From Takakia lepidozioides (Eukaryota; Plantae; Bryophyta): 64,000 nucleotides of DNA. Position numbers and translations under genes: made by a program. Positions 1-64,000 of the stretch are shown here, in pieces. The notes below the pieces were generated by a model. The model saw only the letters and a list, made by a program, of their open reading frames with translations, was not told the DNA's origin and made no database searches. Position 1 is the first letter of the stretch, and every line of letters begins with the position of its first letter. The stretch lies in the NCBI GenBank assembly GCA_030704615.1, contig CM060733.1:50530001-50594000 (forward strand), in the 5' to 3' direction.

Positions 1-2222
1 GGGCTCGGTCTCGCGCAATTGAGGCCTCATTGGAGCAAGATGAGCCATGGGTCCCCCCATTGGAGCCTCACCTGAAGACTCCTGAAGAAGAAGTATGCTT
101 CATGCATTCCATTGCTCACCATACAATTAGCAGTCTGGCAGTCCTAGGATAACTGTGTTGAGGCTGTTGTTCTGAATTGCTGAGTTTCTGGGGTAAGTCT
201 CAGCTGTGATAGATAGTTTGCGTTGTGTAGTTCTGTCCATGTCTTGTGCAATTGACCCTTTGCCCATTGCAGGGTGGGACTAGATATATATGCATGGCTG
301 ATCACAACGTGAGGGCAGCTTCGTTATTGATGCAAATCATCAAGCTGTAGTGAATCCTACATGTTGTGACTGGTAGCTGTGGGTTTGTCTGAATACAGAT
401 AATGTATTTCGCATATAGGTTTACAGAGCAGTCTGAATTGAATCTAGACTTGACCAATACCCTATCCTTGGAAAGTAGATTATTCTCAACTACCTGCTTT
501 TTATTGCAGTTCTACTGAAGGTAGATACATAATCAATGGAACAACATTCTACAAGTGAATACTCCTTTACAGCAATTGCTTGTTGGTAAAATCAGTCTTA
601 ATGTTTGTTCTTTTTGAGATTTCAGGCACAGATTGAATGTGCAATGCAAGGCAACTTCTTATTCCAGAGTTTGACAGCAAAGCAGCGCCACACACTCTGT
701 GAGTGCATGGACCGGATTGATGTAAATGCGGGGGACATCGTCATTAGACAGGTAGTGGCTTTCTCCATACAAGTCGTCAGCAAGTAATGAAAAGTGCTTT
801 AGTGGGACTTGCCTGCTTTTGTAGGCTTTAGGAATGAAAGGAGATGGTGGAGCTGCTAAAGTTTCTTATTTGCTGGTCGGTTTTCCTACTCTTTATTGTC
901 TGTTTTCACTCCATGCATTTCTTCACTCAGTTTGTCACGCTGACAGGGTTTCGAGAGCGATCTCTTTTACATTGTTGAAAGTGGCGAATTTGAAGTGTTG
1001 GTCTCTCAGGTGATTCATCACTCCTCTTGTGATGGATAGCAACACAACGTCGAATGTAGAATGTGCAGACTTGCATGTGAACCATTGTTACTGAGAGCAA
1101 AACAGACTTCGATCAATAGCTGCTTGGTTCCTCTGCAAGGGTGTGAAAATATTGCAGTTTTTGGATCCTATAGTCTTCGCAGGAGTACTTTTTGGAGGGG
1201 GGGCTTCCAGCAGCTAGAGAGAGATTGTACTCATAAGACGTTGTTTGCCGTAGCCTTGTGGCCATTGACCCCGCGCCCAGTTTGAGCGGGAACAAAAGGG
1301 ACAGAACCTACCTCTGTCAGGGGCTGACGTTGGTAGTAAGACTTACCTTCATATATAGAATTAATCCGGGTTTTCCAGATATCCTCTAGAAATCCCTTCA
1401 CACAAGCATCAATCTGCTGTGTGTGATTTGCCCAAAAACTAGGCCTCAGGAGGGCCTGGGCTTTTGGCTCAGCCTCGAGACTTTCAAAGTTGGTAAACAG
1501 GGGTACAGGCACAATTCCCTTGATAGATTTGAAGAGAGCGTCTCTTTGGTGAGAGAACCCCGGACAGTGTATCAGAAAATGAATACTGTCTTCAGATTGC
1601 CCACTCAAGGGGCAATTGCACTCTCCCTTTCCTCTCTGCTTCTGTTTGCTGTTCAAAGGTAGGCTTCCTGCCCTGAGTTTAAATTTCAGTCTAGTGCCGA
1701 GAGTGGGTAGACCCTTGAGGTCATCCAAGATGTCCTCCCCCATGTCACAGACTGGAAACAAGTTCAGGGAAGTTTTCTGCCTAACTTCATTTTCAGACAA
1801 TCTCATGGCAACAGACATGGCTGAGGACACTACAGCCTCTAAGTCAGATTTATCCAGCAGGGTCAAGACTTGCGGATCCAGGTCCAGGTCCTTGAGGATC
1901 TCTTCTACTCTCTTTTGCCAGGACTTAGCCTGTTTGGTCAGCTGCAACATATGCCCAACACCAGATATCCTAAGTTAATCGACTCTATATCTTGGAAACA
2001 GGACCGCCCCACCATCTGACCTTGAATTCATCTCGTCGGGAGCTTAAGGACAGAATGCCAAACTCACCCCGAACAGCCACATTGGCTGTTTTGGAGCATG
2101 CTGACATACACTCCTTAAGCACCCCCACTTGAATGGATTCTAGAGACTTAGCCTGGTTGGAGTTATCAACCCATATAGCAGATCCGTACTCCAAGGCAGG
2201 TCTAATAACGCGACAAAGCAGC

Positions 2223-2314
<92 letters not shown>

Positions 2315-5300
2315 CAAGCTATTTGCCACAAAAGTAGTGTCTTTGGGGCACTGGTTCAGTGGTAGAGGTAGTTGACATTTACCTCTACTTGGGATCAGCC
2401 CATGTTATGAATGAATATGCTGTGCACTAACCCATGGGAAATGGATGTCTGTCAGACTGGGACGGGGAGCGGCCAGGATCTGGGTACTGTGGTTCAACAT
2501 TATGATGTGAACTCAAGCCCCTGCTTTGGAGAGCTTGCACTGATGTACTTTCCCCCTCCTTGCACTGAAGTTTGAGCAGTTTATTCGATTGAAAAACTGA
2601 GTACTTTCAATTAGGTTGGTTTCAGACGGATGATGGATGGACAGGCTGTTCAGAATTTTCCTTACCAAATCTTTGTTTACTCGGGCTTCCACCGTGGGTT
2701 TGGCACCATTACGAAGTTCCGAGCTGACTGGTTGGCTTATTTACCTGGACCTGGAGTTGTGACTGAGACTCTAGACTTGCTAACTGTGTTTGCTTTGCGT
2801 TGACCTGTCAAGTGTATGACTGGTGAAGATAAGAGAAAGTACTCAAGACATTTTTGGCTGTAGCTGGTGGAGGTAAGACTGTACTTATATGGTTGGCCAT
2901 AGCCTTGTGGCCATAGATCCCATGTCCAGTTTGGGTGGAGCAAGTGGGAACTTTCACTACCTTTGTGAGGGGCTCAATCCAATATTGGGACTTACCTTGA
3001 TATAAACAATTTGTTTGGGCTTGACAGATTTCCTCTAGAGAGCCCTTAGCACAAGCCACAATCTGCTGTGTGTGATCAGCCCAGCAGTTAGACCTGGACA
3101 GGGCCAGGGCTTTAGGCTCAGCCTCGAGATTTTGATAGTTAGTGAACAGAGGTGCAGGGCTATGGTCTTGATGGTCCTGAGATGGTCGCTGTCTGATGAA
3201 AATACCCCACACTGTACTAGAAAATGGATATTGGGTTTCAGGTAGCCTGCATATCGGGCATTGACAATCTCCCTTACCTCTCTGCATCCTTTTATTGTTC
3301 AAAGGTCAACTTCCCACCCTGAGTTTAAATCTCAGTCCAGTGACAGTAACAGAATGTACTCGTAAGATGTTGTTTGCTGTGGCCTTGTGGCCATAGCCCA
3401 GTGAAGGTAAGAGAATGTACTTCTGAGATGTTGTTTGTTTTACCCTTGTGGCCATAGACCTGCGCCCAGTCTGGGCGGAACAAGAGGGAACAGACACTAC
3501 CTGTGCGAGGGGTCTCACCTTGGTATAGACAATTGGTTTGGGCTTTCCAGATTTCCTCTCTTCACACAAGCATCAATCTGCTGTGTGTGAGCTGCCCAGC
3601 AATTAGACCCGAACGGGTCCAGGGCTTGAGGCTCAGCCTGAAGGTTTTGAAAGTTGGTGAACAGAGGGGCAGGCATTATGTTCTTGATGGTCCTGAAGAG
3701 GGTTGCTCTCTGATGAAAATACCCCGGCACAAGACTGAAATTGGGACTCAGGGCAGGGAGTCTACCTTTGAACAATAAACAGTTGCAGAGAGGAAAGGGA
3801 TGGTCAATGCCTGATGTGCAGGCGGCCTGAAGACAATATCCCCTTCAGATCATCCTTAGGTCTCACCCATGTCACAAACTGGAAATCAGTTCAGGGAAGT
3901 TTTTCAGAGCTTTATTTTGTTCGACCATTCTTTGTGCTTCCAACATGGCCTTAGACACTTCATCCTCAAGCCAGCTTCATCTAGTAGAGTCAGTTCTTCC
4001 TGCCTAATATTCAGGTACTTGAAAATCTCCTCTACCTACTTAGCCTGTTTAACAGGCTTCCAAGAAATAGAGTCATCGTCTGGTGAAGGTAAGAGAGAGA
4101 CAGAGAGAGTTTATGACGTCCATGGGGAAGGGGGGGTGAGAGACTGACTGTTCTGGAGTTGGTTGGGTTTCAGGTATAACAAGCCAGGGCAGGCGACAGT
4201 GCGTGCAGTGACAGATGGTGGCTTGTGGGTGCTTGAGCGGGAGGCATTCCGTGGTGTCCTTTTAATGAAGGTTTTGCATCGACCGTCACTAAAAGCTTTA
4301 CGGTCGGTGGAGATTTTCTCGAAGCTTTCCCTATCGCATCTTCACTGCCTGGCAGATGCTTTGATCGAAGTTTCATTTGATGAGGGTGAAACTATTGTGC
4401 AGAAGGTGGGTTTATCCAACCTTTTGGCTTTCATCTTCTTTGTCTTAGGAGCTCTGTTGAACCTCCTGATATCCTTACTAGAGGTCAAGGCAATCTAGGA
4501 GTGATACGGAAGTCGTCAAACTCTCAATCCAGACCCTTGAGTCATTGATAGGTGGATGGTCACCTTATTTGGGGTGGATTCATGAATGATGAACACAATT
4601 CATAAGTGAACCTCTTGGGAATGGGGGTAGTAAGGGTTGACAGGCAGCAATTCTTTTGGAATTTTTGTTTTGGAAGTGTTGGGCTGACTTGACAAGATGT
4701 GTTGTACCCGTTGCAGGATGATGAACTTGCCTCTTTTTACTTTGTCCACAAAGGGAATGTTGAAGTGAAGTTCTTCGAAGTGTCTGAAAACGAATCCCTT
4801 CATGATTTCCAATTACCGAGGGCAAGTTTGGATTGGCCTGGGGAAAAGGATACTGTTGCGATAGTTGTCGACCACTTGGAATCTGAACGGGAAGTCAGAT
4901 ATTTTGGAGAGTGGGTGCTGTTGGATGAGCCTATGCGACCAATGACTGCTGTGGCCATTAGTGACGTTGAATGTTGGGCTATCACGAGGGAAGCCTTTGA
5001 AGAAGCTGTTGGACCCTTGAGTGTGATCATTAAGGAGGATGAACAGTAAGTATATTCGTTGATGTATGTTACTGATGTGTTATGAGGCAGTATCTGCCAT
5101 TCTTTGGTCTTGGAAGCCTTGGTTCACATCATTATTTTAATCTTAACTTTGGAACAGTAGCAAAGAAGGAAGCACACTTGTTAAGACAAGGTTGGTTGAA
5201 TGTGCCTCTGCATTGAGACACAAGCGAGGACAAGTCTGATTACACGTAGCATTGACGTACATAGTTTCTTTTCATGACATGGAGTCTTTCGAATGTCTGA

Positions 5301-8300
5301 ATTTTCTGTTAGAAAATGTCACTCATTTTTGTGGTGCTTGCAGGCTAATCGAGAAGATGTTATCTTTGAAAAAAGCACAACTGGCAGAAGTGGACTCGCG
5401 TGCGTTTCAGAAAATCACTTTGAAGGACCTGGTCAGTTGTTTCTTCTGCTAGTGAGCTAGGATGTGAGCACGATTCTTAAGCTCTTGGAGACAGTGATGC
5501 ACTTGTTTAGCGTTTTGAACTGGGTTGGACGGAGCAGAAAGTTTTGAGGAGAGGAGAAGGGGGTGGGATGAGGGCAGAATGGAGACACTACCATTGCTGA
5601 AGCTCTCTTAGTACCAGTGCCCAATGACTTGAATCCATCCTTCGATATTGTTGGAGGCATAGGTTCGATTAGATAAATCCACAGCACAGTTCACCACCAA
5701 GGAGGGTCATGGTTGTTGGTGTTATTTCATCCCCTAAATTCAAGCCAGAAAAGGTGCACTGATAGTCTATTTGGGGACAAGATTTTTTTTAGGAAAGAGA
5801 GTCCAACTGAGTTCTATCTGTGGATGCTGGTATACATCCACTAGGTGGCCGGTGTTCTTTGTCTCAGAAGGGGTTGATGTGGGTGTGTCAGGATTGGCAA
5901 GAGACGGTATGCTCGACAGACTGCTGTGAGGTTGGCTTGGTGCTCTGTAAGAACTCAGGTATGTTCTACTTCTTTTCATGGTGCAGCGTCTTCAGTAGTA
6001 CATTTTACTTGTAGGGATTTAATTTTGTTAAGCATGGGGTTAGTTGGAGAGCCAATCACCAATCCTTGTCTTGATCCTTGTATTTTATTCCTGGCAACCC
6101 TGGAGTAAGGAAGGTCCAGCTATAAGCTCTTGCTTCACAGATGTGTAATAACTTTTGGTGGACAGCATTTGAACAGGGCAGCAAGAAGTAGATTAACAAC
6201 TGTAATTGGGGATAATACTGCAGCAAGATAATTTTTTATTTTCACTTCTGTGTCAATGTTAAAGTGTGTGACGTAAATTCTGCTCATGTCATGAACATTT
6301 CAGATGCAGATTTTGAACAAGGCTGAAACTGGTGTATGAGTTTCGGATGGTTGTCTGTAAATGTCAGATGGCTTGCCAGGTTGCTTGATTTTTGGTTGCT
6401 TTCTTGGGATCTGTCTTGGATCTGTGATGGACTATCTGTGCTGACCAAGTCAAGATTGTGCATGGTTGGGGGAGATCAGAGGACATAGTGAGTATGAAGA
6501 GATACCAGCGGCGGAAAGTGCAGAGACTGGGCCGGGAAGGCCAAGTCCTGTTGGAAAGGTCCCTCTTGGAAAAATTAAGGCCATCCCCCTTTGTACCACA
6601 CCTCCTGGCCACTCCTTTCGATAATGACACAGTTGCATTGGTGCTTAACTGCATGTTGGCGGGCCCATTAGAGCTTCTCCTTCATACTCCACTCAAAGAG
6701 GCCTCGGCCTGCTTCATGGCGGCCTCTGTTGTTCTTGCCATTGAGCTCTTGCACAAAGTATATTCCCTGCCTCTCTTTGTGTATGTATATATGCAGGCAT
6801 TCGCTGTCCCTCTCTCTGTAAAGGTTTCAGTCTGTCCTTTCTGGGAATCTTTCTTTTGTTTCTCTGTTTCTTCTGTAGTCCTGTTGCTAATGCTGTTTGA
6901 GCTACCTATGGATGACAACAATTTCTCTTTCCCTTTGTTTCTTCATAGAGCATCAACATTCACATTAAACAAGTGAGCACAATTGTGCACTTTCCGTCCC
7001 CTCCTCCCCTTCCTCAAGAGAAAATGTCTTCACCTCTACACCATATGATGTAGCAAAAGCCTTGCCAGACAAGCGTGTCATTCGTTCCTTCTGTGTGCAT
7101 AGGCTCTGGCTCTCTTGGTTTGAGTCTTCTGTCAACAACCGTGTGCTGAAGGAATGGGATTGGACAACTCATATAACTTGGAACAGGATGGAGTTGTGTA
7201 CCGTGGCATCTCACCGGATGTTCTCATGATTGATCGCAAGGGCTGGCTACAGGTGTGCATAGTTCTTGTGCCTGGCCCACATCTTCCACTGTGGTTTGAC
7301 TCTCTGAATATGAAACATGGGTAGACTTTTGAAGAAGCAGACGTCACTACTCTTCGACATGTGTCAAAGGGGTTTTGTGCTTTTTCAAGTCAAGATGCTT
7401 CTTGAGTGAGGTTTTATCGGCCAGTGACCCTAATGGTGGTCGTACTATATTGGCAGCTGGTAGATTTCCGGTTTGCCAAGCAGATGTCTGATGAGCGCAC
7501 CTTCACCATTTGTGGCATGGCGGACTTCTTGGCTCCCGAGATAATCAATGGACAGGGGCATGGTCTGTCTGCTGACTGGTGCGCTCTTCCTGCTGGTCTG
7601 CTACTTTTTCGTAATCTCTCGTTGCTTGCCAAATTTACAATGAACAGGTTCAACAACAAATTTCCTGCCTTGTTTTAGAAAGAGCTTGGGAGGCTCCAAA
7701 GATTTGTCAGCTCCTGGTTTGGTAAAACAGTTGAGATCCAGTGAATCTCTTGTAAGCATACTTTTTCAGTGTTTTGAAATTGATCGGTTAAGTGGTCTAT
7801 ATGCTTATCATGCAGGTGGGCTTTAGGTGTATTAATATACTTTATGCTGCAAAATGAGCTTCCCTTTGGGTCGTGGCGGGATAGTGAGCTCGATATCTTT
7901 GGGAAGATCACTCGGCGGCAGCTGATCTTTCCCTCTACCTTCAGTGCAGAAGTCCTAGACCTCATTGATAAGGTAATGACCAACTTGTTCTTTACCGAGC
8001 TCATTGCTTACATACTTTATGGCTGTGAATGAACTCATTTGCACGTAACGACATTTTGTTCATGTTACCATTAGATCAGTTCAACCAGACCTAATACTCT
8101 TCCAAACATAAACATATGAGCAAGCTAAAGTCAAGAGGTGGTATGTGTGCTGCACAGTGCACACCTCAATGGGAGCGGCACCTCTTGATGTACATCTTTA
8201 CATCCGTTAGTAGCCTCACCACCATGTCTTTCCTTATCATTATGCCTAGTACTCATAAATGTGCAAATGGGAAGAAAAATCTACCTTGGATATAATTCAA

Positions 8301-8795
8301 CGTATTGTCGTGTTGGCACTACTTGTGTGTATGAAACTCATTTAAACACACCTTGCAAAATTCAATTTGGTGAGTGGGTTCAAGTACAGCATTTTGTTAA
8401 TTCCATCATCCAAGTGCATCTCTCTGTGATACACATCCCTGGAGTCACTGCAGTAAGAACATGCAAACCACAGAATGGGAAACACTGGAATTTGAGTTCC
8501 AAATTGTTCTGACAATCACTGACATCTGTGTACATGGGTTACATGGAAACAGCTGCTGACAGTGGATGCAAGTAAGAGGCTTGGTTGTGAGAGCCAGGGT
8601 GTCGGTGCAATCAAACAACATGCCTGGTTCAAGGACATTGACTGGGATGGACTACTAGCAGGCAGTGTTGAGGTGCCCTCAGAAATTCTGTCCCGCCTTC
8701 AACTTTCCCTTGACTTCCATGAGGTGGACGATACTTACCAAGTGTTTGACCTTCAACCCGATGAAGAGGATCCACCCTGGCTTGAAGGCTGGTAA
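1..8795 (+). CDS. PP2C and cyclic nucleotide-binding/kinase domain protein (At2g20050-like, 'plant PKG'), 5'-partial, multi-exon
   Basis: Approximate exons: 3-92 (ARSRAIEASLEQDEPWVPP..KTPEEE), 627-751, 947-1009, 2456-2545 (PCFGELAL, CNB motif), 4174-4405, 4717-5045 (YFGEWVLL), 5344-5431, 5892-5958, 6479-6758, 7187-7252 (YRGISPDVLMID), 7457-7578 (LVDFRFAK..TICGMADFLAPE), 7816-7972, 8553-8795 (..PPWLEGW*). GT-AG borders; two CNB domains followed by an AGC-like kinase domain. Confidence 0.9.
1225..2216 (-). mobile_element. 5'-truncated non-LTR retrotransposon (RTEX/RTE-like ORF2 C-terminus) with 16-bp target-site duplication
   Basis: ORF pieces 1985-2194 (EYGSAIW..ESIQ..VRGEFG..SRRD..VRWW) and 1231-1950 (RLKFKLRAGSLPL..CPL.GQSEDSIHFLIHCP) match the post-RT thumb and zinc-knuckle region of LINE ORF2. 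AGCAGCTAGAGAGAGA flanks it at 1209-1224 and 2217-2232. Confidence 0.85.
2224..2311. repeat. (AG)n microsatellite, about 44 units
   Basis: Perfect dinucleotide run directly adjacent to the LINE 5' end. Confidence 0.98.
2821..4096 (-). mobile_element. Cluster of degenerate 3'-end copies of the same LINE family in one intron
   Basis: ORFs 2808-3302, 3306-3569 and 3515-3775 reproduce the LINE C-terminus (LFTNxxNLEAEPKA, HTQQIxAC, GHKAxAN). The motif TGGTGAAGGTAAGAGA or a variant occurs at about 2821, 2866, 3399 and 4081. Confidence 0.8.
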
Positions 8796-10217
8796 TGGCT
8801 TCAAGGCTTGGATATTAGATTGAATCGCATTTCCTCAGTATTTCTTTCGCTGAAGGACGCATGGTTCTCCCTCTTTGCAAGATGCATAGTTAGTGCAGAT
8901 AATTTTGAGAGGCCCATCTGATCCTCACCTACATTCATCAAGTCGATTTTCCTTCAACTCGAAAGCCGTGGGATGGAGAGATATTGAATTAGGGTGGTTC
9001 TCCAATTGGCCGATGTGACAGTGTGTAGGGAGAGACTGGTTAAATTATGAGACTCTTAGAAGGGTATGCTTTTGACATCAGCAGTCATTGAAATTCTAGA
9101 CAGTGGCGCAGTAGAGACTAGGGCTTCATTTATTGATAGGCACCACAGATCCCTTTCTCAAGATCCAGTCCGCCTGGCTCCATATCGCATGGGTCGGCAC
9201 CCTGTAACTTTATTTTCCTAAACTTCATTCATTTATAAAATGACTGAACGTCGTTGGATGTCCATCGGTACTTGCCAATTTTCAACAATCACACTAGGTA
9301 CAGCAGGCCCTTGTGAATGGATAGCATGCAAAATTGCAATATCATATGGCCATAGTTGAGAGTGTCTTTCATATTCAGAGACTAGTTGTTCTAACTTAAT
9401 GGTCCAGTATTATAGAACAATCACCAAACCCTAAATCCCAAAACATCAAAATGCCTCAGGCTCAAGGTGGCTGCACTGTGGAATTGGGAAGACTTGTCGG
9501 GCTGGGAATGCATCGGAGTATCTCTGTTATGGACTAGGTAGTTAAAATCTAGTGCGTCGTAGAATACCACATATAGCACCCCTCCTCAAATCCAGTAGAA
9601 ACATGCCACGTCAGCGAGTTTGCTCTAAAAATCGGTTATGTGTCAAAAGCCAGGTAGCTGCCAAGCTCCTACTTTCTTCATGTAGTGGTGTCCAATACAA
9701 TCTCCTGCCAGTCATAAACACAATTCTTCAAAGTAGGTTATCATGCAGATCCCATCCAGTGTCTGGCTAGTTTCACCTGTTTGTTGCTAACAGCAACAAA
9801 ATACTCTTACAAAACATTCTCCAACTACTGATTCCTCTACCTACCTGATCTACATTCGAAACTGTTCTTCACTAGATATATGGTTGAAAGGGGTGGTTTT
9901 GACTGAATATGTTTCCGTGCAGATACCTCTGCCCTTGTTTTGTGACAACACCCTTTGTACACTTGATTGGGTTAATGTTATGTCAAATTACAGTGCATTG
10001 GCTGAATTGACAGCTGGCTTTATTTGATCCAGATATGAAATGTTGAGCTACTCCCAACACTACAATGACAAAAATTTCATATCCCCTGTTATCTCGAAAT
10101 TTGGGTATGAGTGTGACCAACAGTGAGAAGCTTAAAGCAATACAGGGTTGCCCCCAAACATCGATTTTGCTAGATACACAAAAGAGCTTCTAAACTAATA
10201 CTTGCATCTGCTTGGAA

Positions 10218-13200
10218 CTAGACTTTACTAATGATATTCTCTGAGCCCTGATTGACCCAATCAGCAATCAAATGGTGGGCAATCGCATACGCCCCCGGGG
10301 CAACCATTTGATTAGTCTCCTTGTTTTCTTGGTTAGGTTCTGGCACCCTGTCTCTCACCCACTCTGCACTTTCTTCTCCAAAACAGGCCTGATATATCTT
10401 CATGCTTGCCTCTTGTTGAGTCCTGTCATACTCGTTATATGTAAGCGCATTCCGTACTTGGTCGCGGGAATGCCATTGTGCATCTGCCCATCAAGAACCC
10501 AGTTCACCCAAGCCCTCAGAGATACGGAAAGATCTTGCAATGCATCATCGTCCTGCTCAGCCAGTATACTCAGAGCCTGGTGAACCTCTCTTCAAGAACG
10601 TGAGGAAATTCGAGGATCAAGTGGGTTTACCTTGAAGCTCCTTATTGTCAATGCTGATGTCAAATGTCTTGGCAAACGCAAAGAACCCTATCATCAACTG
10701 ACATGGCATGCTGCTTGGCCCCACTGTAAGCTTCAAAATAAGGTGGGCCAAAATCATCAGCTGTTACTAACTGCCAAGGGAAAAATGGGGAAGAAATGGG
10801 AAAAAAAGTACAAGACATCTATAAACAGTGCAGGGACCTAGTCGTCTAGACAAGCATACTGATTCTTTATAGGAACCAAAGGCACAATACATACCATAGA
10901 CATGACGCACCAAGCAAGCATAGCATGGTGAAACACAAACAAGAGGAGCGAAGTCCATGACTGCAGGAGTCCACCTGGCCAAGGTTGCGAGCTATGATGA
11001 ACGACATCACCCACTTCAATGCCCACCTCCTCTCGGGTTTCACGCCTGACTGCCTCCACCAAGCTTTCCCCAGGCTGCTGAGGCACACATCAATGAATTT
11101 ATTGCTCAATTTTTTCGTGTTTAATTGAGGAGATGGTAAAAAACAAAGAATCAACAGCCCTCCTTGCCAGAGAGCACTCTTCTCAACCAGGCTTTGTTCT
11201 ACAAGTCCCTGGGCAGGAGATTTTCACTACAGATTGTAGCTAAATGTTACCAAGACTCCTCCAAGGCAACTGTCAGACAACACAACTCTCCCCTTCCACA
11301 CAGAGGCTGCATCAGCTATTTGCAGAAGTATGGATATACTTAACACTACGGCCCAATTGACTGGTGATTCGCTGAAAGTTTTAGATCAGCCTTTGGAGTC
11401 TTTACACTAGGGCTCTCGAATGAGAACCCAATCTAAGCTATCACCCTAGTCAGCATAAATCAAGAACCCAGTGCTTGGTGACCACCGGAAGGTCCTGCAG
11501 TGCTGGGTTCTCGATTTATGTCTGACACGGCCAATGAACAGCTTTGGAGGGAACTCAGGCGAGTGGGAGAGCAAGTGACGCAGCGGTATGGTCCGCAAGA
11601 TGCTAGCACAGGAATGATTGGAAGGAATGATCAGGTTACATGTTCCATGTACTATATTCAAATCCACTTGGGTTCTCATTTTTGCCCATGTGGCACCATT
11701 TAAAACCTAATTTGAAATACCAGGAAATTTTTTGGGTCCTCAATGATGGGCCAAAGTGTAAAGGGGCCCTAACCCTCCTGCTCACTACTATAACATACTA
11801 ATACAATACAGCACGAAGTGCAGCATATTGTGGCATCTGTGAAAAGCCAGATGGTGTCAGTGCAATAATTGCATTGGATTCCCCATTGTTGACCTAAACC
11901 TTCTACCAAGTGGGATTCCCTTGGACGCGCAGGCAAACCAAGGACCAGGAGGTCCATCTACCAAAAACCTTCCCCAATAATTTGTGAGAGAGACACACCT
12001 CACTGAAGCCTGCCAGACAGCTCCACATTCGTGGCACAAAGCGCTCTTGACGACCCAAGACTACACGGTCCCGCTCCTTATCAATTACCAGCATTATTAC
12101 CACCTGCGATCCCACATGCCCCATGTCTTGACATCACAAGGCACATCATTTGACAAGCTTCTAGCATTAAAAGTATCAAAAAGATATTTTGAGAGAAAGA
12201 GATGCCCAGCATAATATCATTCCCTCAAACTGATGGATAGATGACTGTGGCTGAGGAAAATTCCAAACCAATGACTACCGGGAAACTAAAAAAGGCCAGC
12301 CCTACATCAGTAACACCAATTGCAACACCGATTCTCCACCGGCAGCTACTGCGTCAAAGAATGGGACTTACAGGGTCTATTCGGGGATAGAGCTTGTTGT
12401 TGCACTTGACGTTAGAACACTGGCGCCGCTGTCCAGCCAGGATTGCGTATGCCTTACTACCACAGCGGCCACAGTACACCGCCTGCTTGTGCCACTCCAG
12501 CATAGCCCTTGCCTGCCTCCAGAGAATGAGAGCAGAATAAACATTTGCCTCACCAACCCTTCTACTGAAATCTAGCGATACGACAGAGTGTAGTCAAACA
12601 TAGAGAAATCCTCCTCCCACAGTACTTAATTCATTCTTAAAAATATTGGCCTCATGTGCAATCCCCCAACTTGTTCAAATTACAAAAGTCACCACACACC
12701 TAAACCTGGGTCAAGAAAGCCTCAAGCTGGAACACACACATGTCCGGAGATCGAGAGATCAGCCATGGCGTCCTCGCTGTCAAAGTCAGTTGCCACCATC
12801 AGTGTCCGCAAATCAACGAAGGCAACCCTCTCATCCGGCGAGGGGGCTGCAAACATGGCTGCCAACTTCTTGAGCTGCTCACTCCCAGCCCTTCTGCCTT
12901 CAGAACCGGTAGATGGAGGGAGAGGCACTTCCACAGAAAAATATGCAACCCCGCCTTTCTCCCCAAGATACACCAATTTGTCATACTTCCTTCCACTTTC
13001 TGCAAATTGTTCCCCATCCCTGTGCACCGGTCCAACTGTGTCGTCCCCCGAACTCAAACTGACAGGGACACGGGTCCCAAAATCCTCCATCGCTTGCCAT
13101 GCTAGCCGCCAAATAAAGGCTCCCTTTGGAGATCTTGAGGCAGCAACCAGGGTCCTCCCATCCGCAACTGGAAGAACACGCGCCCCCTGCATGTCCCCAT

Positions 13201-13294
13201 TCTCCAACAGCTCCACTAAATCCTCAGTCCTGAGCTTGTTGCGCTTGCCTGGTATCACAGGATTTCCCGCAAAAGCATGCCCTGTCCCTCTCAT
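10218..13294 (-). CDS. NUDT19: Nudix hydrolase, NADH pyrophosphatase (NudC/NUDT12 family, AtNUDT19-like)
   Basis: Exons about 12740-13294 (MRGTGHAFAGNP), 12372-12512 (ARAMLEWH..YCGRCG..C..C..LYPRIDP), 11999-12103 (WSCLAGF), 10975-11074 (PGESLVEAVRRETREEVG Nudix box, SQPWP), 10632-10724 (CQLMIGF), 10218-10483 (..APGAYAIAHHLIADWV..SKV*). Confidence 0.92.
11395..11768. mobile_element. Possible degenerate MITE (PIF/Harbinger-like) in a NUDT19 intron
   Basis: Imperfect terminal inverted repeats: left GGAGTCTTTACACTAGGG..TGAGAACCCA, right TGGGTCCTCA..CCAAAGTGTAAAGGGGCCC followed by TAA. Confidence 0.4.
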
Positions 13295-14790
13295 CCTCTG
13301 CACCACGAATTTTTCTACAACACAAATCCAAAGCACAACCAGCGATCGAACACCCAGCGACCCGATCCAAACGAGCGAGCAAGCGAGAGAGAGAGAGAGA
13401 GAGAGAGAGAGGACCACCACGTCCCCGTTGAGGTCCCCGTCTTCAGCACTTCGAGGTCTCAATCCACATCCCACTTCCGGAGAATACGAATATCATCCAT
13501 CCCTACTCACAGCTACATCCATTTGATGTTTGAAGTTTAAACGTTTAAACGATCAACTTTCCTCTTCCTCTCCTTCTTCTTCTTCTTGTTCAGCAGCTCA
13601 ACAAACTAAAGCACACAGCGATGGCAGTGATGGCCTGCTCTGATTTCTTCACAATCAAAAGCATTCTAGCAATCAAGCTCACCTTGCATCACATTCCATA
13701 CCCACCAGCCTACCACCACGCTAGAAATGGAGGGCACGCACTACACAAAACTCTCCTGCGACACCACAATTATATGTCATATACCTTTAGTGATGAAGCT
13801 GATCTTTGAGCCAGGTCAATAAGAAACTCGTGCTCACCAAGTTGATAAGAAAAGAGAGAAGTGAGAAAGAAGATGAAAGAATCTGCTAGTGACCGGTTAG
13901 AGCAGTTCGGTCGGTGACACCAACAAAGCAGTTTTCTTTGCTGTGATATTTGAACTGTTTTGCTTTCGACTGGATTGAATGAGCTAGATATTCGAGCTGA
14001 AATACGCATCACATGTCCTACAATTGACAATCAATGTGGCATGAACCCTAAACAAGTCTTTTTGTTGTATAAACAACGGAAAAGAATCCAGTGGTTTAAG
14101 TCTGAATCGTATAATGATCTGCTGAGACAGCAAACAAGTTACATTCGACTCGATTTGGCTCAAGTCCAAGTCATTCCCTCATTTTCATACCACACCCAGA
14201 CATTGCCTGAGAATCAGGGGAAGACGAAGCAGTTCATTAGTCTGATGAGTTACATTGAGACATGCAAAAGAGAGAAAGATACCGCCACAGGCAGAGATAA
14301 GGAATGAAGGCCGTAGATCTCAAATGGGGTGGAGGGATTGGCGCGGTTAAACACCCTGAAGAAAAGTTGTTCACCAGACTCCGGAAAAACAGCAATCATT
14401 CAAGAAACAAAAGGGTAGATTGCCTAGCCATCCTAAAGTACCGATGGAGAAGGAATGATGGACAATGTAGACCCTGAAAGACGGTAGCTCACCAAACTGG
14501 AAAAACCCAGCAAAAGAGACAACATAATATACCAGAGCCAGAGAAGGATAACACAGAATACGAATTGGAGATGTTTTCTACTGATATGCATGCTCTTCTT
14601 ATGAAGAGCACGAGAAAACGAAAGGGCACAGAAATAAGGAGCGCCATGTGCGCTCACAGGAAACTTTCTATGGCGTTCATCTCCTCGAGTACCATCCAAC
14701 TTTCTTAAAATACGCATTCCAAGTCCTGAGCGGGCAATCACAAGAGAAGAACAGCAAAGTTCATCCATCGAGTCGGCTCTCTCGCTCGCT

Positions 14791-14798
14791 AAACCCTA
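14791..14798 (+). promoter_or_regulatory. Telo-box (AAACCCTA) upstream of the SLX9-like gene
   Basis: Exact motif about 160 bp upstream of the ATG; typical of plant ribosome-biogenesis genes. Confidence 0.5.
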
Positions 14799-14951
14799 AC
14801 TTAAACCTCGTCCTTGTACTTGCCTAAATCCTAACTTATCAGTCTCCTATCAGATCCTTGTCCTCTTTTACGGGGTCCCGCTCGGTTGGGGGGGGGTGCG
14901 GTGCGGACAAGAAGCAAGGGAGTCAAGCAAGGGGGTTGCAGAGAACCAGTC

Positions 14952-17073
14952 ATGGTGTGATCACCGTCTCGTCTCTTTTGTTGCCTCACGTTTCGAGAGT
15001 GTGGAAAGCTTAGCACTGATGCGTAGAAAAACGCACATACGATGTTGTGGTTGTAATGTCTGTCCAGACTGAGGGCATGTGTTTCATTCAGCAATTTCTG
15101 TTTTGAAGCTAAAGTCGTGTATGTCGGCATACTCAGAAGATTGGCACCTCCATCAACCTTGGTTGAAAATTCGGTTCCTGCATGCACCATGATCTGCGAG
15201 TCCCTTTTGGAAGTAGTTGGCCAAGTCTCTGGTCGTTTGGAGGAGTGAAGAGCCTGATTGTTGGATTTGAGTTAGGGTTAGTTCTTCTGGCTTGAAAGTC
15301 AGGGTTTCTGAAACAAGGGGGTATGGGGGAGGGCAGGTGAAGAAGAAGACAGCACGCCAGAAGGTGCGGGACAAGGGCTCCAAGGAGGCATCTGCAACAT
15401 CTGTCAAGGTAATGTTGATTGCCTTGCCTGAGGGATCACTGACTTTGTGTGAGAAGTTGGTTATTAAGACTGGACTGTATCTTTTCTGGGTTACGGCGTG
15501 TCTTCCCTCTTGCCGTGTGCGCCACTAAAGTGTTAAGGGCACACAATTCAGGAGGTGTTTTGGGGTGGTCGTCTGTAACTGAGCTGTGAAGTTGGTGGAT
15601 ATTCAGGGAGATGAAGAACGGAGGGAGCCAGATTCAACCAGGTTAGTAATATCGCTCAAACCATCCCTTTTTCTTTGACTTTGGAGCCCAGTTAATCCCT
15701 TTCCCTGCCACACTAATCCAATCATGTTGGATTTCTGATGAGCATATTGTTTGTTGGCTAACTGATCTCCAACTTTTTGTATGCTTCTGAAGGACAGGCA
15801 TCATTGATGATGGAACCATGTCATCTAGAATCTTGAGTTTGTTGCTGTGTATAGCATTTCATAATGAACCCATTGGTCTTATTTTGAAGTTCAGATTTTT
15901 GGTGGAGTACAAGGCATTGACATGTCTAGTCGCCTGGCAGTGAATGGGGTGGTGAAGCTGACCAGGGGTTGAAACCTGAGGATCACACGAGAATTAAGAG
16001 AAAGATGGCGAAGCAGCTCCGTTTCCTCTCGAGTGCGGTTTTAGCTTTTACCTGAGCCCTAGTTGCTGGATACTGGAAATTCTGACTTAGGTTAACCAGT
16101 GAAGGCTGAAAACGGATTTGTAATCAGGATGTCGATGACCAGACTCCCTTTTCCCTGCCACCTGGATTGTTCCTGCAGGCAAAGTTATGATGTGTGCTTG
16201 GGTCATTTTGCTAGTTCATTAGGCCAAAGAGTCTCTTTGCTTGTCCCTGGCTGAATTTTGTGTGCTTTCTCAAGGAAGGAAGAGGAATTTTTTTCAGTTA
16301 CTTTTGGGTTACCTGTAGGCTAGTCAAACTTTTCTGCTCCTGTGTAACTTGAAGCTTGCTATTGTGCAGAGTTGCAAGAAACCCAGCGCATCCTGTCGGC
16401 CACCAAGACCATATCAAAGGTAGGATCAACACACAGACTGTTGAAAGTGCAGAGTAGAGACTTTCCTCTTATTCAAGATCAAACAGTCATAACAATTCTT
16501 CCTTTTTGAACTTTGCAGAAGAGAAAAGGTCGAAGCCGGGTGGGGAAAACACTGAATGATCTATCATCGCTAGCAGAATTTCTACCCTCTATTGGCACAC
16601 AGGCACCAGCTGCAGATGCCAGGCGGGAGGTTAAGATACTGCGAAGCAAAGCCCGACAAAAGATTGTGTATGCTCCACTTACCCATGTCTCCAGCAAATT
16701 CCTAATGCAGTAAATTAATATCGATCATTTAAATCTTAACAGATTGCTGAGCACAGTTGATGATTTTGCTAGTCTTCTGTTTACAAGTGTTGTTCTCTGC
16801 AACCAGAATATTCATCATGATCCTTTTATTCACCTCCACTTTGGGGCTTTTGGCAGGGTGCAAGAGACAAAGCAGTTGGCCGCAGTACTGGGACACCCCC
16901 TATTCCAATCCAACCCCTTCTCTGCTATCCAGCAGCATCTCACTAAAACTCTCCCTCCACCAGCTCCGCCAGTGAAGTCAAAATTGTCAGATCACAGGAT
17001 TGATAAGAAAGATAAAAAGAAACAGAAACAGAGAAGGAAACAGAAAAATGATGCAGAGCGCATGCAAACCTGA
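14952..17073 (+). CDS. SLX9: Ribosome biogenesis protein SLX9/FAM207A-like
   Basis: Phase-consistent exons 14952-14954 (ATG only), 15337-15408, 15607-15641, 15941-16032, 16370-16419, 16519-16667, 16857-17073. They give ..KQLRFLSKLQET..DLSSLAEFLP..ETKQLAAVLGHPLFQSNPFSAIQQHLTKTL, the SLX9 signature. Confidence 0.8.
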
Positions 17074-20000
17074 TGACACAATACTGTCAATCATAAAGTG
17101 CATGTATACGAGGTATCTCCCAGGAGATGTATGAAATGTTAATGTCCTGAGTGTGGTGTATTGTGGGTATCTTTATGTACACTGTTGGACGGACAATCAT
17201 TATTAAATCATTCACCTATCTTTTGAGTGGCTTGGACAGGACAGTTGGGGTGATGATTTTCTGCAGCTGGACAGTCCACCTTCCAGTGAATAGCTGTATG
17301 AGGGTATTGTAGCTATCAAATGCCCACTCATAACAGGTTAAGCAAGCCCAAACAGATCAACGATACATGTTGAGCTTTCCTTGCCTTCCATGTCTTTTCT
17401 CACTGTATGTCCTCACAGGAAAACTCTTTGTTCAGAGCCCAAACAGTAGAGCCTAACAATATGAGCTGTATGTTCCCAACCAATGTTTCCAGTACAACAG
17501 ATCAGTGGGCTACTAAAAACTTTGCATTCCTGATGGTATCTCATTACTCAGTGGAATCCCTGACTCAGGAGTGATAAACTTGCTAGATTCTGTACCTATG
17601 GTTCCCGACTAGTTTAATCCAATAGCATTTCAACAACAGCCAATAAATTGTATACCCCATTTTTTCTCAGAACAGTGGGAAAATTGGTCTGCTTCATCCA
17701 CTTCCAACTACTGAAGAGAAGGATTGTTCTATCCACATATCATTGAAGCATAACCTCCTCTCAAGCTGGGCTAAGGATACCCCTAGGACACCTTACACAG
17801 TTTGACTAAGAAGAGAGCTCCATTGTAATTCCCCTTGGCATCTTCCCCATCATCATTTGCTTCACAGGACACTTAGCTGCACATGCCACATCTCTGGAAG
17901 TCGGCGTCATTGCTGTTATCTAAAGGATTGATACAGTAGTCTCTGTGTGTTTGTCTTGCTAATTCTTTTTTATCTAGGTCAACAGCTCATTGCAAGAAAT
18001 TGGAGACTAGTGACATTCAACTACACATTCATGAGTTTCTTGAATCTGTCGTCTGACATTCAACTATACATTGCACTCCTCTGACAATCTCACCACACTT
18101 GTGAAACTGAAACTTAAAACCTGAAAAATGTCAGCAGAGTCCGTGGTACAATATTAAGTACCTGAGATTTCCAGCAATCTCTCCTTTTGCTCAATGGTCA
18201 AATCTCCTTCTAATTGCAGCGTCATTTGGAGACCATCAGGAGTTGTACCAGCTACACAAACAGTACAAATTTGATTCCACGGTGCTTATAAATTCTGACT
18301 AGGAAACTGTGATGCGGAGACCCTCTACATACAAATACATGCTTAGCCTGGTCCTTCTACATAAAATTCTCAGCGCTTCTAGCATGATTTTCTGCTACAG
18401 CACAGAAGTCCTGGAGAAAGTGTGGAACGTCAATATCGGCTTTTCTGACATGAATGTCAATTATTTTGAGATGGTTGCTAATCCTCAAAGGGGTGGAGGT
18501 GAGAGAGAGAGAGAGAGAAAGCAAGAGAGCCAGAAAGAGGAAAACTTACACCCAACGCCAAGCTCCTGGACCTCCACTCGAATGTGATGCAGTGGCCACT
18601 TCTTTCTGTCTGCATACTGCCCAAGGAATTTCCCAACAATAACAACTGAGAGAAGCCAAGAAGTCTTCACTTATGATCGCCCATGACCTGCTCGCCTTCT
18701 GGGACAAAAGCAGGTAAGATCTATATCTTGGTAGTCCATGAGGATGAATGAGAGGAGGGTTCTACCCCTGAAAATAACAAAACCAACTCTGCACCAAATT
18801 CTGAAGAAGACGATAAAAGAATGGAGCACATACCAACCGTACTGTCATTGAAGTGCACATAGCAAGCCCAGCAAAAGCATAGTCCTTTGGTCTTGATAAA
18901 CCAGTCCCCAAGCCATGGAAACACTATTAGTATTCTGAACCTGACCTTATAGCCCTGATGACTTGCATTCTTCTACTGTTGGGGCGTCTAACTTGCAAAG
19001 AGCTTTGGGCATTTTAAACAGCAATATTGGTCTTGATATCTGTTGTAGAGTTGTTTTGTGTGCACATGCAGCAGACAAGGAATTGAGGTCTGATCTCGCT
19101 ATTTGCTAATTTCTTCCTGATTTCAACCTGTTGACAGCAGTAACCAGTTGAACAAACTAAATCTCCCCAATGCCCTTAGAAGAGAGGGAGAGAGAGAGAG
19201 AGAGAGAACGAGAGAGAGAAACTCTATAACTTCTACAACATCGTGGTAACGGTGGGCGTGTGTGGGTGAGAAGTGTCATACTCAGGTGCGGTGCCGCCAG
19301 CGCCCCATGCAGCGCCGAGGTCGCCCCTGAAGGAATGAGAACCAGAAGTGATGACATGTTGGTAGCGCTCCCCGCTCTGCCAGGCACGCACAGTAGGGGA
19401 CCCCTTCACTCATGAATCATACACTGCCACCCCCCAGGCGATCCGTCCCCAGCATCATCTATGTGCAGCTTGTGGATCGCAGGAAGACCTCAATTTCACC
19501 ATGTAGAAATGATTCCATATCATATCATATGTCTTTCCTATGCCAGCTACTCTTCAATGTTGAACACCTGAATGTGCTGCAGAAGGACTAATCGTGATCT
19601 AAATAGTGCTCATATGATAATGATCTGTAGGCAAGTTCAAGCCTGCGAGCGATGCACTCTCTGCCTGGCCAAATTTGTGACAAAACCACAAACCAGAGAC
19701 ACCTCTGACTGCCCCCTGAAAATCATCAACTCCAGCAACCGAGCTATGATCAATTGTAGTTCTAAAGCCGCCCTGATTCTCAATTGGCAATTCCATCTGA
19801 AAACCACGCGAAATTCATGAATACTGCAGTCGTATCCATCCATTTCAAGTAAACCAACTCTCATAAGAAAAAACCAGCTTCTGAGCTAAACCAATCAAGT
19901 TCCACGGCACCATACCGGATCTTCAGATGCCACCACAGTGTGCAGAGAGCAGGAGCAAGGACTTGGCAGAAAGGGTAGAATTGAGCGGCCGTGATGAAGG

Positions 20001-20948
20001 CGTGCCCTTCCAGACAGGATGGGGCAGCGCAAGCCCGCCTGGCGTACGAGCGTTATAGACGTCATCACTTGCTCCGCTCACAACAGAACCCACATTCAGA
20101 AAGAAGAAGGCTGAATATTGCAACGAAGTACTTAGCATCTCGACTCACCTCACGTCGTCTCCTGAGAAGGTCTTATCCGTCAATTTCTTCACGATCGTTG
20201 GGTAGTATCTGTCTGCCTGCAGAAGATGGATGGTACAAAAACATAGCAGTAAGGAGACGATGAAAACAGTGTCTAATAACCCGAACAAGAGGGGACAATC
20301 TTCACGGAATCCGGTGAACGCGTCAAAGGATCAGGGAGAAGGAGCTGCAAGGAATCACAATGCTTTTTGTGAAGTCGGTCTTTGAGCTGTGGACGAGGAA
20401 GATAAGAATCGGGTAGGCCATACTTACCCTCTCTCTCTCTCTCTCTCTCCCTCTCTCTTCTTCACAACAACGTACATAGATGTTGGGACCAGCTAGAAGA
20501 AAACTTACCGATGACTGGCGCCTGTCACCCCATTGCGAGGGGGTTGCAACACCTGCGGTGTCAATGGTTACAAGCCTAGGGCATCTGTGGATGGCAACGC
20601 TTTGTGTTTCTGAGTACACATTCTAGCACGTTGAGGCTGACAGCAAGTGTTCTTTTCGAGCCATTTTGGAGACTCGAGGAAAGCTAAGGCTATTGAAGGT
20701 GATCTGTCATTGTCGAGCTTGTAGTTTTGCAAACTATCTGCCACCTCGTTTCAGTTTACTTTCTCCAGACACAACCCCTCCATCTTTCCACTCTCGCTGG
20801 TTCTAATGCTGCCTTTGCGAAAACTTCCACCTACTTCAAATCCTAGTAATCTTGTACGCATCCTCTCGGAGTAGTGGTTGCAACTGAATCGTGTCTCTCT
20901 CTTGTCAGACAGCGAGCATCGTAGCAACACACACAGACACAACACATC

Positions 20949-22220
20949 ATGCTCAAGTTTGGGCGTTTGGTGAGAGACGTGGTGCAAGTATTGCGAGGCC
21001 TCCCACCTGACCAGGTGGTGCGCCAGCGCACACTAGCTATTCAGGAACAGCTCAGACGGGTATGAAATCACCTCTTGCCCTCCTCCCCTCTTTCATTCCT
21101 TTGCTGTTTCAGACTAAAGCTCCCCAAATGCTAATAAGAAGCCTGTGGGCATGAAGGGATCTTTGTACCTAGAAGCTTTGCTTTGAGATTTATCTTCCGA
21201 TTCGCCCCATCCTTACCTTCTGCATGAGAATACATATGACATAGTGAATCAACGCCTTCTCTTTGTTGAGGTCTACAACCATCATGGGCCAGGCCAACAA
21301 AAGTGGATCAAAGAATCAGAAACTGAGGATTGACGTCGTGGCCTACCACAGCCTGTGCAAATCTGCTGCAACAGTGGCCTGTCTTCCGGGTTCCAAGACT
21401 TCTGAGATAGTTGTGTTTCTCTCCATTATGTTGAATGTCTTCTAGTTGTTGGAATGTGCCTGTTCAATTGGCTGCCACCTTGATGATCAGTCCGAGAGGG
21501 AGAATAGACCATAATGTGCAATGGGATGAAGCTCCGGGAGCACAGGTTAGCTCAGGAGAAGGAGCTTGAAGCAGCAGCCTTGAAGGACATGCACATGGTG
21601 GTTGGGGAGATGAAGCAGCTTCTCAACAACCTGAATGCAGCGGCATGTAGCTTAACCTATACACTTCCTGGAGAGATGTGTCTTTCTTCTAAAGGAGAAT
21701 CTGTCCTTGCTTCAACTAATAAGAGAAGGGTAGTTATTGATTCCTTCATTATAATCTTCTACCGGTCTTGCAGCTATAACCCCTGCACCCAACTCAGCAC
21801 CTTTGAAGAGGGGAGGCAGAGGAGTGAGGAGGACATTGGGACATCAACTCAAGCAGGGGAAGCAAATTCAGTAGTGTGGATGTAATTAGGTGCCTGACTT
21901 GTCGAAGATAGGTAGTGCCTCATGGAATTGTTGATACTTTCCAGGAGGCGGCTGTTGTGGAATATGTCAACCAAATCGGCGACGAAGCCCAAGCTAAGTT
22001 GGAGGCTCAACTGGAGACAGAGGCAGAAACCATCTTGACAGTGGTATTGAAAAGCCAGCAAACTGTGCTGGAGCTACGAGGAACTGCTAGTGTCGCTGCC
22101 ATTGCTGCTGCATCTCCTTCCCAGGAGGCTCTTCTGGAGTCCGTGTTGGACTCAAATACTTCTGATGTTGCGACGACCACCATCAGCTCTCCAGATCAAA
22201 TAGGGAACACTTCAAACTGA
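20949..22220 (+). other. Orphan or degenerate spliced gene (hypothetical)
   Basis: Exon-like blocks 20949-21059 (MLKFGRLVRDVVQVLRGLPPDQVVRQ.., GT donor), about 21514-21645 and 21945-22220 (EAAVVEYVNQ..). No continuous frame could be assembled. Confidence 0.3.
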
Positions 22221-23311
22221 ATTGTCTGTTTTCCCTTCCTGCGTGGAAAGGATTCAGATTCGGATTCGGGAACAAAGCAGAGCCATTTGTGGTGATTTAA
22301 AGGGCCCGTTCATATGAGATTCAAGGAGACAGCTAGAAAGAGAGGGGTACTACAGTCTGCAAACAAAACCATTAGCCATCAAAATGAAAAGCACTCAGTG
22401 GGCTTTCAACTTTCATTCGCAGGTCAACATGCATCTCTCACCCCCTTTTCGTGAAGGAAGGGCATTTCTACAGATCAGACTTTAAGACAAGAATCCTTCA
22501 CGGATGGCCCCCACTGAAGTTGAGAAAAGCCAAAGGGCAAGAAGCCTCAAAGGTAATGGTAGAGCCCAGAAGCCTGGCTGGCATGTTGAACCAGCCAGGC
22601 CACTGACAGTGCCCTCGCAACAAGCAAGGTTCAAGCTACAGCAAACTGTCTTCTCTTTCGATGAGTATCATATGCTCAGGAAGTCACTGTGTAACTGTGT
22701 AAGTCTGCTTATTCAGCTTCAAGCTGCTTAGTGGTGGGAAATCATGGGACAGGAAAGTTTGATTGGCATGGTATGTATGCATGCAGTCGGAATGGGCCTT
22801 TGACCAATCAGTCATGGTGGGGGGGAGCTGGTTGCATGAAGTGAGTTGCTACCAGTTGAATGCCGGTGAGCTCGAGCTCCAAAATGAGCACAGTTTGGTA
22901 TGAAGGCACAGCTCTCCATCTCCATCTGTCAAACCTTTGTATACCTGTGGCTTGTTGATCGCAGTGCTAAGTCTCAGGCTCGCATAGAGTACATCGAGGG
23001 GCTTGGCCCGCCGTTCATGCAGGCCCATCTCTGACCACACCTGATTTAGTAAACCTCCTCTTCCTTTCCTTCAGTCTGAGACTCAGCTTTTGTCTCTCTC
23101 ACCCAAGCATTGCCATCCCAACCTGACATTGAGCAATCTGAAAGGCCTTGGTCTGTCCAGCTCTTGTGACAGTTTTGAAGGAATTTGTATCCAGCATGCT
23201 CACAGTCACCGTACCAGAAACCACCTTCAAAGTTGCCCGTCTACCTCAATCAATAATAAGCTTGCTACCTTCACAATGGAAATGACACTTTCCTTCATGC
23301 ATGCTGCATAT

Positions 23312-25252
23312 TCACCAATAGTCCCCACAGGAACAAAATCCATCTTGGAAATGGTGAAAACGGTTGGCGTCACGGACAACAACTGTCCGGCCAACAATCT
23401 TTGAGATGAACTTGGTGGCGGCGTGGCAGTCACCACACACGCGAAGGTTCTTGATGACACGGATAGCCGTCCCAGGGGGCGTGCTGATAAGCCCAAACGC
23501 AATGGCTAGCCTCTCACTGTGGTAGCAAAGAGAAAGCTTCTTCTGTTCCTCCTCCAAATCACTCAATACAAAGCGTGTGTCAGGCACATATCCGGCCTCT
23601 TCCATCAGGCCAAATAATCTGTTCAGTTCAGCATGGATTTCCTTGATTTGTGGATGTATATTATCTTCTACCACAAATGCATGCACTGAATTGTTGACCT
23701 CAATGCAGCTCCGCCCTGGTTCCTTCTTGACTCCTCTCTCCTCCATCATCTTTCTTACCTTTGCTTTATCGTCCCACCTACCTGCTGCACCATAGATGTT
23801 TGATAGCAGCACGTAAGCTGCAGGGTGCTGGGGATCCCATTTCACAATCAATTTTGCAGCACGTTCTGCTACGTCTACATTCCCATAAATTCTGCAAGCA
23901 CCCAGCAAGGCCCTCCAAACCTCAGTATCTGGTTTGATTGGCATTTTATTAATCAAGTCCTCTGCCTCATCCAATCTCCCTGCACGGCCTAGAAGATCCA
24001 CCATGCAGCCAAAATGTTCCACTGTAGGTGTAAGGCTGTGATCACGAGTCATGGAAGCGAAGTGGTGGAGGCCTTCATCAACAAGGCCCACATGGCTGCA
24101 TGCAGAGAGAACAGAAACAAAGGTGATTTTGTCTGGCTTCAAGCCTTTATGTTGCATCTGTTTGAAAAGTTGGAGGGCCTCCCTACCACCTCCATGCTGA
24201 GCATATCCTGCAATCATGGCACTCCATGAAATTACATCTCGTTTGACCATTTTGTCAAACACTAGACGTGCATCCATCACACTCCCACATTTGGCATACG
24301 TGTCAACAAGGGTACTCTCCAAATTCATATACGACATAATTCCTGCTTTGATTATGTCAGCATGGACCTGCTTGCTCCTTTCCAGGGCTCCTAGACTGCC
24401 ACATGCATTTAGAATGCCAATGAATGTAACTCTATCAGGCATCACCGACTCCTGTTGCATTTGCTTGTGGATTTCTAGAGCTTCCTCTGCATGCCCATGC
24501 TGGACATAGCCAGCGATCATCGCATTCCATGAGACAACATCTCGTTTAGTCATGTTGTCAAATACTTGTCGTGCATCCTTTACATTGCCGCATTTCCCAT
24601 ACATGTGGACAAGGGAAGTTCCAATAATAACATCTGACTCAATTACAGTTTCAAGGATGTCAGCATGGATACGCTTGCCCATTTCCAATGCTCTTAAGCT
24701 AGCACATGCATTGAGGATGGTGATGTATGTGACCCTGTCGGGCATCACCCCTTCCTGATGCATTTGCTCGTAGATTTTGAAAGCCTCCTCAGCCTGTCCA
24801 TGCTTTGCATATCCTGCCACCATACTAGTCCAAGTGAATATGTCTCGTTGAGGCATTTCCTCAAACACTTTTTGTGCATCCACCATGCTCCCGCATTTGG
24901 CATACATATTGACAAGGCTGTTAAACACAAAACTATTTGGCTTAAATTCACTCCGAATAATCTGCGCATGCACCTGTTTTCCGACTGCTAGTGCTTTTGT
25001 TTTGATGCACTCCTGCAAGAGATAGACATAAGTGATGGAGTCCACCCAAACACCTCTATGGTCCAACATGTGTACAGCCTCTTTCATTCTCCCCTCCTTA
25101 CATAGAGTCCGCACATCCCCAAGAGTGCAACACATAATCTTGTCGATTCCCTCTGTTGGCCCTCTTTCAAAACTGGTGGTCATGTTGGAGGTGCCACCCA
25201 GGCCACCAGTTTGATGTCCAACAAACAATTGACACTGAGTCAACCCTGCCAT
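23312..25252 (-). CDS. PLS-class pentatricopeptide repeat protein, DYW type (organellar C-to-U editing factor)
   Basis: Intronless 646-aa ORF with P/L/S repeats, E motifs, PG box (PGRSCIEV), HSERLA, CGDCH and terminal CSCGDYW. Confidence 0.95.
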
Positions 25253-26892
25253 CCTGCATGGGTAGAAACTCCACGGTGTGAATTTGGGTCAAATGTATCC
25301 GAGCTTTAGATACTACAAAGAAAGATCTCCTCAAGAGTACATGCTTTGGCTGAGTTCTCATCCGGTTACAACACACTGCAGTCATCTGCAAGGAAATTAA
25401 AGTGTGGTAATTCAATCTGCATGACGTTGGAACCTTTGAATCATCATCCATAAAACAATACCCGTTGAATCCTTCGCCTGAAGGCCTATGCTGCATATGC
25501 AAATTAGAACCATCACCGGATTGTGTTCGACCTTCTATCACAGAAGGAAGCTCTGTTTGCACCCCAGGAGGATTCAACCGCCTTCCCATCCATAGGGCCT
25601 CCTTTCTATGCTTAAGTTTGAATTCCGGATAATTTGCACTCATCTGCGAAAACCACCGGTTGCTCAGTTTGCAACAATCGACAAGGGCTAAAGACTACAA
25701 AGCATCTTTCGAATCAGGGGCAAACAAGGAACTTTCAAGCCAGGCTTAGCAAGGAAAGACATCCCACACACGATTCTGCAGCTAACAAGCCGCAAAAGCA
25801 ATTGAAGAGTACGCCAAAAATCAACGTACTACCTTCAGTGCACTCCTTTGCAAAACCCTTCGTGTCCGTAGTAGTCTCACCTTCACAAACGTGTTCTTCC
25901 ACAACGGTGAAGGATCTGGAAGGAACTCCTTCCAGATTTGTCCTCCTCTCATTGTTTAACGTGTGTGACACAGACCACGAGAACATGACATCGTTGCCAG
26001 CTTCCGACGGTCCGCATCTATACTGAAAAATCCTCACTTGGTATGCGTGATGATAGACGACGATCCAGGAAACGATCTACAAGAACTACTTCTCTCCATT
26101 CACAGCTCACAGCGACTCCATTGCTCCCATCATCTCTTTCTTTGAAGCTTGGATTTGACCTAACTCAACTCATTTTCATTCTGAGCTTGCAACAATCTGA
26201 AAACTAAGATTAGCTGTGTGTTGACGTTTCATGTTTTGAGAGGACGTAGCTGTGTTTGGATGCATGTTGGTTTCTACTTTGTACCAAAGAAGTTTGTGAG
26301 CATTCAATCTCTCCAAGCTACAGTGCTTCCGCATGATCGTACAAACATGGAAGCTGTGTTCAATCACTTGATCATTCAAGGAAATTCAGACTTCGATATC
26401 TGGATTCAATCGACAAAGAGATGTGGCAGGAAAAGTGCTTGGAGGACATCAAAACAAAGACTAAGTAAGCAGGCCTACGTTGGATGCAGTGCCCCATGAA
26501 GTAGCTGAGAATAAGCAGCTTCTTGAAAGACAGTAGTATCTCCCAATTTTCTATTCAAAGGCAATAGAAATGATCTGGTGGGTCCAATTCCTACATGTTG
26601 GGTGCTCAACAGCTCATATCCTGACATTGCTTGTTATTCATCTGCCTTTTTTGAGGGGAGATGGTGTGGATCAACCTGTACAGTTCCCAAACCCCCCTGG
26701 GAGAATGTGGCATTCCAGTACTTCACTTGCTGTGGCACCTGACTATGGGAAGAATTTTGTGGTTTAATTGAGGAAAGAATCACAGAAGTATACACTGTAC
26801 AAGTCTGAGTTGATCAAAGCAACAAGTGGAGCCTACTGGATTAATCCTGAATTGAAGGACCTTCCTCTAGCTACCAGTCTTCAAGACACCTC

Positions 26893-29800
26893 TCACTTAT
26901 CGCGCAAAACAATGTAGTTCACTCCGTCCGTCTTCTGAATGCGAGAAATCTTCTTCAGAATCTGCGCAAATGCAGCCTTATCCTGCGCACCACATCACCC
27001 AAATCATACTCTATTTCTCAACCACAGTCAGCTGCACTGAAGTCTTCTGACAACCATAGAGATTGCATCCTTCAATTACGAGTTTGATAAAATTCATTTG
27101 CTATAGATGCAAGTGACATCACGATCTCTACTCAACTTGAAGCACAGAGTGAGCAATCGCTCGAGGGAAAGCACCTCTTGAGTTTTGAGTCGGTTGCGGA
27201 ACTTGGCCACTAGATCCTGAGTCTTGATAGGGCCTGTCTGTCGGAGCACAGCCTTCGCTTCCTCCTCTGATACTCCACCACCTGCTGCTGCCGCTTTTGC
27301 AGCACCGCTTCCAACTTTGGCAGGTGTTGCGGCAGGAGAGGCTTTGGCTCCAGTTGAAGCGTCCTTCTTCGTTGCAGCTGTTGGTGGGGTTTTAGCCCCC
27401 TGTTTCATAAGAGTTTCATCCATTTATCCACAGGTCAATATCCATCGTATGCCCAGTATCCATAAAATGTCCATAAGATGAAGTGCCATGTGCAGGTAAG
27501 CTGCCACAAGCTTCTGGTCCTCAAAGCTGCGAGAGAGAGAATGTACTCAGACACTGCCTTTCGACGCGCCCCTATTTCTCTGGAAGTCTGCCTGACCTTC
27601 ATGAAAAACACTTCTAGACTCCAAATCAACCTGAAGACGGCTGCTTATTATCCAACAAAACAGCATGCCAGCTGCGCTAAGAAGTATAGTGCCACGGTAG
27701 TTCCCAGCTCTTCTTTGTCGTCTTTCTTCATAAGATTGACAATGACACCTATCTACAGCAAAAGGTTCAGTCTTCCAAATAAGGTCAAAAAAGAAGGCAA
27801 GGACCTCTATCATAGGATCGAATAATTAGCTTGTTGACAAGGCCATCACACCCACTGGCTTTATAGCCCTTTAGATGTTCTGTTGCTTCTGCAATCTCAC
27901 AACTAATGGACGCACTGTATCCCTTTCTGATATACTCCAGTTCATCATGGATTGTAGGAACAGTTCTTTCTACTGTATCCTTCCATTCTTTAGAAAACCC
28001 CTCACTGTCAGAGTTAGATTCATGGCCAAGAAGCCGTAGTACGTTTCAAGGGTTTCCCAATCTCAACCATAGAAGTCACCACTGCACACTTGTTATTCCT
28101 TAAAGCGGGTACTTGCTGACCATTTTTTGAACTCTGTCTGGCCAATCAGAGGATTATATCATTACCACAGTACTACTCTTCCCAATACATACAGGGAAGG
28201 TCTTGGAGCGATTGGATAAAGAGTGGGAGAGCCTCTTTCAACATATTCTATCTTGACCTCTTCCCTCCAGAATTTTTCTGTACCACAGACAGAGAGAGCG
28301 AGAGAGGGAGAAAACCAACCTGAGCAGGGTCCCCTTTCGCCTTCTTGCTGCCATTTGCCTTGGTCTCCTCCCCAGCAGCGCCAGCCTTCCGTTTTCCCTT
28401 GGCAGGGGTTGCAGAGGCTGGTGTGGGGCGGCCACCAGCACCTGACACCTTAGCAGGTGTGGTTTCTGATGTATCTTCCTTAGGACCGTCCTTCCTTGCA
28501 GGCGCCAATACTGGAGAAAACCCAATTTCCTCATTGTCCAAGTCTACCTGTGTAAGGTGCACCATACATTTTGTGAATAATTGAGCCATGCCTCTCCATC
28601 CTGCTCGGTCTCAACTGGCACAAGGTATGCGCCACAACACAGAAAGACCATCCTTACCAGTAATTTCCTTTCCTCTTACATCTTTAAGTTTTCCCAGATA
28701 AATATGGAATACGGCCACAAGGCTGTGGCAAGCATAGATGGATGTACACATATTCTCTCCCTTTGGAGCACAAATGCTTTGTCTTCCTGTCATGTGCTAA
28801 TTCACTCAATACAGGCTGGATGCCGATTTCAAATATTGCTGAACCAGTCTACAAGAGGACTTCACACACATCAAAAGAGGACTGGGGAAGTAGCATACAT
28901 CCTCATCTTCTTCTTCATCATCCTCAGCATCAGATTCATCAAGGCCAGCTGACTTGCCAAGCAGTTTCTTCAGCTCTCGCCCTGACTTGCTTAAGCCCCC
29001 AGCCCCCTCCTCACTCTGCTGCCCCTCCTGCCCCCCCTCCTCGTCCTCCTCATCTTCCTGCACAACCATCATAACAAATGGCTGAAAAGTCTTTTAAGGT
29101 AAGGACTCTTACAGAGATTGACTTATTTCATCTCCGTTTTTCCCTCCTTGCCCCATGCTTCCTGTAATGATAACATGGAGTATGCTGTGTTTGATAAAGA
29201 ATAACACAGACCTGCTTGATTTCTGGAGGTGCGGGTCCCTCAGGAACTTGATCATCACGTTCTTCAGGGTCGTTACCAACTGCTTCATCATCGTCTGTAA
29301 ATGTCTCTTCGTGTTCCCAATCATCACCTGTTTTCACCTCAACCCTTAGCCCATATGCATCATTTCCTGTCTAGCCCTCTCTCTCTCTCTGGGATTGTGT
29401 CATAAGAACTATTGATAAGCTCAGGATGATAACCAGCTCGGCTGAGCAACCATCACCTGCTCCAGAAGGACCCTTAAGAGTGGTTGCCTTCAGAGTGTGT
29501 CATGGCTCACGTACACAGGAAACACAGTGACCTCTCTCTTTCTCTCTTCCCTTCCTCTGACAGAAACAAGACTACCATACCTAGAATCAAACGCAAGCTC
29601 CATACCTTTCTCAGGCTCCTCATCGTCGATGTCAATTTCGTCACGGGCAGGCTCCTCGCCATCATCATCACCCCCCCTGGTCTTGTTCATGCCAAGCCTG
29701 TTTCTTCGCGCTTCCTCGTCATCCATATCATCCTCCCCTCTATCCGAGCCAGCATCCTGGTCATCATCATCCCCACCTCTCTTGCGGCCTCCTCCCCCAC

Positions 29801-32411
29801 CACCACCAGATCCAGGAAACTTGTCCAGGTCAGAAAATGCAGCAGCACCCGTATTCGCAGCCTTCATCATCCACCGCTGATAACCATCAGCTGTCTTTCG
29901 GCGGTTCTTCATCTGCTCCTCTGCTTCCTCCAGTGTCAGCTGCTTATATTGTGCAACCTTGTTGAAATTATACCTGACATTCAACAATCGCCTCAGGATC
30001 TGTCTCTTGGGGATATGTGACAGGGAAATTCTGCTCTGATTCGAGACTAGTTTAAATACAATAGAATCATAGTGCTCTATGCTAGGCCTCTGCTTGAAAA
30101 TTCAGAGAAGTTCAGTTGTGACAAACAAAGCAGGGGTCCGATTAAAGGACGGGTCCAACAACGTCTAATCCCCATTTCTGGAATGGTTCAGTGGGTAGTG
30201 TGGGATGCAGAGGCATCTTCCCTGTCTTCTGCAATGGTCCTTCTGCTCTGATTTGAGTCTAGTTTAAATGCAAAAGAATCAAAGTGCTCTTTGCTAGTCC
30301 TCTGCTTGAAGACTCAGAGAAGTTCAATTGTGACAAACAAAGCAGGGGTATGATTAAAGAAACTAGAGACAGAACAGAATTGTACCAGGCACCAGCTGGG
30401 AAAGCTAGAAACTCCGAGCCGGCCATCATGAGCAGGTAATAAGTGGCTTGTTGCCCACCTTCCAGCTGCCCTTGATATTGCTGCTGCCCAATATCGTCTT
30501 CCAACACCCATGGCTTTCCCTTGTACTTCTCCTGCTCCCACCCAGGATGGCTGACTCCTTCTTGAGTATCTTACCTCACAACTACGCACCTCTGATCCTA
30601 GAACATGCATTGCAACAATTCACAGATCAAAGCAAGCTGACATGACACGGAGCAAGGAGCTAATAACAAAGCCAGGAAGTGAGACAGGGTAACATACCCT
30701 AAGTGTCTCTGTTAACTGTCGGCCCTGAAGACCCTCTCGCTGCATATTCCACTTCGTCCCAGCCGTTTTCTTCTTGGAAAATGCAGGTAGCCCTTGCAAG
30801 AACCTGCCAACAAAATGCTGCTTGTTTGTGGATTGTGCTCGAACATTATACTCCTGCATTCACCCGAGCTTTCCCTTGCCTTGAGTGATACCCCTTCCAC
30901 ACTCAACTTGTGTTCTTGGAAGTCCAATTTCCTTGCTGCCTTTACAGAGTTCCCTACCTTACTCTTAAGTAAAACCGTTGCATATTGGTCACTGTACTAC
31001 AAAATTCTCTTCTGTGAAAGAGCCAATATGCATTCTGGCGCATTTTAAAGGAACCCCAAACTCACTCACTAAGCTGGAAGGGATACTTTGAAACAACCTG
31101 CAGAGATTCAATTTACATAGTTTAGGCAGTTCCGTTTACCCTCATATTCTTCCCATAATACATCCACCCAACTGCACATCTGGGGATGGTTCAGTTCTTA
31201 TCCAATCATCAACTTGTAAAGGCTTTGCAGCAAAACTTTCTCAGCACCAGTTATTTCAAGTAGCAATTGCAATGAAGTGCGTACTACACTTCCACTAGGG
31301 AGAAAAAGGAACGTAATTTTCACCTTACTATCAAATACCTGATTTCAAAGCGATAGAAATCCAATGCTCTCTTTCAAGTTCCTTTCACCCCCAATTAAGC
31401 TCGAAACTTGTACGTGTGCATGTGGTCCTAGCCCTAATCCTACCTCTCAGTCCATCCTCTCTACCACTTCTTCATGTGAGTGTCAAGATTGCTACTAAGT
31501 GGTTGAGGGATGAAATCCACAGAAACATATTGTGATTCTCTTGGTTCAATTTTCCTAAGCATCTGAATTCAAAGCCATAGAAATCTAACGCTCTCTTTCA
31601 AGTTCCTTTCACCCCCAATCAAGCTCGAACTTGTAGGTGTGCATGTGGTCTTAGCCCTAATCCAATCTCTCACGCAAGGGTAGCAATCCATCCTCCCTAC
31701 CCCTTCTTCATGTGACTGTCAAGATTGCTACCAAGTGGTTGAGGGATGAGACAGAAACATACTGTGATTCTCTTGGTTCAATTTTCCTACTTTAACGACA
31801 AGCATCTGAATTCAAAGCCAACCCTCTCTTTCAAGTTGCTTCCACCCCCCAATCAAGCTCGAAACTTGTACGTGTGCATGTGGTCCTAGCCCTAATCCTA
31901 TCTCTCACGCAAGGGTAGCAATCCATCCTCCCTTACCCTTCCTCATGTGAGTGTCAAGATTGCTACTGAGTGACTGAGGGATGAAATCCACAAAAACATT
32001 TTGTGATTCTCTTGGTTCAATATTCCTACTTTAACGACAAGCATCTGAATTCAAAGCTACCGAAATGCAGTGTTGTCTTTCAAGTTCCTTCCACCCCCAC
32101 TTAAGCTCGAAACTTGTACGTGTGCATGTGGTTCTAGCCCTAATCCTATCTCTCACGCAAGGGTAGCAGTCCATCCTCCCTACCCCTTCTTCATGTGAGT
32201 GTCAAGATTGCTACTGAGTGGTTGAGGGATGAAACCACACCCGAATGAGACGTGTAACGGGGACCCCGCAGTCAGTGCAGGGTGCGACAGTCTCTGCCAT
32301 GGTCTTCCCGCACTTGGGACACAGCGTCATGTGCCGGCAGTTACTGCCATACAAATCAGCCGTTGCCCCACATCCACTACATGCCTCCTTCAGCACCAGA
32401 TCTGCAGACAT
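26893..32411 (-). CDS. RAP74: Transcription initiation factor IIF subunit alpha (RAP74), plant type
   Basis: Exon 1 32241-32411 encodes the plant-specific Cys-rich N-terminus (CSGCG..CRHMTLC..C). Later exons encode WYNFNKVAQYKQLTLEEAEE and DDWEHEETFTDDDE, an acidic linker, and a C-terminal winged helix (..FAQILKKISRIQKTDGVNYIVLRDK*). Confidence 0.93.
30031..30360. repeat. Direct duplication (about 118 bp, period 212 bp) within a TFIIF intron
   Basis: 30031-30148 aligns with 30243-30360 (CTGCTCTGAT..TCTGCTTGAA..TCAGAGAAGTTCA.TTGTGACAAACAAAGCAGGGGT..GATTAAAG). Confidence 0.9.
31335..32240. repeat. Tandem array of about 4 units of 235-248 bp in TFIIF intron 1
   Basis: The anchor TCAAGATTGCTAC recurs at 31483, 31719, 31954 and 32202; AAGCTCGAA..TGTGCATGTGGT..AGCCCTAATCC is also present in each unit. 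Confidence 0.95.
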
Positions 32412-32729
32412 CCCTCCAGTCTTCTCCCTCTATCTCTCACTCCAACACCTTCACAGACTTCCCTGCAAGTGTGCTTCAAGCTTTTCCTCCAAGCCCCCTC
32501 AATCAAATTTGATTGAATTCAATTGATAGTGAATTCAAATGGAATCAGTGAATCAATCGATAGTGAACTGCGAGCTGTCTTCTTCAATTGTCAGAGAAGC
32601 GAAGGCGGGGGACAAGAGGAAGCGACAGCGATGAGATCAGACCGTCATTTGCTCGGTATATTCTACAACCCTATAAATATATATTACATATCATTTATAA
32701 TCCTTCTTCACCTGCAATTTGCCACCATC

Positions 32730-32802
32730 TCCGTAATAGTCTAGATGGTTAGGATACCTGGCTTTCACCCAGGCGACCCGGGTTCGAGTCCCGGTTACGG
32801 AA
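32730..32802 (+). tRNA. tRNA-Glu (anticodon TTC)
   Basis: Acceptor stem TCCGTAA/TTACGGA, anticodon arm CCTGG-CTTTCAC-CCAGG, T arm CCGGG-TTCGAGT-CCCGG, downstream TTTT terminator, TATA-rich upstream region. Confidence 0.96.
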
Positions 32803-33560
32803 ACCTTTTGGATTTTCCTTCTTTTTAAACCCTTTATTACAGAGAGGCTTTGTATCCCCATTGTATCCCCACTGAGAGACAATCTATCCCAAGGTTTTTG
32901 AGGTTTTGAGTGTGAGATGGTGTAGGACTGCAATCCAGTTTCCTTTTCATATGTGGTGTGATATGCTTGCACCACTCTTAAGTGAGGATTCAACGCTGAT
33001 CAAAAGTGAGTCCAGTCATATTTTGTCTAAAGCCTTAAATGAGGCTGTTAAGCTCCCACATGAGCTTATTTCATAGCTTTCAACTGAGCCACACATGAAA
33101 CGACGTTTCACGATGAACACAGATGTATGAAGTAGCAACTCAGCTGAAACCCAATGACTATTCACCTGCAGCTTGAGCACTTTCATTCCAGACTGTAATT
33201 TGATTGGTGTGACGATCCACTTTCAGTTGGAGGTTAAGGGTGTCACCTCAAGATCACTCCTTTGTTTAGAAATAACACATCAGACAGGGGTGACGGCCGA
33301 TGATATTTGTGTTGCGAACACACCTGTGAAAATTGAGATACTCATCTTCTCTATCCAGAATACAAGTGTGTGAAAAGTAATGGACACATCAGCCTTGTCT
33401 TGGTGTTGAAGAATAATCATAAGTTAACAAGGATGCCTACTATCGGGCACAGAAAACAACAAAAATTTGGGTTCTTGCTAGCTGAAAATGCTTGTAACAG
33501 TTACCAGTTCTGGGACGGTGAAATCTCTGCGGGAGACTAGAGTCAGAAGCTAAGCTTATA

Positions 33561-36500
33561 TTATACAAGTAGAACTGCATTGATGCAACCATCATTTTCT
33601 GGGTTGTTTGTAACTTGCGCATATTTACCTGCGCCCAAATGCAAGACAAACCAATAGACATCAACGAGTGTATCCAAGTGCACCCAAAAAAAATGTCCTA
33701 GCATGAGATGTACTCATTCACCATGTTCTGGTAATGTGGGCTAAATGAATCCTTGAATACGTGGTCCCTCATGGACCCACCTAGGCATAATAAAGCGTGA
33801 AACTGTCAAATTGGTTGAAGTTTGGATACTAGTACTCAAGACAGAATGGTCGGAAAAAGAAAAGAAGCGATGCAGGAGAGAGAAGTGAGACCCACCCCAC
33901 ACCACTTTGCCTCCTGGTGTAACGAGCCCCAATTCACTAACATTGACCTGCACAACTCCGTAAATAATGTTAACATGACATGAACAGGAAAATTCATCCT
34001 TTCCCTACAACATCACCATATGTGCCCACCCTGTCTGGACATAAAGTTTACTTCCAATCTTTCTGATGCCAGCATTGTTACGCTTTAGGCTAGTTAGTCT
34101 GGAAGTAGATAAGCTGTAAGGGAAACCCTGTAGCTGAGGTGAGACTACCGATCATTCTGTCAGCAAGATTTAGGTGACAGTATAGCACACATACCTCGAT
34201 GACGGTACCCTTAGTGACGACGCCCATGGAGGTGTACATTGGACCGTTCGGGTTCTTCTTCACCCCAAGAATCTCAAGGTTGAAAGTGCACTTAAGCTCT
34301 GGGTGTGTGACATGGGCTTTTGTGAATCGCAGACCCATGGGCCGGATGAAGCGCTCATACTTGGGAGGCTTACGGGTGAAACCCGGTCCAACAAATGTGA
34401 CTTTCGTCACCATCCGCTTCCATTGCTTTGCTGTACATTAATGTGTACATTAATGGGCACATTAACAGGAACCTAGGTAACATAAAGCAAGATAAAACAG
34501 CGGCTCATGGCGGTTTTAATTTAAGATCCAGGAATACATGATTCATAAGATGTGCCTGAGTCCTGTAAAAACTTTTGTCAGCAAATCCTGATCACAGAGC
34601 ATTGAAGAACTCCCGTGGGGGACTGAGCCTAATTGACCATGTGTTCTGCCAATGAAAATTCTTCAAGCTGCATATGACCATAGGGCCCTACTTCCGCCTT
34701 AGGATGTGGTAGAAACTTACACTTTCTTTTACCAGACTTGATCACACGAAACATCTCATCTTCAGCAATGGGCCGTACCTGTCACACAAACCACCATATA
34801 ACCATGGATTACTACTTGGGGAGTAGAACATCCTCAAAACAGGGAACCAACATGTCTCGTTTCAGTGCAATGACATTTTCAATCAGTGAACAACATGTTT
34901 CTGCCATGGATCTGTACTTCATGGGATCAATCCTGTTGTAAGAGAAGCCCTCTAGATTTGGGAGTTAATTGAGAAGATTAATCTTTGTCACACAACTCCA
35001 TCATAGCCACTAATTAAACCGCACACACTTATGACTCTGACTCAGACCCTTTGAGAGGAAGAATTCTCAGATGTAATCAGACAGCAGTCTCCATTGAAGA
35101 CCAACTATTGAAAGTGAGGCTATGAAAGACACAGATAACTTCTCATCCTTCAAAGCCTCAAGTACTGACCTTGCCACTCTGTGGATTCTCACCTTTGGAA
35201 GGGGCACTTCCCACTTGCCTGCCTTCTCTTTTCGTTTCTGCTTGATTGTATTGCTCAACACCTGCAACCATTCCATATAGAACTCCACAACTGAGCACAC
35301 ATTGACGAGCACTGATATCAAACTTATATCAGGAGAAAACTGAGGTATCATAACTGCGCAAACAGACCTGAAGGGAAACTTTACAGACCTTGAGCTTGAA
35401 TGTTCCCTATCTCACCTACCTGAACTGCTATTCAAACCACAGCCTGATGTAGGCACAGTTTGTAGGCCACATACTGATGAATTTTCACTAATCAATGCAA
35501 CTACATCCCACTGCTAAGGGCACACTTCCATGTGGGGTACCCATGCCCATAAAGGGGGTGTCAGGTGTGAACAGGGCCTGCCAAGTGCCTGTTCAAGCCT
35601 GCACCAGACCCGAGCCGCATTCGTGACCTATGCTAAGAGGTCGGTATACCTATTCAGCGGGCTACTTTTTTATATTGTTTCTACACTATGATGTATTATG
35701 GCAGGATTTGTGGCTATGGGGATTTGTACCCAATATGTTTGTGGCATGTAGCAGGTGAGTGTGACTCATAAAGTTGGAGAACGGGTATAGTGATGCGGCT
35801 AATAGTCAAAAGTGAAATCCTTCTTCTTGCTGATGTCAAGAACGGGAACGGGTCCACATGGAAGTGTGACCTAAATCTATGAGTATGTGTCCCTCCCTTA
35901 GATACCGTTGGTACGCATCATGATGTGCCAGCCTTTCTAAGGTCCTGTCCTAAATTTGCCACTATCCAACAAACCCTTCAACTTCCATGAGCTGCACTAC
36001 ACCCCGATTATTTTTAATAATGCCAAAAATGACAGCAGTGGGGGACTACACTAGCAGTACCTTGGCACGGGCTGTGGCTTCACGGTCAAGCAAGTATGCA
36101 GGGATAGCTCCATCCTGCACTTTGTCATCAGCCTTATGGCGGTTTGATCTCTCGGCATGCATTGCCATCCTGTCCGCAAACCCCACCCATTTGATGTGAG
36201 TCTACTGTATGTTTTCGATGAGTGGAAAGCCCTTGGGAGTCCTTTCCCTTCTTCCTCTAACCAGAATTAGCAACCACCCAATTTGCCTATGCTTCAGGTA
36301 GGTTTATGTATCTCATTATCCAACCAATGCCAGAGGCTATAGATGACCCTGTTCTGACCAATACAGACAATCTGTCCAACAGAGGCGTTCTCTGCATCTG
36401 TCTCTAGAAATTCATCTACAACATGTCCATCTTCCAACTCTCCACAACAACACGACTTGAACAGAGTAGCATGTTTACGCCCTTGTGCAATTTGCAATCA

Positions 36501-37484
36501 GAGATTGAAGCTGTAAACCACCTCAGAATAACGAAAGGAAACTGGTAACCAAAATACTCACGTCTTCTTCATGGTGGCCTTCTCAGAATAGCGCTTCTTT
36601 GCAAACATCTTGGCCTTGAGACCCAGTGCCTATGACAAACCCAGACAATCATCAGTGAAGTCATCACTGCATCCAACATGGGAAACTAACACTACATTTG
36701 CGGCCAGTACTGAATCCCTGAAATATCCTCTTGATTTTGACTCGAGGTTGGATAATAGTGCACAAACAGTTTCATTTCTAACTGGTTCAGTCTTGACAGA
36801 CCTGGTCTAACCAGCCCTGCAAACCAGTCGGTTCATCCACAGCTAACATTTCCAACCTAATTTGTGACTGACCGCTATCAAATGTGCAATTCAAAAGGTG
36901 TGAATCATAGCGAAGCAAACCCCTTCCAACAATTGCAGCTAGGATCCATCAATATGACTAAATTTCTGCGTTATGAGCTAGTGCACTACTTTACAGATCC
37001 CTAAGCACTGGAATCGCAGACTTTCCAGACAGGGCAGTATGTCACTCTTCCGAGCAGACTCCAAAGACTTGAAAAAGACTGAGAATACCTTCTGGGCAAA
37101 AGCCGCCCGCTTGTGAACCTCACGGGCATCTTTTTTGCGCCTCCTCTCGAAGTAATCAGGTCGGTAGCCATGTCGCTTGCGGTGTAGGTCTATGTGATCT
37201 CCCTGCGGCTGCAATTCTCACACATACACACTCCATGATTACATCTCCGTTATCATGTGTTTCCGAGACGCTATGCCAGTCACACCTCCAGATCATTTCA
37301 AAGAGCTGAAACTAGCATATATTTCTGGGTATCAATTAGGATAACTGTCAGCACAATCGTAGAACTGAACTAGGAAATTGGAAACGAGTTGCGGCAAAGC
37401 TTCCCTAGAGGTCTAACATGCGTTTCCATCGGTACCCATTCGAAAGACTGCACAACGATCCCGTGGTCTGAACATACATACCAT
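33561..37484 (-). CDS. NSA2: Ribosome biogenesis protein NSA2
   Basis: ATG-only exon 37482-37484, then 37089-37208 ([18 protein letters not shown]), about 36562-36629, 36061-36169, 35192-35260, 34721-34778, 34194-34430 ([23 protein letters not shown]), 33895-33947, 33561-33628 ([20 protein letters not shown]). Confidence 0.95.
35518..35871. mobile_element. Tourist-type (PIF/Harbinger) MITE, 354 bp, in an NSA2 intron
   Basis: 18-bp TIRs GGGCACACTTCCATGTGG and CCACATGGAAGTGTGACC (1 mismatch), flanked by TAA on both sides (35515-35517 and 35872-35874). Confidence 0.88.
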
Positions 37485-37765
37485 TGTGGCACCTTCAGAG
37501 CAGCCGCCAGGAACTAACGAACAGTCGGTGACACGAACTGAATGAACCCCAACCCAATTGCAGATCAAGGTAGAGAACCTGTCGAGCAGATGGCTGAGGA
37601 AAGATCCACTGGAAAGAGTCTGGGTTTAGTCTGGCGCTGGGTTTTACGGTTTCACGAAGATGTTTGACGAAGATACTTTTTCCTCGTCCAAAACAGAACG
37701 TTTGTTGACTGAGAAGACCTGCTTCAGCTTGGCTCGTGTCCCAGGCAGTGGACCTTGCTCTCAAC

Positions 37766-40135
37766 ATGTACAGAGGTTTGCCTCTCCACACAGAACCTTC
37801 AGTGCCCAAAATCCAGTTCCCCGGATACGCATTTGTATCTTGCAGGGTAGTGGTGTTTCAATTCTGGAATCGGATCTGTTTATTTATCGGCCATAAGAGT
37901 TGGGGCAAGCCTAGGAGCTGTGGTGCAGCCATCATCACCACTGTTAGTGATGGAGGACGAATCCAGAGAGTAGTGGTGAAGCGATGGATCAATGACACTT
38001 TTGCAGCAGCTAGTGGTGACACTGTAATAGTGAGCAAGGAGGGACGACTGGATGAGGCCGTGCGCATTTTGGATCTTGCAAAACAACGAGGCGTTCAGGC
38101 ATATACTGAGGTTTGTGCTCGTCTCTTGCAAGAGTGTGGTTGGACGAAATCCCTGGCAGTTGGCAAGGGGGTTCATGGTCATATCATAAAAGATGGGTTC
38201 GAACCAGACACATTCCTCGGAAATGTCCTTGTCAGCATGTATTGCAAGTGCGAGAGTGTTGTGGATGCGCGCCTGGTGTTCAACAGCATGCGTAAACGGG
38301 ATGTGATCTCGTGGACTGCGATGATATCCGGATTAGCACAGCATGGGCAAGGAGAAGAGGCATTTGAGCTCTTTTGGCGAATGAAACAAGAAGGCGTGAA
38401 GCCCAACAAGGTCACCTTCATGAGCATCCTGGGCGCTTGCACCAGCCCTGAAGACTTGGAACAGGGGAAGCAGCTCCATGCGGGAGTCATTAACGCTGGA
38501 TATCAATCGGATGTGCGAGTCGGGACTTCCCTTGTCACCATGTATTGCAAGTGTGGGAGTGTCGCGGATGCCCTCCAGGTATTTGACAAACTCCCTCATA
38601 GAGATGCGGTGTCATGGACTGCAATGATAGCAGGATCTGCTCAGAATGTTCATGGTGAAAAGGCTTTCGAACTCTTCCGACAAATGCAAAGGGAAGGGTT
38701 GAGGCCGGACAAGGTGACATTCATTAGCGTTCTCAATGCATGTGCCAGCCCTGCAGCGCTGGAGCAGGGCAAGCAGCTCCAATTGGACATCGTCAGAGCT
38801 GGGTTTGGTTCAGATGTCCAAGTGGGAAATGCCCTTGTCAGCATGTATTGCAAATGCCAGAGTTTGGTGGATGCGAGGCAAGTGTTTGAGGAAATGCCCA
38901 GCAGAGATGTAATTTCCTGGAATGCTATGATGGGAGGATGTGCCCGACAGGGTCATGGGGAGGAGGCATTGGCACTGCTTCATCAAATGCAAAGAGAGGG
39001 CTTGAAAGGAGACAGGGTCACTTTCATGAATGTCCTCAAGGCCTGTGCCAGCCTCGCAGTCCTGGAGCAGGGCAAGTGGGTTCATGCCCACATCATCAAA
39101 GCTGGAGTCGAATCAGAGAGCCTAGTTGGGAATACTCTTATTGACATGTATACAAAATGCGGGAGTGTTGAGGATGCCCGGCAAGTATTTGACAGAATGG
39201 TCAAAAGAGATGTAGTCTCGTGGAATGCCATGATGATAGGATATTCTAAGCATGGCCATGGTAAGGAGGCCCTCCAACTCTTTAAACAAATGCAATTGGA
39301 AGGGGTGAAGCCAGATGACATCACATTTATGGCCGTTCTTTCTGCTTGCAGCCATGTAGGCCTAGTGAACGAGGGCTTTCAGTACTTCTATTCCATGAAC
39401 CAGGATCATGGTGTTGTACCAACACTGAAGCATTATGGCCTCATTGTTGACCTTCTTGGCCGGGCAGGGCGCTTGGTGGAGGCAGAGGATGTCATTAACA
39501 AAATGCCATTTGAACCCGATGTTCCAATTTGGGGGACCTTGCTTGGTGCCTGCAGAATCTATGGCAATGTGGAGATAGCAGAACGGGCCGCACAATGTGT
39601 TCTCAAGGTGGAACCAGAACATGCTGGAGTGTTGATGCAGCTTTCAAACATCTATGCTGCGGCTGGTAGATGGGATGATGTATCAAAGGTGAGAAAAATA
39701 GTGGAGGCCAAAGGCGTAAGAAAGGAGCCAGGTTGCAGCTGGATTGAGGTCAAGAATAGGGTCCATACATTCACTGTAGAAGATAGGTCACACCCACAAA
39801 CAGAGGAAATCCATGCCGAATTGGCAAGATTGACAAAGCAAATGAGAAACTTGGGATATGTGCCCGACACACGGTTTGTCTTGCATGATGTGGATCAGCA
39901 GAGCAAGGAAAAGGCCCTATGCCACCACAGTGAAAAACTGGCCATTGCTTTCGGACTCATCAGCACACCCCCTGGGACACTCATCCGCATAATCAAGAAC
40001 CTTCGTATATGTGGTGATTGCCACACTGCTGCCAAATTTATCTCGAAGATTGCTGAGCGTGAAATTATTGCAAGGGATGCCACCCGTTTTCATCACTTCA
40101 ATGAGGGTGTGTGTTCATGTGGGGATTATTGGTGA
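37766..40135 (+). CDS. PLS-class PPR protein, DYW type (start codon uncertain)
   Basis: Long intronless ORF with PLS triplets, PGCSWIEV, HSEKLA, CGDCH and CSCGDYW*. First in-frame ATG is at 37766; the gene is divergent from NSA2. Confidence 0.93.
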   Translation: MYRGLPLHTEPSVPKIQFPGYAFVSCRVVVFQFWNRICLFIGHKSWGKPRSCGAAIITTVSDGGRIQRVVVKRWINDTFAAASGDTVIVSKEGRLDEAVRILDLAKQRGVQAYTEVCARLLQECGWTKSLAVGKGVHGHIIKDGFEPDTFLGNVLVSMYCKCESVVDARLVFNSMRKRDVISWTAMISGLAQHGQGEEAFELFWRMKQEGVKPNKVTFMSILGACTSPEDLEQGKQLHAGVINAGYQSDVRVGTSLVTMYCKCGSVADALQVFDKLPHRDAVSWTAMIAGSAQNVHGEKAFELFRQMQREGLRPDKVTFISVLNACASPAALEQGKQLQLDIVRAGFGSDVQVGNALVSMYCKCQSLVDARQVFEEMPSRDVISWNAMMGGCARQGHGEEALALLHQMQREGLKGDRVTFMNVLKACASLAVLEQGKWVHAHIIKAGVESESLVGNTLIDMYTKCGSVEDARQVFDRMVKRDVVSWNAMMIGYSKHGHGKEALQLFKQMQLEGVKPDDITFMAVLSACSHVGLVNEGFQYFYSMNQDHGVVPTLKHYGLIVDLLGRAGRLVEAEDVINKMPFEPDVPIWGTLLGACRIYGNVEIAERAAQCVLKVEPEHAGVLMQLSNIYAAAGRWDDVSKVRKIVEAKGVRKEPGCSWIEVKNRVHTFTVEDRSHPQTEEIHAELARLTKQMRNLGYVPDTRFVLHDVDQQSKEKALCHHSEKLAIAFGLISTPPGTLIRIIKNLRICGDCHTAAKFISKIAEREIIARDATRFHHFNEGVCSCGDYW

Positions 40136-40139
40136 TGGT

Positions 40140-40266
40140 AAGGGTCTATCCGCTCTCGGCACTAAACTGAAATTTAAACACGGGGCAGGAAGCCTACCTT
40201 TGAACAGCAAACGGAAGCAGAGAGGAAAGGGAGAGTGCAATTGCCCGTTGTGTGGGCAACCTGAAG
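40140..40266 (+). mobile_element. Internal fragment of the same LINE family immediately after the DYW stop codon
   Basis: Near-identical to the reverse complement of about 1591-1717 (LGTKLKFKHGAGSLPLNSKRKQRGKGECNCPLCGQ). Confidence 0.9.
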
Positions 40267-41049
40267 CCAATATTCAGGGTTCAGGGTGGGCTCCACAATC
40301 TACGAATAGAGAATGTTGCACCTTTCATCTGATCTGTGCTAGGCAGAGCGAGTATTCTGTCTGTTCTGTTATCGGTATGAATGGCAGTGTGAGAAGTTAC
40401 ATGAGCCACATGTTTGTTACATTGAGGCAGGTACAGTGCTGCAAAAACTGCAAATTTGAACTTGCCAGCCATGTCTTTGAGTGTGTGTACATGGACATCT
40501 GATCTTCAGGTTAAGACTGAAATTCTAGCCAGGCCAGACTTCTGCTAACCGGGTTTAAATTCTCAGGCTTGGCAGTGAACCAAGATGTATCAAATGAGAG
40601 GACTGCATTCTCTACTGCCATCCAAAGATTTAGAAGACCCCCAAGTTTAACAAGTTGCGGGACTGGTATTTGACGATGCTACGGAAGGCTAACTTATATT
40701 AGCGACAATTACGGAAGGCAAAAGCTTGTGATTGGCAAGGTAAGCCCCTAACCCGCCCCTAAGCACTTTGGAGTAGATCATTTGGCCCAAAAACCACTTG
40801 TTGAAGTGTCTGTGTAGGAAGGGGCTGTGAAATTTTCAACATGGCTGAAGCCAACATCACTGGTACTTCAGGACGACAGCACCAACAAGTTACCTTTGTC
40901 TCTTTTTGCGAGAAGATGTGACAGTAGCCATTGTTCTGCTATTTCTTTCTTGTTCATATAGTGCAAGGGCAGCAGCTCACTTGCCAACATTGAACATATA
41001 CGGTAAACCAAGTATGTTTGGAAAGCAACAGCTGTATGTTGTGGTGACA

Positions 41050-41570
41050 TTGTCAAAGCTAGAATTGTATCACATGATGCGGGGAAGGGTGCAGACCAAC
41101 CAGATCATGCTCGTTTGTATTTGCAATATGTGTGTGAGCCTGGCAGCTCTGGGAAAGTAGGGAGAAAGGGTGCAGAAGTCCATGGTGACATCGTGAAGCT
41201 GAAAATTGGTATATGTCAGGCATGGTTCAACGCTGAAGCATGGAACAATGTTGGCTGGACTTCTTAAGATCCGTCACAATGGTGGGACAGTAGCCTTGAC
41301 GAGACGAGCTTTCTTCAGAGTTCTTTCAAGATCCTTCACAATGGTGGGACAAGATTTCATTGTGGGTTTATGGCTAGTTGCTCCTCCATGGTTGAAAGAA
41401 AAAACAACTGCTTGATGTCAAGCACAATGTGGTCGGGACACCTTCTTCTTCAACACCTTTCAGCCTGTTTTGTTTTGGAGTGATTTCCAATGTGGATTCA
41501 AGTCAAATGTTTTTCTACACAACGCCCTTCTCAACATGTATGTTGAGTGCAGGAGCCTCGTGGATGTAGC
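41050..41570 (+). pseudogene. Degenerate PPR motif fragments
   Basis: MRGRVQTNQIMLVCICNMCVSLAALGK*..EVHGDIVK and GFKSNVFLHNALLNMYVECRSLVD are decayed P/L/S motifs. Confidence 0.6.
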
Positions 41571-41879
41571 AGGAAGCAGCAGCAGCACTGGCGCACTTGA
41601 TAAAACCAGGTACCCTCATCTTCAATACAGTTCAGCCTGTTCTGTCCTCTTTTCAGAGTAGTCCCTATTTTCCAGCGAAGGGGAGGATGTATATGCATTA
41701 TGGGTTTTGTGGTAGGGATAGCTAAAGGGGCAGGGATGGATTGTGGGTGTAGAATCATTGAATCATTGAGCAAGACCAGTTTTGGAGAGAATGTAGTGTA
41801 CCAACTATGAAAGCAGTGTAATATGCGAGGGTGGCAGTGCATCAAAGACACCCAGGGCTCTGCGTTCTGCAGTTGAACC

Positions 41880-42590
41880 AGGCATTGTTTTATGAGTCAG
41901 GCACCTCCACCGCAACCAGTGCTTTTCAAAGAGGACCAAGAGAGGCAGTCAACAAGAACTTTTCTCGCACTGTTGCAGATGTGAGGACACTATGTAAGGG
42001 GGGACAACTGAAAGAGGCCCTGCAAATGTTGAACCAGGGAGGTCATTTGGCAGACTCTTTTACTTCTGTCTGTCTTATCCAGGAGTGTATCAAGATAAAA
42101 GGGTTAGCAGAGGGAAAGCAGGTACATGCGCACATTATCCAAAGTGGGTTTAAGCCAAACATCTTTGTCCTCAACTCCGTTGTCAACATGTATGCCGAGT
42201 GCGGAAGTGTGGTAGATGCCCGTCTGGTGTTTGACAAAATGCTTGAACGAGATATTTTTACATGGACACAATGATGGCAGGATATGCCAGGCATGGATGT
42301 GGTAGGGAGGCCTTGAAGATTTATGAGCAAATGGGGAGATACCCAACAATGTCACATACACTTGCGTTGTCAATGCATGTGCGAGCCTGGCAAACCTCGA
42401 AAAGGGCAAAGAGGTTCATGCTGACATTATCAAGGCTGGAATTAAGCTAGATATCATTCTTGAGACTGACATTGCTGACATGTATACCAAATGTGGGAGC
42501 ATGAAGGAAGCACGGCAAGTGTTTGACAATATGGCTCAACGAAATATGGTCTCATGGAACGTGATGATTGCAGGATATTCCAGCATGGCT
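41880..42590 (+). pseudogene. Truncated, frameshifted PPR pseudogene paralogous to the 23312-25252 gene
   Basis: FQRGPRE..DVRTLCKGGQLKEA..LIQECIKIK..GKQVHAHIIQSGFKPN matches [30 protein letters not shown]. Frameshifts near 42270 and 42335; no E/DYW domain. Confidence 0.85.
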
Positions 42591-44825
42591 GTGCTGGCCG
42601 CAAGCTGTCTTGAGTTATACTAGTCGCCCGAAGTCTCATTGCCATAAGGCTCGCATGGATCAAGTGATTCTCCCTCTCTCTCCCCATCTCTCTCACTGTC
42701 ACAAAGAGTAGGTTGCCCTGGATGGAATGTGCATAGAGCTTAAAGTTAAACTTCCTTTCCTTTCTTACCTGATTGTACATCTCAACCCAGCTGGAAAACA
42801 GAACCTGATGCATGCCCAATCTGTAGGCATGATCGTGAGGAAGCAAGTATTGCCCAATGCAATGCGGTTGCTTGTCTTCTGCACCTTGACAGCTTCACAA
42901 TGACTGCCGCAGAAGCAAAGCTTGTTGTACTCCAAGCTCCCCTGCTTCTTCCCTGTGATATCCAAAGCCCTATCTATTATGTAGTGAGCACATTTCACCA
43001 ACTTCAAACAACCCTCCTTCACTCAAACCCTTGACTGGAGAGCTTGCCACGACTACGGGTGCAAGGAATTTGCAATGACCAATTTGGTGGAACACTTTTG
43101 AGGCACAAACAAGCATGGACAAAGGAAGGTTGAAATAACCAGTGTTGGGGGGGTATTACTTTTTTGAATACCAGCCGGGTCCTGGTACTGAAACGACTGA
43201 ATATTGCATGAAGTTCCTAGAGGGGGCAGGTCGGAGACTGCGGGCTATCCATTGTGGCAACGACATCGTGTGTTCCTTGCGTTGCAGCTTAGAGCTCAGC
43301 CAACATTACTCAAATGTGTGTGCGACTGAAATCCTGGAGCAAACCATAGCGTAGGCCCCCGCCAATTTTGTAGGTCAAGAAAGGATGACATACAAGGAGG
43401 AAAATGAGAAATCCAAGCCACCTTGGACTCAGAGAGGGAGGGTAGGCACTAGGCACTGTCCCTCCCTGATTGTTGTTACATGAACAGAATTGGATGCAAA
43501 GTAAAAAGTTATGACAAAAACATCATCACCATGTCCAATAGTCGTCCTCATGTGTTGCACTCTCTAACCCCTTCTGCAACGGCCGGTGCTGCACTCCCCA
43601 TGAGACCATGCACCAATGATTATTAAAGGGATTGCAGAAGAAAAACACCGATTGATGTGATTAGTTCCCGAAGAACGTTGAATCCATCCTCGGAGGATTC
43701 GTTTGAGGCTTCGGGGATTTTGTTTGAAGGTAGGAAGGCCGCGTGAGCAGGTGAGCAGTGAGATGCCTCTAAATGCCTAATGAGCATATGAGCTTATGAG
43801 CATTTCACTAATAAGCAACATTCGGGGGCCAGATTGTTGAGATCTCACAAAACTTATCAAACAATTGTTGAAATCTAGTAGGCCAGCATGATATACTCAG
43901 GAAAGTGGCAGATGGATTCAATCTTGAGCTTTCATGGGACTATGACCACACACAGAACTATCCGGCTCGGTATTAACCTCCCAGTAACTGTGCACATTGC
44001 TCCATTATCATTTCAACCTCAGCGGACAGTGTTAACATTCCCACTGATCCGAGTATCTCTCATCGCATTCAACGACAACCATCTTACAATTTCATCAACT
44101 TCAACACCCTTACTGAGACTCAGACCATCAGACATGCTTCTTCCTTTTTGTCGTCAACAAGTCGCCTCAACCTGCTGGCATGACCCCTTTCATCCCTGTT
44201 TGGGAGTTGTTAACGTGTGTAATATACCCAGCAGCTATCCCTTCTCCCCCTCCTTTCCTCCCCTCAGTCATCTTTGCTTGACTGTCATGGACTCAACTGA
44301 TAAAACCTGCTTCATCCTCCTTGCCACATTAGGGTTCAACAAGACATTATGGACAGTTCCTCTGCTTTGAAGCTCTTCACAGTAGCATGTTTCTCAGCCT
44401 TACCCCCAGGAATGAGGTTAGCCTTATGCTCTTGACCACGGATTCCTTCACCCCCCTTCAAATTCATAAATAACCATCCCCCGGCCCTGCACAAGAGACT
44501 TGCCCGTTCACATCCACTTTCCGTGAACTGGATCAGGCAAAAGATCTGCAACTATCATTCCTGATGAGAACCTTGCCATCCGCTGATCCACCAGATTGCA
44601 CCAATGTTAGCACATTATTTGAACTTAAGCAGAGGAGTACCGTTTGATGTTTCAAGTGTCGTGACTTGACCATCAGCCATCTTGTTCACCCTCAGCAACT
44701 GATCCATGGCCTAATGCCAGAACTTCCATTGCAGTACAAGTTGCTGACAAGCGTGCTCTGTTGCAAATTGTTGGGGCAAATTGGCATTACTGTCAATCCT
44801 CTTCCGGCACTGCAGAATGGTGCCC

Positions 44826-47800
44826 TCAAGACGTATTTGATACCCAGTCTTCCCGATGGGTCCTCCAAACCTGGAGAAGATCTCGAGTTACAGCATATGC
44901 ATGACCTAGAAGAGGGCCTACCAGATCTGCAGCCAGAAAATCAGATCATTGACTTAAGGACCTTTCTTACCAAAGCATAGCACTGTGTGAACTGTAAACT
45001 AACTCTCTCGTTGAAAGGTCTGATATTCCATACAAGTGGAACCAAGACTCTACACCATTGCAGAGCCAAACAAAATGCCTGTTTTCATCAGAAGGTACAT
45101 TGTACAAACCTGAAGTGCCAGGCGCATCAGGCCTCTGGAAGTTCTTCCAGAGATTTGCTACTGTTCTAGCACGTTGACCAAGAGCCATAACACAATCCCC
45201 TCTCTCAGCAAGCTTCTGTTCCCAACCCGTGTCCCTGGTCTGCACTTCACTACTTGACTGGCCACTTTCTGATGTGTGAGCAGGAATTGGCGTGGTGTTG
45301 TGCCTTCCATTTATAGCTTGTGGCTCACCCCGTGAAGGGTCCACATCACCACAACCATCCTGTTTTCTTGAAGCAGCACTGAATTCCCGTTCCTTTAGGC
45401 GCCAGTGGAGAGCCTCCCTCATCAATGACCCAATGTGGAAAGTCGAAGTTTGAAAATGGATTGCAGACGAGGAAGAGCACTTGTTCTCTCCTGCTTTCAA
45501 ATCCAGGGAGATGACGACTCTTTCACCATCCAAAGTTGCCAATTTCAGCCGACTGCCAGCCTGTTTATCAAAAGAGGTAGAGATTGGGTAAAATTGTTCC
45601 CTTTGGTTTGCCTGCTACTCTTAAACTTTCTTGGAGGACCAACTCTGACCAGGGTCAAGATCAATGCATCAGCCATCCATACTCTGCAACCAAGCAACTA
45701 CCGCCAGACGTTTTTGTCTCTTTACAGGAGAGAGTCAGCGGGCTATACAGTCTGCAGCAAACACAAAACATATTGCTTCTGTACCATACCCAAATCGGTC
45801 CAACAAGTGTTGATACAACCAGTCCGTAGACACAGAGACAAGGTGCTTTGGGCATTTTTGTTCACTAAATTCTTTAACAGTACTGCAAGCCGCCAATGTC
45901 ACAGAAATAACAAGAAATCACTTAGAAAGAGTACACACCTTCAACAACCGTCCATGCAAAAGGTCTTCCAGAGGAGCATTCTGCCACATCATTGTGTCAT
46001 CCCCAGTCTTCCCTCTACATGTCTGATCATTCCCAGCAGTTAATGCAAAAGTCCATGAGAACGGACCTAGCAACTGTCTATCACCCACATCCAACATAAC
46101 CCCGCTGGAGCCTGCATCTGCTGTTGCACAGTACCAATGAGGAAACTGTCAAAAGAGTTTCAATCCTATGTCAACCTCTATGAAGAAGAAAATTCTTAAA
46201 TTAGAACAGTACCGCTTGTGAGAAATAACATATTGTTTAAAGTGAAATTCTCCTGAAAGGTGAGTGATGAGAGACAAAGACAAGACAATATCCAAGGCAA
46301 AACTAGAACCCCTTTGTGATATTGTCTCCCTCTCTGTTGGGCCAATGACTGTTATCACCTATTCAGTAAGTTATATAAAATGCACAGGCGTCAGGTACCT
46401 TATCAAGCCACACTCCACTGACAACCTCTTACCTGTGTTTGATGTATGAGCACTGTGAGACATTACTGCTGATCCAGTTGACTCACTGTTACGCAGCATC
46501 CACAAAGTTTGCTCCAGCCTTGGAGGTGGGTCCCTGAGCAGTGACAACACATCTATCCGCTTCCGCAACAGAAGGACACATGCTGCACCTGGGATGCTTA
46601 CACACTGCATTGTTGAGTCTAAACCATCAAGCAGCCCATCTGGGAGTCCAGAATTCACTGTTTTGTCCGACCCATATTTGTCCACATCTGCCCAACCTTT
46701 GCTTTCAAGTAGGAGATTATGGTAGTCATGGATATGAGAGAGAAAGACGGTGGCAATGACAGGACCCCATCGGCCACCAGGAAGCCTCACATTGAAATTG
46801 TAAGTCCATTGGGCACCAACTGGCAAGCCCAGTCCACCATTGATTGCAAAAGAGAAATGAGCAACAGGAACATTGATAGAGAGACAGCTCTGCAGCTCGA
46901 TGACGAGAGACCAGTATTGAGAGAGGGGGGTCCAACTGTGGTTGACTAGACAAACTCCTAGTTGGACCATATAGTCAGGGCACCATTTTCCTGTCAGGGC
47001 TTTTGCTGCTTTATCTGCTAGATGGACTGTTGGACCACCAAAAGAAAGCTGGTCGGGAGATACAGCGGTAGCAGGAAGTGGACATGCACTGAGCTGACAC
47101 CGGAGTCCAGTCTTGGATTCAGAGTCTGAGAGATCTGGTACTCTTTTGCCATTCCCATCTGGGAAGTTACTGGTCGGGTGTAGGTACCACCGTGTCGAGT
47201 CAGTGGCAATACCATATGCCATTGGTAAGGTGACTGCCAGTTCGTTCAACGAGAAAGTGAGAGCCTTGTCATGGCTTTGGACATCTTCCATACATGCTTC
47301 CACCTCAGACACCAATGAGAGCAGTGCCTACAAAGAAACCCCACCACACCACCAAGTTACCATGAAGCAGAGAACTTGTCCGTGACTGAGGTACTCTTGT
47401 ATATAACCAGCTTAGGCACTAGGTTTGGGTCTCTAACGGAAGTGCTCAACAGGGATACTGGTGGGTCCACAGCCAGCCCAAATTCCTGACATTGCATCAC
47501 ACTCATATCTTCGTATGAGAGGACCTCACAATGTCTCATTGTCCACATGTCTGTACTTGACTATTCCTAATGGAAGGAATAAAAAAGGTGGAGCACTCCT
47601 CTTCCTTTAGCATCACAGCAAGACACTCCACAGGATAGCTGCATGGGTCTGGAAAGTCAAGATTTGATGTTGGTTAGTGTTCAATGATTGCTAGGTGGTG
47701 GGATGCAATCATGGATACCTTTTGATTTTGGTATTCCACATTTTCTTGCTTTTGTTCCATAATCAGCTTATCACAAGGGCTGCCCTGCCACCTGCAATCA

Positions 47801-50800
47801 ACTCTCTTCTCCACAGCGCCTGGCAGAGACACCCTGGTTCTCAAAATTTCCGCCAACCCACAGCTTTCATTTTTTGCTGGCACGGTGACCTGCTCAGAGA
47901 CTTTCACTCCCAGGAGGCTTCCCCCAACAGTTAAAACCACCAATGGTCGGCTGCTTGTGTAAGCCATGGATAACCCAATTCCAGCTATTCCAACCACATT
48001 GGCAATTGGCACCCTTTGAGATATAAATTGCTCCCTAGGTTGCTGTATTGATTTCTGAGATTTAGAGGAGCCACCGGGGACTGTCAGCTTTTTGGTCTCA
48101 TAGCTGTTCCATGCCACACTAACACCCACTGTTGATGAAAAAGGCTCAACCCCACAGAAGCCATGCCATTGCCCAAGTGTTGCATTGCTTGTTGAAAAAG
48201 GCTGCATCTCCTCAAATAGATCAGCAATGAACACGTCAGATCCCACAGTGTAGCAAAGGTGATTTGGACCCAGCATGCAAGCACTACCAACCGGTGCTTT
48301 GATAGCCCTTTCACTGAACACCAACTTTCTGCCTTGGGAATTGCTTGCAGGCAAATTCATGCCCTCTAACTGGGAACATCCTTGTTTCAAATGAAACAGC
48401 CAGAAGGGTCCACGTAGAGAACCCCCCTCTAATCTATCCTCTTTCATAGTGGAGATCACTATCACACGCCCAAACTGGCCTATCACTACCAACCAGTTAG
48501 CACCCCTATTTTTCTCAGCCTCTGTTGACCTGAGAGAGGTTATGCCTGCAGCTTGGTGGTGGCTCTGACTACAAGTTGAAACAGGGAACAGAGCCACCAC
48601 TGGCTGCTGAAGGTCACAGACTACTCTTGGAGAAGAACTTGCAAAGCTGCCCTGTTCCACAGGCAGGAAATATACCCTTCCATCCAGATCCCCTGCAAGT
48701 ATTTCATGAATCGTCTATGTAAGTACAGAGTAACAACTCCATACAGACAACTTAAAAGGCAACCCAAACAATTATTACATGAGTCCAAGTTAAGACCTAC
48801 AATAGTGAAACTTAGAGGGTGAGTGCAGTCTTATTGTGTTGTTAATCGAAAAGGTTGGACCGAGTTGCAGCCTCTTTTCTGGAAGTAATGAGGAAAAGTC
48901 AGCCATGATGTCGGCTAGCACTGCGCAGCAAAGCCATTTGATAAATTTTTAAATTTAATTTTGAGAGTCGTACAACATGAGGAGGCTGTGCCACAATCTT
49001 TCCATCAGTTGACTACTGTTGAATATATGTACAGCTCAGCCCATGAAACATGCTGCTGAGCATGGCTAATGTATGTCTGAGCAGTATTAACCAAAGAAAC
49101 AACCAGAGAGAAGAACCTTACTGGAAAGAGAGAAGGAACAGAGGAAAGAAGATGGGGAGGGAGATTGGATACCTTGCAGTAATATACCATGCTCATGTGC
49201 ATGGGAGAGCTCAATAGAAAGAGCCTCAAACAGCTCTTTTGACAGAAAAGCCTGGCCTCTTTCACATCCATTCCCCTGCCCCTGATGCATGGCATATGCC
49301 AATAGCAGGCAGGTGGGCTCCCTCCTGAACATTGGTCCATAATCACAGGGAGCTCCTTGCAGACTTTCAGTGGAACTCCATGGGACCCCACTGGTACTCA
49401 AAAACTTGGGGGGCCCAAACCGTGCTAAGATCACCACCTAATGACAAATCACATAGGCATGTTTCAATCTGAAGTTGAATACATTGCAAAACTTGGAGGG
49501 AGTTTCGACACTTGATAGAGTATGTAAATAGGGAATAGATTAGCGAGGAGCTATCCAAGAGAGACATTTTGGCAGACAGACAAACGGTCTAGTTGTGCAA
49601 TGAGTCTCTTCCGTGGGCTGATCCATGTGCATATCATGATGATGAGAAGTGAACCACCACGTTCTGTTGTGAGTCCTTGAAAATGCAGACAATTCACTAT
49701 CTTTTCCATCAAGTCAATGCTGGGTTCAAGGGCTTTCATGAGGAGAGGTCTCACAGTGAAGTCCCACTAGTAGAGAGAGCATTACTTGTAGTGGCCCTCA
49801 TTCTGCTCTCCTCCTGCTCTATTTCCTAGTGTGAACACACTTGGCATGGGCTCTAGGGCAGAAATACAGTCTCAGGAAGATACACAGACACCACATTGGC
49901 ACAACCCTCTGGTCAGTTGACAAATTGAGAACACCTACAAAGTTTTGAGGACCAAACGCACCAACAGTCGCACCAGGGACCACACCCAGTAGTGCGCCTG
50001 ACGTCACAGCATCTTTCACTTCCATCAACACTGGCTCTGGTTTGTGATTCTGCACCACCAACCTTTTCCACTGTGGTAGGAAACCAAGCACACTTTCGCT
50101 GCCTACAACAAGGCTTGTAGCATTGACTGTAGCACCACCACCTATGATTTCTGGCAAGGCCCTTTCGTCTGCCGGCTTCATGTTTTCTCCTCTGGCCTCC
50201 AAAACATCCTCCCCTGCATCCTTATGGAATTGAGACGGACCTCTAAGACTGCACGCTGATGTTGATAGGACCCTCATGCCACATTTATTTATCTCCAGTG
50301 GTTCTTGCGCTTGTGTGAGCCTGACATGATTAGCTCCCTTCTGTTTCTTGATGGGCCTGCACATATAACAAGCCAGAGGGCAGAAATATTCATTCCCATT
50401 CCGCCTCTTCCTCCTATTTTCCCCTCTTCTCCATTCAAACCTCTAGGTGAGATGGCCAAAGATGCAGTGATTTTGCAAAGAAAACGCTGACATGTAGCGT
50501 TGAGGGCTTATGATTTCACATACCTGACTGATAAGATGCTGTCTTCCATCCTGAGTGCCCAAATGCATCCTTCCTCGGTGATCACTAGCAGACAAGCAGC
50601 CTGGTGCGCCACTTGAACGCTGCTTTCCGATGTTGATTCGGTTTTGCCATCTCTTATGGGAGTGCCAGGCGCGGGAGGGCCGAACAGTAGAAACACAGGG
50701 TCTGCTGGAAATCGCCACTTCGACTGCAAGAGAAAAACTGATCAGGCTGAGATATGGGCGTCCGTTCGAAACAGTAATGTGTCTTGAATATCGAGTGGTG

Positions 50801-51322
50801 CCCAAGAGAAGCACCAAGGTGACGAACCATTTGTGATATCCAGCTTCAACTCGACGCTCACAAGATAGAGGCCCAAACACCAAGTGACCAGTTTCTCTCG
50901 ATTGACTCACAACACTCACAGCAACTATGAACAACTTCGAATGTTACTAGGGGAAAACTGTACTTGCATTCACAACCAAAACCTTCTCATGACACACGGA
51001 CAACGAGCTCCAGACAAACCTCTCCTTTGCCACTTTGCCCAAGAACACATGGCTAGATGAAAAATCACGATTCTCACAGCTTCAGCTTCCCCTCACAATT
51101 CGAGCAGGAAACAAAATTGGAACAGCACAGCAGCGTTAGAACAGATAGGAGGAGCGGGGAAAGGCTGACCAAGAGCTGCTTGTCCTGGAAGATGTGCACA
51201 AGACATGGAGCTGCACGGCACGCTACCCAAAGCAGGGGTGTAGCTCCAATGGCTGCCCCCGTCAAGACGGGTCGACCCACCACCCTCAATCGACCCCACT
51301 CCAAGTTCCCTTCCCCCTCCAT
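44826..51322 (-). CDS. FAAP100: FAAP100-like protein (Fanconi anaemia core complex-associated protein 100), about 1222 aa, 9 exons
   Basis: Phase-consistent GT-AG exons: 51170-51322, 50524-50723, 49906-50356, 49173-49437, 47719-48692, 46433-47327, 45939-46117, 45110-45560, 44826-44926. Ordered motifs parallel vertebrate FAAP100 as recalled; see the finding for details. Confidence 0.72.
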
Positions 51323-53121
51323 CGTTCTGCTCACTGCACCATCATCTCTCCCACCATCAGTGTACACTCTTGCGCAAGGATGAGGCCCTTGTATGCAAAC
51401 CAAACTCTTCCTTAAGGCCGCAATTAAGACCTTCCCGCCTTCCCTCTAAGGCAATCCTGCATTCCATCAATCCTTTCCTAGTTTGCTTGCTGTTGGGTTT
51501 TGGGTTTCTTTTGATTCTAGCTTGTGTGTGCTTGTGGTGGACCACATAACTTGTGTGTGGATTTGCAGAAGTGGGTCTTCCAGAGTGTTGATGCACTCTC
51601 CATGCAACTGAGCCACTAACTGTAGCTAACTGTAGCTCCCCACAACAAAAGATTTGGAAGATGACTACATCACATTTCTGTTGTGAGCAGAACAAGTACT
51701 TGGACTGTGGGATTCACAAGAGTTGGGCATGTAGTACTAATTAGTGTGGAAGATATGTGGTCAACTAAAATGCCTGGTTGTCGAACTGGTTTTCTACTCT
51801 TGAAGTGTTAGCCAAGCTATGGGCTGTTCGGCCTGGGTCTTTCACTGCTTGACAAGTTTCTGCTGCAGTACCCCATGCAAATTTCCCAGTTATGTACCAT
51901 GAACATTTGTGTCCACAAGTCTGCCTGATACAGATACTGCATGGTAAGCAGTCTACATGGATTACTGGGTGTGAATGGATGGTTTGGTGCTTCTTAGACC
52001 TGGAGGAGCAAACAAAAATGGGAACAAGTAATCAGACCGGCACTCCATCCATGAGTGGGGCTGCTTGTTGGAGGCATGTCGGAGTTGTTTGGCAGCCCTG
52101 ATATGAAGCAACCAATGTAGGATGGAAGAATCTTTATGGTTTTGTAACTTTGTCTAGATCACAGGAGAGATTCAAGTTTCTAGTCTGGTGGAACTTGAGG
52201 TCCCTGCTGTAGAGTGGTGCAGACTCGAAAGGTGAATCACACTGTACTACTTTGCTTCCTAAGAGAAGCCCTACACCTGTGGAATTCAAAACCATGGGAG
52301 ATTATCAGGTCAGGTATACAACTTTTTTGAAGAAGGCCGCAGCTAGTCTAAGTAGCATGAAAGAAATAGTGTCCTCCAATTAGTACCAACTGCCTCTGCT
52401 AGAAATTGCACATTCCGAAAGGTTCAAGTCACACACCCTACTTCATAGTGTCACAACTTCATAGACGGTAAACAATGAAGAGCTGGGGCATGCAGATCTC
52501 TCAGAGTAAACCTGGCCCATCTTGAAAATCCTCCCCAGATGATTTTGCCAGCAGCCTCAGATAAATGGTCGACCACCCATCCCCAAGCATCCGCACAATT
52601 ACACAGAAGTCTTTAATGATAAAACTCGGTAACCACTCCGCGTATCTGTACCTATCACTATATTAGACGATTCTAAGTCCACATATAATGGCAATCGGAT
52701 CACAAATGATGCCACTCTCTGACACCTTACCCCCTCCTTGGCAAACACATGTGCTCTCAAATTGTGTCAAATTGACGCATGCCAAATGAGGACGTCACCC
52801 TTCTTTGATCTGTACAGACGAATGCAAGCTGACTCCCAACGTCAACCAGTTCAGCTACAGATGGAAGAGCATAATACTCAGGCTTTGGTCAATACTTTTG
52901 CCCCTCAATCAAGGACTAACTAAGCTCAAATCCGAGGCTAATAGACGAGTAGCGTCAAACACTAACCAGCTGGGCAAATAACGAATGGGATGTCGACCTA
53001 AAACTAGGGTTGCCGCGCAGACTTACAGATCTGCTTGGCAGCTGACATGCGCAGTGGAATGGTTGCTGCAGCATGTAGTGCTCCCTAAAACCATGGATGA
53101 CATTGAAACCACAACACGGTT

Positions 53122-53565
53122 TTATCCCTCAGCCAAAGGCTTCAATCTCGTCAGTCGTCTAATCCGATCCTTATCTGTATGCTCCAGCGATCCCTGAGAC
53201 ACAATCTCATCAAGACAAAGGCAAACCCTTCCATACTTCTCCAGGAAGAGGCGCTCACTGGGAGCCTTCTTGCACACATCCTTGACCGAGGATGTGACCG
53301 CGTTGAGCACCTCCATCAACGCAAGCTCATCGTACACCTCCTTCCCCACCGCAAACACACATATATCTCCTATCACCGTGTAAACAACAAACACAGACTT
53401 GTGAGAAGCCACGAATACCTCGTCGTCCCGTGCACTCTTGAGATTCTCCGTTGCCAGCTTCACCAAAAACGACCGCCAGTGCAACCTCTCCTCTGCTGGC
53501 AGACCATGAAATCTCTCCAACAACACATTCCCTCCCCGATTTGCAAACAGCACGCACAGAATCAT
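53122..53565 (-). CDS. LOLITA: TSET/TPLATE complex small longin subunit (LOLITA/TSPOON, sigma-adaptin-like)
   Basis: 147-aa intronless ORF MILCVLFANRGGNVLLERFHG.PAEERLHWRSFLVKL..YDELAL..LFLEKYGRVCLCLDEIV..DRIRRLTRLKP. Confidence 0.88.
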   Translation of the reverse strand: MILCVLFANRGGNVLLERFHGLPAEERLHWRSFLVKLATENLKSARDDEVFVASHKSVFVVYTVIGDICVFAVGKEVYDELALMEVLNAVTSSVKDVCKKAPSERLFLEKYGRVCLCLDEIVSQGSLEHTDKDRIRRLTRLKPLAEG

Positions 53566-53828
53566 GGCTATGGCTGCCCCTCTTCTTCCCTCCCTGCAAA
53601 CCCCAACCCTAAACTGCAAACCCCAACCCCCTCCTCTCTCTCTCTCGCTCTCGCTCTCCCCCTCTCGCACGCGTAAGTCCCCAAAGGCAGCGATCGTCGG
53701 GACCAACGTTCCCAATTCCGGCGAACGACGGACGCAAACGGACGAAAACACAAAAGACGTTTTCTGCCCGGAAGTGCACGTCGACGGGCAGTATTGGCTG
53801 CCCGCAGCCCTATGGCCAGGAAACTGGT

Positions 53829-53865
53829 GATAACCGGTATTCAATGACCGGTCAATACCGGTATC
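53829..53865. promoter_or_regulatory. Triple ACCGGT palindrome in the divergent LOLITA/YIP4 promoter
   Basis: GATAACCGGTATT-CAA-TGACCGGTCA-ATACCGGTATC, with ACCGGT at 53833, 53847 and 53857. Function is inferred only from position. Confidence 0.4.
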
Positions 53866-54450
53866 CCCCCCGAACACCCTTTGTTATCCTCGTTGCTGGA
53901 GAAGCTCAACGCTCGATCGTCTTGTTGCTGGACTCGATTCCTTCGTGTGATGTCTCGTGGTGTTGTTGGTGTGGAGAGGGATTGATTGTCGGTGTGAGGT
54001 TGTCTGAATTTGCAGTGAGAGTTGGTGTGAGGGTGGTTGTGTAAGAGAGTAAGTAGCCGGGGAGTTTTGGATTTGGGAGATCTCGACATTGTGGAGGTTC
54101 TTAAGGTGTGCTGCAATGGTGTATGAAGGAGCATGGAATCATCGCTGGAGAAGTGGTGCTTGAGAGGAGGGGAAGCAGATGTGGACGTGCTTGTTGATCT
54201 TATTAGCACGTTTGTTGCGAGGGATTCATCGTTTTTGTGTGAAAGCTTGACTGGGAATCCGGAAACCCTATGCTGGATCGGTTGTCTCATGTTTGGATCT
54301 ACATTCCGTCTGGTTCGAGCTTGATCAGGCTTGCACGGAAGTTTTGAAGAGATCTGTGGAAGGTAAAGAGATTGGGTGAGTGGCTGTGAGGAGTGATAGA
54401 GGTGCATGCAGCCAGGGTCTAGGAACGCACTGTACGGCATACGGCAGGAC

Positions 54451-55251
54451 ATGTCTCGGGAGGATCTGGTTCCACTGTACTCGTCGTCTCAGTCTGACAT
54501 TGATGAGATCGAGAGCTTGTTCAATCTGAGTGTTCAACCTGCAAAGCTAGAGGTCCCACCGTCGGTTCCGGCAGCGCGGAAGCCTTCAAGTCCCCCGCAT
54601 AAATACTCTATACCAGTTTCATCTGTCCCCCAACCTGCTGCGACTGGATTTAGCAACCATGCCTCGTCGTCAGCAGGGCCCGCCATTGCGGCCGAGTTTG
54701 GCGGGGGGGCTACATATAGCACACTCAACGAGCCTGTCTGGGACACATTGAAAAGAGACATGCTGCGGGTGGTTAACAATGTGAAGAATGTGGTTTTCCC
54801 AAATCCCTTCCGCGAAGATCCAGGCAAAGCACTAAGGGACTGGGATCTCTGGGGCCCCTTCTTTTTCATCATCTTCTTGGCGCTCATACTTTCATATTCT
54901 GCCACATCAAATAGGTCGAAGGTGTTTGCTGTTGTTTTTGCAACGCTGTCAACTGGAGCTGTTGTCCTCACGCTCAACGTTCAGCTTCTGGGCGGCTCGA
55001 TTATCTTCTTCCAGAGCCTCAGTGTCTTGGGCTACTGTCTCTTCCCCCTTGATGTCGGAGCTATTGTGTGCCAGGCCAAAAACAACAAGCTCTTTCGCAG
55101 TCTCGTGGTCCTTATCTCCCTGGCTTGGAGTTCATGGGCCGCATACCCCTTCGTGAGCACATCAGTGCCCGCTAGCCGAAAAGCCCTTGCGGTCTATCCT
55201 GTTTTGCTTCTCTACATCTCAATTGGGTTTCTCGTACTAGCAAACGATTGA
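54451..55251 (+). CDS. YIP4: Yip1-domain Golgi protein (YIP4/YIPF6-like)
   Basis: [69 protein letters not shown], with several TM helices. An upstream in-frame ATG at 54406 is also possible. Confidence 0.92.
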
Positions 55252-56881
55252 ACATTGGCTGGTTTTTGGTAAGCAGTTTGGTGAGTTTTTTGGGCACACC
55301 GTTGTAGAATGGACTTTGGCTTTCTATATCTACGTCTCTGCCAGTAGCTCCCTTGTTCTACTCACGATTGAATGGGTCCTGATCACTGGGGTTTGTTTCA
55401 GCCTGCAAGGATCACTGTCCACTCCAAGCCTTGGCAGAATCCAGAGATGGTTTGCATAATTGGGGAGTGATTGCGGATTTATTGGCTTAGTTATCCAACA
55501 ACTCAGTAATCAGGTGGAGATGACAGACAAAGGTAGCTGGGCCTCGGCCTCCGAGATCGGAGGGCAATAGAAGTGGGTGGTGTGGTGTTTTTTGACCTGT
55601 TAAGTAAAGCATATCACTCAACCCGGGAGTTTGTGCTCTTCTTTTGCCTCCACAAGAGCTTATTGTAAATAAGTAAACTCGTGATTAAGAAAATCATTCT
55701 CTACCTCTTTTTGTGGAAAAATGTCTACCCCTTCCTTCCTTGTGTCCCATCTTGGAGTATTTGATGTAGCTGACAATGTTGAACATGTTCAAGTTCTGTG
55801 AATATGGGTACTTGGTTGTTCATAATGGATCTCAATGCTTGTCCTTGGCACATTTTGTCATTCTACCCCACTGAGGATCAGACTCACTGCAGGTACATGC
55901 TGAACATTCTTAGCCACTGTACTCATCCCCAAAATGCCCGTTATGTGGAGAGATCAACCCCGAATCTGGGCCCAACAATTCCTTGTCAAAACAACATGTG
56001 CTGAGGATGTGTATCCTTCTCATAGTTTCGTCTTTGAGGTAGTTCAGAACATCAGAACCCAAAACAAACTGGGGGACAATGTTCTTGATTTGATAAGCCC
56101 ACTGCAAGCTTCCCCTTTCTATAACTACGGAACATTTCACTAATGCTGACTCACATGAATACATGAGGAGAAGGTCATCATAGTAGACCTTGTCATGTGG
56201 TTGTGGTCTCATATCACTCTCTCATACTGTCCATGATCACCAACAAAAATTATGCAAATCCACAAGAAAGCATCACAAGAACCTGTGCGGTGGGTCATTT
56301 CATCTTGACCTCCTGGTCACTTGTGCGAGGCAGGGCCAAATTCTGGTTGAGGCTGTTCCAGTCAAGATCGTCATGTTGCAGAGAGAAGGTGGTGGTGCGG
56401 TCTCGGTACTTCATACTAGTGAACAATCAGCCAAAATATGATTGGGGTCCATATCTAGTTCAGCCTCTGTAAGGTACCGTCAGATGTTTTCTAACTGATT
56501 CAAGCAATCACATTGGCAAGGAAAGCGAAAGTTGCTGCCACTGCACTAAAGATTTTGAAGTGAAGGGTACAGCTATCAGCAATGGCAGGAAAGGGAACAT
56601 TGCTATGCAGAAGTTATGGAATAACAGGCTGACCATCAAGTGGTTTAAGTGTGATCGCCTATAGCACACATATGTTGAATCTACCAGCTCAAGAGGTTTT
56701 GCAAGTATGCTGTAGCATGGTAACAAAAGTGATCTTTATCTTCATTCCAGGTCATTACCGTACAGATTTTATCAGGTTCACCATTTCGGAACCACTCAGC
56801 GACATCAATCAATCTTCTCTGCCTTCAACCCTTTGGCTCTACAATATGGCCCCAACATGAGCCACAGTAGCTCTGGTGCTG

Positions 56882-59725
56882 CTATGTCAAATTCGCCCGC
56901 CGCAAGGTTTCGGCAACGAGTTCATTCCATGTATCAATTGGCCCTGGGTTGCACCAATGAAGGCAGTCAATTATCATAGGTCCTACAAAGCCCTTTGAGA
57001 AGGGATGGTACTGGCGATAAGGCCCTGGATGCCCATCCGCCCTCAGCTGTGCAAGATCGGTCATGTCAAGAATCTTGAGCCGGGTAGCATTGGCCGGGCT
57101 GACCTCTTTTAAAACTTTGCGAATTTCTTCGGATTCAATAACATGCATTACTCTATTCTGCTCAAGTATAGGCACACCACTTGGAACAGTGCGCGGACAT
57201 GACCCCCCTGTGTCCCATTTCCCCTTCTCAAAGTGGTCGGGTGCAAATGTTCGAAAAACAGTAAGCCCTTTGTATCCAGGCAGTGAAATGACCCCCTTCA
57301 GCACAGCGTGTACGACCTTCCTGTAAGAATCATTGAACCCCAATTCTGGCAGAGCCAACCCTGGGCAATAGTGACATCCCAGCACTTTGCCTTGCTCTAC
57401 GTAAACCCCTCTCTTGAAGTACCACTGCCCTGAGGACATTACTACCACATCTACACCTGCCATCGATGATGCCCACCGTTCATCCAAGACATCCAGGTCA
57501 AGATATGTGACAATTTGAGTGCTGTTGTTGACCAACATCGGCTTGTCAGTTTGCCTTACCAGATAGGGAGACCAGTAGCTCGAAAGTGTGAAAGAGTATG
57601 ATGGGAACAGCCAGTGAGTGAACTTGAAGTCGGCAGATCGAAAAGTGTTTATTGGCTTCTCCACCTAAAGTTCCCCAAAAGAACGAGGAGCTGATTAGCT
57701 TGAGGAAAAAACCTGCAAACAGTGTTATAAGCTTCTGAAAGATGACGTATACAGGAAGTCAGGCTCATTTATCTAATGTATTTTCTTGGCAACTGGTTTC
57801 CCAGAACACTGGCCCTCCAGGCCAAGAGCATAATAGACAGTACCTGGGCAAGAATACAAAGCAGTGATTGCCTCTGGTTCCCTGCAATGGAGTCCCCCAC
57901 AAAGGCCACAGTTTTTCCTCTCATTGACTCCAGGAAGGCTCTGCCATCAAGCCGAGGCAGCTCACAATCATTTGGCTTCCATTTCCAGTGCAAATACCCA
58001 CTGTCAGGACGTCCATTCTTCATGCAGTTTTGATCATCTCCAATATACTGGCACATTTCATTCGTGTACAGAGGGGGTTGGGGATCAGGCACCCAGGTCC
58101 CTATGGACAGGTCACATGCTCCTGAAATAGAATGTCAGCGTCAAGTATTTGGAGAGCATGTCGTATCTGAGCAGCAATGGCACACTTGGAAGGGATACCA
58201 CTGCATTGTCTATCCCCTTGACCATAGTCATTGGGCCACCATTCTCAGCACTTTCACCCCCACAGTACATTTCTCATTTCCACTTTCCCCAATTTTTCAG
58301 CTCCACACCACTGCATGAACAGATAAGCTCTAAGGAAATAAAAACCACAATTAAAAGAAGAGAGAATCACAGAGGATCTCACGGACTGTTGATGTGGATG
58401 GACAGGGAGGGTACTGCAGGTAACCTGTGCCAGCCAGAACAGTGACATTCGATCCCTTCGTCTCCAGAAATAAGCTTCCAGCTTCCTTGGTGATGTAAGT
58501 CTCCTTGGTTGTTAAACCTTGAGCTACATGATAGACACGCACATGAGTACTTACAAGCAATAGCTCTCCATCTCTTCTCTCTCCCTCCTGTCTCTGTCTC
58601 TCAGGCACTCTGCCAGCAATTTGGCCACCATCTTGGGCATCTTCCATAGATTTGGCACTCTCATACATTCCATGATGAAAGGGAACAAAACCTATGTTCA
58701 TGCCATTACGTAGTCGAACTTGAGAGATGGCACAAAGAATACGAGCTAAAATAAACAACCCTGATGAGAAACAGAAAAGAGGATAATCAGGGAGGTACTG
58801 ATAGTCTAACCTGTAACAGCGAAATTGGTGACATTGGACCCCTTCATCTTGGAAAACAAGCTGCCAGCTTCCTTGGTGTCGTCAGGTTCTGTGGTGCTTG
58901 GACCTTGAACTACACGACAGTCACACGCATGAGTGTGTACGTTGTCTGCTTTGTTAGATTCTTGTACATGTTCCGAAATTCCTTTCCTTTCTTTCTTTCT
59001 GCCTCCACTCTGCCAATCTGTCAAGCATGCTTTCATCCCATGCACCACAATCTGGGGGAAATGGCAAACGGATGATACAGATGTGAAGGAAGACCTGAAA
59101 ATGGAGGGTGGCTAGCATACTGGCAGAGAGGAGAGAGAGGAGCAAGATTGGGGGAAAATAGAGCAGGCACATGTAGCACTCATGCATGTGATGTCATGTA
59201 CTTCAAGGTTTAAGCATCCAGGAAACTGATGACATCAAGGAAGCTACCAGCTTGTCCCTGAAGACGAAGGGGTCCAATACCATCAACTCTGTGACCACAG
59301 GTTGGATTTTAGCCCCTTCCCTTTCCATATGAGTCTCTAGTCTGTGATCTCCTTACCACACAATTTTTCACGGCTTATTTATCTCGACTGTGCCATCTCT
59401 CTCAAGGGACCAAAATGAGATAATGTAAACCACCGTCACAGCCTAGAGGACAGGTCCAGTGCAATAGTCTCTAGCCTGCAACCGCCAAATCGGTGAGATT
59501 GGATACATTAGCATATGGAAACAAGCTGCCAGCTTCCTTCGTGTCATGACGGACAAATGGCCTCGTATGGAATACGAACGCACGGATCACTGCAACCGGA
59601 AGTACGGCAGCAAGCACACACGCGTAAACCAAGCTTTTAAGTCGGATTACACTTCGTGGCTCGAAAACGGGCTGGACCCGTTGTTGGGAAGAGAGGGTGC
59701 TGAAGTCTTGCGAATCGCCTGCCAT
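56882..59725 (-). CDS. Trichome birefringence-like (TBL/DUF231) polysaccharide O-acetyltransferase
   Basis: Exon 59476-59725 (TM helix), optional 99-nt exons 58811-58909 and 58425-58523, 57844-58121 (CDLSIGTWVPD..NCMKNGRPD..FVGDS), 56882-57664 (RADGHPG..DCLHWCNPGPIDTWN). Confidence 0.88.
59202..59300 (+). repeat. Inverted copy of the 99-nt TBL stem exon within intron 1
   Basis: Reads QGLSIQETDDIKEATSLSLKTKGSNTINSVTT, followed by G|GTTGG on the + strand; the acceptor reads TGTAC where the other copies have TGTAG. Confidence 0.88.
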
Positions 59726-61058
59726 TCTCGACTTCGTGAGCTCACATCAGCTCTACCGTTCTCATATCTTCAAATTCCCTGGGGAGGTTTCAGTTCCAGA
59801 CTAAGAATATTCAAATGGTGCCTGAGCTGAGACACTTTCTGCACGCAGAAAACCAACTGATTTGAGGTGACATAGTAGCACCCTCTCTCTCACCCCCACA
59901 CCCCTCAATTACCCAAATACCAATGTCCCTAGTCTCAGTTGCACTGAGCTTGACAGTGTGGAGTGGCAATATTGTAGTTGTATATGAACACAGTAGGAAG
60001 ACAATATCAGAAATCTGTGACCGTCTCTGAGTTCTATACTCTCACAAATGGAAGAGCTACTTCATCAATGCAACCACAGTCCTCATTTTTTCCTCGATAG
60101 TGGTGAGGGTCTAAAATTTTCCCTGTCTAGTAAGAACTGTAAGGGGGGAAGCCTGAGGTCTCGGTCCTCCTCCCAGTTCTCTTGGCGCCCGCTAGCTCTA
60201 CAACTGCAAATGGCGTCAACCAAACCGCGACCAGTGGCACAGCACCTGAACAGGGCAGCATTCCAAAGGAAATGTTCAACAGAGTATCTACAACTCCACA
60301 CCAAAACAACAAGAGTGTCCTCTGCTCAAAGTACTCTGCTCAACGACGCTATGCTTGTACATTGTGTGTTCTGGACTCTGGACTTCCAAGCTCTGTCACC
60401 CACCTGCCTCTCCTTGCTGGGTTTCAAACTGCAGTTCTGCGAGGGGGCAATGGCACCCAGCCGATTGCACCTGCCTTGTCTTTGTCAGAAAATGAGCAAG
60501 CCAAAGAATTCGCTCTAGGAGACCAAAAAGTCCAGCATTGTTGACAGTCCAGGCGTACTGACTCGACACCACACCTGAGCTGCAAATGCAACAGTCCAGG
60601 AGTTCCGTGGAAGACAGGGACATGAACAGGCCCCTAACAATTATTACTGTGAACGTCAGGGAGTCAGCAGGCTGTAGTTAGGATTAGGTTTAAACAGTTG
60701 TATCAACTTACTCAACCTCGTCATCATTCCAATTCCCTCCCAGCCTATGAGAGCTTCGTCGTCAGGAGAAAGGAAGAGGAAGAGAGCCCGCAAAATGCCA
60801 ACTTCCCTGTCGCTGATGTGGCGTTCTCACATCCTTTCAAAACAAGTGAAAGTGATACATATCCATCTTCTCTCTCTTATCGTCTTGTGCTTGAGCACAG
60901 ACAAACCGTTGAGAAAGTCACGAGACATTTCTGGCAGTCACGAAGGGAGAAAGAGGAGGGAGGAGAGATTGTCTCGACGGGGAGCCACAAGGTGTTGCTC
61001 ATTGCAAGTTTAAGGGGATGGGTGGCCTGCAAGTCCAGTGCAGGAAGGAGGGGAAGGT

Positions 61059-62959
61059 ATGCCAACTATAGACGGAGCTCCAGGGGTAGCAGTTATAGCA
61101 GCAGTACAGGGAGGTGTACCCCCATGGGTTGGCGCGGTTATGACTGTGGGGCTCTTGGCAATGCCCATTGCCCTCCCTCACCTGACTAAGACTGCTCGCA
61201 CGCTGCTGGTACTTCAAAATTTTATATGTGAATGTAGGACGTAGTAGATCGTAGTGTAGTTGATCAATCTGGCAAACCATAGCAAATCTTTCTCTCTCTC
61301 TTGTCGATGCTCTTCACCTCAGAATCTCTTGGAGTTGAATAGAGCTGCTTGTTGAGAGCCCCACATTCTTTGTCCCATCAAGTTTCGTTCTCTCGCTTGT
61401 TGACGTCCACATTCTTTCTTGTATACTGCTTCCCAAGCTTCCGTGGACGTTTCTTTCTTTCATTGGAACATCTTTCTCTCAACCGGCTGACATTCCAGTC
61501 ACGGAGATTTCCAATGCGGAGGATTGTACCTTTCGATCAGAATTGTGACTCTAACTCTGTATCCAATGGAGGATAATTTCCTCCATAAGCCTCCACATAA
61601 TGCATCTCTGATGAGTATGGTTATACCACCAGCGCAACAGAACACTCTGGCATACTCTATTTTGCCAGGTGTTCTCTTTCATGAGTTCGTCATCGGAAGT
61701 TTGTGAGGCCTTCTGTCCCGCTACTCCGCTGCACCTTTCTCTGAATTGTCCGCGGATTCTTACCCGTGATGCTGGGTGTCTCTGTTTGTAGAGGCCTCGC
61801 AAATGTTCGACCTGCCTGGGCGTGGGGAATAACGTATCCTTCTCATCTATTCAATGATGATCAGCTGTTTGAATTTCCATATTTTTCACTCCTTTCTCTT
61901 CTAGTGTTACAAGCAAGACGCTGTACTCCAACATATTGTTCTCTAAATTTGGGTTGAAACTTGGTAGCGCTGTTGCGATTTTGATTGTCACAATTAACTC
62001 GGAAGGATGGTTCCATGCAGCTGTGTGTCATTTGCAAAGGTCGCGGTAAAGAAGGTGTGATTCCCTTTATTGTTCCTGCCTCTATCTTATTTATGTGGAG
62101 GGTGATGATTTAACGAGTAGCGTCTATGAAATCTCTGAGGGATAGTCAGGGGCCATTTTAGATATGGACCATGTGCTGTTCTGGCAGCTCTGCAGGGACA
62201 GAGCAGTGGAGAAAGTGGAAAACGGTAGGGAGTTTAGGTACAACCTCTATGTCTGTAACAATCCATTTTCTCTCTTCAGTTTTTCAAATGCACTCATCTT
62301 GGCATTTGTCGTTATCTGGTGTGTCCAGCATATTAAGAGGTTTGCATTTGTTGTGGGAAAGCCAGAATCCTAGCATGAGAACATTGATATGTCACCGGAC
62401 AGTACGGGAGGACTAATTTTTAACAGGAGCCTGACACATGGTGCCTTGTAGATGCAAACATTTCCACAGAAAACATGGAAGTGCCCAGAACCCTCAGTGT
62501 GAAATCCCAGGAGATACCACAAAAAGTTTGAGTATGTTATGTGTACATGCACTGCCATTGTAAGCAAGTGACTGTGGGGTTCACCCCAGCTTGGTCATGG
62601 TCTTACCCCATCAAATGAGCATGCATGTCCACAGACCTCTTTTCTCTTCTGCCCACCAAAGATACTACCCAGCTTTTATATGCAAAGCTCCTACCATGTC
62701 GATCAAGGGTTGTTCCCTGCTGCTTCTCCCTGATGTACAAAGCAAGATGACTGGCCTAGAGCACAATTTAATTGTCACTAATGCAGCTGTCTTTGGTGGT
62801 ACTGCAGGGGGTTTGTTTACAGGGTACCCACTGCAGAGATGTAGCGTGTGCAAGGGCCGAGGCAGGCAACTGTGTGATCCATGCGTGGGCTCTGGCCTTG
62901 CCAACCACTGGCTCTATACACCTGTAGACAGGGGTGCCTGGGGACCCAGAGGGTCCTAA
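61059..62959 (+). CDS. DnaJ-like (BSD2-type) zinc-finger protein with N-terminal hydrophobic segment; start uncertain
   Basis: Exons 61059-61208, 61792-61833, 62021-62054 and 62808-62959 splice in phase to give four CxxCxGxG motifs (CSTCLGVG, CVICKGRG, CSVCKGRG, CDPCVGSG). Confidence 0.78.
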
Positions 62960-63575
62960 GCACGCATGGGCTTGTCTTGTATGCTTCTCTCTCTCTCTCT
63001 CTCTCTCACACATGCTCATGTATAGGCTACGGCAAACAACATCTTTTGAGTACGTTCTCTCTCTCATGTATATGCCTTTACTGGGTCTTTATAGAAGGAC
63101 ACGAAAGATGAACCAATAAGATTGTGTGGCAGCTCGAAATCAAACCTAGGTCTCCACTGCCACAACATGGTGCTCTTCTTTTTATTTCTTCCACACGGGT
63201 GGTACAGTAGTCACGGTGAGAGATTCACCACATGTATGTGTGTGTGCCAGGAAGACAGATCTAGCTACATCAAACACTCAATTCATGGGAGGAAAATTTC
63301 AGGGCAGTCTGACATTGTGTCAAGGCTACCTTCCTCCACAACACCTAGGGTGTGTGGAGTGGCTGTGATCAGATTTGAGTTGCGCACCCATCTTATTTGA
63401 AGGGCAGCTTTACTCCAGAGTTTTTACTGGAAATAATCTCAACAAAGTCAGGGGATGATTGAATGGCTAACTGTGTGTCAAACTGCCTTAACAACATGTA
63501 ACGCAAGAGGGTGATCCGCCCTCATGATTGATCAAGCACAACGTTCTGAGGGCTTGCAAGAGGATTGGAATTGAT

Positions 63576-64000
63576 CTAGAATCTATTGTCGTCCACAGTG
63601 ATGCTGTCAGTGATGCTATCGGATGGTGTGTCGTCGAGCCTTTCAACTTGCTTGTCACTCTTCATCCTTGGCTTCTTTGCGTCTGGTGCAAACTTGCCTT
63701 GGGGCCTTTCAACTTGCTTGTCAGTATGAATCCTTGGCTTCTTTGCAACCGGTGCAAATTTACCTTTGGGCCTTTTATGCGACAGCTTTGCAGGAGTTTC
63801 CATGCGGCTTACAGTGGGGCTTCGCTTGCCCTTGCGACCACGACTTTTACCTCTCGACGAGGAAGATGAGTTTCCCCGTCTTGATGAGCTTCCCCGTCTT
63901 GCACGTTTGACCTCCGTTCGGCTGTTTCTGAGGGCCTTCTTCAACCGCGTACCCAGTGACTTTTTTGCCTTGTTGGGTATCTTACGCTCGTATTTGTCCT
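63576..64000 (-). CDS. 3' end of a Lys/Arg-rich hypothetical protein with internal repeats (5'-partial)
   Basis: Frame is open to the window edge. Contains a 22-aa repeat (PxGKFAPxAKKPRxxxDKQVER) and a 6-aa repeat (RRGxSS). Confidence 0.4.
   Translation of the reverse strand, partial: DKYERKIPNKAKKSLGTRLKKALRNSRTEVKRARRGSSSRRGNSSSSSRGKSRGRKGKRSPTVSRMETPAKLSHKRPKGKFAPVAKKPRIHTDKQVERPQGKFAPDAKKPRMKSDKQVERLDDTPSDSITDSITVDDNRF
63639..63780. repeat. 66-bp tandem repeat (about 2 units)
   Basis: CCTTTCAACTTGCTTGTCA..ATCCTTGGCTTCTTTGC..GGTGCAAA occurs twice, 66 bp apart. Confidence 0.9.

What the first reader, a model, noticed from the sequence alone, without database searches (positions are those of the whole stretch)
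44826..51322. Full-length FAAP100-like gene in a land plant: possible animal-type Fanconi anaemia E3 ligase module (FANCB-FANCL-FAAP100)
Seen: nine GT-AG exons join with correct phases into one ORF of about 1222 aa, which the ORF track shows only as fragments. Recalled from memory of human FAAP100, the motifs occur in the same order from N to C terminus: HIFQDKQLLSKWRFP ~ VYDQEGGLLTAAFRFP; ILLQGDLDGRV ~ VVLCGLPDGQL; DLQQPVVAL ~ HLEEPVIFI; WLVVIGQFGRVIVI ~ CLVAFGHHGRMLAI; APVGSAC..YTVGSDVFIADL ~ GPVLCAAC..HSTPSDLCVVDL; HDKALTFSLNE ~ RNKALTSLNE (coiled coil); LVNHSWTPLSQYWSLVIEL ~ LENSSSFSLDQGWTLCIQV; CVLLLRKRIDVLSLLR ~ CLPLSRHTVDMLQCLR; TRDLLQVWRTHR ~ AQRLLQVYRQLR. To my knowledge FAAP100 is not among the FA components described in Arabidopsis (FANCM, MHF, FANCD2, FANCI, FANCL, FANCC/E/F). 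Inference: this lineage retains the catalytic scaffold of the FA core complex, so FANCD2/FANCI monoubiquitination may operate here in crosslink repair or meiosis.
Basis: partly seen in the sequence, partly recalled or inferred. Interest (0 to 1): 0.85.

Follow-up and report, generated by a model that had tools for sequence, protein, structure and literature searches.

The report
FAAP100 orthologue in non-flowering land plants
This moss gene encodes a diverged counterpart of FAAP100, a scaffold of the human Fanconi anaemia DNA-repair ligase. FAAP100 is reported absent from Arabidopsis, but this gene is intact in mosses, liverworts, a clubmoss, a fern, Ginkgo and conifers, so those plants may keep a more animal-like repair complex.

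Summary
The minus strand holds an intact nine-exon gene of 1211 aa (not ~1222). Six of eight introns appear as joints in RNA-type contigs; the other two are shared with a spliced Sphagnum orthologue. Orthologues occur in Sphagnum, Marchantia, Riccia, Diphasiastrum, Ceratopteris, Ginkgo and conifers. None carries a functional name or a Pfam hit, and none came from a flowering plant (limited searches). Profiles of the plant family rank human FAAP100 first among all PDB sequences (best E 3e-4). A model of the window's exon 6 and a full-length fern model both match FAAP100 best (fern: Foldseek E 6e-22; BBSome 6e-10; FANCB 4e-8), with FAAP100's domain order. Most likely it is the non-catalytic scaffold of a FANCB-FANCL-FAAP100 ligase. 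That role is inferred: FANCB was not searched for and no interaction was tested. Papers searched report no FAAP100 or FANCB in Arabidopsis, and none reports a plant FAAP100. The scan had no earlier FAAP100 note (index covers this genome only); it holds an unchecked FANCA candidate elsewhere in the genome.

The parts
51170..51322 (-). Exon 1 (ATG at 51322; aa 1-51), start of the beta-propeller; most conserved exon among land plants
50524..50723 (-). Exon 2 (aa 52-118), propeller strands
49939..50356 (-). Exon 3 (aa 118-257): conserved basic patch RPxKKxK (candidate nuclear localisation signal, inferred), poorly conserved insert, then propeller strands
49173..49437 (-). Exon 4 (aa 258-346), propeller; end aligns to human FAAP100 ~239-262
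47719..48692 (-). Exon 5 (aa 346-670), rest of the propeller and lead-in to the coiled coil; aligns to human FAAP100 ~262-355 and ~442-480
46433..47327 (-). Exon 6 (aa 671-969): coiled-coil helix (about 47324-47202) and beta-sandwich (about 47108-46554); model superposes on FAAP100 residues 457-752
45939..46117 (-). Exon 7 (aa 969-1028), start of the alpha/beta domain (by alignment to the fern model)
45110..45560 (-). Exon 8 (aa 1029-1179), alpha/beta domain and C-terminal helices
44826..44926 (-). Exon 9 (aa 1179-1211), last helix and stop codon; an alternative acceptor at 44870 appears in one contig

Best explanation
The gene is the land-plant orthologue of FAAP100 and most likely acts as the non-catalytic scaffold of a FANCB-FANCL-FAAP100 ubiquitin ligase. 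Shown: an intact, spliced, conserved gene; FAAP100's domain order (propeller, long coiled coil, beta-sandwich, alpha/beta, terminal helices) in the family; FAAP100 ranks above FANCB and all other proteins by sequence profile, fold and language-model features. From the animal structures: FAAP100 and FANCB pair through an intermolecular coiled coil, their C-terminal halves form the central lobe, and their propellers sit with FANCL in the outer lobes; the RING of FANCL is the ligase. Inferred for the plant: it enters the nucleus through the basic patch, pairs with a FANCB orthologue, positions FANCL and its E2, and so promotes monoubiquitination of FANCD2-FANCI in crosslink repair or at stalled forks. 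Orthology about 0.9; the full ligase role about 0.7.
For: Plant-family profiles vs 177,635 PDB sequences: human FAAP100 is the top hit, E 3.3e-3, 3.3e-4, 0.037, with segments in the same order. Window exon 6 model (pLDDT 61): Foldseek top three are FAAP100 chains, E 4-7e-4; VIA-align top hit Z 11.2 over 175 residues, model 1-274 on chain 457-752; Atlas top three are FAAP100 clusters. Full-length Ceratopteris orthologue model (pLDDT 58): FAAP100 E 6e-22 and 1.5e-20, BBSome 6e-10, FANCB chains 4e-8 and 2e-6; Z 26.9 vs 21.4 for the next entry. Atlas features 0.96/0.95/0.94 to FAAP100 clusters, 0.92 to FANCB. All nine exons hit the same plant proteins in order. The coiled coil, which binds FANCB in animals, is among the segments still alignable to the human sequence.
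Against: No Pfam FANCAA hit for any exon or orthologue. Identity to human is only 11-17%, and single exons find no FAAP100 hit in the PDB. Models are of modest confidence and whole-chain rmsd is large (35-40 A), which I attribute to domain hinging but did not test. For exon 6 alone the Z margin over generic beta-sandwiches is about 1. N- and C-terminal profiles do not hit FAAP100. FANCB and FANCL were not searched for in this genome, and no reciprocal search from human was run. The window's own joined protein was not folded.
Confidence: 0.7

Rival explanations
1. It is a true FAAP100 orthologue but works without FANCB, as a homodimer or with plant-specific partners. It might support FANCL or the FANCM/FANCC-E-F anti-crossover machinery rather than a canonical ligase.
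For: No FANCB note exists for this genome, though that is weak. FANCB is reported absent from Arabidopsis. FAAP100 and FANCB share one architecture, so self-pairing is conceivable. The plant protein is about 200-330 aa longer than human FAAP100, with variable inserts.
Against: The coiled coil that pairs with FANCB in animals is still alignable to the human sequence. An unchecked note reports a FANCA candidate in the same genome, which hints at a fuller core complex.
Confidence: 0.17
2. It is the FANCB orthologue, or a single gene descended from the common ancestor of FANCB and FAAP100.
For: Same domain order; FANCB chains are hit at E 4e-8 and 2e-6 and a FANCB cluster scores 0.92 in the Atlas.
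Against: FAAP100 scores about 14 orders of magnitude better in Foldseek. FANCB never appears in the profile searches of the PDB. Atlas ranks 1-4 are FAAP100 clusters.
Confidence: 0.07
3. It is a BBSome-type (BBS2/7/9-like) trafficking scaffold with the same propeller, coil, sandwich and platform layout, linked to flagellated sperm.
For: BBSome subunits are the next-best structural hits over the full length, E 6e-10 to 1e-8. Many carriers have flagellated sperm (own knowledge).
Against: 12 orders of magnitude weaker than FAAP100; BBS9/PTHB1 scores only 0.77 in Atlas features. The gene is intact in pine, spruce and Cryptomeria, and conifers lack flagella (own knowledge). No BBS Pfam hit. A basic, NLS-like patch is conserved.
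Confidence: 0.04

Closest known systems
FAAP100 (human, PDB 7KZP chains P/Q; PDB 9A0J chain P), Pfam FANCAA PF15146
   Same: Domain order and fold along nearly the whole chain (fern model 18-904 on chain 9-821); colinear motifs in propeller, coiled coil and sandwich.
   Different: 11-17% identity; 1211 aa with long variable inserts; below detection by Pfam FANCAA; partners and function untested.
FANCB (7KZP chains B/O; chain names from own knowledge)
   Same: Same five-part architecture; significant structural hit.
   Different: Much weaker than FAAP100 by every method; no sequence-profile hit.
BBSome subunits BBS1/2/7/9
   Same: Propeller, coil, sandwich, platform, helices layout; full-length structural hits.
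   Different: Weaker scores; no BBS Pfam domains; gene kept in non-flagellated conifers.
Arabidopsis FANCC-FANCE-FANCF (PMC10085685)
   Same: Precedent: an FA core subunit hidden in plants by low identity (16%) and found by remote homology.
   Different: That module is in flowering plants and was tested genetically; this one was found only outside flowering plants and is untested.

Membership tests
FAAP100 orthologues | Domain order: beta-propeller, long coiled coil, beta-sandwich, alpha/beta domain, C-terminal helices | tested here: met
   Secondary structure of fern orthologue model, structural alignment 18-904 on 9-821; window exon 6 gives coil plus sandwich
FAAP100 orthologues | FAAP100 is the best match among all solved proteins, ahead of FANCB and BBSome subunits | tested here: met
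FAAP100 orthologues | Colinear sequence similarity to animal FAAP100 | tested here: met
   Weak but top-ranked in the central region, E 3e-4 to 0.04; not detected at the termini
FAAP100 orthologues | Reciprocal best hit from animal FAAP100, or one supported clade with it against FANCB | not tested
FAAP100 orthologues | Forms a complex with FANCB and FANCL and is needed for FANCD2 monoubiquitination | not testable with these tools
   Needs pull-down, multimer modelling and knockout
FANCB-FANCL-FAAP100 module | FANCB, FANCL, UBE2T, FANCD2 and FANCI are encoded in the same genome | not tested
   No tool searches the rest of this genome by sequence; earlier notes name only a FANCA candidate
Pfam FANCAA PF15146 (as a curated sequence model; not filed under it) | Score above the gathering threshold | tested here: not met
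   No hit for any exon or orthologue. Only 58-81% of members of the chordate-dominated FAAP100 Atlas clusters carry it
FANCB | Closer to FANCB than to FAAP100 | tested here: not met
BBSome BBS2/7/9 | BBS Pfam domains or best structural match to BBS subunits | tested here: not met

The most novel reading that the evidence does not exclude
Non-flowering land plants keep a near-complete, animal-type Fanconi core ligase (FAAP100 with FANCB and FANCL, perhaps FANCA too, plus FANCC-E-F). The reduced pathway of Arabidopsis would then be a secondary loss in or within flowering plants, and Marchantia or Ceratopteris could be used to separate the ligase role from the anti-crossover role.
Probability: 0.5. 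Interest if true: 0.78.

Novelty: new member of a known kind. Interest (0 to 1): 0.64.

Why it matters
Singh et al. [quoted passage not shown] A FAAP100 in the genera Marchantia and Ceratopteris, which include transformable models (own knowledge), makes that question testable in plants. It also pushes the FAAP100 scaffold back to before the plant-animal split and names an unannotated family of 1000-1200 aa proteins. Surprise is tempered because the same paper already proposed an ancient FA complex. Novelty rests on an open-access library and on the names returned; a subscription paper or an automatic database label could have been missed.

Tried and rejected
Pfam on each exon and on orthologues: nothing relevant. 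Single-exon phmmer vs PDB: nothing relevant. Atlas features on exon 6 alone: only sub-threshold rows, 0.75-0.76. N- and C-terminal profiles vs PDB: no FAAP100 hit. P0007, P0010 and P0013 from the exon 6 search were rejected as repeat-driven false hits. Word-indexed homologue searches were insensitive: P0003 found only itself and alignment A2 found only gymnosperms, so they say nothing on absence in flowering plants. The metagenome scan with exon 1 alone found nothing; with the exon 1 alignment it gave only Sphagnum-type loci. No synteny with L001, L002, L006 or L009 outside the gene. The organism could not be named. Two wanted papers were not held (Stanley 2016, Wang 2021). Alternative exons considered from ORFs at 49766, 46358 and 45873 were rejected: they lie inside introns shown by joints.

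Full report
1. Observation. The region 44826-51322 holds a nine-exon gene on the minus strand: 51322-51170, 50723-50524, 50356-49939, 49437-49173, 48692-47719, 47327-46433, 46117-45939, 45560-45110 and 44926-44826. Every intron is GT-AG (167-501 nt), phases match, and the junction codons are sense codons. The quoted plant motifs are all present in order.

Splicing evidence. Two public runs hold the stretch; both are contigs and only guessed to be RNA. Laid on 44800-50790 (5991 letters, within the operators' limit), they show joints for introns 2, 3, 5, 6, 7 and 8. Intron 1 was outside the stretch, but one contig stops at 50724 with 280 further letters upstream, which fits splicing to exon 1 (inference). 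Intron 4 was not bridged. Both introns sit at the same position and phase in orthologous locus L001. They are also removed in L004, a spliced contig with one 1083-aa frame that maps in ten blocks onto genomic locus L006; its cluster contains Sphagnum jensenii proteins. Third codon positions diverge most. The gene is real and under constraint.

Method note. The joined protein was not built for searching or folding; that step is left out. Full-length tests used natural orthologues returned by the tools. Human FAAP100 appears only as a PDB match.

2. Relatives. Exon 6 against 1.84 billion representatives gave 12 hits, nine of them real. With later searches the family covers Sphagnum, Marchantia paleacea, Riccia sorocarpa, Diphasiastrum complanatum, Ceratopteris richardii, Ginkgo, Picea, Pinus, Taxus and Cryptomeria, plus unnamed assemblies. 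Named members are 'hypothetical', 'unknown', 'uncharacterized' or bare locus tags. The window's exons hit these proteins in order from first to last residue. On exons 5 and 6 the window is closest to L001 and Sphagnum (exon 6 about 48-56% identity); earlier scan notes also call the genome a moss (unchecked). No flowering-plant or algal sequence was found, but sensitivity was limited: the fern orthologue scored only E 8e-5. Loss in flowering plants is therefore suggested, not shown. Physcomitrium and Ceratodon were not seen either, and 50% clustering may hide them.

3. Identity by sequence. Pfam gives nothing, including FANCAA. Profiles built from the plant family rank human FAAP100 (7kzp_P) first among 177,635 PDB sequences: E 3.3e-3 for the full alignment, 3.3e-4 for the propeller-to-coil part, 0.037 for a conifer-heavy alignment. 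The exon 6 profile lists it third at E 0.3. FANCB never appears. Profiles of the two ends do not reach FAAP100.

Identity by structure. The window's exon 6 folds into a 41-residue helix and a beta-sandwich (pLDDT 61). Its top three Foldseek hits are FAAP100 chains (E 4-7e-4). VIA-align ranks 7kzp_P first of 48,161 chains (Z 11.2, rmsd 6.9, 175 aligned, chain 457-752), about 1 above generic sandwiches that cover only ~100 residues. The Atlas top three rows are FAAP100 clusters, TM 0.44-0.47. The full-length Ceratopteris orthologue (pLDDT 58, pTM 0.44) shows strands to residue 490, a helix at 511-564, a sandwich at 583-758, an alpha/beta unit at 794-905 and terminal helices. This is the order described for FAAP100 and FANCB (10.1101/2020.05.01.072751). 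Foldseek gives FAAP100 6e-22, 1.5e-20 and 3e-14; BBSome subunits 6e-10 to 3e-8; FANCB 4e-8 and 2e-6 (chains Q = FAAP100 and B/O = FANCB from own knowledge, P named). VIA gives Z 26.9 against 21.4 for the next entry. Language-model features give 0.96, 0.95 and 0.94 to FAAP100 clusters, 0.92 to FANCB and 0.77 to BBS9. The methods agree. The structural ones share predicted models of modest confidence, so they are not fully independent.

4. Mechanism. In animals FANCB, FANCL and FAAP100 form the catalytic module, with FANCL's RING as the ligase that monoubiquitinates FANCD2-FANCI. FAAP100 and FANCB join through an intermolecular coiled coil, and their C-terminal domains build the central lobe. The plant protein keeps all these domains and no catalytic motif was seen, so it is most likely the same scaffold. 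A basic patch RPxKKxK at the exon 2/3 junction is kept from moss to conifer and may be a nuclear localisation signal (inference). Partnering with FANCB and FANCL, and action on FANCD2-FANCI, are inferred and untested. I put orthology at about 0.9 and the canonical ligase role at 0.7. Rivals: an orphan or homodimeric FAAP100 (0.17), FANCB or an unduplicated ancestor (0.07), a BBSome-like scaffold (0.04).

5. What is known. Girard et al. 2014 list FAAP100, FANCA, FANCB and FANCG as absent from Arabidopsis (PMC4132730). Singh et al. [quoted passage not shown] Searches pairing FAAP100 with plants, land plants, Physcomitrium/Physcomitrella or Foldseek found no report of a plant FAAP100. The library lacks most subscription papers. 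The scan holds no other FAAP100 note, but one unchecked FANCA candidate in this genome.

6. Verdict. This is a new member of a known family in a lineage where I found no report of it. It is conserved across non-flowering land plants and bears directly on a question that Arabidopsis cannot answer. Interest 0.64; 0.78 if FANCB is confirmed and flowering plants prove to have lost the scaffold.

Noticed in passing
window 47743-48068 and 46562-46752: In both runs, deeper contigs with many substitutions, 1-nt indels, a 90-nt skip without splice ends and unrelated flanks lie on parts of exons 5 and 6. They suggest partial, diverged copies of this gene elsewhere in the genome, perhaps captured fragments. 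No second copy is in this window.
   Followed up: no
window 44870-45110: One contig joins exon 8 to an alternative acceptor at 44870, which shifts frame and replaces the conserved last helix with 58 other residues. Eight letters fit both sides, so it may be an artefact.
   Followed up: partly
L006:10721-11114: The Sphagnum orthologue has one extra intron inside the region matching exon 6; the other eight introns match the window's.
   Followed up: partly
P0005 (Picea sitchensis ACN39910.1): This cDNA protein lacks about 75 residues of the propeller relative to other conifers, probably an exon-skipped or faulty clone.
   Followed up: no
window 23312-25252 (-), 37736-40135 (+), 41831-42274 (+): Two PPR-E-DYW RNA-editing factor ORFs and a further PPR fragment.
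   Followed up: no
window 53122-53877 (-), 54406-55251 (+), 56882-57664 (-): Neighbours upstream: clathrin adaptor small-chain domain, Yip1 domain and PC-esterase ORFs. No synteny with orthologous loci was seen.
   Followed up: partly
Atlas result, rows 6 and 10: Unnamed arthropod (479 aa, score 0.93) and oomycete (1277 aa, score 0.92, 13% FANCB_N) clusters resemble the fern protein. They are leads for further hidden FAAP100/FANCB relatives.
   Followed up: no
PDB 6VBU/6XT9 rows: BBSome subunits BBS1/2/7/9 match the model over nearly its full length, hinting at a shared ancestry of the FANCB/FAAP100 scaffold and BBSome subunits.
   Followed up: no
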